From Felis catus (taxonomy: Eukaryota), in NCBI RefSeq assembly GCF_018350175.1, contig NC_058368.1, positions 20,152,001 through 20,216,000 on the forward strand: a DNA stretch of 64,000 bases. Direction: 5' to 3'. Shown here one piece after another: positions 1 through 64,000 of the stretch; the stretch's first letter is position 1, and each line of letters starts with the position of its first letter. The notes under the pieces are model-generated. The model saw only the letters and a program-made list of their open reading frames with translations, was not told the DNA's origin and did no database searches. The position numbers and the translations under genes were made by a program.

Positions 1-30
1 GGAAACACAGGGAGAACAAGACAGTGCTGA
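1..30 (-). promoter_or_regulatory. Possible polypyrimidine tract of the next SERPINE3 splice acceptor, just outside the window
   Basis: Minus strand reads tcagcactgtcttgttctccctgtgtttcc up to base 1. The AG itself is not visible. Confidence 0.35.
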
Positions 31-1418
31 TGTGTCCCACTGCAGATGTGGATAGGTCTTCCTGTTGATTAAACCGGAAAGAGGCCTCAAGACCCTGGCG
101 TTGCTTTGGATCCTGCTTTTAATACATTTTACTGGTCTGTATTGACTTTTGAAAGGAAGGCTGGACCTAGGCAGGTAGCGGGCACTGCTGGGTTGTTTTA
201 AACAGTGCACGTGATTCTCTGAGCTATGTTGGGTCAAACCAGACTACGGGGGTACTCTCTTAACTGGAACTCTGGAAGTTGCACATCCCTGTTCATAATA
301 ATGAGCCACGGTTCTATAAGATAACAAAGCAGTTTATGAGTAAGAAAAATGGTGGGATCATGTTCCACAGAGTTTGACTGCTAAGCAGTCCTCACATTTG
401 GTAATTCTCGAATGGGGTCTATGGAAACCCTGTTAATCATCATATTCGGTTAGCCAGGGACCCTGACTATACCTGACAACAAAGAATCAACTGGAATCAG
501 TTCCCTTTCTCTGGAGGATAGCCACACTTGCATTTCTCACTTTCCTGCCAGTTGTGACTTTTGTGAGTCTCTCTTTTAAGGCAGAAACGCCTGTCTTTCT
601 ATCACACGCCTATTTGTTCTTCGTGACCCGGCTCAGATGGCATGTCTTCCGGGGCGTCTTTCTGTTCAGCCAGTGGAATAAATCATTCCCTGCCCTGTGC
701 TAATTTATGTCACATAAATACACTTGCTGCCCTGCACGAGAGTGTCTTTCTGTGTGCATTGTTCCTGTGACACTGACCTGCTCGCGTTCAGAGCTTTCCT
801 TATCTGTCTGGATGCTGAGTTCTTGAACCGCATCATTCAAGAACTGAGTTTTTGAATCGGCACTGCAGCCGATCTCATGTGGCTGAAGAAGACCAGGGAT
901 ATATGCATTTCTGTGATATTCTTGCTGAGGAAAATCAAGCCGGCCAGCAGGGTCACGAGAGTTGTTTGGGCAGGGGACAGGATGTGGATGGGGCGTGGGG
1001 AACGGGATGCATGACTGGTGCCTTGTGACCTGGGGTCTTCAGCATTAACCTTTACCTGCCACCCCGAGCTTCTAGCTCAAAGGAAGCTCTCACCAGCACT
1101 GTGTTGGTATTCGTTCTTGGATTTCCTAAAACATATTGATTTATACAAGGCTAATGCCCATCCTTTTTTATTGGTATCTTATTCTAAGACAGAGAAGGAA
1201 AAGCGATGTGCGTGAGTGTGTGTGTTCGCATGGAGTTGGTAGGTTGGTTCCGAGGCCAGGTTTTGAGCCGGAGGCCCTGAGTGCAAGCTATGTTGACCTC
1301 AACCTGGTTGACCTCAACCTGAGCTTGAGTCCCAAATCTGCAACTTACTAGCTATGTGACCTTGGGCAAGTCGTGTAAACTCTCTGTGCCTATTGGCTCA
1401 TCTATAAAATAGGGATGA

Positions 1419-1620
1419 GAGAGCCTGGGTGGTTCAGTTGGTTAAGCATCTGACTCTTGGTTTCAGCTCAGGTCATGATTTCACAGTTTGTGGGTTTGAG
1501 CCCCGTGTCGGGCTCCTCGCTGACAGTGTGGAGCCTGCTTGAGATTCTCTCTCCCTCTCTCTCTGCCCCTCCCCTGCTTGCTCTCTATGTCTCTCTGTCA
1601 AAATAAATAAACTTAAAAAA
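1419..1620 (+). mobile_element. Can-SINE (SINEC) inserted in a MIR
   Basis: tRNA-like head, (CT)n and A tail. TSD ATAAAATAGGGATGA at 1404-1418 and 1621-1635. Left flank is a MIR core (gctatgtgaccttgggcaagt). Confidence 0.9.
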
Positions 1621-1823
1621 ATAAAATAGGGATGATGATATAATTCCATCACATATCCAGGGCTAGCAATTGCATGTGGTTTCTCTGAACATCAGAAGAC
1701 ATAATGGCAATTTTGTTGTCATAACAATTAAATTACTACTTGGAAGGTGCTTCGGACATTTCCTGGCACCTGGTAGGCACTGCAGAAGGGCTTGTGACAT
1801 GAAATTGGAAAAACTGCCACGGA

Positions 1824-2026
1824 GGGGCCCCTGGATGGCTCAGTCGGTTAAACATCGAACTGTGGTTCAGATCATGATCTTACGCTCCATGAGTTCGAGC
1901 CCTGTGTTGGGCTCAGAGCCTGGAGCCTGCTTCGGATTCTATGTCTCCCTCTCTCTGCCCCTCCCGCCACTTGCGCTCTGTCTGTCTCTCTCTCAAAAAT
2001 AAATAAAAACATTAAAAAATATATAA
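1824..2026 (+). mobile_element. Can-SINE (SINEC_Fc-like)
   Basis: ggggcccctggatggctcagtcggtta head, ctcagagcctggagcctgc, (CT)n, aataaa tail. Confidence 0.9.
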
Positions 2027-2152
2027 GAAAAATTGGCATGGAACCTAAGGTTAGAAGAGAAACTCAAAGATCATCATGGGGACTACAGTGCAAAGTCCGA
2101 ATTCCGTCTGCTGCATTCTTTCCAGGCGGTCACCCTTCTCCACTGGTGGTCA

Positions 2153-2587
<435 letters not shown>

Positions 2588-3057
2588 TCAGGACTGGCGA
2601 TGGCCGAGGGAGGTGTGCCCGCAGCACCCCCTCCCTCCCTGCCTACCAGCCCGGGGCCCACCCGCCCCCCACTCCTCTACTGCATCCTGTTGTGTCCGCA
2701 TTAGAAATATGGGCCGGGAGGCTACACTGTGAGCTGAGGCTTTGTCGTCACTTACTAAATATATGACCTTGGGCAAGGTCCTGGTCTGGTCAGAAGCAAA
2801 CCATTGAGTTGGAGAAGACATGTAAGAAGTACACTTGACTCATATTTCGTGGCATTTAGCCAGCTTGTAGCTGTGCCATATCTATTATGTATAATGATCA
2901 TCAACAAAAATAAAAAAATATACAGTATGTTACAAAGGACTTTGTGTTTTCTCAGTTAATCATGACAACAGTTTTCCAAGGTGGCTGTCACTGTCTTTCA
3001 AATACAGAGAGGATGAGGTTTAGGGCACTCAGGGAACCATTGAAGAAAACACCTGGG

Positions 3058-3304
3058 CAAGTGTCCATCAATTGATGAATGGATAAAGAAGATGTGGCAG
3101 ATACAAACACACACACACGTACACATAAATACCACACAATGGAATGTGATTCAGCCATCAAAAAGAATGCCATCTTGCCATTTGCAATGACGTGGATGGA
3201 GCTAGAAAGTATTATGCTATGTGAAATAAGCCAGAGAAAGACAAATACCATATGATTTCACTCCTTTGTGGAATTTATGAAACAAACAAACAAACAAACA
3301 AAGG

Positions 3305-3339
<35 letters not shown>

Positions 3340-3490
3340 AAACCAAGAAACAGCATCTTAACTATAGAGAACTGAGAGTTACCAGAGGGGAGATGGGTGG
3401 GGGCATGGGTTAAATTGGAGATGGGGATTAAGGAGTGCACTTGTGATGGAGTTGTTGATTCACTATATTAAAAAAAAAAAAGAAAAGGAA
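3058..3490 (+). mobile_element. 5'-truncated L1 3' end (carnivore-type)
   Basis: ORF2 C-terminal remnant, 3' UTR and poly(A). TSD AAGAAAACAC(C/G)TGGG at 3043-3057 and 3491-3505. Confidence 0.9.
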
Positions 3491-4220
3491 AAGAAAACAC
3501 GTGGGGAAAGCACATGACTCAAGCCCTGGTCTTCCAATGAGTGGTATATAAAACACTAAGGCTAGAAATGCACATGAAGATATTGATACACGAGGTAATT
3601 ATACCTATAATATCACATGCTTGTGATGTGAACTATTCTCATAAAATAAGAGCACTTTCATGGAGAGCGGAGTTATACCAATATCACTCCTACCAAGGAA
3701 AGGCACCTCTCCAAGGAGCAGAGCATTAGCTGGAAATTAATGCAAAGAAGAGAAAGTTCAAGGTGTTTTCAATGACTATGCCACACGTACAGCCTGCAGC
3801 AGGTTTTGCTAAGTTGTCTAACTTTGGTATCAGACAGGATTGGTGCAAGAGAAGCCTCGTCCGGAGTCACTTCCTATACGTTTGCAAATAAGGCCATTGG
3901 GCTCAATGGTGTTTACTTCATATAAAGGTTCAAGGTGGAAAAACATCCTGTCTTCACTAACTTTTCCTGCAGCCAAGCCCACATATAGTGTTTGGATGGC
4001 TTAGTACCATAGGGGTGGGATGTGTGTGTGGGGGGTGTCTTTCTGTGTATGTGTTGGGAGGTGGCAGGTCCCAGCCCAGGGTCATTTGTGAAATGACCCA
4101 GTGCCAGTGTTCTTGCAGCTCCTATAACCTCCCACAAGGACACTCTGCAGTCAACCCCTTGTGCTCCTGGGCTCCCCATGACCACATCCCTGCCCGCCAT
4201 GGTTCACCATGCTTACTCAC

Positions 4221-4305
4221 GGACTCTTGCATCAGACTGTTGTGTCTCCTTGCTTGATCCTGTTCTTGTGGGTCTCCAGCATTAACGTGCTCCCCTTTTT
4301 AAAAA
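4221..4305 (-). promoter_or_regulatory. Candidate SERPINE3 core promoter and ~50-nt non-coding first exon
   Basis: The coding exon has a splice acceptor, so an upstream exon is implied. TATA-like TTTTTAAAAAGG (palindromic core 4296-4305) lies in non-repeat DNA, followed ~75 nt later on the minus strand by donor GTGAGT (4220-4215). CACGTG E-box at 4687-4692. Confidence 0.4.
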
Positions 4306-5854
4306 GTGGAGCAGAGTCTGCTTTGAATCACAAGACAGCGCAGGGAGGAAGCTGGCAACTGCCGTCTCTGCCGGCGATGTCTCTACCACTCGGTCCAAAT
4401 TCCTGGAGCCTGAGGTCCTGCAGAGAGCCAGGAGAAGCACTGCCCCGGCCAGCAAAGCCCAGATCGGAAACAGAGCAGGCCCTGGGGAGGGAGCCAGCCA
4501 CACCCGTCAAGCCTTCTTAGGCTTGTGACCTGGTTGTACCAGCAAGGAACCCCTCATCTAGCCCTTTGTCACTTTGAGGAATTCCACTGATAACTCTGCC
4601 GTCCCAGGGTTTGCTGGGTGCCAGGTACCTAATGCTTCTCCCCTCCTCCTGTGGAGAAAACAATAAATCAGTCATTGGGCACTGGACACGTGTAGCAAAT
4701 GAAATTCTGCAGAAGAGAAAAGAAACGATGCAAGATATGGCCTAATAAAATTGAAACTTGTCTTATTTATTGTTAATCAAAGTGCATGCACTCGTTTATG
4801 CGTAATACGGGCACTGTTAACAGTCTTGCTCTTCTTACATACAATACTTAATAAATCCGGCGACTTAATTTGAGAAAGAGACTATGTTGTCCATGAGCAA
4901 GTGCACGTTTGCAGCAAGTATAAGCAGATTCTGTCAAAAGTCTGTCCTTGTGACCAATTCAGAATTCCATACATTTCTATTAAGGTCTTAGGCATTGTAT
5001 TAAGTTCAAAATAGAGGATAGGCTATAGGTTGCTACAAGTTAAAGAAAAGAAAGTGACATTTCGAAATGAATGCAATTCTTAGTAATTATCTCTTAGGCA
5101 TGTGTTAGTGTTAATGTTTGAAATGGAATGAGGCTTGTTAAATTTTTTTTTTTTTTTGGTCTGACCTCTACTCATACCGCCATTATCAGTGGGCAATTTG
5201 CTTTAAAGCAGGGTTTATTTCTGACCCTGGGGCCTGGGATAGTTTTTCGGTGTTAGAATAGTTACAGTTCTGTAATTGTTTTACTTCACATCTCCCCAGA
5301 TCCTTAATTTAGATAAAGTGCATTGTTGCATGTTTTGGATTCTAAGCCATAGCACGATAATGGAATAAGTATATATATCTCATTCTATAGCACCCAGAGA
5401 GGGCGTTCCTTCCTTTCTTCCTTCCATCCGTCCATCCATCCATCCACCCATCCAACAAATAACCTCTCCCTTGCCTGCTAGGTTCCAAGGCCCTGTGCTA
5501 GGTCCTGTGGTTGAAGAACAGAACCAGCAACCTGGGCTCAGCTCTCACGAGACCCAGAGGCTTGTCCCACTGAGTGCAGGCTTTTGATGTTGACGCTGAC
5601 AGTGTTCAGAAGAAAGCTGATCATAAGGACAATGGTGGTAACCTAACAAGGGCTGTCTCCCAACGCTGTGAGTTCCCCAGGGCTGTTATCTGAGCATAAG
5701 CTGATTCACTCTTTGCCAGTGGTGGGGTTAGGGGGATGCTTATAAAAAGATTTCCCAAATTGGAAAAAGGTCGGGCTACATGACTTCTATCAACACTGCC
5801 CTCCTAAGTCTAAGAATATATTATTCTAAATTGCTTTTTAAAAACGCTTTCAAG

Positions 5855-6072
5855 AGGGGCCTGTTGGCTTAGTCGGTTGAGCATTCAACTTCAGCTCAGG
5901 TCATGATCTTGCGGTCTGTGGGTTCAAGCCCCGCATCAGGCTCTGTGCTGACAGCTCAGAGCCCGGAGCCTGCTTCCGATTCTGTTTTCTGCCTCTCTCT
6001 CTGCCTCTCCTCTTCTCTCTCTCTCTCTCTCTCTCTCAAAACTAAACATTAAAAAAACAAAAATAATAAAAA
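5855..6072 (+). mobile_element. Can-SINE (SINEC_Fc-like)
   Basis: Typical body. TSD TAAAAACGCT(T/C)TCAAG at 5839-5854 and 6073-6088. Confidence 0.9.
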
Positions 6073-7326
6073 TAAAAACGCTCTCAAGGAAAAATGCTAG
6101 GGTAATTCAGCACACAAGAAATATTTCCCGTATGGGTTAAACATTTCAACACGAACGAAAGATGAACCGCAACCGATTTTTCTTTTGTGTACTCAGCCGC
6201 GACCCTGGGTAAGCCACTGTGTTTCCTGCCCATTTCTGTGGTAATCACGCTCGTTTCTACCTTGTAGGGACGTTGGTGTTACTGCCAAGGAGGCCTCCGT
6301 CCTTGGAGATATCTATACACTATTATAACAACAAAAATAGTGGACACTGTTGAGATCGCATTCCAGATACTCTGTTATATACTTTGCATTTACAGTTACA
6401 CTGAGTCCTCACAGCGATCCTACGAGGAATGTATTGTTAGCCCCATTTGGCAGATAACAACAGTAAGGCTGAAAGAGCTTAAGGTGGTTGCCCAAGATCC
6501 CACAGTTAGACGCCAAGCTGGGTTTGAAGCAGGAACACTTGACTCCAAGGCTCACGCTCTTTGCCACCGTCTTGGTGTCTGTCAGGAACCCCGGGATGCT
6601 TGAAATCCCCCTTGGCTGTGGGGTTCGAGGACATTTAGTGCCCAGCCCAGACTGTTGGCTCATCACGTGTGCGCAGTCCTCCCACATTCACCAGGAATGC
6701 TATGGTGAATCACATGTAGAGAGACTGCTGTGACGTGCAGTGCCTTTAATTATCATTTTTAATTTTTCCCAGCCTGACTTCTTACCGGTATAAACAAATC
6801 GCCTTCGAACCCAGAGGTCTACTGACTACGTGATGGAGAGAAACGGCGCATTTGAGTTCTGTTAGTACGTAATTAGTAGAAGGACATCTCCTCTTTGTGG
6901 TGTGGGCTGCTTGTCTGGGGTTGTACAGGGACAGTCCCCATTTTTTCTCTGCCCTTGAGAAGTTTGCCGTGGAAAGACGGCACTGTGACCAAATTGTTGT
7001 GGGGGCACAACAGAGGAGTCCCGGGCACTGCTAGAGTAAGCCAGGGAGCGACACGAGGGAACCCAGCACACGGGGCCACAGATGGGGACAAAACCAGCAA
7101 GTCCTTCCAGGGAAACAGGGCAGGTGGCCCCGCCTGTCCCTCCAGGAAAGAGACAGAGTGGGTTTCCCTCTGTCACAGGTGATGCCTGACACCCAGCCTT
7201 CCAGTTCTTCACAGGTACCCAGTGCACGGACTCAAAATGAACCACTGCACCTTCTCAGCTTCTAACGCCTTTCAGTATGGTGTGGTGTGGACAGCACAAA
7301 GGCCTGGCTGCAAGTCAGTGCTTCCT

Positions 7327-7431
7327 GGGGTGCCTGGCTGGCTCAGTAGGTATAGCCTGTGACTCTTGACCTCGAAGTTGTAAGTTCAAGCACTGCACTG
7401 GGTGTGGAGCCTACTTAAAAAAAAAAAAAAA
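7327..7431 (+). mobile_element. Short tRNA-derived Can-SINE (head plus poly(A))
   Basis: A box tggctcagtagg, B-box-like gttcaagc, A16 tail. Confidence 0.8.
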
Positions 7432-7949
7432 GGAATTGCTTCCGTACTAACTATATACCTTCAGCACATAACTGAATTCCTCTGAGCTTTAGTTATTGAT
7501 TCTGCAAAATGGCATCATAATACCCACCTCTCACTCTGCACATTAAATGAGACAGCTTCTGTAAAGCCCCCCGCATGGTCCCTGATACGCAAAAAAAAAA
7601 AAAAAATCAGGTTCTTTGGATAATGCACCCAACTCTAGTCTCATCTAAAGAAAGGACCACTGAGGTCACATTCATGCTGGCACAGAAAGGGGCTTTGAGA
7701 ATCACCATGTAATTGACTAGGATGTGAATCGATGACAAAGAATCTTTTTGGATGGTTTGTAGGATAAAGGTTGGAAACTTTAACAAGGAACAATGGATGT
7801 AAATTCTGAGCTCATTTCTATCTAACCTGTAAGAAGTAAGTCATTCAGTGTTGTGACCTCAGAGGTGGAGGGTGGAGCTGATCCTTCTCTTTATCTCATG
7901 CCCTATCATCACACTGGTGCATGCAAGGTTTCCCTTTTGTTATTTTGTT

Positions 7950-8168
7950 TCCTTTCAGAATGTGCTCATGAGAGAGAGCGAACGTGTGTGTTCACTTGTG
8001 CAGATGTGGGGAAAGGGCAGAGAGAGAGAGGGAGAGAGAATCCCAAGCAGGCTCTGTGCTGTTAGCACAGAGGCTGGGTATGGGGCTCCATCCCATGATC
8101 AAGAGATCATGACCTGAACTGAAATCAAGAGTCCAACCCTTAACTGAAGGAACCACTCAGGCATCCCA
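7950..8168 (-). mobile_element. Can-SINE
   Basis: Reverse-strand SINEC motifs (gagaatcccaagcaggctc, gagatcatgacctga). Confidence 0.8.
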
Positions 8169-8169
8169 A

Positions 8170-8477
8170 AAGACTATTTTTAAAAGAAGGTTTAGGTTTC
8201 CAGAAAAATTGAGTGGAAAGTACAGGGTTCCCATCAAGCCCTTCATCAAACAATCTCTCTCACTCCACACCACCCTCCTGTCTTCTGCCCCCTGCCCCAG
8301 TTCTCTACTTACTAATTTGCTGCATAGGTGTGATACATTTGTTACAATTGATACACTGTTATTAACTAAAGTCCATGATTTACTTCAAGGTTCCCCTTGG
8401 TGTTGTGTAGTTCTATGACTTTTGTCAAATGTATTATGTTGTGTGTCCATCAATGTAGTAACATGCAGAATAGCTTC

Positions 8478-8525
<48 letters not shown>

Positions 8526-10350
8526 TCAAGTAAACTCTACGCCTAGTGTGGGGCTCCAGTTCACAACCCCGAGATCAAGAGTTGCATGCTTTACTGACTG
8601 AGCCAGCCAGGCGCCCCCAGAACAGTTTCATTGCCCTGGGAGTCCTCTGCGCTCTGCCTACTTGTTCCTTCCCATCTCCCACCTCCAACCCCTAAGAGCC
8701 ACTGATCTTTTTACTGTCTCTATTGTTTTGCCTTTTCCAGAATGTCATGGAGGTGGAATCATATAGTACATGCCCTTTCAGACTGAATTTTTTCACTTAG
8801 CAATATGCATTTAAGATTCCTCCATGTCCTTATCGGATTAAGGGTTAGTATCCAAAAGATACTTACTTAAGGTTAGTATCTATAAAGAATACCAAACTCA
8901 ACAACTGAAAAACAAATTATCCAGTGAAGAAATGGGCAGAAGACATGAATAGACACTTTTCCAAAGAAGACATCCAGATGGCCAACAGCATATGAAAAGA
9001 TGCTCAACATCACTCATCAGGGAAATACAAATCAAAACTACATTGAGATACCAGGGAGCAACACGAGGGCACCCAGCACACGGGGCCACTGTGCCCAAAA
9101 TTAACAACTCAGGAAACAATAGATGTTGGCCAGGATGTGGGGAAATGGGAACCCTCTTGCACTGTTGGTGGGAATGCAAAATGGTGCGGCCACTCTGGAA
9201 AACAGTGTGGAGGTTCCTCAAAAAATTAAAAATAGAACTACCTTGCGACCCAGCAATAGCACTACTAGGAATTTACCCAAGGGATACAAGAGTGCTGATT
9301 CATAGGGGCACTTGTACCCCAATGTTTATAGCAGTGCTTTCAACAATAGCCAGATCATGGAAAGAGCCCAAATGTCCATCAACTGATGAATGGATAAAGA
9401 AACTGTGGTTTATATATACGATGGAATACTACTTGGCAATGAGAAAGAATGAAATCCTGCCATTTGTAGCAACGTGGATGGAACTGGACGGTATTATGCT
9501 GAGTGAAATAACTCAGTCAGAGAAAAACAGATATCATATGTTTTTACTCATATGTGGAACTTGAGAAACTTAACAGAAGACTGTGGGGGAGGGGAAGGGG
9601 GAAGGGAAAAAATTACAAACAGGGAGGGAGGGAGGCAAACCATAAGAGACTCTTAAATACAGAGAACAAATTGAGGGTGAATGGGGAGTTAGAGAGAGGA
9701 GAAAATGGGTGATGGGCATTGAGGAGGGCACTTGGGATGAGCACTTGGTGTTGCATGTAAGCGATGAATCATGGGAATCTACCCCCCAAACCAAGAGCAC
9801 ACTGTATACACTGTGTGTTAGCTAACCTGACAACACGTTATATTAAAAAACAAGATTTCTCTATGTCTTTTTGAGGCTTCGTAACTCTTTTCTTTTCATT
9901 GATGAATAATATCCCACTGTATGGATGTACCACAGTTTATGTATCCAGTCCCTTATGTCTTGATTGCTCCCAATTTTTGGCAGTTGTGTGAAAGTTGCTA
10001 CAAACATTTGTATGTGGGTGTTTGTGTGCACATAAGTTTCAGCTCAACTAAGTAAATGCTTGGGAGCATGAATGCTGGACTGTGTGGTAAGAGTATGTTT
10101 CGTTTCGTAAGAAACCACCAAACTGTCTTCCAAAGTGGCTGCACCATTACGGATTCTCACCAGCAGTGAATGAGAGTTCTGGCTGCTTCACATCTTTGCC
10201 AGTATTTGGCATCGTCGGTGTGTCTGTTTGTTTCCTTATTGTTAAGTGTTAAGGATTCTTTGTATATCTTGGGCACAAGTCCTTAAATCAGATACGTTTT
10301 TTCAAATATTTTCTCCCAGTTTGTGGCTTGTCCTTTCAACTCTTAATTCT
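8170..10350 (-). mobile_element. Old L1 (L1MB/L1MC-like) 3' fragment, interrupted by a short SINE with a (TTTC)n tail (~8480-8618) and a younger L1
   Basis: Typical antisense L1M 3' motifs (ttgccttttccagaatgtcat, ccaaagtggctgcaccatt) continue on both sides of the insertions. Confidence 0.75.
8832..9851 (+). mobile_element. 5'-truncated felid/carnivore L1 (ORF2 C-terminus and 3' UTR)
   Basis: ORF 8992-9564 is the L1 ORF2 C-terminus ([19 protein letters not shown]). TSD AAGATTCCTCCATGTCCTT at 8813-8831 vs AAGATTTCTCTATGTCTTT at 9852-9870 (16/19). Confidence 0.95.
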
Positions 10351-11327
10351 TTGTCTCTATGAGAAATCTGTAGAATGGAAAATGGTAAATGTGTTCAAGG
10401 GTCAAAAAGAAGTAGATGATGTGATCAATGCATGGTTGACATGGTCTCTAAGGTTGTAATAGAGGATGGATGTCCCTGAATTAGAGGCAGTATTGGGCAC
10501 ATGATAGGGGAATTCACAGTGAGGTTTGGTTTTATTGCCATGCTTTGGTTCTGATTGGAAAGGGTGACGTTTGTGGTTATAAGAAGTTTAAAGTGTAGAT
10601 ATGGTCTGAGAAGCCATGTGCTGTGTACTAGAAGTAAGAGACTAAGTGATAAGACAAAGGGATGGGAGGGGTTTGGGAACATTACCAATGCTGGGGCCAT
10701 ATTCTCAGGGCCTGTTGTGGGTTTGTTCATATTGAGGAGCTCTAATGCCCAGCCCAACAGCTCTGTAGTTCAGTTTGGTACCAGAACCAGTGTGAATAGC
10801 AATTCTGTTTCAAAAACCAGTTACAAATAAGGCTTTGGGATAAGCTAAACGCAATTATTACTTAGTTTGGAGAAAAATCCTAAAAACAGAGCAAATTAAG
10901 CAGAGAGTAGCTCAGGTCAAAAATATAAAAAAATGCATCAAACTGTGTTTGGATGTTCTGGTTCTTTATACCTTGCTTTCAGTGTTACTTTCTCATACAT
11001 TTCTGTATAATTAGAATCTCGGCAATTTCTTGTATAGATGGAATTAGAAAATAGGAAAAAAAATAGAGTTGGGATCAGTCCATGTTTTCCTCTCTCGCAC
11101 TCAGGCTATGATAACTAGACAGGTGAGGCTGTTCCCCACTGAGCCAACATGACTATTCAGGAATTGGTACGTGGAGTCAGTAGGAAAAATCAACCCAGAA
11201 GCTGTAAGTCCAGGGCATATGCCTCACCTGTTTCCCCCATGGAGCCATGGGCATCACTGACTTATTACAATAGCCTTCCATGCACTTGCCCTTGACCTAC
11301 AATGCTTCTCAGAATAGGACTTGATGA

Positions 11328-11539
11328 GGGCACCTGGGTGGCTCAGTTGGCTAAGCATCTGATTCTTGGTTTTGGTCCAGGCCATTATCTCATGGTTGTG
11401 AGATCGAGCCCCACGTCAGGCTCCACTCTGACAGTGCAGAGCCTGCTTGGGATTCTCTTTCTCCCTCTCTTTCTGCTCTTCCCCTACTTGCTCTTTCTCT
11501 CTCTCTCTCTCTCTCTCTAAATAAATAAATTTAAAAAAG
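11328..11539 (+). mobile_element. Can-SINE
   Basis: TSD AGAATA(G/A)GACTTGATG at 11311-11326 and 11540-11555. Confidence 0.9.
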
Positions 11540-11586
11540 AGAATAAGACTTGATGGACCTACTTCTAATTTATCATAGCTGGTCCA

Positions 11587-11826
11587 TGTCTTAGCATGGG
11601 CTTCTATATCAGAATACCATAGCCTGAGTGGCTTAAACTACAGACATTTATTTCCCACAGTTCTGGAGCCTAGGAAGTTCAAGATTAGGGCACCAGTGGA
11701 TCCGGTGTTGGGTGAGGCTCCACCCTTGTGACCTCATTACCTCCCAAAGGCCTCCAAATACCATCAGAGTGGGAATCTAGGCTTCAGTATATGAATGTGA
11801 GGGGGATAAACATTCAGTCCGTGGTA
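11587..11826. mobile_element. MaLR LTR (MLT1A-like), internally deleted
   Basis: tgtcttag...gacatttatttcccacagttctggag...aaacattcagtcc motifs. Confidence 0.7.
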
Positions 11827-13179
11827 GACTACGGGAAGAAATGTACTTGTCACCCCTGAAGGGTCACAAAAGGAGACTTGGCTTGGCTCTGAAAACCCCA
11901 GTGACCTCCTGTCAACCTACCCACCAAGCTCGGGACTCTGCTGGCCACTGGATGACATGGCCGGACAGGCGTGTGGCCAAGCTGCTTCGGTACGATTACG
12001 CCAAGGAGACGCTGACAGATTGCAGACACACTTAGGTGGCCCTGAACCCTGAGGTCTGGAGAGGGAGCTCCCAGACAACGACACCGGGCCGTGGCAGGCC
12101 ACTGCCGTGGCCGGGATTCCTGTGGAGGCTGTGCCGCTGTGATCTCTTCTTTACCTGCGCGTCATCCGTGTGGCCTGAGCCGACCACATCAGAAATGTCT
12201 GCTGCTGCTCACACCGGGGCCACGATCTGAGCAAAAATCACGAGCCACTTGAGAAGCTGTGCAGGGGTGTGTGAGTTGGGGTGAGAATGGCCAGGCGGGG
12301 GTGGGGGAGGGAGGCGGGGAACGTGGCAAGTCTTGAAGCTGTGGCTTTAGACAAATTCTGCCTGAAGGAGGGGTTGGGGCTGGGGCACAGGGCTGTGGGG
12401 TCCCCGAGCAGACCCTGAGGACTCCAGGGAAGAGGCAGGGAGCAGGATGCCACACGGATACATCAACACAATGATTATTTTGTGTTCAAATGGCCCAGTA
12501 AAGCGAATTATCACCCTTCTGGGGGGGGGGGCAGTGGAGGGAGAAGGGAGAAGAGGTAGGGTGAGGGGTGAAGAGAGCAAGCGCTCAACCACTCAGTGCT
12601 TCAGCTTTGAAGCCTTCTGTGAGAGCTCTACCATCAAAAGCCGCCCTTGGCACGGTGGTGTGTGGGGTTTGTGTCCTACACTGGGGGGGCCTGGCTCAGA
12701 GCGGCCCCCACTGTGCGTACCAAGGAGGCTGGCCTCCTTCTCGCAGCTTTGCCGCTGAGATGGGGCGGAGGCCCTGAAGAGGCAACGTGAGGGGGTGTCT
12801 TAAACGTGGAGACGGAATTCCCAGCACGCACGTCTGGGAAATTCGCCCCTTCGGGAGAGCAGGAGGTGAGAGGAGGTGGGGGGTGTGGGAGTGAGAGTTT
12901 ACAGCATTATCATTTCTGGTTCCAGCACAAGGGCGCCTTGGCGGTAACAGCGATGTGGTTGGGTTGGCAGAGGGGCGGAGGATGCGAGACCCTGCGAGTG
13001 CCAGGGAGGGGGCAGAGCAGAGAGACTTCAAATGCTGGTACCATTCTGGAACGGCTCTGGACGCACAAGCCAGAGACACAATGTTTTAGGAAGAGCGATG
13101 ACAGAAAAGCACAGATTCAGCCAATGCTCTGAGCCCAGCAAGCGACAGGCAGCAGTGCCTTCATGGTCATCGTGTCGGG

Positions 13180-13221
13180 CTGGGGGCTGGGGGCTGGGGG
13201 CTGGGGGCTGGGGGCTGGGGG
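13180..13221 (+). repeat. (CTGGGGG)6 G-rich tandem repeat
   Basis: Six perfect 7-mers read directly. Confidence 0.95.
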
Positions 13222-14706
13222 TGCTTGGTGGCAGACACAAGGCAGACCCTGGGGAAGCCTCTGCGGGAGGCCGGGGGGCCGGTCTCTTGGAGGATGAGGA
13301 CCTGTCAGTCCTGCTGGCCCCTTAGCTGGGGGTGTGAGGGGTGGGGGCTTCAGGGGGCAAGTCAGGTCTATCACGAGGTTACACGTCTTGGGGAAAATGT
13401 AGCCCCTTAAAGGCCCGGTGCATTGTCTCTGAGAATATCCTCAGTCCAATCGCGCTCAAAGTGGGTTGTTCATGGAGAAGTGGGGAATTCCGTACGTGGC
13501 AGTCTCCCTAGAACCTCTTTGTTGGGTTTGACAATGTATATAATAATGGGACTGGTGATACACCTCAAGTGAAAACAAGAACCTAGGTTCAGACCGTCAA
13601 GGACTCGGAGGCCTCACGTACGAACATCAATTAGCCTAAACAGGGCTCAGGCATTTCTTTCCTTCCATAGGCTCAGGGGCCCCTGCAGCCAGCCAGAGAG
13701 GTGGGGGTGGAAGGCATATCCTGGGCTGGCCCATCTTACTTCCTGCTTTGGCCGTCACTCAGTCTCAGCCAGCACATCCAGTGGTCTCAGCTGGCAGAGA
13801 TTTTGGTCTTCGTCTTCCCCTGAGGCAGGAGTCCCTTATGGTCCCCTGTAGTCCACCGTCTCAGATCATGCCAAGGAGATTTAGGGAGTTGTCAGCACTC
13901 GCATGGTTTGGCATCGGGGACTATATGCCAAATGGGGAGCCTGGGCACACTGAGCTCGCTTCATGGTCTATTGGTTCACAGTTACATCGGCCATATTGGT
14001 CGTACCCCAAACTGCATAAGCCATGCCATCATTGGCTGTGTACATGCTTTGCAAATTGACTCAACTTACCAATATATTCCATAATTTTTCTGTACTACCC
14101 CAAACATGTTTATGACTTGGGGGTACAGCAGATGTTTATCTCCTTGGAAGGCAGTAGCTGTAGGCTTATTGGTAATGGAGGAATGATGTTTATAACTCTA
14201 ACTCCTTTGGAGAAAAACATGTTTACAAGCAAAGGAATGTTTTTGGTGGAAAAGCTTGTTTATCAGTTGTAAGCGCAGCGAACAGGTTTTTGTTTATATC
14301 TGTTAAAATAGAGGATGAGACATCCTTCATGAAAATTCATTTTACGTATCCTGGACTGGACAGTGGGTTACCCTCACCACCCATTGTTCGCCTCAATACA
14401 TATTTCGCTGCAGTTGCATTTTCCAGCCGGGTTTTCATTCTGGAAACAGCGTCGTGCTACTTTGGTTCGAGAACATGTCATTGAACAAAATGGTACCAAG
14501 AATACTTAGGAGAGTAATGGTGATCTGATCGTATTGGGTACTAATAGTTTGGGTTTGGGTTTTCTGGACACTGTACTCTGTGGGAATGTGGGAAGTTCTT
14601 TTTCATGGACAACTATATTCCCGATTCCAACAACAGCATCTGGCACATGGAAGGTGCTCCATACATATTTGTGGAATGAATGAATGAATGGGAGAATGAT
14701 TCTTTT

Positions 14707-14932
14707 TTGAAAGAATTTTTTAATGTTTTATTTATTTTTGAGAGAGAGAGAGAGAGAGACAGAGCTTGAGCGAGAGAGGGGCAAAGAGAAAGAGACACGC
14801 ACAGAATCCAAGGCAGGCTCCAGGCTCTGAGCTGTCATTATAGAGCCTGACGCAGAGCTCGAACTCAGGAACCGTGAGATCATGACCTGAGCCGAAGTCT
14901 GATGCTCAGCCGACTGAGTCACCCAGTCACCC
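14707..14932 (-). mobile_element. Can-SINE (SINEC_Fc-like) next to an L2 (TGAA)n tail
   Basis: TSD TGGGAGAATGATTCTTTT on both sides. tgaatgaatgaatg L2 tail immediately to the left. Confidence 0.9.
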
Positions 14933-17228
14933 TGGGAGAATGATTCTTTTAACAGACATCTTGTCCACCCACACCCCCCACTGCCAGGGAATTCAAAATA
15001 CTACATAAACCTTACCTTTTACTCAAAAACCTGTTTCTTATGTGATAAGAAGAACAGGTGTGTTAGCCATTACACAAATAAGAAAAAAAAAATCCTTCAA
15101 AAACTTTGCCTTTGGTTTTTTTAGGTGGATCCGTGGTAACGTAGGATCTCCTGGCTCCTTATCCCAGGCTCAGGGGGCTGGCCCACACAGCCAGGAAGGG
15201 AAGCTCTCGTCCCACACCAGCCGAAGGGCTCTGCATTCTGCCCATCATGTGGGGCAAACCAGTGTCCCTCCTGTATCTGTCAGGCCTGTGGCTTGTCCTG
15301 ATTCTGTAGAGGGGGAGGGGCTTGTTGGCTTGTTGGGGTCGGGGGTGGGAGGTGCTGATGTCTGGTTTATAGACTCAGGTATGAACAGGGAGCCCAGAGT
15401 CAGAAATAAGGGGCCAGACAATGCTGGACTTCTTTCTCCGAAAGACACAGGAAGCTATCTGTGAGCCACAGTGCCACCAAAGGGACAGGAGCCACGACAC
15501 TGTGAGCAGAGTTTTGCCCTGTGGCCCCTCATACTGAGGCCATGAGCAGAATAACTGTCATAGGTCCCACAGCTTAATGCTGGTTCTGCCACGCTGCTGC
15601 TCACTAAGTCACTGGGCTCTAGTCTTTCTAATGTCGTTGAGCCTCAGTTTCCTAATCTGTAAGGCAGGAGTAATAAACCCACCTCAAGTGAGTTGTGAGT
15701 GTCTAAACGAAATAAAGTAAATGAAAGTAGTCTGCAAATCATGAAATCCTATACAGGTATATTATTGCTTTTAGTTAGATTTTTTTTTAGGAGAGCCAAC
15801 TTTTATCGACAGTTGCTGTGCTGAGCCTTTTACAAGCATTATCTCATTTAATCATTATAAGCACCTTGTCAGGGAAATGCCCCTCTTGGTCATGGCAGAA
15901 ATGTTTTAATAAAATAGGACAACGTAAAGAAAATAAAAAATACCTGTGATTCCACTGACCCAGTGATATTGTTAGTTGGTTACTTCAATGTTCCTCCCTT
16001 CCTCCGGAATGCCAAGGCTGGTCAGGTCAGGAAGAAGGGCTCGGGAAAGGTGTGTGTATGTGCGAGGCCTGCGCCCAGGTCTGCACGCTGGCCGCTGACT
16101 CTAGCGGCGGTTGAGGTGGGGTGGCTAGTGGCCGTCACGCCATCTCCTCGGAGGTCAGCCAGGCTCAGGCCATCAAAACAGGAAAAGGGTCAGGGCAGAA
16201 AAGCGGTCCCCATTTTTAGCTCTTACCATGTTCCAGGCATGGAGTAAGAGCCTTGTCTGTATCTCATTAATCTTTACGATGCCTAGAAGGCAGATGTGAG
16301 CTATGGTTCCCATTTTGTAGCTCAGAGTTGGAGACAGAGAGAGGTTATTGGCCCCAGGGCACTTCTAGGAGCCATCCGTGCCCAGAAGTAAACCTAAATG
16401 GACTAGCTTCCTGGCCCGTGAAGCCCTTCTAACTCCCAAGAAGAGTGCGGCCCGTTGACATCTGCTTTTGCCACCAGTCTGCTGGGATTTCTTCTCTTCA
16501 AGAGGGGTCTCGGTCTGGAGGGGCTTATCGGCAGGCAAAAGGAAAGAGATGTCTCTGACACGGTTGGTAGATTGCTGTTTCCCGGGCAGCCAGTTAGAGG
16601 CACCTGAACACACAAATGATAAATAATGTAGATTTGCTCATTTGTCAGGCACTGCCATTTGTTGAGTTGTGTGGTGTCAGGTACTTTTGTCCAAAGGGGG
16701 TGAATTCTAGAAGTCAGCTTCTTTCAGCACTAAATGAACTCCACCACAGGCTCAGGTCCCTAGTGATGTGGCCACTGGTGGCCAGAGACCTCTGTGGCTT
16801 TCTTCCATGTCATTCCGGCCAAAACACAGACAGTCCCACAGGATGCCTTCCAGGGCTGGCTGCTGGGGACGGCAGTCAACAACGGCGTGGATGTTTTGGA
16901 AAATTGGGAGAGGGGGTGTGGGTTATGGATGGTGGACTCAAAAAAATGCCCAACTCCAATCTTGAGCAAATTACTCACCTTGCTAAAGCCTTAGTTTCCT
17001 CAGTCTGTAAAATGGAGATAATATTGCCCACCTCCGAGATGGGTAGGAAGAATAAATGAAGGATTATACGAGGTCATGTACAGCTAGTGCTTAACACACA
17101 GAAGGTGGTTATAAGGCTTCGTTTGTAATACTAATACTAAAACTAATAATAGCTATTGTTTTGAGATGTGGAAAAATCATCAACCTACCCTCCCTCCATG
17201 TACACACTCAAAAAACCACCACCCACAC

Positions 17229-17658
17229 TGTATTCGTTTCCTAGGGCTGGTGTTAACAAAACACCACACATTCAGGGGCTTAGAATAACAGAAATTGATT
17301 GTCTCACAGTTCTGGAGGCTGGAAGTTGGAAATCAAGCAGTTAGCAGGTTTGAATCCTTCTAAAGGCTCTGAGGGAGAATCTGCTCCAAATGTCTCTCCT
17401 TGATTCTGGTGGTTGGTGGTAATCTCTGGCATTCCTTTGCTTATAGACACATCTCTGAGCTTTCTGCCTCTGTTGTCACATGGTCTTCTTGTAAAGACGC
17501 CAGTCATATTGGATTTAGGGCCCACCCTAGTTGAGTATAAGCTCATTTTAATTTGAATACATCTGCCAAGACCCTATTTCCAAACAAGGTCACATTCACA
17601 GGTACTGGGGTTAGGACTTCAACATATCTTTTTGGGGTACACAGTTCCAGCCACAACA
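17229..17658. mobile_element. MaLR solo LTR (MLT1C-like)
   Basis: TG...CA ends; ctcacagttctggaggctggaag; aaggtcacattcacaggtactgggg. Confidence 0.85.
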
Positions 17659-17845
17659 CCCATGTACCTCATGCTTAGAGAATCTTTTCAGTTTCTTCTT
17701 TTTTTTTTTTGCCATTATTTTCTAAGACTTCATTATGCGAACCCCAGGAGTTAGGTGACTTCATTTCTTTTGCTGAACTGCCATGTCTTTAGTCAAGATT
17801 GAAATGTTCCAGGTAGACTGTCTTATCTGTGGTTTTCACTTCAGT

Positions 17846-17952
17846 AGTTCAGTCATTGATTGACTGAATGAGGAGTTCATGGATTGACTCAATGAGGAGT
17901 CATTGATTGACTGAATGAATGAGTCAATGAGGAGTTCAGTCATGGATTCAAC
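17846..17952. repeat. Degenerate ~22-25 bp minisatellite at an L2 tail
   Basis: Repeated units (a)gtcattgattgactgaatgaggag / catggattgactcaatgaggag. Confidence 0.8.
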
Positions 17953-18468
17953 AAGTGAATTCTGAGGTCCTACTCTGTGCGAGACACCGGGATGGGTCTT
18001 GGGATCCGGAGTCAAATAAGGCACAATCCCTGGCCTCAAGCAGGTAGGCCTGGGGGCAGAGAGACAGGTGAAGAGTCAGATTTAAATACTGTGATACCGC
18101 ATGGCCCTTGCAGGGAGCTGGGAGACCAGAAAGGCCGAAGGTCCCCACAGGAGAAACATACTCTGCCCGGGGAGTGAAGGGCGGCCTGCAAAAGATCACT
18201 CCTGCAGGACTCAGGGGAACAGAAAAGGGAATTCCTGGCAGGGTGGCCAGCGTGGCAGAGGATGGAATGAGAAGAGGCAGGAAAAGTGGACAGCACCAGG
18301 CCCTCTCCAGAAAGCAGGTGTGGGAGGGGAGGGGAGAAGCATGGGGATGTGCACACTGGGACTCAGGAAGGTGCAGGGAGTCCCAGAAGTGGAGGCCGTT
18401 TTGCAGGAAGGTGGGATGGAGGGCTTGAGCCTGTTGCCCACAATCTACACTATGTTGTCCTAGGCAGG

Positions 18469-18991
18469 TGCATTAGCCAGTGTTCCCAGAGTAACAGAAC
18501 TGATAGGATGTGTGAGTGTGTATATATATAAAATCATTATAGGAAATTGGCTCACACAATTGTGGAGGCTGGCAAGTTGTCAGATCTGCGGTTGGCAAGC
18601 CAGAGAGCCGGGAGAGCCAATGTGTGGTTGCAGTCTGAGTCTGAAGGCCTGGGTACAAGGAGAGCTGATAGTGTAAGTTCCAGCCTGAAGGCTGGCAGGC
18701 TCGAGACCCCAAAACTGCTGATGGTTCAGTGTTAGTCCAAGGCCGGGAAAGACCACCTCAAGCAGTGAGGCAGGAGGAGGTCCCTCTCACTCAGCTTTTT
18801 TCTTCTATTCAGGCCTTCAACTGATTGGATGAGGCCCACCCCCCACTGGGGAGGGCAAATGGCCTTAGTCTGTCCATTCAAGTGCTAATCTCACCCCAAA
18901 ACACCTTCACAGACACACTGAGAAAGTCTGACCAAATATCTGGGTACCCCATGGCCCAGTCAAGTTGATACACAAAATTAACATCATAGCA
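18469..18991. mobile_element. ERVL solo LTR (MLT2-like)
   Basis: aacagaactgatagga, aggaaattggctcacacaattgtggaggctggcaag, caagttgatacacaaaattaac. Confidence 0.85.
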
Positions 18992-21239
18992 GGAAATGAC
19001 AACAGATCTCAATTTCTGAACCCTCCAGATCTTTCCCCATGCCTGTGTGGTTTGGGGGGCCAATCGACCCTGCTGTTAATTATTGTAAAGGCTGGGAAAG
19101 TAAACTAGTTTGGACAAGGGCAACACCTGCCATCACCAGGGAAGTGAGTCTACCCAGTGCAGGTAACCCCTCCACCCTATACGGACAGCTGTGTCCACAG
19201 CTCTGGGAGTCTGGACTGAGTGAGCTGAGTTCCAGAGGTGGTGGCCAGGACCCTATCTTCTGAAATGCCTGGAGGAGAGTAAGGCCAGCTAAGCCCACCG
19301 AATAGGAGAGCTTGCACCAGGCAATGCACTGGAGGGGAAGGAGCAGCTCGGTCTGGGATGCAAATTTATGCAAACTAGCAGGTGGGCCCGTGAGTCCTGG
19401 GATTTTTTTTTCCTACCACAAGAGCAACAGTGTTCTGATTCCTCACTGGTCTCTCCCGTTCTGTCTCTCCCGGGGTGCTCCCCGCTGTAGGCTCGAGCAG
19501 AGCTTCATTCAGTCTGGTCCAGGGAGGCAGCTGGGGCTGCCCAGAAGTGGCTGCGGAACTGGGTGGTGAGGGGAGTGGACATCTGGGCTGCCTCCTCTGC
19601 CAGGGTCCCTTTCTGGTAAGCGTGCAAGGTCTCTGCGTGCCCGAGAGGGTTGGGATGTGCGTGGGCAGGTTGGAAATGCCCCCCGTGTGCCAGATGCCAG
19701 CAGGCCTGGTGCGAGGATCACACAGTGAAAAAACAGGCGCATGCCCTAGAGAAAAATGTGGTTTAAGGGGAGGCAGACGTGCAAATAAACGCTCATGTTA
19801 AGTTCGAGAATAGTGCTGTGTTCAAAAGCAACGGGAAGACACATAAAGGAGCAAAGACTTATTTAATTATCACATCAACCTCAGGAGATAGGAATTATGG
19901 GCCCATTGTTACAGACGTGGAAACTGAGGTTAGAGAAATTCCCTCTCTTTCTCCCTTCCTCCTGCCTAACCTGCTTTCTCTCCGTCCCTGTCTCTCCTCT
20001 CCCTGCCCTCCCCCCATGCTCTTTTCTTTTTTTCCTTCCTTTTGTATTTCTTCCGTTAAACAAATATTTACTGAGCACCTCCCATATGCTAAGCACTGTG
20101 CCTTGCGCTGGGAGTCAGTAGGGAAACACAGTCCTTGTCTCCAGAGAGATTTACAGCACAGAGGGGACATAGTCAGGACACAGCATCAAAAGCAACATAA
20201 TTACTATCATGGTAGGAAGAGTAAAAGGCACAATGAGAGCATTACCTGGGAGTTCTCACCCAGTATGGAGTGTTGACCAAGGTCACCCAGCTGGCAAAGG
20301 TCAAGGCCCCTGTTGCCCCTCTCTCTAGTTTTGGGTCTTGCCCGATATGCGGTGAGGAAGGGGACACTGAAGCACTCCCTGGGTAAGTTGTGACCAGGTA
20401 CTTGCAGGGGTCACGATCTCCTGGACCCAGGACTGTGACTTTAGGGAAATGCCCAGCTGAATAGAGAAAGATTTTAATACTGGAGTGCGGGTTGCATTTA
20501 GCTGGCCTTAGCCCAGGGGCTCCAGAGACGCATCCTCAAGGACACAGCCACGTCTGCACCACTGTCACAGAGTGTGTCCTGTCTCCTAGCAAGTCCTGAG
20601 CACTCCAGGGTTGCACACCATGCTCCTTCGCATCTGTAAATTGAAAACAAACTGACCAGGAAAATTCTCTTATCTCAGAATCCCAGCCTTTTAGTGGAAA
20701 AGAGAGACCCGGAATTAGTTCACTGTAACCAAAATTCACTCATTCTCCTATTAATAAACCCCTAGATATTATCTTTTGAGCATCGATTTGGGACTAAGGC
20801 ACCAGGCTAGGTGCTGGAGAGAAAAAGAAACATCAAGATGTGGTGTGTCCCGTGGAGTCTGAGGGCGGGGGAGGCAGCGGGAACGTTAAGTTTCCAACTT
20901 CTGGTGGGTGCACTGACAGAGCTGGGCCTGGGGCCGCGGGAGCACAGCGAGGGCTGGCCGAGCATCAAGCAGGATTCGGGAGGGGATGCGGTGTTGGATA
21001 AGGCTGGGTGCTGTTTGGACAGGGGTCCTGCTTCCTTCCAGCAAAAGCACATTCCATCCCCAGAGCATCTGAGCAGCAGAGTCCCTTGGTCAGATCTGCA
21101 TGTGAGTTGGATAGGGTGAGAGCTGTGTGGAGGATGGACTTGGGACGGGAGAATCTATAGGTGACTACCCAGAAGGCTAATCCAGGAGCTGCAGGGGCAG
21201 GAGCGACGCCCCGTGGAAGCCAGCAGGAGGAATGATGGG

Positions 21240-21540
21240 TTCTGCCTTGAAGGTGGGGCGCCAGCCTTCCCCGAGGAGCTGCCGGGAAGGGTGGCGTTCG
21301 GGGGTGTGGGTGCGCGTATACCAAGCAGAGGGGAAGTCACGTGACTGCCGGCGTAAGCGCACACGGTGCGCTCTGCTTTGACTTCCGGAAGCCCTGCCGG
21401 CCAGCAGACCTCTACCAGGGTAATCGCAGAGCCCCCTCCACGGCCTGGCTAGCTCCATGAGGACGGTACCCTGGAAGCTGGGTTCGGACCACGTGACGGC
21501 CAAGGGCGCACACCTGACGCACACAGGCCTGCTGCTTTCT
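21240..21540. promoter_or_regulatory. CpG-rich promoter-like element with USF/MiT E-boxes and ETS sites
   Basis: AGTCACGTGACT 21335-21346, overlapping GGAAGT 21332-21337; CTTCCGGAAG 21382-21391; CACGTGAC 21490-21497; TGACG half-CRE; locally high CpG density. Confidence 0.7.
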
Positions 21541-23347
21541 CTCGCTGTGATTAGGACGGAGAGACTCAAAGGTGGGAGGTGGGAGCTGAGCCCCACATGG
21601 GGCGGAACATCAAAGGGAAGATTCTGAATCTCCAGCTATGCACCTGAGCCCTCAGGGTTCTCCTTTCCGAGCCCTAGTTATTCAACTCTCCTTAGAATTC
21701 TCTGGGATTAGCCTTCCAAAATATTCCTTTTTTCCCCCCTAAAGTGGGTTTTTGTTATGTACAACCAACATAACATTAGCTAGTACTCACTGGCCAAGGT
21801 GAATTTGCAAAGCAAAAATAATATACTTTTCAAAGCCAATTTCGGACACCTTTGTCTGCAAGTTGAATTAGCCAAATTATGTCTACATTCCTGCCCTTCT
21901 AAAATTTGCAGTTCTTCCAAGATCATCTGCTAATCTCAGCTTGGACATGGGCTGGCTTTCAGGATGGGCCAGCCTGGCAGCTGCCTTGAGACACGATGGA
22001 CCAGGGGCTAAGAGGCCTGTGCCAACCACCTGCTCTGCCAGGGGCCATGCATCCTGGCGTCAGCATCAGCGGGGCCTGGTTACCTCCAGAGTCTGGTCTG
22101 AGCCTGCCCAGCCAGTGGTTGGGTAGAAGGCATACAGGAGAAAGAAGCAGGCTGGGTAGGCCTCATCCCCATCAGGGTGACCATCTCTCAGCGAGTGTGA
22201 CCTAGACCCTGCCAGGACCAGAATTTGAAGGTCTTGTGTACTCAGGCCCAGTGACAAAGATCCGGCTGCATGCTTGTCTCTCCTGCCCTGCTTCTAAGAC
22301 ACATTTTCTGAATGCATTTTAGAAGTTCTTATTGGTCAGGAGGCAACATAAGCCTCTACCATAGAACACAGCAAGAAGCTGGAACGGGAACATTCCGGGT
22401 GCATTATAAATTTAATTAATTTGCCTGGGAATATCTCATTGCCTTCTCCCTCATATGAATGAAATCCACACGATTTCCAATCTGTTTCTATGGTTTCCTT
22501 CCTCTGTTCAGATACATTAATTAGCTTGTCAGTTCATTATGGACGTGGGTGCCTTTTATCCCCCTTCAAATCTGAGTCCATATTAATTTAGTTTTGATTT
22601 CAACAGTGTTTAAAAATAGAGCAAAATTATTTTGACTAGCATACAATCAGGCCTGTAGGTGTTTAAGGGGCTTGTCACACTAGTCTAGACTTCATTGCTT
22701 TTCTCTTTCCTGGGAGGGAGATGTGGCTGTGGTCTCCTGTTTTACTTTGCAGGAAGGGGAGTCGGCCTCAGTTTTCCCTATCATACTGAGTTTCACTGAA
22801 AACCCTTGACTCTTTGGCCTGCTGGGCAATCGCGAGCTCTAAAAATCATCAGGACTCTCCCGAGGGTAGGCGGAGGCAAATGTGTCTTCACAAAAAGAAA
22901 GATTGATTATGCCTTTTTTATTTGGTTGTTGAGAAGCATGAAAACCCAGACTCCCTCAACCTAAGACACGGGGGCCATCATTTAAGATTGTTCCAAAGAG
23001 CTGATGCTCTCAATCCAGTGCTCCCCTGGGGCTGCTCAGCCACTCCCTAGCTTGAGAGCAGTGGGCACGCTGCTCCCACCAGAGAGACTGCCATGGGGCT
23101 CACCCAGGCACAGGAGGGCCCTTGTGTCTCAGGCTCTTTGCTTTGTCTTACTCCCAGGACAGAAGTGCCCTAACCTGGCCGTACTTTTGAATCACCTGTC
23201 CTCGTAGAAAGTAGACGCCTGGGCCCCCGGCCAGCCCACATGAATCAGAATCTCTGGGGGTGGGGTCCAGTTGTTGGTGTTTGTAAATACCTAATGGGCA
23301 GCTGAGTCCAAGGAGCATTGGCCTCTCAAAGTCCTGGTAAAAAGTGG

Positions 23348-23805
23348 TGTCATGGGTTGAGCTGTGTCCCTCCCCAAAAGATATGTTGGAGTCCTACACC
23401 CCGGTGTCTCAGCACGTGACCTTATCTGGAGCTAGGGTCTTGGCAGAAGTAGTGAAGTAAAGAGAAGGTCAGTATGGTGGTCCTTAATCTAATCTGACTG
23501 GTGTCCTTACTACAAGGGGAGAGGTTAGGGACGGCACACACGGGGAGAACACCATGTGGAGATGAAGGCAGAGATCAGGGTGATGCTTCCACCAGCCACG
23601 GAATGTGAGGGTTGCAGGCAAACCCCAGGAGCTGAGAGAGAGGCAGGCTGCGAATACCTCCTCCCAGCTCTGTGAAGGAAGCCGCCTTGCCTATAGCTTG
23701 ATCTCAGCCTCCTGGCCTCCATGACCGTGAGATAACATATTTCTGTGATTCCAATTCACCCAGTTGTGGTACTTTGTTATGGCGGTGGCAGGAATCGAAG
23801 ACACA
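23348..23805. mobile_element. MaLR solo LTR (MLT1B/C-like)
   Basis: tgtcatgggttgagctgtgtcc...gtgaccttat...cagttgtggtactttgttatggc. Confidence 0.85.
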
Positions 23806-25129
23806 GGAACCTCACCTTCTGTTTGGAGGGGCCCAGCCCTGCCGGGAGCTGCTTTTGGAATCGCATTCTAAACCAGGTGGCATCCCTCACAGACACTGTC
23901 CCGCAAAACTGAGATCATCTGTGATCTGTTTGCCAAAACATCCAGGTAGACAGTAGGAAACTCAGTTTGCCATCGATCTGTTTGTTTTATATGTTGGGGA
24001 TAGAAGCAATGTAGGCTCTGGAGTTTTCACTTCTTACCTGATTTTGCCATTAGCGCTTCACGCCTGCCTCCCCCAACCCCCGTCAGCTGGAGTAACTGAG
24101 GTGAGGCACCTGTGAACCTGGCCCCACCTGGTTCTGAAGCCAGTGTTGGCCGGGCCAATAAATAGGAAGATTCCTCTCCCTCCCCAAGAGGGTGTGGTCT
24201 CAAGTTTGTCTCGCTACTGGGAGCTTGGCCGTGTTGCTAGCCTGAACCCTCATTTACTGAGGGCAGTGGGACGTAGAGCTGAAGACAGGAACCTGGGCGC
24301 CTTTGCTGGTTTCCGCCTGCTGACTGGGATCTTGGGCTGCTGCTCTCTCTCTCCAAGCCTCTCATTTCTCATCTACAAAACAAAGGTGAGGAAGAACTAC
24401 CCCTTGAGGTTGTGTTGAGGCTCACCCAAGATGCTATGCAGAAGGCGGTTGGCACAGAATAAGTCCTGGACTAATGGTGGCTACTGTTACCTTTAGCATC
24501 TCGCTTCTTTCTGTTATGTGCCCCCCCCCCCCCCCCCGTGCCTACAACTTCTGGCCCAGGCCCCTCTGAAGCCAATGCTATGTCTGAATCTTGCCACTGC
24601 CTGGTCTGAGTGCTGACCTTGCGCCCCATATCTGCCTGGGGCCCTCCCTGAACTCAGGCGGACCATAGAGGGCTACAGTGTCACCCCCTCATCGGACTTT
24701 AGGTATTTCTCCGGTCCAGGTGGGGCTGCCCAAAGCATGACAGTGGAGATGGGGCCCAGTTTTCTCCCACTTGGGGCGGTAGGTGTCTGCTCAGACTCCA
24801 GTCTGCTCTTGTTCAGACCTACCTTCCTCCTCCCCCAGGTCAGCTGCCCGAGGCCTCAACAGACGGTGTGAGCAAACTGCCTGCCTCGGGACACTGGCAT
24901 GTAACCAACATCAGGACTTTGGGAAACAACAGACTACACAAGTATAACTGTTTTCTATTTTGAACCCTCTTAGACCTTCATCTTTTCATTCTCTGTAGAG
25001 GAGGAAGGAGAAAGCAAAAACCCATCTGATTACAGAAACTGAAAAATGGATCTAAATCCACATGGCTCTCTTGGTGCCGTTACAGGCAAAATAGTGAATT
25101 TCAAAATGAGGTGAGCACTTCGATAAAAC

Positions 25130-25171
<42 letters not shown>

Positions 25172-26299
25172 GACATGTGGCATGCTGGATAGCCTCAGTG
25201 AGCTAGGTGAGCTCACCCTCCCACATTCCGTCCCGCAGGTGTCTGGTGATGGCCCGTTCAGCTGAGCGGGAGCATCCTGTGACCTGGTCTTGTGTTCCCA
25301 GCATCTAGCTGGGTTTCTGGCACCTACCAGGTGCTCAGTAAATGCTGGACAAATGTTAGAGCAAAGACCTGTCACCCTAGCTTCCTGTGAGCAACCTGTT
25401 GCTCACTGCTGTTGCAAGTGTGGCCTACGCTGGTTTCTTTCTCCTTCTTAATACCTCCTAGGTGCTGGGTACTGGGTTGGACGCTTTTCACATACACTGC
25501 TCACTCATCCTCCAAGGACCCTGAGAGGAAGGGACTCCTGCTCCCATCTGGCAAAGGAGGCCCCTGAGACTCAGGTGGAAGAATGTGCTTCGGTCCTGCG
25601 GCTAACTGGGGACAGAATCAGGAATGTGTTCTGATCTCTGCTTAGTAACTCGGCTCTTTGATTTTTATTTAACTTTTGAAGTTCTTCAACCACATAAGCC
25701 CCAAGTATACAGTTGCTGTTTTGAGGGCAAGGAAACAAGTGTAATATTTCTTTGAAATTCCCCCAGTGCCAGGAGTAACTGATAAATACTGTTGATTGAT
25801 CCCCATGAAAGACCTTGATATCAGACAGCTGACCAGTCTCATGACAAGCCTTTCTCTTTGAGAAACTTCATATCCACGAGTTGGCTCCAGGACCCAGAGA
25901 TGAAAGCAAGTATTATGTTTGAAGACAGGATTGGGCATCAAGTCTGTAACCCTGGAAACCTGCTTTTCCAGTAACAGCCAGCATGAGTCAAGTTCATGGT
26001 TAAGGTTCTTAATACTTTTTAACCTTCCATGCCTTGTGCACACAGAGACAGGCACTCAGCATGGATTAAAGGAGCCCAGTTAACCCCTAACTCTTCCTAC
26101 TTGGTCATTGTGCAGAAGGGGCTGCCAGGTCCTGAAGATTAACTGGTCTGGATTATCTGCCTGGGCAGATTAGCTGGCCCAAATTGGAGCAGCTGAGTGT
26201 CCCTCAGCTGAGTGGAGCTAACCGTAGGTCAGGGCAATGGGAAGTCCTGTGCAAGGGAGAAGTCTTGAGAGGCTCCTGTCCTACGTTGCGTGACACGAG

Positions 26300-26684
26300 T
26301 GTGTTTGTCTGTTTGGGCTGCTGCGACAAACCCACTACAGACCGGGTGGTTTAAACAACAGACCTTTATTCTTCCTCGCAGTTGTGGAGGCCGGAAGTCT
26401 GAGATCAAGGTGTTGGTTAGTTTCTCCTGAGGTCTTTCTCTTGGCTCGCAGATGGCTGTCCTCCTGTGTCTTCAAATGGTCTTTCCTCTGTATGTGTCGG
26501 CGTGTGTCTAACCACGTCTTCTAATGAGGGCACCAGTCAGGGGGGATTAGGGTGTAGCCTAATGACATCATTTTAACTTCATTACCTCTTCAAAGACCTC
26601 TTCGCCAACTACAGTCACGTTCAAAAGTACTGAGGTTAGGGATTCGGGATGTGCATTTTGGAGGACACAATTCAGCCCACAACA
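26300..26684. mobile_element. MaLR solo LTR (MLT1A/B-like)
   Basis: gggctgctgcgacaaa...gaagtctgagatcaaggtgttgg...gacacaattcagcccacaaca. Confidence 0.85.
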
Positions 26685-29600
26685 GTGAAATCATTGGTAC
26701 GGATACCAAAAAGGGGCTTATCATGGATGACTCCTCAGCAGTGGCCATGACCTTTGGTCCTGCAAAAGAAGCTTGTTTCCCCTGGGCGGGATCTAAGATC
26801 AAGTGCTCTCAATAACCTTTGACGTGGGAGCCTAGAATCCAAGTTATGCCCCAGGACTTAATAAGTAAGAGGATTCTTATCTTCCAAATCTCAGCTTTTG
26901 AGACTGAAAAAGAGAACTTAATAATTGTTTTAGTGTCAACAAATACAGACCAGTGTTGTCTGGCAAACTGGAGTAATTGGCCTTACTAAGAAATCATGTC
27001 ACCGTGGTTTTCTGCTCTCGAAAATCCTACATTGAGTTAGGTCAGTGTATCCCTGGCACTTAACACACAAGAACTTGTGATTTGTTTATTACTGACCTCA
27101 AGATACACTGAGTCGTATTGGATTTCTTGGTTGCAAGCAACAGAAACCAATTCTGGGCTGCTTCGAGCGGAAATAGAATTTATATCAAGGATGTTGGTGG
27201 CTTGCAAAAGCTCTCGGAGGGCCGGAGAAGCAGGCTGTGGGCACAGAGCCGGGAACAACACCCCACATCTCTGCATGGAGGCAGCCGATGAAGGCCTCAC
27301 TGGGCATACACAGCAGCCTGTGCTATCGATAGCACACGTGCTGGCCGCTCGCCCGCTACCCCTGGACCGGACAATGGAGCAGGTGCTTCCTCCCTTGCTC
27401 CTTGGCATTTCACTCTTGGCACAGCAGCCAGGATGTTCTTTAAAAGTTGCAAATCCTATCACCTCTATTCTTCCCTGGCTTCCTGTCACAGGTGGATGAT
27501 TTGGCCCCCACCTTCTCCCCGATCTTACCCTCTTTGTGCTCCATGGATACGAGCTCTTTCCACCTTGGTGTCTTTGAGTCTTGTTAGTGTCTTGCTACTC
27601 CCTCTGCCTGGGACTCTCTGCCTCAGAATGGCCAGTTTCTTCCAATTCAGGTTTCTCTTCAAAAGTCATATGGTCAGAAAACGGGCCTTACCGACCACCC
27701 AAGCCACAGAAACCCTCCCCTTCGAATGACTCCAGTCACTAGGCCTTGTGTCACTTCTCTGACATGGTGTGCATTTATTCGTTTGTATTTGTGTCTGTTT
27801 CTCAGCTCTAGAATAAGTTTCCTGTGAGCACACCTACTTGTTCCTTGCTGTCTCAGCCCCAGAACACTGTCCGACCCGGGCAAGTGTTCAGTAAATACTA
27901 GAGTTCTTCTTCCTCCACAAATGTTTGCTAAGTAAATGAAGGGGCAGCGTTTACCAGAGAGAAGCCAGGGGTTGGAGGGGACACTTTGTCTATTCCAAGG
28001 CCAGGGTGGGGGATCGAACGCTCCTGTCTTGTCTTTCTTCACTCTGTGGGAGTAGGAATGCGTCAGTCGATTTTAAGAGCCAAGACCTACATCTCCTAGA
28101 GGGAAGGATATCTGCCTGCCTTCTAGGATGGTAGAAAGGGCTGACCCTCCTGCACTCCTCGTCCAAGGAGTGAAGCACTGGCCTGGGAAAATGGCCCCAA
28201 AAGAGGCTTATTTTATTCGTTTTGTTTTAACTTTTTCTGCAGAGTGAGCTCATCTCACAGGCCTGCAGGCTTAGAATACCAATATCTGGCTCCACCCTGC
28301 CAGCTTTGGGTTAAGCGGTCTGGGGTGGGGCCTGAACTTCCCTAGAGGTGAACACAACTCCTCTGGTGATTCTCAGAAGAGGCCAACTTCAGAAGCAGTG
28401 GCAGAGATCAGGCTCCTCAAACCTTAACAGCTTGAGAATCCCCTGGGGGTGCTTCTTGGACAGCAGATTCCCATCCAGCAGTGTTCTACCGAGCTTCCGG
28501 GGACTATGGCCAGCTCTCGGACCTCTGAGTGTCCAGGGTCTAGAGCTGCCCAAAGGTAGCTGTAGAAGAACTTGAGAAGGGAGCCGGAAGCTCTAATTTG
28601 GCCTTGAGTGCTTCAACCAGCTGCTTCTGGAGGGCCCTGCCTTTCAAAGGTATGGGGATTTGCCCACTCATTAATGACATTTTGGTTCCAATTTTGCCAG
28701 CATGATGTTCGTGCCCGTATGTGCACTTCCTCTAATGGGCAGAATTCCCTAGTCGAGGTGGGATCCCAGGGCACAGCTGATTCTCCACCAAGGTGCAATC
28801 CAATGGTAATAAGTCAAAACTTCACTTCTAACCCTTGACACACAGTATGTCAGACTTCCAAGACTGGCCTACTGAGGCACACTCGATCAAGCATTTTTTG
28901 CTTTCTCAGGTTTGCATACAGGCCTCCGATGTATCCGTACCCGTGTTCCGCATCTCCGCTTTACTGGGACCACAGTGGATACCCCAAGCCCTAGAGAACA
29001 CCAGGTGGATGCTCTCAGTTCTGACTGCTTCTCAGGACCAAATGGGGTCTTGTTCTTCATTTCTGGGTCCTTCTGATGTTCATAGTCCCCAGCCTCTGTC
29101 TTCTGGACCCTTCCCTAGGAATTTTCCAGCAACTTAGCCTGAAACAGTAAGTTCCATCCATCATTTTGCCCCAGGCACCTAATACATTACCTGGAATAAT
29201 CCTCCCCCAGTAAAGAACTGAAGGAATGAATGACCTCCTCTGCTCTGGTCTCCAGTCTGACCCCAAGCACAGTTTCCTTTAACTGTTGTTTTGTTTTTGA
29301 GTAAGAGGCTTCTGTTTTGCCCATAATTATGCTGACTGGTATTAGGCTTTAGGCTAGTGAGGGGGCACAGTATAGTTCTTGGGAAAACCTTAGTGATTAC
29401 ACGTTAGACATTTGTAATCATTGCAATTTTTCATGGAATTTACCAGCCGTCGTCCCAATCAGTGGTTCTCAGTCCTGGCTGTACTTTAAAACCACCTGAG
29501 CAAGGGGTACAACTCTAGATGTTGGGCTTCCACACAAACCAGTGGAAACTTGACCTCTGGTTTGAGCCTTGGGGATCTCCACAGATAATTGTGCAGCCCA

Positions 29601-29750
29601 CTAAAGGCAGAGATCCTCTGATCTAATAAGAGTGAGACTGCCAGGAGCTTGGTGTGGTGGTTATTCCAGGAACACCTTCCAGAAGCGCATGGGAGTGGTT
29701 GGGCTGCTTCCAGCAGGCTGTGTGTGTGCCAACTGCCCCATGTCTTACAA

Positions 29751-29930
29751 CAGTGGTTCTTAAAACGGGGTCCCAGGGCCAGGAGCCTCAGCATCAGCTG
29801 GAAACCTGTTGGAAATGGAAATTTCCAGTCCAGACCTGCTGAAGCTGAAACTCTAGGGCTGACACCCAGCAATCTGCATTTTAACAAGTTCTCCAGGTGA
29901 TTCTATTGCAGGCTCACGTTTGAGAACTGT
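29751..29930. mobile_element. MER5A-like hAT-Charlie MITE
   Basis: cagtggttct start, tttaacaagttctccaggtgattct, tttgagaact end. Weaker relatives near 23170-23320, 28290-28400 and 29460-29620. Confidence 0.8.
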
Positions 29931-30546
29931 TCGAGGCCAAAAGGCGCATCCGTGGCACCTGGAGGAAGTCTGCCTTGCAGGTGTCTTCTCCTTTCCTCCA
30001 GCTACACTGTGTCTTGCTGGGCTTATCAGACCCAAATCCATCCATGCAACCAATATCAAGCCTCTGCTACGGCTAGCTATTATCGTAGGCTCCAGAGATG
30101 CAAAGGTCCGCTCCTCACGGAACTCAGTCTATTGAGGAGGACGTATTATTTCAAAGCAATAGCCCAACGCATAATCAACAGTGAAATCTGAAAGACTAGC
30201 TTATGATGGGGGATGTGATCCAATTTGAGAGGACCGTCTTCTCCAAGGAAGTGACCTTTGAACTGGGGCCCTAAGATTGGCATGAGTTAGGGATGTTTGG
30301 GGAAGAGGGATTCGGAAGTGGGAAGGGCATGTACTAAGGCCGTGCAGTGGGTGACCCATGACCTACCCACGGTGCCGAAAGAGGCCAGTGTGGTGGGAGT
30401 AGGGTTGCTGAGCATGGGACAGAGGGCAGTAGAGCAGCGAGTAGCTGTAGTGGTACCTATAGTGGCCGTGGTTGTGTGTGTATATACACACACATATGTA
30501 TACACCTTATTTAGAGTACATGTATGTAGTATATATAGTAGCTATA

Positions 30547-30579
<33 letters not shown>

Positions 30580-31909
30580 CACTGGGTGTATATTTGAGCC
30601 CCAGCTCAAATGACACATTAGTAGTATATACAGTGGCTCTATTAGTATGGCCGCTGGGTCCCTGCGGTTACCCTCTTCTAGGATCACAACCCCTCATTAT
30701 GCCCTAGATGCGATTTTTTGCATCACTGCTAACTCCACAGCCTTGGAGCCGTCTTGGAGCCTTTCACCCACCAAGTTCCCCTCATTTTGCGGTAATGACA
30801 GACCCTGGGAAAAGTGCAGATTGGATTAGCACGCAGTGCTGTTATTTCAGCGCCCTGGGGATTCACAGCTGTGAGTCACAGCTGTGAAAAGCTGGTTCAG
30901 TCCCACTCCCTTTCTGTAAATCAGCAATGACCTAAACAAACTAACCTCAATGCCCAGGAAATTTAGCTGGAGACAGTGCTCTGAAAGCTGAAAGGCACTG
31001 GACAAAATTGAAACGTTGATGGTTCTCAGAAGCCAAAGCTGAAAGCCAGAATCTATTGATTTGTATGTCTAGCCCCTCCGGAGCTCCAATTTCTCATGGA
31101 AATTGCTATTCAAAATTGTTTAAATGGGAACGCTATTGTGCTCCAGTCTCACTGGAGAATTCCATCTTACCAAGAGACTGACTTTGCAGGTCTAATCTTT
31201 GTGTAGTATTTTCAAATTAAACATCAACGCGATGCACTCTTTTTGCTCCTAAGAGAAGGAAGATGTAGTGTGAAATTCCTCAGGAATTCCTTGAGGAAGT
31301 CACAGGGTATCGAAGGAGAAGTTGCGGGTTCCCAGCGGCCCCGGCCAGTGAGAAGCACTCCCAGGAGCAGCTGAATGAAATAGGACACAAGTGTGTGGGA
31401 GGGACCGATTAACTCTGATCTGTCTGGGGAGGTGATAAATGAAGCATCATTTCCTTGGTCTTCTCAGACTCTATTTCTTCCATTGCTTTGAGTTGCCTTG
31501 TGGATCGAGAGGTGATGGAGGACAGGAGAGGTGAGTAGAGCGGAAGAACCCTTTGCATCTGAACTGGAGGGAAATGCAGGCTAGAGCAAAACCTAGTGAG
31601 CTGCTAGAACAAAAAGGAGCTGGGGAGGGGCAAAGGCACGGAACGCCTGTGGTGGGCTGGTTTGAGAGGGCTTCTCTGAAGAGAATCATGATGTGGTGTG
31701 AGACCCACACCTGGGAACAATGGCCGAAACTTGTGCAAAATTACACATTGGCCAAAATGGTGAATTAGCAAAAATGAATTTGCCCTTTTCCCTTTCAGAT
31801 GTCAATTTTATTTTGCCACAGGGGCAGTGAGCAATATTTCATGGGTTATTAAGCACTGCCCTATTAGAATGTTGACCATTTTGAATAGTTTTGGATTTTG
31901 TTTTTATTA

Positions 31910-32119
31910 TTTAAAAAAATTTATTAATCTTGAGAGAGACCTAGATGGCATGAGTTGGGGGGCAGGGAGCAGACAGAGAGGGGGAGAGAAAGAATCCCAA
32001 GCAGCCTCTGCCCATCAGCACAGAACCTGACATAGGGCTCGATCCCATGAAACTGTGAGATCAGGACCTGAGCCAAAACCAAGAGTTGGATGCTTAACCG
32101 ACTGAGCCCCCAGGTGCTC
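31910..32119 (-). mobile_element. Can-SINE
   Basis: Reverse SINEC motifs; flanking gattttgtttttat repeat. Confidence 0.85.
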
Positions 32120-32378
32120 CAGATTTTGTTTTTATAATGTCTTATTTCTAGTACAATGTCAGGCAATTGTGACTCTTAATTGCTAGTCAGCGTTTTCACG
32201 AATTCTTAAAATACTGTATTTTTGCTGTTAGGGAATTCTCCATCTGGAAAAAAAAATTAAAAACTGCTTCTGATCACCTCAGGTTTTCATAGCATCTGTA
32301 GAACTCTTGAATGGACATAAAAGCATTTTTTCCCATTTTCTAAGTGGATATTGTTTTAAACAGTTGGTCAATTTTTAA

Positions 32379-32487
32379 TAGGGTGATAGCTATCCCAGGT
32401 TGTCTGGGAGTGAGCATTTTTCCCAGGACGTGGGACTTTTCATGCTAACACTGGGAGAGTCCTGGAAAACAGATGGTAGTCACCCTA
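32379..32487. mobile_element. MER81-like hAT-Blackjack MITE
   Basis: TIRs TAGGGTGA 32379-32386 and TCACCCTA 32480-32487; internal tcccaggacgtgggacttttcatgctaa; ~110 bp. Confidence 0.75.
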
Positions 32488-33014
32488 GGTAGCAATGGTT
32501 GCTGGGGCAGAGATGGCCAGCTTGCCCCCAAACATTCCAATTTTCCTCTCACAGTGTCACATTTTTGCCCAGCCAGGGACACATCCCCAGCCTCCCTTGC
32601 ATTCAGGGGCTGCCCCTTGACTGCTTCTCCTCAATGGCTGTAATGTGAGCACAGGTGATGTGGAAACAAGTGCTCCTCCACCTTCTTCTATATTCCCTGG
32701 ATGTTGACACCCAGGGCAACCTTGGAAATGTCACATATTGAAGACGGCAGAGCCACTGTTGACCTGATTAGTGACTGACTACGTGAGGCCAATGCCCCTT
32801 CCACCCACCTTGCCACCCTTGCCGTGGGGCTTTGTATAAGCCAGACACCGTTTCTATTGGGTTAAGCCAGTGAGGTATCATGATTCCAGCAATTGGTGTT
32901 ATCATAATTTATACAGTTCTCCAAGCCTTTTGGGGTGTATTTTTTTTTAACATTTTGATTACATGTTCTTTAAAAAAAAATCCTTAAACTAACCCCTTCC
33001 CGTATAAAAAAAAA

Positions 33015-35518
33015 GTTGACCCATTTCTCCTACCTCCCACCCCCTGCCTCTGACAACCTCCAATCTGTTCTCTGTATCAATGCGTTTGGCTACTGATTTC
33101 AATTCCACATATTAGGGAGATCATACAGTATTTGTCTATCTGTTTGACTTCCTTTGCTTAGCATAATGAGGTCCATACATGTCACGAATGGCAAGATTAT
33201 GGCTGAATAATATTCCCTTGTGTGTGTATGTGTGTGTACATGCATGTGTGTACACGAATGTGTGTTTAGATACATATACACATGGATACACTTACTGCAC
33301 ACATCCATCTATTCATTCATTCATTCATTGGTGGACACTTAGGTTGTTTCCATATCTTGGCTACTGTGAATAATACTTCAATAAACATGGGGTTGCATAT
33401 ATATTTTTGAGTTTTGTGGGGTTTTTAAGATAAATACCTAGGAGTGGAATTGCTAGATCATATGGTAGTTTCATTTTTCAATTTTTGAGGAACCTCCATA
33501 CTGTTTTCCATAATGGCTGCACTGATTTACGTTCCTACCAACCTTTTCTCCACTTCCTCATCAACTCTTGTTATTTCTAGCCTTTTTGATAATAACCATT
33601 CTAACAGGTGTGAGGTGATATCACTGTGGTTTTGATGTGCATTTCCTTGATTAATGATGCAGAGCCTCTTTTCGTGTACCTGTTGGCCATCTGTATGTAT
33701 TCATTGGAAAAATGTCTCTTCAGATCTGCCCATTTTAATTGGATTTTTGTGTGTGTGTGATGGAGTTTTAGGAGTTATGTATTTTGGATATTAGCCCCTT
33801 ATCAGATATGATTTGCAAATATTTTCTCCCACTTAGTAGGTTGCTTCTTTTGTTTCATCAGTTTCTTTTGCTGTGCAGAAGCTTTTTAGTTTGACATAGT
33901 CCTGCTTATTTTTGTTTTTGTTGCTTTTGCTTTGGGCATCAGATTAAAAAAAAAATCATTGCCTAGACCTATATCAAGAAGTTTACTGTCTGTGTTTTCT
34001 TTTCTTTTCTTTTTCTTTTATTTTACAGAATACATGCAAGTGGGAGAGAGGGGCAGAGGGAGGAGGGAGGGAGGGAGACAATCCATGCTAGCATGGAGCC
34101 TGACGTGGGGCTTGGTCCCATGATCCTTGGATCACGACCTGAGCCGAAATCAGGAGTTGGGCACTCAACCAACTGAAACACCCAGGCGTCCTGTCTGTGT
34201 TTTCTCCCAGGAGTTTTTTTTTTTTTTTTCTCCTAGGAGTTTTAAAGTTGCATGTCTTATGTTCATATCTTTGGTCCATTTTGAGTTTATCTTTGTGTTT
34301 CGTAAAGATAGTGGTCCAGTTTCATTCTTTTGTGTGTGGGCTACCCAATTTTCCCAGCACAATTACTTTGTTGAGTTTTAAAATTTAAATTCCAGTTAAC
34401 GTACAGTATTATATTAGTTTCAGGTATACACTATAATGATTCGACAATTCTATACATTACTCAGTGCTCTTCATAAGTGTACTTTTTTTTTTTAAAGTTT
34501 TATTTTTATTTTTGAGACAGAGACACAGCATGAATGGGGGAGGGTCAGAGAGAGGGAGACACAGAATCTGAAACAGGCTCCAGGCTCTGAGCTGTCAGCA
34601 CAGAGCCTGACGCGGGGCTCGAACTCACGGACTGCGAGATCATGACCTGAGCTGAAGTCGGACGCTTAACCGACTGAGCCACCCAGGAGCCCCGTAAGTG
34701 TACTTTTAAGCCCCATCACCCGTTTCACCCATCCCACCCACCTCCCCTCTGGAAACTATCATTTTGTTCTCTATAGTTAAGAGTCTGTTTCTTGGTTTGT
34801 TTGTCTCCCAACACAATTTATTAAAGAGACCATCTTTTCCCCATTGAACATTCTTGGCTCCACTGATGTAAATTGACCACATATATGTGGGTTTATTTCT
34901 GGGCTCTCTATTCTGTGCCATTGATGTATATGTGTGTTTTTATGATAATACCGTACTGTTTTAATCACTAGAGCTTTGTAATACAATTTGAAAGCAGGGA
35001 GCATGTGGTCATCGGCTTTGTTGTTCTTTCAAGATTTCTTTGGCTCTTCAGGGTCTTCTATGGTTCCATACAAATTTTAGGATTGTGAGTTCTATTTCTG
35101 TTAAAAATGCCATGGGGATTTTGATGAATTGCATTGAATCTGTAGATTGGCTTGAGTGATATGGACATTTTAACAAAATTTTTCTAATCCATGAGCACAG
35201 AGTATCTTCCATTTATTCGTGTCTTCCTCAATTTCTTTCCCTAATGTTTTATAGATTTCCATATGTCTTTCACCTCCTTGGTTAAGTTTATTCCTAGATA
35301 CTTGATTCTTTCTGATGCAATTATAAATGAGATTGTTTTCTTAATTTCTCTCTGATCGTTCATTATTGGTGTAGAGAAATGCAACAGATTTTTGCACACT
35401 TGGTATCCTGCATCTTTATTGAATTCATTCTAATAAGGTTTCTATATATAATATGTCATCTCTAAATAGTGACAATTTTACTTATTCCTTTCAAATGTGG
35501 TGACTTCTATTTATTTGT

Positions 35519-35565
<47 letters not shown>

Positions 35566-35757
35566 TTTCTTGCTTAATTGCTCTGGCTAGGACTTCCAGT
35601 ACTGTGTTGAATCAAAGTGGCAATAGTGGGAATTCCTGACTTGTTTGGGATCTTAGAGGAAAAGCTCTCAGTGTTTCACCCCGGAGTGTGATGTCAGCTG
35701 TGGGCTTGTTATATTTGGTCTTTATTATGCTGAGGTATGTTCCTTCTAATCGTCTTT
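33015..35757 (-). mobile_element. Truncated L1 (L1MA/L1_Carn-like) with a nested SINE (~34010-34190) and a short L1 3' end (34365-34805) that itself carries a SINE (34487-34693)
   Basis: Degenerate ORF2 fragments on the minus strand. TSD TCCCA(G/A)CACAATT at 34352-34364 and 34806-34818. TSD TAAGTGTACTTTT at 34474-34486 and 34695-34707. Confidence 0.85.
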
Positions 35758-35762
35758 AAGAG

Positions 35763-35802
35763 TTTTCTTTTCTTTTCTTTTCTTTTCTTTTCTTTTCTTT
35801 TC

Positions 35803-35836
<34 letters not shown>
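35763..35836. repeat. (TTTTC)n pentanucleotide microsatellite ending in poly(T)
   Basis: About 12 units read directly. Confidence 0.95.
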
Positions 35837-36480
35837 ACCTTTTTTTATATATTCTCTTTAAATGAAAAGTCTAGGGAGTTTTAACAATTACAAAAACCAT
35901 TAATGATCTTCTACGGTCACCATTTGGTAGGACTTTTGCTGCCTGAACTGAAGACTGAAGCTACCTCATGTGGATTCAGATTCAGCCTGAACTTTGATAA
36001 AGAATTCTAAGAGCAAGAGTGGTGGGCATATCAATAAGAGAAAGGCCAACTGGCAGATATCTGATAGGGGCAGAGATAATAGAAAGATAGGAGAACACTG
36101 TGGTTAATAGCGATCGTTCCATTCAACCTTTGACATAAGGCATTTACTAGCCTTTACCCCGGGCTAATGAAAACTGTGTGTGAACTATATCTATACTCCA
36201 AGTCTAGAATTCTCTAGAAACCTGAGTAGAGCTGACAGCTCTGTAAGCACTGAGGGTATCAGCAGTCACTTTACCAACCAGACTTTCACTTAGATTTTTT
36301 TTTTTAAGGCCTGAGAATAATGATGCTTACCTTTATAAATTGAGACAGTGTATTTAAAAATACCTAGCAACATCTGACAGTTAGTAGGGGCCCCATAAAT
36401 ATCATTTTCCTTCTTTCTTTGCAAAAGCAAAATGGCATTCATTTTTCCCCCTTACTCACATGATTTAAACGTTCCAGTGT

Positions 36481-36830
36481 TGTGTATCCATCCCTGAGAA
36501 GCAGATGCTAATATGAGATTGGTTTTGCAGGAGATTCATGGGGGAAGTGGGGAGAGAGAGAGAGAGAGTGCGTGCGAGCAGGAGGTCAGAGAGCCTTCCT
36601 TGGACTGTGATGCTGATCTGGACCCCCAGGAGAAGAGAAAGGGAGGAGAGAGACCTTGAGAGTTTGCTGCACCTCTGAGAAGTTCTTGGCCAGACAACAA
36701 CGGAAGCCCAGAGCAGTGAGTGCCCCACAGAGGATCCTGCGATGGGGAGGGAGGCCCGGCATTTGCTTCTTGGGAACCGCTCTGCATCCAGAGGGTGAAG
36801 CAGCTGCCCGCCAGCTACGTTGCCTGCAAC
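36481..36830. mobile_element. Ancient ERVL LTR fragment (LTR16-like)
   Basis: gagaagcagatgct...tgcaggagattcatgggg resembles the LTR16 family start. Confidence 0.4.
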
Positions 36831-37471
36831 CGCAGCTCCCTGGAAGGGAGAATTGAATGGTGCATCCCCATCATTGTCGGCCGTTTAGAGAATTCCCCCC
36901 CCCCCCACCGCCCCCCAAATGCGCAGGGAAAAACTGTTGAGGGTTTCTCACAGATTTTAGGTTACAGCTAAAACCAAACCTTCAGTAGCTGAACAGAACA
37001 AACTGGTGGCAAGTCCTGCTAGGAATGATTAGATTTTGCATAATAATAGCCTGTAGGTAGAAAAAGCCTCTCCGGTGAGAACATTTAAAGCCGCACAGCA
37101 GCCTGGGAATTCGAGGCTGCCTGGCAGAAGCTGGGTTAATGTCAAATCCTACAGATGAGACCACAAAGTGTATCACTCAGCGGAAGTTCTGTCACTGAGA
37201 GAATTAAGTCTTCTAATTAATTCTCGGCTTTTAAGATATGAAATGAGAAGTGCACAGAGGCCTCAAGCATGTTGGGAGAGTGCTAGCACTCGATCTGCAG
37301 ACGGAGGCGGATGCAGATTCCGTGGGGGGAGGGGGAACCTATTTTGTTCTGTATGCCCCAAAGAGACAAAGGCGGAGAAGGGAGCTAATGGGGGATGTAA
37401 TGACCTGGGCTTTGTTTCCAGGGTTTTCGCAGATTCAAGTTACTTGGCTGATCTGGATGTCAGTCTGGTGT

Positions 37472-37502
<31 letters not shown>

Positions 37503-37575
37503 GGTAGCTGTTCCGTACTTCTGACTTTCCCACGGCAGATTGGCAAATTTAAATTTTAGATTGACTGTGGATTCC

Positions 37576-38700
37576 AGGTGTAAGTCCAAGTTTTCTGGGG
37601 CCTGAAGCTTACATCATTTGTGGGAACCCTTTTTAGACAAAGGATAGAAAATACTTAAAATTAGGTAAGCAGATGGATACTTAGAATGAAGAAAGAAATC
37701 AGCAAATCACAAAATGTGAATATCTGACAAATAGCACCAATCACAAAATCCAGAAAAATAACCTAATGTTTTCATGAACAAAGGACCTGAGGTGCCTCTA
37801 TAATACTTTATCCTACATTTTTGTCTATAATACTTTATCCTGTGTTTTTTGGTCGTATGCTTTTGTCCACCTCCTCCTGTAACAGTGATTTTGTAAGATA
37901 TACGAAATCGTGTTCTCTTTTATAAATAAGGTAACTTAGGGGCACCTGGGGTGGCTGGCTCAGTTAAGCGTCTGCCTCTTCATTTCAGCTGGGGTCATGA
38001 TCTCACAGTTGGGGGGTTCGCTAGGGCTTTGCTCTGACAATACAGAGCCTGCTTGGGATTCTCTCTCTCCCTCTCTCTCTCTGTCTCAAAAATAATCTTA
38101 AAAAAATAATTTAGACCTCCTGTAGTATGCTTGATCAAAAAGTTTTTTCCCCAGTTGTATTGATGTTGACCTATAAAATGAAATTTTAATTGATGGTTGG
38201 GACGTATAAAACATGTGACCTCACATCCCGAGGTACAAAGTGTTTGCGTTATTGCTATAGGTTTGTGTGTTATGAACGCAGGAATTCTATTTCATAGAAT
38301 TGCCATAGGAAAGAAAAATGTGGTATGTTTATAATTGTATTATTGAGTATATTCCTTATAAGAGAGAACTTCTCTTTTGGTGAAGCATCTGAAAACTGAC
38401 TTCCCGGCTTGTATTTATATGTCTGGGGGTTGGAAGGATTTTCTCCACACAAGCTCCCAGCTTGGACCTTTTCAAACCGTGTTTCTTCCCTACCCCACAA
38501 GAGTCGGTGGTGTTAGGTGCCAAAGAAGACCCATCACCATGTCGATGTGACCCCTGGCCTTGTGGGCTGATCGGGGCCTTCCAGAGAGTCTGTCTTAACC
38601 ACTGTGACAGCACGACTTAATTATACATGGGAGGGACTTCACAACAACACATAAATATATCCCACTAGACCCGAACGAAATGGATCCTCAGTTTAACTCT
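37576..38700. mobile_element. hAT-Tip100 DNA transposon fragment (Zaphod-like) with a Can-SINE at ~37939-38106
   Basis: ccaagttttctggggcctgaagcttac...tcacaaaatccagaaaaataac...cctctataatacttt resembles my recollection of the Zaphod/MER115 terminus. The right boundary is approximate. Confidence 0.6.
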
Positions 38701-38939
38701 TTTAGAAAAGAGTTAGAGTTTTAGAAAAGGTAGTACAAGGTTGCAAAATTAAAGAGGCAAAGAAGAGAATAAATGCAAAATACGGTCTCATTCCTGTGTC
38801 TCCAACACCCAGGTCTGCCACGCTGAGATAACCTGAGGCACAAATTTTCTGAGGCCGGAGAGTACTGGTCTCTTGTGTTTCTGTTTTATTCATGCCAACA
38901 ATTATGTGTATATATACATATATATGTATATACACAATC

Positions 38940-41095
38940 ACATTTGTTTCTATTTAAACTTTTTACGATAGGTGTATGCATATCATAGTCTTTCCCCCCC
39001 TTTTAAAGAAATAAATGCAAGCATACCATAGGCACTACCCTCCATGCTTTTACATTTAAGACTGTACAACTCACCAATTGTTCCATATCCCTAAAGGTCT
39101 TTCTTATTCCTTTATTACAGCTGCATAATATTAAACTGTCAGAATGCATTTAACTATTACCTTACTAATGGACATTTGGTTCATTTGTGATTTTTTTGTT
39201 CTATTAGAAGCAATGTTTCATTGCATACATGATTTCTCATATATGCAAGAATGCCTAGAGGATAAATTGTTTGAATTAGAATTGCTACATAGTAGCATTC
39301 AATACATGTGGCTTTGATTAACTATCACAAACCGTCGTCCACAGAAGTACTCGTACCCCCTTGCCTGCTGTATACGGAGATGCCTCTTTCTTCACATCCT
39401 TGCCCGCAAAGTTTGTCTTAAAATTTTTTAATCTTGATCGATCTGATAGATTAAAAAAATGGTATTGGAATGTGGTTTTTCGTGTACATTTCTTTTATTA
39501 TGAATTCAGCTTTTTTTTTCTTTTTTCTTTTTTTTTTTTTTTAGTATGAATGTACCCTTTTGACCCTGTTTCTGTTGTCACATCTTTCTCTCTCTTCGGC
39601 CTCCTTCCACCTTAAAAATCCTTCTGATTAGTTGGGTTCACCCCCAATTTTTTTAAAATAATTTTTTCATGTTTATTTAGTTTTAGAGAAAAAGAGAGGA
39701 TGGGAGAGGGGAAGAGAGAGGAGACAGGATCTGAAGCGGGCTGTCACAGAGAGCCCGATGCGGGGCTCGAATTCATGAACCACGAGATCATGGCCTGAGT
39801 GGAAATCAGATGCTTACGACTGAGTCACCCAGGTGTCCCTGGTCCACCTCAATTTTAAGGTCAGCCGGAAGCAACATTAATTCCATTGTAATTTGGGCTC
39901 CTCATAGGTTTCTTTGTATTCTTTTGCTCTGGTGATTTTTGTTACTGATGCTTAGTTCTTTGTGTATTAAGGAAAATAGCCCTTTGAGGCAGGAATTGCA
40001 GATGAGTTCTTGCTCTTCCCGTAGCTTGTTATTTGCCTTTGCTTATGGTGATTCTTAGCTTGAAAAATCTTACATTTTATATAATAGAATTTATCTGCTT
40101 TTTCTTTTGGCTCTGGGACTCCCCCCCTCCCCCCATACTTGGGCCTTCCTTGCTCTGAGGTTAACTAAAGAATTCTCCTGTGACTTCTTCTGGTTTTATG
40201 ATACTATTTTATTTTATTTTATTTTATTTATTTATTTTTTCAACGTTTATTTTATTTTTGGGACAGAGAGAGACAGAGCATGAACGGGGGAGGGGCAGAG
40301 AGAGGGAGACACAGAATCAGAAACAGGCTCCAGGCTCTGAGCCATCAGCCCAGAGCCCGACGCGGGGCTCGAACTCCCGGACCGCGAGATCGTGACCTGG
40401 CTGAAGTCGGACGCTTAACCGACTGCGCCACCCAGGCGCCCCGATTTTATTTTATTTTTAAACTTAAATGTTTTTGCCACCTGGAATGTGTTTTGATGTA
40501 ATGTATAATAAATAACTCCAACTTTCCCCCCACCCCTCCTCCGATGACCACCCAGCTAATTTACCATTACCTTTTCCGTGTTGGTTTGAAATTCATTTTT
40601 GTTGCTATATAATAATTTTATGTATTTGGATTAATTTCAGTTCAGTGTCCTGATCTGTCTGGTTATTTATGTACTAGGATCACACTGTTTAGTAGCCTCA
40701 TGTTTAAATATCTGATAGAGATGATTCCCCCTCATTATTTTCCTGGTTATTCTTATTTGTCCATTTTCCCATATGAACTTTAGAGATTGTCCATTTAAAA
40801 AATCCTATCGCTTATTTAATTGGAATCGTGTTAAAATTTATGGACTAATACCAGGAGAACTGATGATATCTTTATGATATAGAGATTTCCTATCCAAGAA
40901 CATACTAAGTTTTTCCATCTGTTCAAGTCTTTTCTGTGATTTAAAGTTTTCTTCACATCTTATACGTTTAGTTAAGCTTATTTCTAGGGGATATTTTATT
41001 GTTGCTATTGGAAATAGGATTTTTCTTCCATTTTACCTTCTAATTATCTCTACAAATGTTGCTGATTTCTATATAAAAATATTTCTGTATATACA
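38940..41095 (-). mobile_element. Very old L1M fragment with SINEs (~39650-39838, 40207-40442); apparently resumes at ~61870-62290
   Basis: Degenerate antisense L1 motifs that appear colinear across the intervening L1 stack. Confidence 0.6.
40207..40442 (-). mobile_element. Young SINEC_Fc
   Basis: CpGs retained; near-identical to the copies at 52.1 kb and 58.8 kb. Confidence 0.95.
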
Positions 41096-41334
41096 TCATA
41101 TATAGAAATTCCTATACACAGGAATAGAGAAGGAGAAAGAAAGAAGCCCAGGAAGGCTCTGCACTGCACAGGGCCTGAAGCAGGGCCCGATTCCATGAAC
41201 TGCGAGATCATGACCTGAGCAGAGATTAAGAGTTGGGCTTAACTGGCTGGGCTTGAACCCACAAACCATGAGATCACTACCTGAGCTGAAGTCAGATGCT
41301 TAACTGATTGAGCCACCCAGGCACCCCAATTCTT

Positions 41335-41525
41335 AATTTTTTTTATTGAAGTATAGTTGACAGACAGTGTTATATTAGTTTCAGGTATAAAGCATAGTGA
41401 TTCGACATCTCTCTACATTGTGTTCCCCATAGGTGTAGCTACCCTCAGTCACCATACAATGCTACTATAATACCATTGACTATATTCCCTATATTGTACT
41501 TTTTACCTCTGTGGCTTATTCATTG

Positions 41526-41576
<51 letters not shown>

Positions 41577-44500
41577 TTTATCCATTCATCTTTTTTTAAA
41601 TGTTCATGAGAGAGAGTGTGAGGGGCAGGAAGAGGGGGTGGGGACAGAGGATCAGAAGTGGACTCTGCACTGACAGCAGAGAGCCCGATGTGGGTCTTGA
41701 ACTCACAAACTGTGAGAACATGACTGAGCTGAAATTGGATGCTCAACCAACTGAGCCACCCAGATGCCCCTATCCATTCATCTTTTTTTTTTTAATATGA
41801 AATTTATTGACAAATTGGTTTCCATACAACACCCAGTGCTCATCCCAAAAGGTGCCCTCCTCAATACCCATCACCCACCCTCTCCTCCCTCCCACCCCCC
41901 ATCAACCCTCAGTTTGTTCTCAGTTTTTAACAGTCTCTCATGCTTTGGCTCTCTCCCACTCTAACCTGTTTTTTTTTTTTTTTCCTTCCCCTCCCCCATG
42001 GGTTCCTGTTAAGTTTCTCAGGGTCCACATAAGAGTGAAACCATATGGTATCTGTCTTTCTCTGTATGGCTTATTTCACTTAGCATCACACTCTCCATTT
42101 CCATCCACGTTGCTACAAAAGGCCATATTTCATTTTTTCTCATTGCCACGTAATATTCCATTGTGTATATAAACCACAATTTCTTTATCCATTCATCAGT
42201 TGATGGACATTTAGGCTCTTTCCATAATTTGGCTATTGTTGAGAGTGCTGCTATGAACATTGGGGTACAAGTGGCCCTATGCATCAGTACTCCTGTATCC
42301 CTTGGATAAATTCCTAGCAGTGCTATTGCTGGGTCATAGGGTAGGTCTATTTTTAATTTTCTGAGGAACCTCCACACTGCTTTCCAGAGCGGCTGCACCA
42401 ATTTGCATTCCCACCAACAGTGCAAGAGGGTTCCCGTTTCTCCACATCCTCTCCAGCATCTATAGTCTCCTGATTTGTTCATTTTGGCCACTCTGACTGG
42501 CGTGAGGTGATACCTGAGTGTGGTTTTGCTTTGTATTTCCCTGATAAGGAGCGACGCTGAACATCTTTTCATGTGCCTGTTGGCCATCCGGATGTCTTCT
42601 TTAGAGAAGTGTCTATTCATGTTTTCTGCCCATTTCTTCACTGGGTTATTTGTTTTTCGGGTAGGGGGTTTGGTGAGCTCTTTATAGATTTTGGATACTA
42701 GCCCTTTGTCTGATATGTCATTTGCGAATATCTTTTCCCATTCCGTTGGTTGCCTTTTAGTTTTGTTGGTTGTTTCCTTTGCTGTGCAGAAGCTTTTTAT
42801 CTTCATAAGGTCCCAGTAATTCACTTTTGCTTTTAATTCCCTTGCTTTTGGGGATGTGTCGAGTAAGAGATTGCTACGGCTGAGGTCAGAGAGGTCTTTT
42901 CCTGCTTTCTCCTCTAAGGTTTTGATGGTTTCCTGTCTCACATTTAGGTCCTTTATCCATTTGGAGTTTATTTTTGTGAATGGTGTGAGAAAGTGGTCTA
43001 GTTTCAACCTTCTGCATGTTGCTGTCCAGTTCTCCCAGCACCATTTGTTAAAGAGGCTGTCTTTTTTCCATTGGATGTTCTTTCCTGCTTTGTCAAAGAT
43101 GAGTTGGCCATACGTTTGTGGGTCTAGTTCTGGGGTTTCTATCCTATTCCATTGGTCTATGTGTCTGTTTTTGTGCCATATCCATTCATCTTTTGATGAA
43201 CACTCAGGTTGCTTTCATTTCTTGGCTATTGTAAATAATGCTGCAATAAATCTAGAGGTTCATATATCTTTGTGAATTAGTGTTTTTATTTTCTTTGGGT
43301 AAATACCCAGTAGGACAAGTACTAGATCATAGGTATTTCTATTTTTAATTTTTTGAGGCAGTCCAATACTATTTTCCACAGTGGCTGCACCAATTTACAT
43401 TCCTACCAACAGTGAATAAGGATTCATTTTCCTCCACGTTCTTGCTAACATTCTTGTCATTTCTTATCTTTTTGATACTAGACATTCTGACAGGTGTAAG
43501 GTGATATTTCCTATGGTTTTGACTTGCATTTCCCTGACGATTAGTGATGTTGAACACCTTTTCATGTGTCTGTTGGCCATCTGTAGGTCTTCTTTGGAAA
43601 AAAATGTCTATTCATGTCTTCTACCCATATTTTCTAAACAGATTATTTGGGGCTTTTGTTTTGGTGTTCAGTCGTAGAAGTTCTTTTTACATATTTTGGT
43701 TATTAACCCCTTATTGAATCTATCATTTGCAAATATCTTCTCCCATTCGGTAGGTTGCCTTTTCATTTTGTTGATTTCCTTTGCTGTGCAAAAGCTTTTT
43801 ATTCTGGTGTAGTCCTAATAGTTTATTTCTGCCTAGGTTTCCCTTGCCTGAGGAGACATATCTGGAAAAATGTTGCTGAGGCCCACGTCCAGGAGATTAC
43901 TGCCTACATTTTCTTCTAGGAGTTTTATAGTTTCAGGTCTCACATTTAGATTCTTAACCCATTTTGAGTTAATTTTTGTGTATGATGTAAGTTGTGGTCC
44001 GGTTTCATTCTTTTGCATGTAGCTGCTTAGTTTTCCCAACACCATTTGTTGAAAACACTTCTTTTCCCCATCGTATATTCTTGTTTCCTATGTCAGATTA
44101 ATTGACTCTATAAGCATGGGTTTATTTCTGGATTCTCTATTCTGTTCCACTGAGCTATGTGTCTGTTTTTGTGCCAGTCCATGCTGTTTTGATTACCACA
44201 GCTTTGTAACACACCTTGAACTCTGGAATTGTGATAGCTCCAGCTTTGTTGTTCTCTAAGATTGCTTTGGCTATTCAGGGTTTTGTGACTCCATACAAAT
44301 CTTAGTATTATTTGTTCTAGTTCTGTGAAAAACACTATTGTCATTTTGATAGGGATTGCACTGAATCTGTAGATTGCTGTGGGTAGTATGGACATTTTAG
44401 AAATTCTTTTTTTTTTTAATGTTTGTTTATTTTTGAGATGGAGTGTGAGTGGGGGAGGAGCAGAGAGAGAGGGAGACACAGAATCCGAAGCAGGCTCCAG

Positions 44501-47500
44501 GCTCTGAGCTGTCAGCACAGAGCCCGATGCGGGGCTCGAACTCACGGACTGAGAGATCATGACCTGAGCCGAAGTCGGACGCTTACTGACTGAGCCACCC
44601 AGGCGCCCCGACATTTTAGAAATTCTAATTCTTCTACTCCATGAGCATGGAATAGCTTTCCATTTGTTTTGTGTCCTTTTCAATTTCTTTCATCAACGTT
44701 TTATAGTTTTCAGAGTAACGGTCTTTTACCTGCTTAGTTAAGTTTATTCCTGGATATTTTATCCCTTTTGGTACAATTTTTATCTTCATTTCTCTTTCTG
44801 CTATTTTCTTATTAGTATACAGAAACACAACCAACTTCTGTATATTAATTTTGTATTCTGAAAATTGAATTCATTTATTCTAATAGTTTTGGTGAAGTTT
44901 TTAGGGTTTTCTATGGATAGCATCAAGTCATCTATAAATAGTGACAGTTTAACTCTTCCTTACCTCCTTGGATACATTTTTTCTTTTTTTATCTGATTGC
45001 TATGGCTAGGACTTCCAGTACTATGTTGAATGAAAGTGGTGAGAGTGGACATCCTTGTCTTGTTCCTGGTGTCTGAGGGAAAGCTCACAGTTCTTCACCA
45101 TTGAGGATGATGTTAGCTGTGGATCTGTCATAAATGGCCTTTGTTATGTTGAGGTATATTCTCTCTAAACCCACTGTGTTGGGAGTTTTTGTCTTTAATG
45201 GATGTTGTTCTTTGTCAGATGCCTTTTCTGCATCTGTTGAGATGATCAAGAGTTTTATCCTTGGTTTTGTTAATGTGGTGTATCATGTCGATTGAGCTGT
45301 GGATATGGACCCATCCTTGCATCCCTGGAATACATCCCACTTGATCATGGTGAATGATCGTTTAAAAAAAAAAAATTAACGTTTCTTTATTTTTGAGACA
45401 GAGAGAGACAGAGCATGAACGGGGGAGGGTCAGAGAGAGAGGGAGACACAGAATCCGAAACAGGCTCCAGGCTCTGAGCTGTCAGCACAGAGCCCGATGC
45501 AGGGCTCGAACTCACAGCGCGAGATCGTGACCTGAGCTGAAGCCGGACGCTTAACCGACTGAGCCACCCAGGTGCCCCTGATCCTTTTAATATATTGTTG
45601 AATGCAGTTCGCTGATACTTTGTTGAGGATGTCTGTGTCTATGTTCACAAAGGATACTGGCCTTCTGTTTTCTTCTTTGTAGTCTTTGTGTGGTGTTGGT
45701 ATCAGGGTAATGCTGGCCTTGTAGAAAATATTTGGAGGCTTTTCTCCCTCTTTTTTTTGGAATAGTTTGAGAAGACAGGTATTAACTTTTCTTTAAATGT
45801 TTGGTAGAATCTGTCCTGGATTTTTGTTTGTTGAGCTTTTTGATTACAGATTCAATTTTGTTACTTATTGGACTGTTCAGGTTTTCTGTTTCTTCCTGAT
45901 TCAGTTTTGGGAGGTTCTATGTCTCTAGGAATGTATCCATTTCCTCTGAGTTGTCCAATTTGTTGGCATATAACTTTTTATAGTATATATGCTTTGTATT
46001 TCTGTGGTGTTTGTTCTCCTTTCATTTCTGATATTATTTATTTGAGTCCTTTCTCTGTTTTTATGAGGATGGTAAAGGTTTATCAATTTTATCTTTTCAA
46101 AGAACCAGCTCTTGCATACATTGATTTATTCTATTTTTTTAATGTTTTATTTATTTTTGAGAGAGAGAGAGAGAGAGAGGGAGGGAGGGAGAGAGAGGTG
46201 GAGGGACAGAGAGAGGGAGACATACAATCTGAAGCAGGCTCCAGGCTCTGAGCTGTCAGCACAGAGTCTGATGCAGGGCTGGAACCCACCAACCATGAGA
46301 TCATGACCTGAGCTGAAGTTGGACGGCTAACCAACTGAGCCACCAGGCACCCCAATCTTTTCTATATAAGTCTCTATTTTATTTCTGCTCTCATCTTACT
46401 TCTTTCTAACTTTGGGCTTTGTTCTTTTTCTAGTTGATTTAGGTGTAAAATTAGATTTTTTTTTTTTTTTCTCGAGATAGGCCTGTATTGCTCTAATTTC
46501 CCTCTTGGAACTGCTTTTGCTGTGTCCCAAATATTTTGTACCATTGTGTTTTCATTTTCATTTGTCACTGTGTATTTAAAAAAAAATTACCTTTTATTTC
46601 TTTGTTGACCTATAGGCTGTTTAGTAGCATGTGCTTTAGCCTCCACATGTTTGTGTTTTTTTCCAGTTTTTTCCTTGTAATTGATTTCCAGTTTCATTCG
46701 GTTGTGGTTGAAAAAGATGCTTGATATGATTTCAGTCTTCTTAAATTTATTGGGACTTGTTTTGTAGCCTAATGTGTGATCTATCCTGGAGAATGTTTCA
46801 TGTGCACTTGAGAAGAATGTGTATTCTGTTGTTTGGGGATGGAATGTTTTGTTTGTATCTGTTAAGTCCATCTGATCTAATGTGTCATTCAAAGACACTG
46901 TTTTGTTGCTGATTTTCTGCCTGGATGATCTATTCATTGATGTAAGTGGGGTGTTAAAATCCCTTACTATTCATCTGTTACTATCAATTTCTCCCTAAAT
47001 GTCTGTTAATATTTGCACTATGTATTTGGATGCTTCCATGTTAGGTGCATAGATATTTACAATTGTTATATCCCTTGTTGGATTGGTCCCTTTATCATAA
47101 TGTAGTGCCCTTCTTTGTCTCTTATTACAGTCTTTGTTTAAAACTCTATCTTGTCTGATACAAATATTGGCTTTTTTCCCCCACTTCCATAATCATGGAA
47201 TATCTTTTTCCATTCTTTTCACTTTAAGTCTCTATGTGTCTTTAGGTCTGAAGTGAGTTTGTCATAGGCAATATTAGACAGGTCTTGTTTTTTTAAATTC
47301 ATTCTGTCACCTTGTGTCTTTTGATTAGAACATTTAGACCACGTACATTTAAAGTGATTATTGATAGGTATGTACTTATGGCTATTTTGCTAACTGTTTT
47401 TTGGCTGTTTTTATAGTTCTTCTGTTTTTTTTTTTTCTCTTGATCTCTTTCCTTGTGTAATTGACTTTCTCTAGTGTTATGCTTGACTTTCTCTTTATTT

Positions 47501-50000
47501 TTATGTATGTATGTATGTATATGTATGTATAATAGATGTGTTTGTGTGTATGTGTGGTTATGAGATTTATACATAACATCCCAAGTATATAGTAGTCTAT
47601 ATTATGTTGATAGTCACTTAAGTTCTAACACATTCTGAAACCATTTCATTTTACTCCCCACTCCATGTTTTATGTATATGTCATCATATTTTATATCTTG
47701 TATTTTGTGAGTCCCTTAACTCATTTTTTTTTTTTAAGATATAATTGATTTTACTACTTTGGTCTTTAACTTTCACACTAGCTTTTAAGTGATTTCTCTA
47801 CTACCTTTATATTTGCTTTTACTCATGTGAATTTTCCTTTTCATAATTTTCTTCTAAGTATGGACCTTTCTTTTCCACTTAAGAGTCCTTTTAACATTTT
47901 TTGTAAGGCCGGTTAAGTGGTTCTTCATCTTTTGTTTATCTGGGAAACTATCTCTCCTTCAAATCTGAATGGTAATCTTGCTGGGTATTCATGGTTCTAG
48001 GTTTTTTCCTCTCAGCACTTTGAGTATATCATGCCAGTCCCTTCTGGCTTGGAAGTTTTCTGTTCAACTCAGCTGATAGCCTTATGGGTTTTCCTTTGTA
48101 TGTAACTAGCTGCTTCTCTTCCTGTTTTTAAAATTCTTAACTTTAATCCTTGGTATTTTAATGATTAAGTGTTCTAGTGTGCACCTCCTTGGATTTATTT
48201 GGTTTGGAAATTTCTTATTTTATTTTTGAGAGAGAGAGAGAGAGAGAGAGGCGCAGAGAGAGAATCCCAAGCAGAATCTGTGCTGTCAGCACAGAGCCTA
48301 AAATGGGGCTTGATCTCACCAAAGGTGAGATCATAACTGGAGCCAAAACCCAGAGTTGGAGGCTTAACCAACTCAGCCACTGAGGCATCCCGGAACTCTT
48401 TGTTTCTTGAACCTAGATGTCTGGTTACTTTCCTAGGTTAGGGATGTTTTCAGGTATTTCTTCACCTAAGTTTTCTGCCTCTTTATCTCTTCTCCTTTTG
48501 AGACCCCCTATAACATGAATGTTTGTTCACCTGATGTTCAAGAGATCCCTTGACATATCCTAATTTTTTAAAGTCTTTATTTTTATTGTTCCGATTGGGT
48601 GTTTTTCATTTTCCTATCTTAGAAATTGCTAATCTGTTCTTCTGCATCTTCTCATCTACTATGATTCCCTCTAGTGTATTTTTCATTTCAGTTATTATAA
48701 TCTTAAGCTCTGTTTGGTTCCTTTTTATTTGTTCTCACTATTGAAACTCTCATTGAGTTCATCTGCTGTTCTCTAAAGCCTGGTAAGCATCTTTATGACC
48801 ATTACTTTGAATTTCTTTATCAGATATATTGCTTATCTGTTTCATCTAGTTCTTTTGTTGAGGTTTTGTTTTTTTTTTTCTTTCTTTGGAGTATATTCTT
48901 CTGTCTCATTTTGTTTGACTTTGTGTTCGTGCCTATGAATTAGGCAGAACAACTACTTCTCCTAAACTTGAAGGATTGGTCTTGAGTATAATCACCCCCT
49001 GTGTAAACTGTGTGTCTGGTTACTTTGGCTGGGGAGCTGGAGGTATGTCTGGTGTGGGCTGGGGGTCTTGGAGCACTCCATGCTGGGCTGCCCTGGTGGG
49101 ATGGCTGGAGCTGATGTGGGTGTGGGATGGGCTAGTCCCACGGCTCTCTGCACAGAGGGCACCCTGGATGGATAACTGAAGCTGAAGCGGGTGTGGGTTG
49201 GGGATGTCCTGTGGCTCTCCACTCAGAGGACACCCTGGCTGGACAGCTGACGCCAGAGTGAGTGCAGTCTGGGAGGTCCCAGGGCACCCCATGCAGGGGG
49301 CACCTTGGTGGGGCAACAGGAGCCAAGGTGGGTGCTGGCCAGAAGGTCCTGGGGCAGTCGGCCCTGGAGGTGCCATAGCAAGTCCTCTAGAGCTGAAACG
49401 GTGTGGTCCTGGAGTTTTCCAGGCTGCTTTGCGCCTGTGTTGTGTTGGCAAGCTGGCTGCAGCTGTAGTGAGCACTGATCAGGGGTATCCTGGTGTGCAC
49501 TACACTGGGGCCACCTGGGTGGGATGGCTGGGACGGGTGTGGGCTATGGGCCTGGGGCTTACTAAGGTGGTAGGCCACTAGGGGCCCCAGACTCTGCTCC
49601 TATGCATGCTATCAAGGTAGAGAGAGAACATAAATTGTGGCACTCACCAGCCCCTCAGATCTGGGGAGAATACACACAGCTCCCCCACCATTTGGCTGAG
49701 TTCTAGGGCTGGATATTTTATATTCTAATTGCTCTTTCAAACTGTGGCTTTTTTTCTGTGTCCCATGGCAGATGCACCTGTTCATGGTCCCTCAACACAC
49801 AGCACTGGGGTGGAGTTTCCCTTCCTTACTGTGTCTCTGACTCTCTGGCTGCTATGTAGTCTATCTTTTGGTGTGTAGAAGCTATTTAGTCAGGCTTCAG
49901 TTCTTCACAAGGAATTGCCTTGTAAATAAGTGTAGATTTGGTGTGTTCTTGGAGGTAGTGAGTTTGAGGTCTTCCTACCTCACTCTGTTGAACCAGAGCC
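41335..50000 (-). mobile_element. Near full-length degenerate L1 (L1MA/L1_Carn-like) with nested SINEs (41595-41770, 44408-44609, ~45361-45578, ~46135-46353, ~48213-48391) and a young L1
   Basis: 3' UTR at 41335. Broken ORF2 fragments, including the EN domain EYTFFSSAHETFSRIDH (46587-46937). ORF1 region ~47.9-48.9 kb. GC-richer 5' UTR at 49-50 kb. Confidence 0.85.
41787..43178 (-). mobile_element. Young 5'-truncated felid L1 (L1_Fc-like) with an open ORF2 C-terminus
   Basis: Uninterrupted 329-aa ORF 42018-43007; perfect 16-bp TSD at 41771-41786 and 43179-43194. Confidence 0.95.
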
Positions 50001-50179
50001 CATTTTTATTTTTGAAGAAGCATCAAATTGTTTTCATAGGAGAAGCATCAATTTATATTCTCACCAATAGTGCACAAGTGTTCCCTTTTCTCCATATCCT
50101 GGATAGTACTTGTTATCTGTGGTCTTTCTGATAATAGTTATACTAACAGGTATAAGGTAATATCTCACTGTGGTTTTCC

Positions 50180-51726
50180 CCTTGGTTGGAATGAGATATC
50201 ATTGGCATACAGCAGAAATTTAAGGTATACACCATAACGGTTTGATTTACATATATTATAAAATGATTATCACAGTAAGTTTGGTTCACATCTGTCATCT
50301 TATATCGATAATTGAAGAAAAAGAGAAATTGTCATGAGAGCTCTTATGATCTACTCTTTTAACTTTCACGTATATATATATGTATACACACACCATAGAC
50401 GGTGTTAACTATAAGCCATCATGTTGCATATGATATATATTCCTAGCACTTATAGCTGAAAGTTTGCAAATTTTGATCACCTTCACCCACTTTCCCCTCC
50501 CCACACCCTCTGCCTCTGGTAACCAAAAATCTGATCTCTATGAGTTTTGTTTTATTTTCAATTCAGATTCCATATATAAGTGAGATCATACAGTATTTGT
50601 CTTCTCTGTATGGCTTATTTCACTAAACGTAATGCCCTCAGGATTCATCCATGTTGTCACAAAGGCAGAATTTCCTTTTGTTAAAATTGTGGAATAATAC
50701 TGCATTGTGTGTATATGTTAATATATACCACAACTTCTTTATCTATTTTATCTATTTCCTATGTATTTCTCTATCTTTATTCATCCACTTAGTTTGTTTC
50801 CATGACTTGCTATTGTAAATAATGCTGCCATGAGCATGGGGGTACAGATATCTCTGATACGGTGTTTTCATTTCCTTTGAATATATTCTCAGAAATGGGA
50901 TTGCTGGATCATATGGTGGTTTCCTTTTTTTAAATTTTTGAGAAACTCACTATGGTTTTCCACAGTGCCTGTACAAATGTGAAATCCCACTAATGATGCA
51001 CAAGTACTCTCTTTACTACATATCCACACCAGGATTTGTTATAATTTGTGTTTTTGATGATGGCCCTACTGACAGGTGTAAGATGATGTCTCATTGTGGT
51101 TTTGATTTACATTTATACGATGATTGGTGATCTTGAGCATCTTTTCATGTATCCATTGGCCATTCGCATATCATTTTTGGACTAAAGTCTATTTGGGCCC
51201 TTTCCCCATTTTAGAATAGCATTATTTGAGTTTGTTTTGTCTTTTTTTTTTTTTTTTTTTGCTGTTGAATTCTATGAGTTTTCTGTATATTTTGGATATT
51301 AGCCCCTTGTCAGATAAGTGACTTGCAAATATTTTTTTCCATTTCATAGGTTGTCATTTTATTTTCGTTGATCATTTCTTTAGCTATGAAGAGATTTTTA
51401 GTTTATTTTGCTTCTGTTGCTTGTAGTTTATTTTTCATATCCAAAAAAATCAAAGCCAACACACATGTGAAGTAGCTTTTTTTCCTTGTTTTCTTCAAAG
51501 AGTTTTATGACTTTAGGTCTTATTATTTAAGTTATCTAATTTAATCCAATTTGAATCATTTTTTTGAATTGTGTAAGATAGGAGTCTAGTTTCATTCTTT
51601 TACATGTGGATATCCAAATTTTCCTGGCACAATTTATTGTCCTTCATTCATAGAGTATTCTTAGCTTCCTTGTCAAATATTAGTTGACTGTATATGCTTG
51701 GGTTAATTACTGGGTTCTCTCTATTG

Positions 51727-51763
<37 letters not shown>

Positions 51764-54355
51764 ATGCCAGTATCCTACTGTTTTGATTACTATTGTTTTA
51801 TACTTTCTTCAAAATGAAGAAGGGTGATGCCTCCAGTTTTGTTCTTGTTTCTCAAGATTATCGTTTGGCTATTTGGGGTATTTTGTGGTTCCGTGAAAAT
51901 TTTATGATTTTCTACTTCTGGAAAAATTGCCATTGTATACCTAATAGAGATTTCATCAAATCTATAGATGGCTGTTGGTAGTATTGACGTTTTAACAAAA
52001 TTCTTCCAGTCCATGAGCATGGGATACATTTCCATTTATTTTATTTTATTTTATTATTTTTTTTTTTAAATTTTTTTTTCAGCGTTTTTATTTATTTTTG
52101 GGACAGAGAGAGACAGAGCATGAACGGGGGAGGGGCAGAGAGAGAGGGAGACACAGAATCGGAAACAGGCTCCAGGCTCCGAGCCATCAGCCCAGAGCCT
52201 GACGCGGGGCTCGAACTCACGGACCGCGAGATCGTGACCTGGCTGAAGTCGGACGCTTAACCGACTGCGCCACCCAGGCGCCCCACATTTCCATTTCTTT
52301 GTGTCTTCTTCAGTTTATTTCATCAATGTTTTGTACTTTTAAATATAGCGATCTTTCACTTCCTTGGTTAAATTTCTTCCTAAATGTTTAATTGTTTTTG
52401 ATGTTATTGTAAATGAGATCATTTTTTCTTTTTTCTTTTTCAGATAATTTGTTGTTAGTATATAGAAATGCTATTGATTTTTATATGTGAATTTTGTTCC
52501 TGCAACTTTACTGAATTCATTGATTAGCTCTAACAGTTTTTTTGGTATTTAGGATTTTCTATATATAAAATAATGTTATCTGCAACAGTGACAGTTTTCT
52601 TTCTTTCCAATTCTGATGCCTTCATTTCTTTTCTTTTCCTGATTGCTCCAGCTAAGACTTTCAGTATTATGTTAAATAAAAGTGGCAAGAATAGGCATTC
52701 TTGTCTTATTCCTGATCTTAGAGGAAAAGTTTTCAGTTTTTTACCATTGCTTATGTTAGCTGTGAGCTTGCCATATATGGCCTTTATTGTGTTGAGGTAT
52801 ATCCCCTTATACTTAGTTTGTTGAGAGTTTTTTTCTTCTTTTTTATCATGAGTGTTGAATTTTGCCTAATGCCTTTTCTACGTCTATTAAAGTGAAAGAT
52901 AAAAATCATATGATCTATTAATGTATAACATTGATTTTGTGGATGTTGAGTCATATTTGAATTCCTAGCGTAAATCCCACTTGATCATGATGTATGATCC
53001 TTTTAATGTATTTATTTGGTTTGCTAATATTTGTTGAGGATATTGGCATCAATGCTCCTCAGAAATGTTAACCTAAATTTTTCTTTTTTGTAGTGTCCTT
53101 CTCTGGTTTTGAGATCAGGGTAATGCTAGACTCTTAAAATGAGTTTGGGAATATTTTCTCCTCTTCTGGTTTTTTTGTTTTTTTGTTTGTTTGTTTGTTT
53201 GTTTGTTTTTTAGAAGAGTTTTTTAGAAAGATTAGTTTAAATTTTTTCTTTAAATGCTTGGAAGAATTCATCAATGGAACCATATGGTCCTGGACTTTTG
53301 TTTGTTGATCTGATCTCTTTACTAATAACCCAGTCTGTTTACATTTTCTACTTCTTTCTAGTACAATCTTGGTAGGTTTCACATTTCTAGGAATTTACCC
53401 ATTTCTTGTTGGTTGTCCAACTTCTTGGTATATAATTTTTCCTGGTCTCTTAGGTATCTTTGTATCCTTTTTATCTGTGTATCCTTTGTAATGTTTCCGC
53501 TTTAATTTGAGTTTGAGTCTTCTCTTTTTTAAGTCTAGCTAAAGATGTCTCATTTTTTTTTTAATCTTTATAAAACAAGCTCCTGGTTTCATTGACTTTT
53601 TTTTCTATTTTCTTTTTGTCTGTATCTAATTTATTCTCTGACCTTTATTATTTCTTTCATGCTAACTTTGTGCTAGTTTGTCCTTGTTTTTCTAGTTCCT
53701 TGAGGTGTGAAGTTAGGTTTTTATTTGAGTTTTGTGTTTATTACTATGAACTTTCCTCTTAGAACTGCTTTTGCAGTCTCCCATAATTTTGGTATGCTGT
53801 ATTTCCGTTTTCATTTGTCTCCAGGTATTTTTTTAGAATTATCTGTTTGAATACTTTGATTTATGGGTTGTTCATTAGCATGCTGTTTAATCTCCACTAA
53901 TCTGTGAATTTTTCAACCTTCTAGTAATTGATTTCTAGTTTTCTACCATTGTGGTTGGGAAAGATGCTTGATATGATTTCAGTCTTAAATTTACTGAGAC
54001 TTGTTTTGTGGTCTAACATATGATCTATCCTAGAGAATATTTCATGAGCACTTGAGAAGAGTGTATATTTTGCTGCTGTTGGATAGAATGTTTTGTAAAC
54101 ACCTGTGAGGTCCATCTGGTCTAAAGTAGACTTTAAATCCTATGTTTCCTCATTAATTTTTTTGTCTGGATAATTTATCCATTGTTGGAAGTGGGGTATT
54201 GAAGTCCTCTATTATTGCACAGCTGTTTATTTCTCCCTCCTGATCGGTTACTATTTGCTTTATATATTTAGGTGTTCTTCTTTTGGGTGTTAAGTATTTA
54301 TGAATGTTACACTCTTGCTGCTTTGACAGATTTATCAGTATATAGTGACTTTTGT
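50180..54355 (-). mobile_element. Older degenerate L1 (3' UTR through the ORF2 endonuclease region)
   Basis: EN remnant KYTLFSSAHEIFSRIDH at 53921-54115; many frameshifts. Confidence 0.8.
52038..52284 (-). mobile_element. Young SINEC_Fc
   Basis: TSD ACATTTCCATTT at 52026-52037 and 52285-52296; CpGs intact. Confidence 0.95.
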
Positions 54356-54374
54356 CTCTCTCTCTCTCTCTCTC

Positions 54375-54789
54375 TTTTTAAAAGTTAAATTCAAGTTAGT
54401 TAATACACTGTGTAGTATTGGTTACAGGAGTAGAACCCAGTGATTCATCACTTACGTATAATACTCAGTGCTTACCCCAACAAGTGCCCTCCTTAATGCC
54501 CATCATCCATTTAGCGCCTCCCCCACCCACCTTCCCTCCAGCAACCCTCAGTTCTCTGAATTTAAGAGTCTCCTATGGTTTGCCTCCCTCTCCATTTTTA
54601 TCTTCTTTTTCCTTCCCTTCCCCTATGTGCATTTGTTTTGTTTCTTAAATTCCACATACAGGTGAAATCAAATCATTTCTTCCTCCAACTGACTCATTTC
54701 TCTTAGCAAGATACACTCTAGTTCCATCCACATTGTTGCAAATGGCAAGATTTCATTCTTTTTGATCACCAAGTAATATTCCGTTGTGT

Positions 54790-54833
<44 letters not shown>

Positions 54834-56631
54834 ACCACATCTCTTTTTTCAGAGGGAGGGAGGGAGAGAGAGTGTGTGCAAGTGAGAGAGGGGCAGAGAA
54901 AGAGAGTCCCAGGAGAGGCAGAGGGAAAGGGAGAGAGAAGTGGGGCTTGAGCTCCCAAACTGTGAGATCATGACCTGAGCTGAAGTCAAATGTTAAATGA
55001 CTGAGCCACCCAAAGACCTATACCATATCTTCTTTATACATTCATCAGCTGATAAACATTTGGGCTCTTTCCCTAATTGGAATATTATTGATAGTGCTGC
55101 TATAAACATTGGGGAGCATGTGTCCCTTCAACTCAGCATTTTTGTACCCTTTGGATAAATACCTAGTAGTGCAATTGCTGGGTTGTAGGATAGTTCTATT
55201 TTTTTCCCTCCAGGGTACATTTACTTAATTTTTTAAAAATTTATTCTCAAGTTAACATACTGTGTAGTCTTGGCTTCAGGAGTAGAAACATCACATATTT
55301 TCCCCACCCCCCATCAACTCTGTTTGCTCTCTGTACTTAAAGTCTCTTTAAGGTTTTGCCTCCCTCTTTGTTTTTATCTTATTTTTCCTTCCCTTCCCCT
55401 ATAATCATCTGTTAAGTTTCTCAAATTCCACATATGCATGAAATCATGTGATATGTCTTTCTCTGACTTATTTTGCTTACCATAATGCCTTCCAGTTCCA
55501 TCCATGGTGTTGCAAATGGCAAGATTTCATTCCTTTTCATCGCTGAGTGGTATTCCATTGCATATATATATATATATACACATCTTCTTGGAATATACAC
55601 ATTCCATTGCATATATGCACATCTTAATTCATTCATCAGTTGATGGACACTTGGACTCTCTCCATAATTTGGCTATTGTTGATAGCATTTCTATAAACAT
55701 TGGGGTGCATGTGCCCCTTTAAATCAGCACCCCTGTATCCTTTGGATAAATTCCTAGTAGTGTCATTGCTGCGTCATAAGGTAATTCTATTTTTAATTAT
55801 TTGAGGAACTTCCACACTGTTTTCCAGAGTGGCTGCACCAGTTTGCATTCCCACCAGCAGTGCAAGAGGATTTCCCTTTCTCCGCATCCTTACCAGCATC
55901 TGTTGTTCCCTGACTTGTTAGTTTTAGCCACTCTGACTGGTGTGAGGTGAGGTCTCAGTGTAGTTTTGTTTTGTATTTCCCTGATGATGAGTGATGTTGA
56001 TCATCTTTTCATGTGTCTGTTGGCCATCTGGATGTATTCTTTGGAAAAGTCTCTATTCGTGTATTTTGCCTATTTCTTCACTGGATTATTTGTTTTTAGG
56101 GTGTTGAGTTTGGTAAGTTCTTTATAGATTTTTGACACTAACCCTTTATTGGATAGATCATTTGCAAATATCTTCTCCCATTCTGTTGGATGCCTTTTAG
56201 TTTTGTTATTTTCTTTACTGTGCAGAGGTTTTGTTATCCTAAACAATTTTTTTTTTTAATGTTTGGTTATTTTTGAGAGAGAGAGTGCGAGCCGGGGAGA
56301 GGCAGAGAGAGCGGGGACACAGAAGCTGAAGCAGACTCCTGGCTCTGCTTTTAGCACAGCGCCCAACTTGGGGCTTGAACCCATGAAAGTTTTTACCTTG
56401 ATGAGGTCCCAATAGCTCATTTTTACTTTTATTTCTCTTGCCTTCAGAGACCTATCAAGTAAGAAGTTGCTGCAACCCAGGTTAAAGAGGTTGCTTCCTG
56501 TTTTCTTCTGTAGGATTTTGATGGTTTCCTGTCTTACATTTAGATCCTTCATCCATTTTGAATTTATTGTTGTGTATGGTGTAAGAAAGTGGTCCAGGTT
56601 CATTCTTTTTTTTTTTTTAATGTTTACTTTT

Positions 56632-56699
<68 letters not shown>

Positions 56700-59600
56700 A
56701 CACACATGAGCAAGCGGGGGAGGGGCAGAGACAGATGGAGACATAGAATCCGAACAGGCTCCAGGCTCTGAGCTGTCAGCACAGAGCCCGATGCGGGGCT
56801 TGAACTCACAAACCGTGAGATCATGACCCAAGCGGAAGGCAGACACTTAACCGACTGAGCCATCCAGGTGCCCCAGTCCAGGTTCTACTTTATGTTGCTG
56901 TCCAGTTCTCCCAGCACCATTTGCTAAAGAGACTGCCTTTTTTCTATTGGATATTCTTTCCTGCTTTGTTGAAGTTTAGCTGGCCATATATTTGTGAGCC
57001 CATTTCTGAGTTCTCTATTCTGTTCCATTGATCTATCTGCCTGCTTTTGTGCTAATACCATACTGTCTTGATGATTACAGCTTTGTAATATGGGTTAAAG
57101 TCTGGGATTGTAATGCCTCCAGCTTTGGTTTTCTTTTTCAACATTACTTTGGTTATTCGGGGTCTTTTGCGGTTCCACACAAATTTTAGAATTGTTTGTT
57201 CTGTGAAGAATGCTGGTGTTTTGATGGGTATTGCATTGAATATGTAGATTTGTTAAAAAAAATTAACAATATTTGTTCTTCCAGTCCATGAGCATGGAAT
57301 GTTTTTCCATTTCTTTGTGTTGTCTTCAATTTCTTTCACAAGCTTTCTATAGTTTTCAGCGTACAGATCTTTTACCTCTTTGATTAGGTTTATTCCTAGG
57401 GATTTTATGGTTTTTGCTGAAATTGTAAATGGGATTAATTCCCCGATATCTCTTTATGTTGCTCCATTATTGGTGTATAGAAATGCAACAGATTTCTGTA
57501 CATTGATTTTTATATCCCGTGACTTTACTGAATTCTAGGATCAGCTCTGGCAGTTTTTTGGTGGAGTCTTTCAGGTTTTCCACGTAGAGTATCATGTCAT
57601 TTGCGAAAAGTGAAAGTTTGACTTCTTTGCCAATTTGGATGCCTTTTATTTCATTTTGTTGTCTGATTGCTGAGGTTAGGATCTCCAACACTATGTTAAA
57701 CAGTGGTGAGAGTGGACATCTCTGCTGTGTTCCTGATCTCGGGGGGAAAGCTCTCAGTTTTTCCCCATTGAGGATGATATTAGCTGTGGGCCTTTCATAT
57801 ATGGCTTTTATGATGTTAAGGTATGTTCCTTCTATCCTGACTTTCTGAGGGTTTTTATTAAGAAAAATGCTGTATTTTGGGGCACCTAGATGGCTCAGTC
57901 AGTTGGGCATCTGACTTCAGCTCAGGTCAGGGTCTCATGGTTCGTAAGTTCGGGCTCTGCGTTGGGCTCTGTGCTGACAGCTCAGAGCCTGGAGCCTGCT
58001 TTGGATTCTGTGTCTCCCTCTCTCTCTGTCCCTCCCCTGCTCGTACTCTGTCTCTCCCAAAAATAAATAAACATTAAAAAAAAAGATGCTGTATTTTGTC
58101 AGATGCTTTTTCTGCATCTATTGACAGGATCGTGTGGTTCTTATCCTTTCTTTTATTAATGTGGTGTATCATGCTGATTGATTTGTGGATATTGAACCAG
58201 CCCTGCAGCCCAGGAATAAACCCCACTTGATCATGGTGAATAATTCTTTTAATGTACTATTGAATTCGATTTGCTAGTATCTTGAGAATTTTTGCATCCA
58301 GGTGCATCAGGGATATTGGCCTGTAATTCTCCCTTTTAGTGGGTTTTTGTCTGGTTTTGCAATCAAGGTAACACTGGCTTCATAGAAGGAGTTTGGAAGC
58401 TTTATTTCCATTTTATTTTTTTTATTTTTTGGAATAGTTTGAGAAGAATAGATATTCTTCTTGAAATGTCTGGTAGAGTTCCCTTGGGAAGCCATCTGGT
58501 CCAGGACTCTTGTTTGTTGGTAGATTTTTGATAACTGATTCAATTTTCTATTTCTTGCTGTTTGAGTTTTGGGTAGTATGTGAGTGTCTAGAAATTTGCG
58601 CGTTTCTTCCAGATTGCCCAGTTTGTTGGTATGTAATTTTTTATAGTGTTCTCTTGTAATCGCTTGTATTTCTGTGATGTTGGTTGTGATCTCTCCTCTT
58701 TTGTTTGTGATTTTATCTATTTGTGTCCTTTCCTTGATAAGTTTGGCTAGGGGTTTATTAATTTTGTATATTTTTTCTTCACTGATCTGTTGTACTGCTT
58801 TTTTTTTTTTTTTTTTAATTTTTTTTTCAACGTTTATTTATTTTTGGGACAGAGAGAGACAGAGCATGAACGGGGGAGGGGCAGAGAGAGAGAGGGAGAC
58901 ACAGAATCGGAAACAGGCTCCAGGCTCTGAGCCATCAGCCCAGAGCCTGACGCAGGGCTCGAACTCCCGGACCACGAGATCGTGACCTGGCTGAAGTCGG
59001 ACGCTTAACCGACTGCGCCACCCAGGCGCCCCTGTTGTACTGCTTTTTGTTGTTGTTTCTGTGTCATTTATTTCTGTTCCAGTCTTTATTATTTCCTTTA
59101 TTCTGCTGGCGTTAGGCTTTATTTGCTGCTCCTTTGAGATCTCCTTTAGGTATAAGGTTACTTTGTATATTTGGGACCTTTCTGGCTTCTTGAGATAGGC
59201 CTGGATTACAATGTACTTTCCTCTTAGGACTGTCTTTGCTGCATTCCAAAGGATTTGGACTGTCATATTTTCATTTTCATTTGCTTCCATGTATTTTTTA
59301 ATTTCTTATTTCACCCATTCATTTTTTAGTAGAATATTCTTTAACCTCCATGTATTTGAGAGCTTTCCATATTTTTTCTTGTGGTCGATTTCAAGTTTCA
59401 TAGTGCTGTGATCTGAAAATATGCATGGTATGATCTCGATCTTTTTGTAACTATTGAGGGCTGATATGTGACCCAGTATGTGATCCGTTCTGGAGAATGT
59501 TCCATGTGCACTTGGGAAGAATGTGTATTCTGCTGCTTTAGGATGAAATGTTCTGAATATATCTGTTAAGTCCATCCGGTCCAGTGTGTCTTTCAAAGCC

Positions 59601-60970
59601 GTTGTTTCCTTGTTGATTTTCTGCCTAGATGATCTGTCAATTGTTGTACATGGGGTATTAAAGTCCCCTGCTATTATGGTATTATTATAAATGCATTTCT
59701 CTATGTTTCTTATTAATTGATTTATATATTTGGGTGTTTCAAGTTGGGGGCATAAATATTTACAATTGTTGGATCTTCTTGATGGATAGATCCCTTAATT
59801 ATGATATAATACCTTTCTTCATCCTTGTTGCAGCCTTGTTTTAAAATCTAGTTTGTCTTATATAAGTATGGCTATTCCGGGTTTCTTTTGACCTCCATTA
59901 GCATGATCAATGGTTTTCTATCCCTTCACTTACAATCTGCAGGTATCTTTAGGTCTAAAGTTAGTCTCTTGCAAGCAGCATATAGATGGATCTCAGGTTT
60001 TTATCCATTCTAATACCCTATGTCTTTTGATTGGAGCATTTAGTCTATATATATTCGAGTGATTATTGAAAGATACGAATTTAGTGCCATTGTGTTGTCT
60101 GTAGAGTTGGTGTTTCTGGTGATGTTCTCTGGTCCTTGGTATTCTTTGTTGCTTTGGTCTTCTTTTTTTTTCTCTACTCAAAGAGCCCCCCCACCCCCAC
60201 CCTTAACATTTCTTGCAGGGCTGGTTTAGTGGTCACAAACTCCGTTAGTTTTTGTTTGTCTGGGAAACTCTCTCTCCTTCTGTTCTGAATGACAGCCTTG
60301 CTGGATAAAGAATTCTTGGCTGCATATTTTTCCCATTTAGCACATTGAATATTTCCTGCCACTACCTTCTGGCCTGCCAAATTTTCAGTGGACAGGCCTG
60401 CTGCTAGCCTTATTGGTCTACTCTAGTCAGTTAAGGACCTTTTGTCCCTACCTGCTTTCAGAATTCTCTATCTTTGTATTTTGCAAGATTCACTATGTTA
60501 TGTCATGGTGTTGACCTGTTTTTGTTGATTTTGAGGGGAGTTCTCTGTGCCTCTGGGACTTGAATGCCTGTTTCCTTCCACAGATTAGGGAAGTTCTCAG
60601 CTATAATTTGTTCAAATAAACCTTATGCCCCCTTTTCCCACTTTTCTTCTTCTGGGACTCATATAGATATTGTTTTGTTTTATGGAATCACTAAGTTTTC
60701 TAAGTATCCCCTCATGATCTAATAATTTCCTTTCCTTCTTTCAGCTGCATTATTTTCCATAATTTTATCTGCTTTATCACCTATTTTTGCCTCAATCTTT
60801 GTTGTGACTATATTTGGTTAGTTTTGCATCTTAGTTTAGTCTTTTTTGTTTTAGCCTGACTAGTTTTTAGGTCTTTGATCTCTGCAGCAAGGGTTTCTCT
60901 AGTGTCTTCTATGCTTTTTTTTCAAGCCCAGCTAGTAGTCTTATGATTGTTGTTCTAAATTCTTGTCCAC
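54375..60970 (-). mobile_element. Carnivore/felid L1 with two tandem 3' ends, then degenerate ORF2 and ORF1; nested SINEs (~54845-55018, ~56605-56874, 57879-58085 on +, 58804-59032)
   Basis: ORF2 fragments (RT motif [10 protein letters not shown] 57467-57691; EN AEYTFFPSAHGTFSRTDH 59306-59596) and ORF1 C-terminus (SFPDKQKLTEFVTTKPALQEML 60174-60380). Confidence 0.85.
58804..59032 (-). mobile_element. Young SINEC_Fc
   Basis: TSD TGTTGTACTGCTTTTT at 58788-58803 and 59033-59048. Confidence 0.95.
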
Positions 60971-60974
60971 ACTT

Positions 60975-61860
60975 AGATACAGGATGATTAGAAGCCAGAC
61001 CTTCAGGCAGCAACTTTTAAAGTATGCAAATAGACCTCTTTTAGGGAAAGGCAGGTTGGGTATATCTGTCTTTTCCCTCTCTACTGAGCATTGGGGAGTA
61101 GCAGGTTAAAAAGTATTTCTTTTCTACTATTCTGTTGGATCTGGAACTCAGATCTTAGTGGCCACCAGAGTCCTACTGTAAATGGGTGTACCCCTTGGGC
61201 AGCAGCCACAAAAGGGCCACACATGTGTTTACAAGTTCTCTTCAGGATGACACCAGTGTTCTAGAACTGGACAGGGGAGAGTAGGAAGATGGTGTCTGCC
61301 AGCCTTCCCAATCTCTAGGGAGTATTGCAGACTGTCGCTGGATATATGCCTGACCCTCAGGCAGCAAATTTTAAAGTAAGCAAGTAGACTTATTTCCAGG
61401 AAAGGCTGAGAGCTAGGCATATCTGTCTGGCTCTGCACTGAGCCCTAGGGTGTGGGATAAGCTTGGTGAAGTCTTGCAAGCCTATTAACTGTTTGCTTCA
61501 GTCTTGTGGATGCAAATTGTGTTGGCTTTCAGACGTAAATGTTTTGGGGTCCCATCCCTACAGTGGACATCTTAAAAGCTAAGAGACTAACTGTGGGTCC
61601 TAAACCTTCACTCAATGAGAAGCTGGGAATTGTGGGTTCACTCCCGATTATGTTGTGCCAGGAGTGGGGCTTATGGTGAGTGTGTCTTAATGTTTCCTAC
61701 TTAGGTCAGTGTGGGGTTTTCTAATTCACTGAATGTATAAGAGTCACTCATCTAGTTTCTGGATTTCTTTCAGATGGAATTATTCAATGTGTAGTTATAG
61801 ATTCGGTATGTTCATGGAGGAGGTGAGTTCAAGAGCTTTCTATATTGCCCTCTTGGAGGG
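60975..61860 (-). mobile_element. L1 5' UTR remnant
   Basis: 61765-61858 resembles the 5' terminus at 49900-49990 (ggaggaggtgagttcaag vs ggaggtagtgagtttgag). Confidence 0.65.
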
Positions 61861-62526
61861 GAACCTCTGAATTTTTGTTTATAATAGTTTGGGTTCTTTC
61901 AGTTTTTCCATGTGAACAATGTTATAATCTGCAAATAGTTATTTTATCTCCTCTATTCCAATTTTTATACCTCCATTTTTTCCCTACTGGTTGATTGTAT
62001 TGGCTGGTGCCCCAGAACACTGCTAAATAATTGAGGTTATAGTGGATGATCTTGTCTTGTTTCTGACCTTTACTGAGAATTCTTCTACTATGTCCTAATT
62101 AAGCTGACTTTTGGGCTGAGGGAGGGAGGGAGGAAGGGAGAGGAGGCAGAAGGAGAAGAAGGGGTTATTTTGTTATCTTAAAGAAGTGTACATCTATTTC
62201 TTTAATGAAGGTTTTATATCAATAATAAGCAGTGATGAAATACACAGCCTGGCTGTGTAGTAGAGTGAATAAGCATTTGATTGAGACATCTGATTTGAAA
62301 TGAATCTTCCTTTACCAGTCATGGCACAGCAAATCTTCCTGGTATATACAACTATGAGGCCTCTACTTTGTGTCACTAGAGAACCAAGAGAATCTCTTTA
62401 TGTATTACTCACTGTGCCTCACCTGCCTCTCCCAACCAGTGGTGAGAAGCATGAACACTGCTCAGAAGTATTGTTATCAAAGGAAAGAAATGGTTGCAAA
62501 GGAGCAAAGGAATGATTGAATGTTGG

Positions 62527-63033
62527 TGTATTAGTGTCCTATTGCTGCTGTAACAAGCGCAAATTTAGCAGCTTAAAACAACTCAATCTTACTTTCTTAT
62601 AGTTCTACAATTCAGAAGTCTGAAATGGATCCCACTGGGCTAAAGTCAAGGTGTTGCCAGGGCCGTGTTCCTCCATGGAGGCTCAGGAGAGAATCTGTTT
62701 TCTTTCCAGCTTCTACATGTTGTCTCCATTTTTTGACTCATGGGTCCACTTCTTCATCTTCAAAGCCAGCAACATGGCATATCCCTGATCATGCTTCTAC
62801 AATCAACTTTTTCTCTGATTCTCTTCGTCTGCCTCTTCCTTCCACTTTCAAGGCCCATTGTGACTATATTGGGGCCCATATACCCCAATACTGGGGCCCA
62901 CCCCAGCATTAGGTTCATTTAGTTTCCAACCTTAACTCCAGCTGCAACCTTAATTCCCCTTTGCATGTAACCCAACACACTCAGCAGGTCCAGAGATGAG
63001 GACATCTTTGGGGATCATTTTTCTGCCTACCAT
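62527..63033. mobile_element. MaLR solo LTR (MLT1D-like)
   Basis: tgtattagtgtcctattgctgctgtaacaa...gggctaaagtcaaggtgt...ttctgcctacca. Confidence 0.85.
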
Positions 63034-64000
63034 CGGTGGCATACATTTAGGGAGGGTCTGTGGACTCTGAATGGAGGCGACCAAAACTAAGGGAACTACA
63101 TGAAAAGGAGAGAAGGTGACTAGCGTTGAGGGATGACCGAGTTCTGGTACACTGTGCAAACCAGAAGCCATATGAGCCAAGCCAATGCCTATAGACCCTC
63201 CACTGACTTTTAACAAAAATTAATAAATTTTATTTCTTTGGACCATCTTACATTTATAGCAAAGTTGGCAGAAAATACAAAGAGTTCACATCTAATCCAC
63301 ATCCGCATACATGTACAGTCTCAACTGACTTTGAGGGAGCCCTACATGTCCCCTGTGCTGAGGGAGAGGTGATGGTTGTCCTTGTCACCAATATTTGGGG
63401 TGAAGTGGATGTGATGCCTGCTCTGGCCTTGATCAGATTCAATTTTGGCTTCTGTATGTGGCCACCCCTTTTTCCAATGACCCAAGGTACTTTCAGGACC
63501 CTGAAACAGAAGATAGGATCCTTAATGACTAGGGGGAGCAGAGACAGTAGTGCTGGAGAAAAAGTCCCCAACATCAGTATCGGTGAAGATAATTTCTATG
63601 GCACTCATACCAACGTTTAGATTCTTACTTTCCTTTGCTTTATATCAGATAAAGGCAGAATGCAATAACATGTCAAATAATTATCCAATCTGTTATGCCG
63701 AGGTGACATTTGGCTGGTTTGAATGGTTGTGGCTTGGAACTGCCGGTACCAGCCAACTGCCAGTGGCTTGGGACTCAAAGGCCAAATCAGGCCTGGGAAG
63801 TGGGTTTAGGATTCTCTGTAGTACGAACGGATTTGACTTGGATAAAATTCAAATGTATCGAAGTTGAGGGCCTGGCAGGGTCTAAGTGATCCCAGGGGGA
63901 GGGCTGAAGAGCCAGACCCTTTGTTTGATGACTTGGCCACATGGGGTCATATACGTGAAGGGCCAAGCTGGCTTCAGCGAGCTTCCCATGGGAGCTGCCT

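Follow-up and report, generated by a model that had tools for sequence, protein, structure and literature searches.

A 39-bp patch in a dead feline L1, very probably templated by unique DNA two kilobases upstream

The locus and the host L1

The window, that is, the whole 64-kb stretch of Felis catus DNA analysed here, begins inside SERPINE3, a minus-strand gene whose coding exons lie at 2240–2503 and 778–882. Pfam was run on 138 of the 148 long reading frames between 1 and 32 kb (the 10 omitted frames belong to SINEs or to the patched L1) and matched the serpin exon only. An Rfam scan of 4–14 kb gave no match. Upstream of the gene lies the truncated L1 that carries the scars described below.

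2240–2503, minus strand: first coding exon of SERPINE3, with a Serpin Pfam match and a 97–100% match to Lynx and Prionailurus serpin E3
8813–8831, plus strand: left TSD, 19 bp, the best in a flank-against-flank scan (16/19 identical to 9852–9870)
8832–9851, plus strand: 5′-truncated feliform L1 (last part of ORF2, 3′ UTR and a short A-tail remnant), 1,020 bp
9852–9870, plus strand: right TSD, from the flank-against-flank scan

This L1 is located ~6.3 kb upstream of the SERPINE3 start codon, inside an older antisense L1, and only the last fifth of its ORF2 remains. It bears the features of an insertion by target-primed reverse transcription: a TSD, 5′ truncation, a short A run at 9845–9851 and, on the bottom strand at the left edge of the left TSD, the L1 endonuclease-type site TCTT/AA, which was called with the consensus given in PMC11702581. 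The element shares 82% identity with the window copy at 41.8–42.7 kb and 77% with the copy at 55.3–56.1 kb. At sites where the two closest window copies agree, its private divergence is 21/511, or 4.1%. A twin-priming 5′ inversion was considered as an explanation of its structure and rejected: 8832–9050 is co-linear with the 3′ part of the element, save for one inverted 9-mer.

Other features of the window were recorded on their own account. The stretch at 4219–4419 (minus strand) precedes the SERPINE3 start codon by 1.7 kb and resembles the N-terminal extension found in a bat serpin E3 model (85% over 67 residues); this segment is a conserved element, perhaps an upstream exon or a regulatory region. 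Near-perfect palindromes of 26–27 bp are found in single-copy DNA at 4288–4313 and 30862–30888. The region from 33000 to 62000 is dense with L1 fragments, almost all in minus-strand orientation, and contains nested SINEs.

A 39-bp patch copied from upstream DNA

The first-pass annotation of this stretch had described a segment of the L1 that matches upstream DNA in the same orientation at 37 of 39 bases, and this match was reproduced.

7041–7079, plus strand: donor (template), non-coding and single-copy in the window (multiplicity 1)
9051–9089, plus strand: 39-bp patch, a direct copy of 7041–7079 that replaces 18 nt of L1, or 15 nt when the shared CCA is assigned to the L1

The two segments lie 2,010 bp apart, start to start. 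The longest exact match between them is 19 nt, and one of the two mismatches is a CpG-to-CpA transition. A self-BLAST of the 64-kb window returned 634 HSPs, which were filtered for a length of at least 24 nt, an identity of at least 88% and one side that is single-copy. Three HSPs passed: two self-palindromes and the patch/donor pair (E 5.9e-10), the only such non-palindromic pair in 64 kb. A third copy of the 39-mer with three or fewer mismatches does not occur in the window, and two matches to the 39-mer were obtained in 0/100 shuffles.

The donor is positioned 1,734 bp to the left of the left TSD of the L1 and ~4.5 kb upstream of the SERPINE3 start codon. The ORFs that overlap it have no Pfam match, the segment itself has no Rfam match, and no SERPINE3 isoform maps there. 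Strong hairpins are likewise absent from both donor and acceptor (raw energies of −8.8 and −7.6 kcal/mol over 81 nt). Because the donor lies in unbroken unique DNA and the patch interrupts a repeat, parsimony places the direction of copying from 7041–7079 to 9051–9089. A search for further templates for 8810–9130 (exact matches of at least 8 nt, 2.8–15 kb) gave, beyond the donor and a 10-nt internal repeat, only matches of 8–12 nt that are at chance level or belong to other repeats. Inverted 9-nt matches to 9090–9098 at 10269 and 10493 were set aside and are given no evidential weight.

A pair of this kind would also be seen if the 39-mer were part of an L1 subfamily or of a dispersed repeat, with the upstream match as a second copy, the case that the first-pass annotation had named as its own refutation. 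For this comparison, paralogous L1 copies served as a proxy for the pre-event allele. The patch is absent from 5/5 window L1 copies, from 4/4 metagenome L1 loci and from 32/32 ORF2 fragments that cover the site. The metagenome loci come from a scan that yielded nine L1 loci, none of them orthologous, of which four reach the patch site and five do not; neither donor nor patch was found in any of the nine. The ORF2 fragments were retrieved by words from the patch region, which gave 34 candidates of 104–333 aa, 32 of them L1. The repeat explanation therefore fails in all 41 L1 copies covering the site and, with a donor that is single-copy in the window, it is almost certainly wrong. As far as these samples reach, the patch is no subfamily feature. 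In one carnivore-type metagenome locus (L002, ~640–680), an upstream ORF2 stretch seems to jump straight into the region compared, which suggests an internal deletion in that L1 copy.

Junctions and reading frame

Relative to all nine DNA L1 copies that cover the patch site, 39 nt have entered and 18 nt have been lost, for a net gain of 21 nt. This result bears out the earlier statement that the segment replaces normal L1 and gains seven codons, and the translation offered with that statement is correct. At the left junction, a microhomology of CA (2 nt) is certain. The CCA microhomology that had been proposed stands in these two bases, but its third base depends on the copies chosen for comparison: it is C (CCA) in 4/4 L1 loci from outside the window and T (TCA) in 5/5 window copies. 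The right junction is less simple.

9089–9096, plus strand: right junction, for which three parses exist

At this junction the donor and the L1 both go on with AG; the copy has TG, and position 9094 also differs from L1. Three readings fit these eight bases: L1 that has acquired two substitutions, donor positions 7074–7081 copied in inverted form (7/8), or 9067–9076 copied in inverted form with a 2-nt slip.

The patch is contained in a stop-free reading frame.

8992–9564, plus strand: 190 codons free of stops, a remnant of the ORF2 C-terminus extending across the patch, from the ORF scan

The description of the patch as in frame is accurate in that the frame is kept. Frame-keeping carries no weight, however, because one-third of indels keep the frame and because the host is a dead copy, truncated to 1,020 bp, with a 1-bp deletion (~8988) and a stop just upstream. 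In a substitution-only model, a 153-codon ORF2 stretch stays stop-free in 14–36% of simulations at 4–8% random substitution. The 190-aa product has no exact match in the protein collection and belongs to no Pfam family. Nothing speaks for this frame as a gene, and a functional reading is rejected.

A second templated scar near the 5′ end

A second templated scar, overlooked in the first-pass annotation and new here, starts 12 bp inside the 5′ junction of the L1. Two small deletions lie between it and the patch.

8844–8880, plus strand: second templated scar, consisting of a 9-mer (X, 8844–8852), a 5-nt loop, inverted X (8858–8866, 8/9), a 5-nt loop and X again (8872–8880)
8988–9016, plus strand: small deletions between the two scars, one of 1 bp (~8988, a frameshift) and one of 3 bp (~9013, in a short triplet repeat)

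The scar at 8844–8880 adds a net 19 nt relative to other L1 copies and is the product of hairpin-primed fold-back synthesis. In a test designed post hoc, both of its matches were reached in 4/20,000 shuffles of the inserted 21-mer. That the length of this 21-nt insert equals the net 21-nt gain of the patch is taken for chance. The 3-bp deletion is recurrent: the codon is missing in 4/30 ORF2 fragments that cover it and also in the 33-kb copy.

All four indel events in the ORF2 part of the element (the 8844–8880 scar, the 1-bp deletion, the 3-bp deletion and the patch) fall in its first 265 nt, and none falls in the next 470 nt. The binomial p for this clustering is 0.006–0.04, varying with how events are counted, for a boundary that was picked post hoc. 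The 5′ tract shows no excess of substitutions (5/143 versus 16/368). Among nine other L1 copies, one fold-back-like scar was observed in ~5,800 aligned columns. It belongs to the long L1 at 55.5–55.7 kb: a local duplication of ~45 bp at ~55550–55630 (minus strand), in the 3′ part of ORF2 and distant from the 5′ end, has an inverted 7-mer in its spacer, together with a TA expansion. This scar, deep in its element, indicates that fold-back-like scars arise far from 5′ junctions too. The presence of a second scar at the 5′ junction of the patched L1 tilts the odds towards integration time, short of proof.

Age of the scars

Patch and donor differ at 2/39 positions (95% interval 0.6–17%) and the two TSDs at 3/19. 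Both values fit the pairwise difference of ~8% that the 4.1% private L1 divergence would predict if all were of integration age (P 0.37 for the patch and 0.20 for the TSDs). The agreement is loose and the intervals are wide: an origin on the day of insertion and one millions of years later are not separable by these values. At 0.5% divergence, two patch/donor mismatches would be expected with a P of only 0.016, which supports the earlier judgement that they mark a real, old event and no artefact. An assembly or sequencing artefact, in which nearby sequence was joined chimerically, would also have to account for the CpG-to-CpA nature of one mismatch, for the shortness of the longest exact match and for the resumption of L1 in register after a small deletion; such an origin is extremely unlikely.

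Class and timing of the event

The 37/39 match at 2,010 bp and the absence from 41 L1 copies support the proposal that nearby DNA templated the insertion, and the patch is very probably a templated insertion formed by a microhomology-mediated template switch. It is a real, old scar in a dead L1, without sign of function, and an ordinary mark of template switching; templated scars of such a class have already been published. The strengths given here to class and timing are matters of judgement and were not computed as posteriors. Of the mechanisms first suggested, MMBIR-type switching and an L1-integration intermediate are retained, but polymerase theta is a poor fit at 1.7–2 kb. Its templates lie within ~20 bp of the end (PMC11541566), so that a template at 1.7–2 kb is better suited to MMBIR/FoSTeS/SDSA-like switching or to an L1-integration intermediate.

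Several steps can be read directly from the locus: the target was cut at TCTT/AA, ~1 kb of L1 was inserted with a 19-bp TSD, 15–18 nt of L1 were swapped for 39 nt of upstream DNA, and a fold-back triplication was made at the 5′ end. That the patch arose during this same integration is favoured by a narrow balance of arguments and is the slightly better reading. It is suggested by the clustering of indels in the 5′-most 265 nt, by the fold-back 12 bp from the junction and by the loosely agreeing ages. Against it stand the template 1.7 kb away, the 219 nt of co-linear L1 beyond the patch, the counter-example in the 55.5–55.7 kb L1, the unraised substitutions and the recurrent 3-bp slip.

An origin at integration can be envisaged as follows. 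In target-primed reverse transcription, the cDNA would grow on the bottom strand, in the leftward direction. Once the second nick had been made, resection of at least 1.75 kb on the bottom strand of the upstream end would have left the top strand exposed, and the 3′ end of the growing L1 cDNA may have paired with this top strand by a few bases. Extension by 39 nt, carried out by ORF2p or by a host polymerase, would have been followed by release and by a return of synthesis to the L1 template 15–18 nt further on through the CA/CCA microhomology. A further ~170 nt of L1 would then have been copied, two fold-backs made on the 9-mer and the end joined to the TSD overhang, itself left intact. Of four geometries, the combination of an upstream donor with direct orientation is presumably the one open to a cDNA 3′ end at a resected upstream end, and to that extent it would fit integration; the exposed top strand would be the only template to give an upstream donor in this orientation. 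The complete round trip within one germline integration, in which synthesis passes from the L1 template to 39 nt of single-stranded DNA 1.7 kb into the resected upstream end, back to the same L1 template and through a double fold-back with the TSD overhang intact, is put forward tentatively and is, taken as a whole, rather improbable.

A scar of later repair or replication is a possible, if not the favoured, account of the patch. Here a break or a stalled fork in the long-fixed L1 would have freed a 3′ end. After annealing 2 kb upstream and extension by 39 nt, this end would have annealed once more, 15–18 nt further on. The process may have been FoSTeS/MMBIR/SDSA-like, by way of the resected other end or a lagging-strand template, and polymerase theta is a possible agent, although the confinement of its templates to ~20 bp from the end (PMC11541566) argues against that variant. 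The 5′ fold-back would then belong to the same error-prone tract or to a separate event. Cross-junction annealing at any break also yields a direct orientation, and a similar local scar exists in the body of the 55.6-kb L1. Patches are also easiest to spot inside repeats, so that the find in an L1 is partly one of ascertainment, which counts for later repair. Templates of micro-insertions reportedly lie 2–6 kb from deletion breakpoints (a finding attributed to Abyzov, 2015), a figure that is given no evidential weight here. Events of this general kind are common in germlines without any L1: a local template no more than 10 kb away is reported for 871 of 1,651 complex human deletions, and two or more duplicated pieces for 191 (PMC4617611); germline templated insertions of at least 25 bp number ~100 per person, a quarter to a third of them complex (PMC8421209). 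Later repair would, however, need either a second scar that happens to fall 12 bp from the 5′ junction or two rare events within 260 nt.

The template may instead have been RNA. The L1 reverse transcriptase would have switched onto a nascent plus-strand transcript over 7041–7079, copied 39 nt and gone back to the L1 RNA. One L1 co-inserted with local pre-mRNA is described in PMC10191854, and ORF2p is described as jumping between templates in PMC10830420. SERPINE3, the sole gene identified in the vicinity, is a minus-strand gene, however, and its sense RNA would give an inverted patch, the wrong orientation; the donor also lies upstream of its start codon. Template switching to RNA is accordingly judged very unlikely.

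Taken alone, one scar in an L1 fragment that is dead and intergenic has no known consequence. If patch and fold-back were both of integration age, an L1 cDNA end would have reached 1.7 kb into its flank before going back to its template, a greater distance than that of the templates usually described at L1 integration sites. If the round trip is true, the patch would preserve a trace of kilobase resection at the upstream end while the L1 integrated, and fossil L1s that contain distal patches might serve to gauge how far resection extends and how ORF2p jumps templates in germ cells. A census of fossil-L1 patches against 5′ junctions would constitute a test of upstream-end processing in retrotransposition.

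Comparison with known systems

Among the closest known systems are the templated insertions seen in de novo L1 events. A literature search for L1 insertions with templated, kilobase-upstream, SDSA-like inserts, with most subscription papers outside its scope, found only the tumour study 10.1101/2024.08.27.596794. That study reports 22 templated insertions among ~3,600 somatic (tumour) solo-L1s and explains them by cDNA that leaves the RNA and pairs with nearby DNA; the templates are shorter than 250 bp and typically no more than 15 bp away from the insertion site. Three L1 insertions with DNA templated near the site are reported from a cell model (PMC11702581), and ORF2p is reported to copy DNA and extend hairpins in vitro, as well as to jump templates there (PMC10830420). 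As in the insertions described in 10.1101/2024.08.27.596794 and PMC11702581, short genomic DNA has here been copied into an L1 with a TSD, an A-tail and an EN site, and the template length of 39 bp lies well within the range of the tumour class. In contrast to those cases, in which a distance of 15 bp or less is typical rather than required, the template here lies 1,734 bp from the left TSD. The patch also differs from them in that it sits 219 nt inside the L1, with co-linear L1 on both sides, and is germline and old.

The deletions classed as ‘Ins with Dup and Del’ in PMC4617611 and the MMB-TIs of PMC8421209 share a different set of features with the patch: a deletion with an insert whose template is at most 10 kb away, junctions with short microhomology or microhomeology, no function and several template switches in one tract. 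The PMC4617611 class takes templates of at least 10 bp within 10 kb, and the patch has its 37/39 template at 2,010 bp. As for the microhomology of that class, 2–3 nt are found at the left junction, and at the right junction the AG common to donor and L1 is replaced by TG in the copy. The deletion that belongs to the class is present as well, with 18 nt lost (15 nt with the shared left bases as L1), although, unlike the deletions described in PMC4617611, only these 15–18 nt are missing. The yeast-derived MMB-TI signature given in PMC8421209 has its template within ~100 bp, a distance that includes the 8844–8880 scar and excludes the patch at 2,010 bp.

Polymerase theta end joining, as described in PMC11541566, resembles the present case in its microhomology of ~2 nt, its cross-junction direct copies and its fold-back copies, and it suits the 8844–8880 scar well. 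In the large human data set of that paper, in which templates were searched for up to 500 bp, they lie within ~20 bp of the break end; the patch template is ~100 times further away. Template distance thus separates the two scars, with the fold-back at 8844–8880 inside the range of polymerase theta and the patch, at 2 kb, outside it.

The 8844–8880 scar has further counterparts of its own. Short inverted duplications at yeast breaks (PMC11724301) are similar in that a very short inverted copy is made by hairpin priming beside a DNA end. Fold-back inversions at L1 5′ ends, reported for 4 of ~1,200 insertions (~0.4%; PMC10191854), are likewise similar. Unlike the fold-backs described in these two sources, the folded sequence here is L1 and not target DNA, and its order is forward–inverted–forward.
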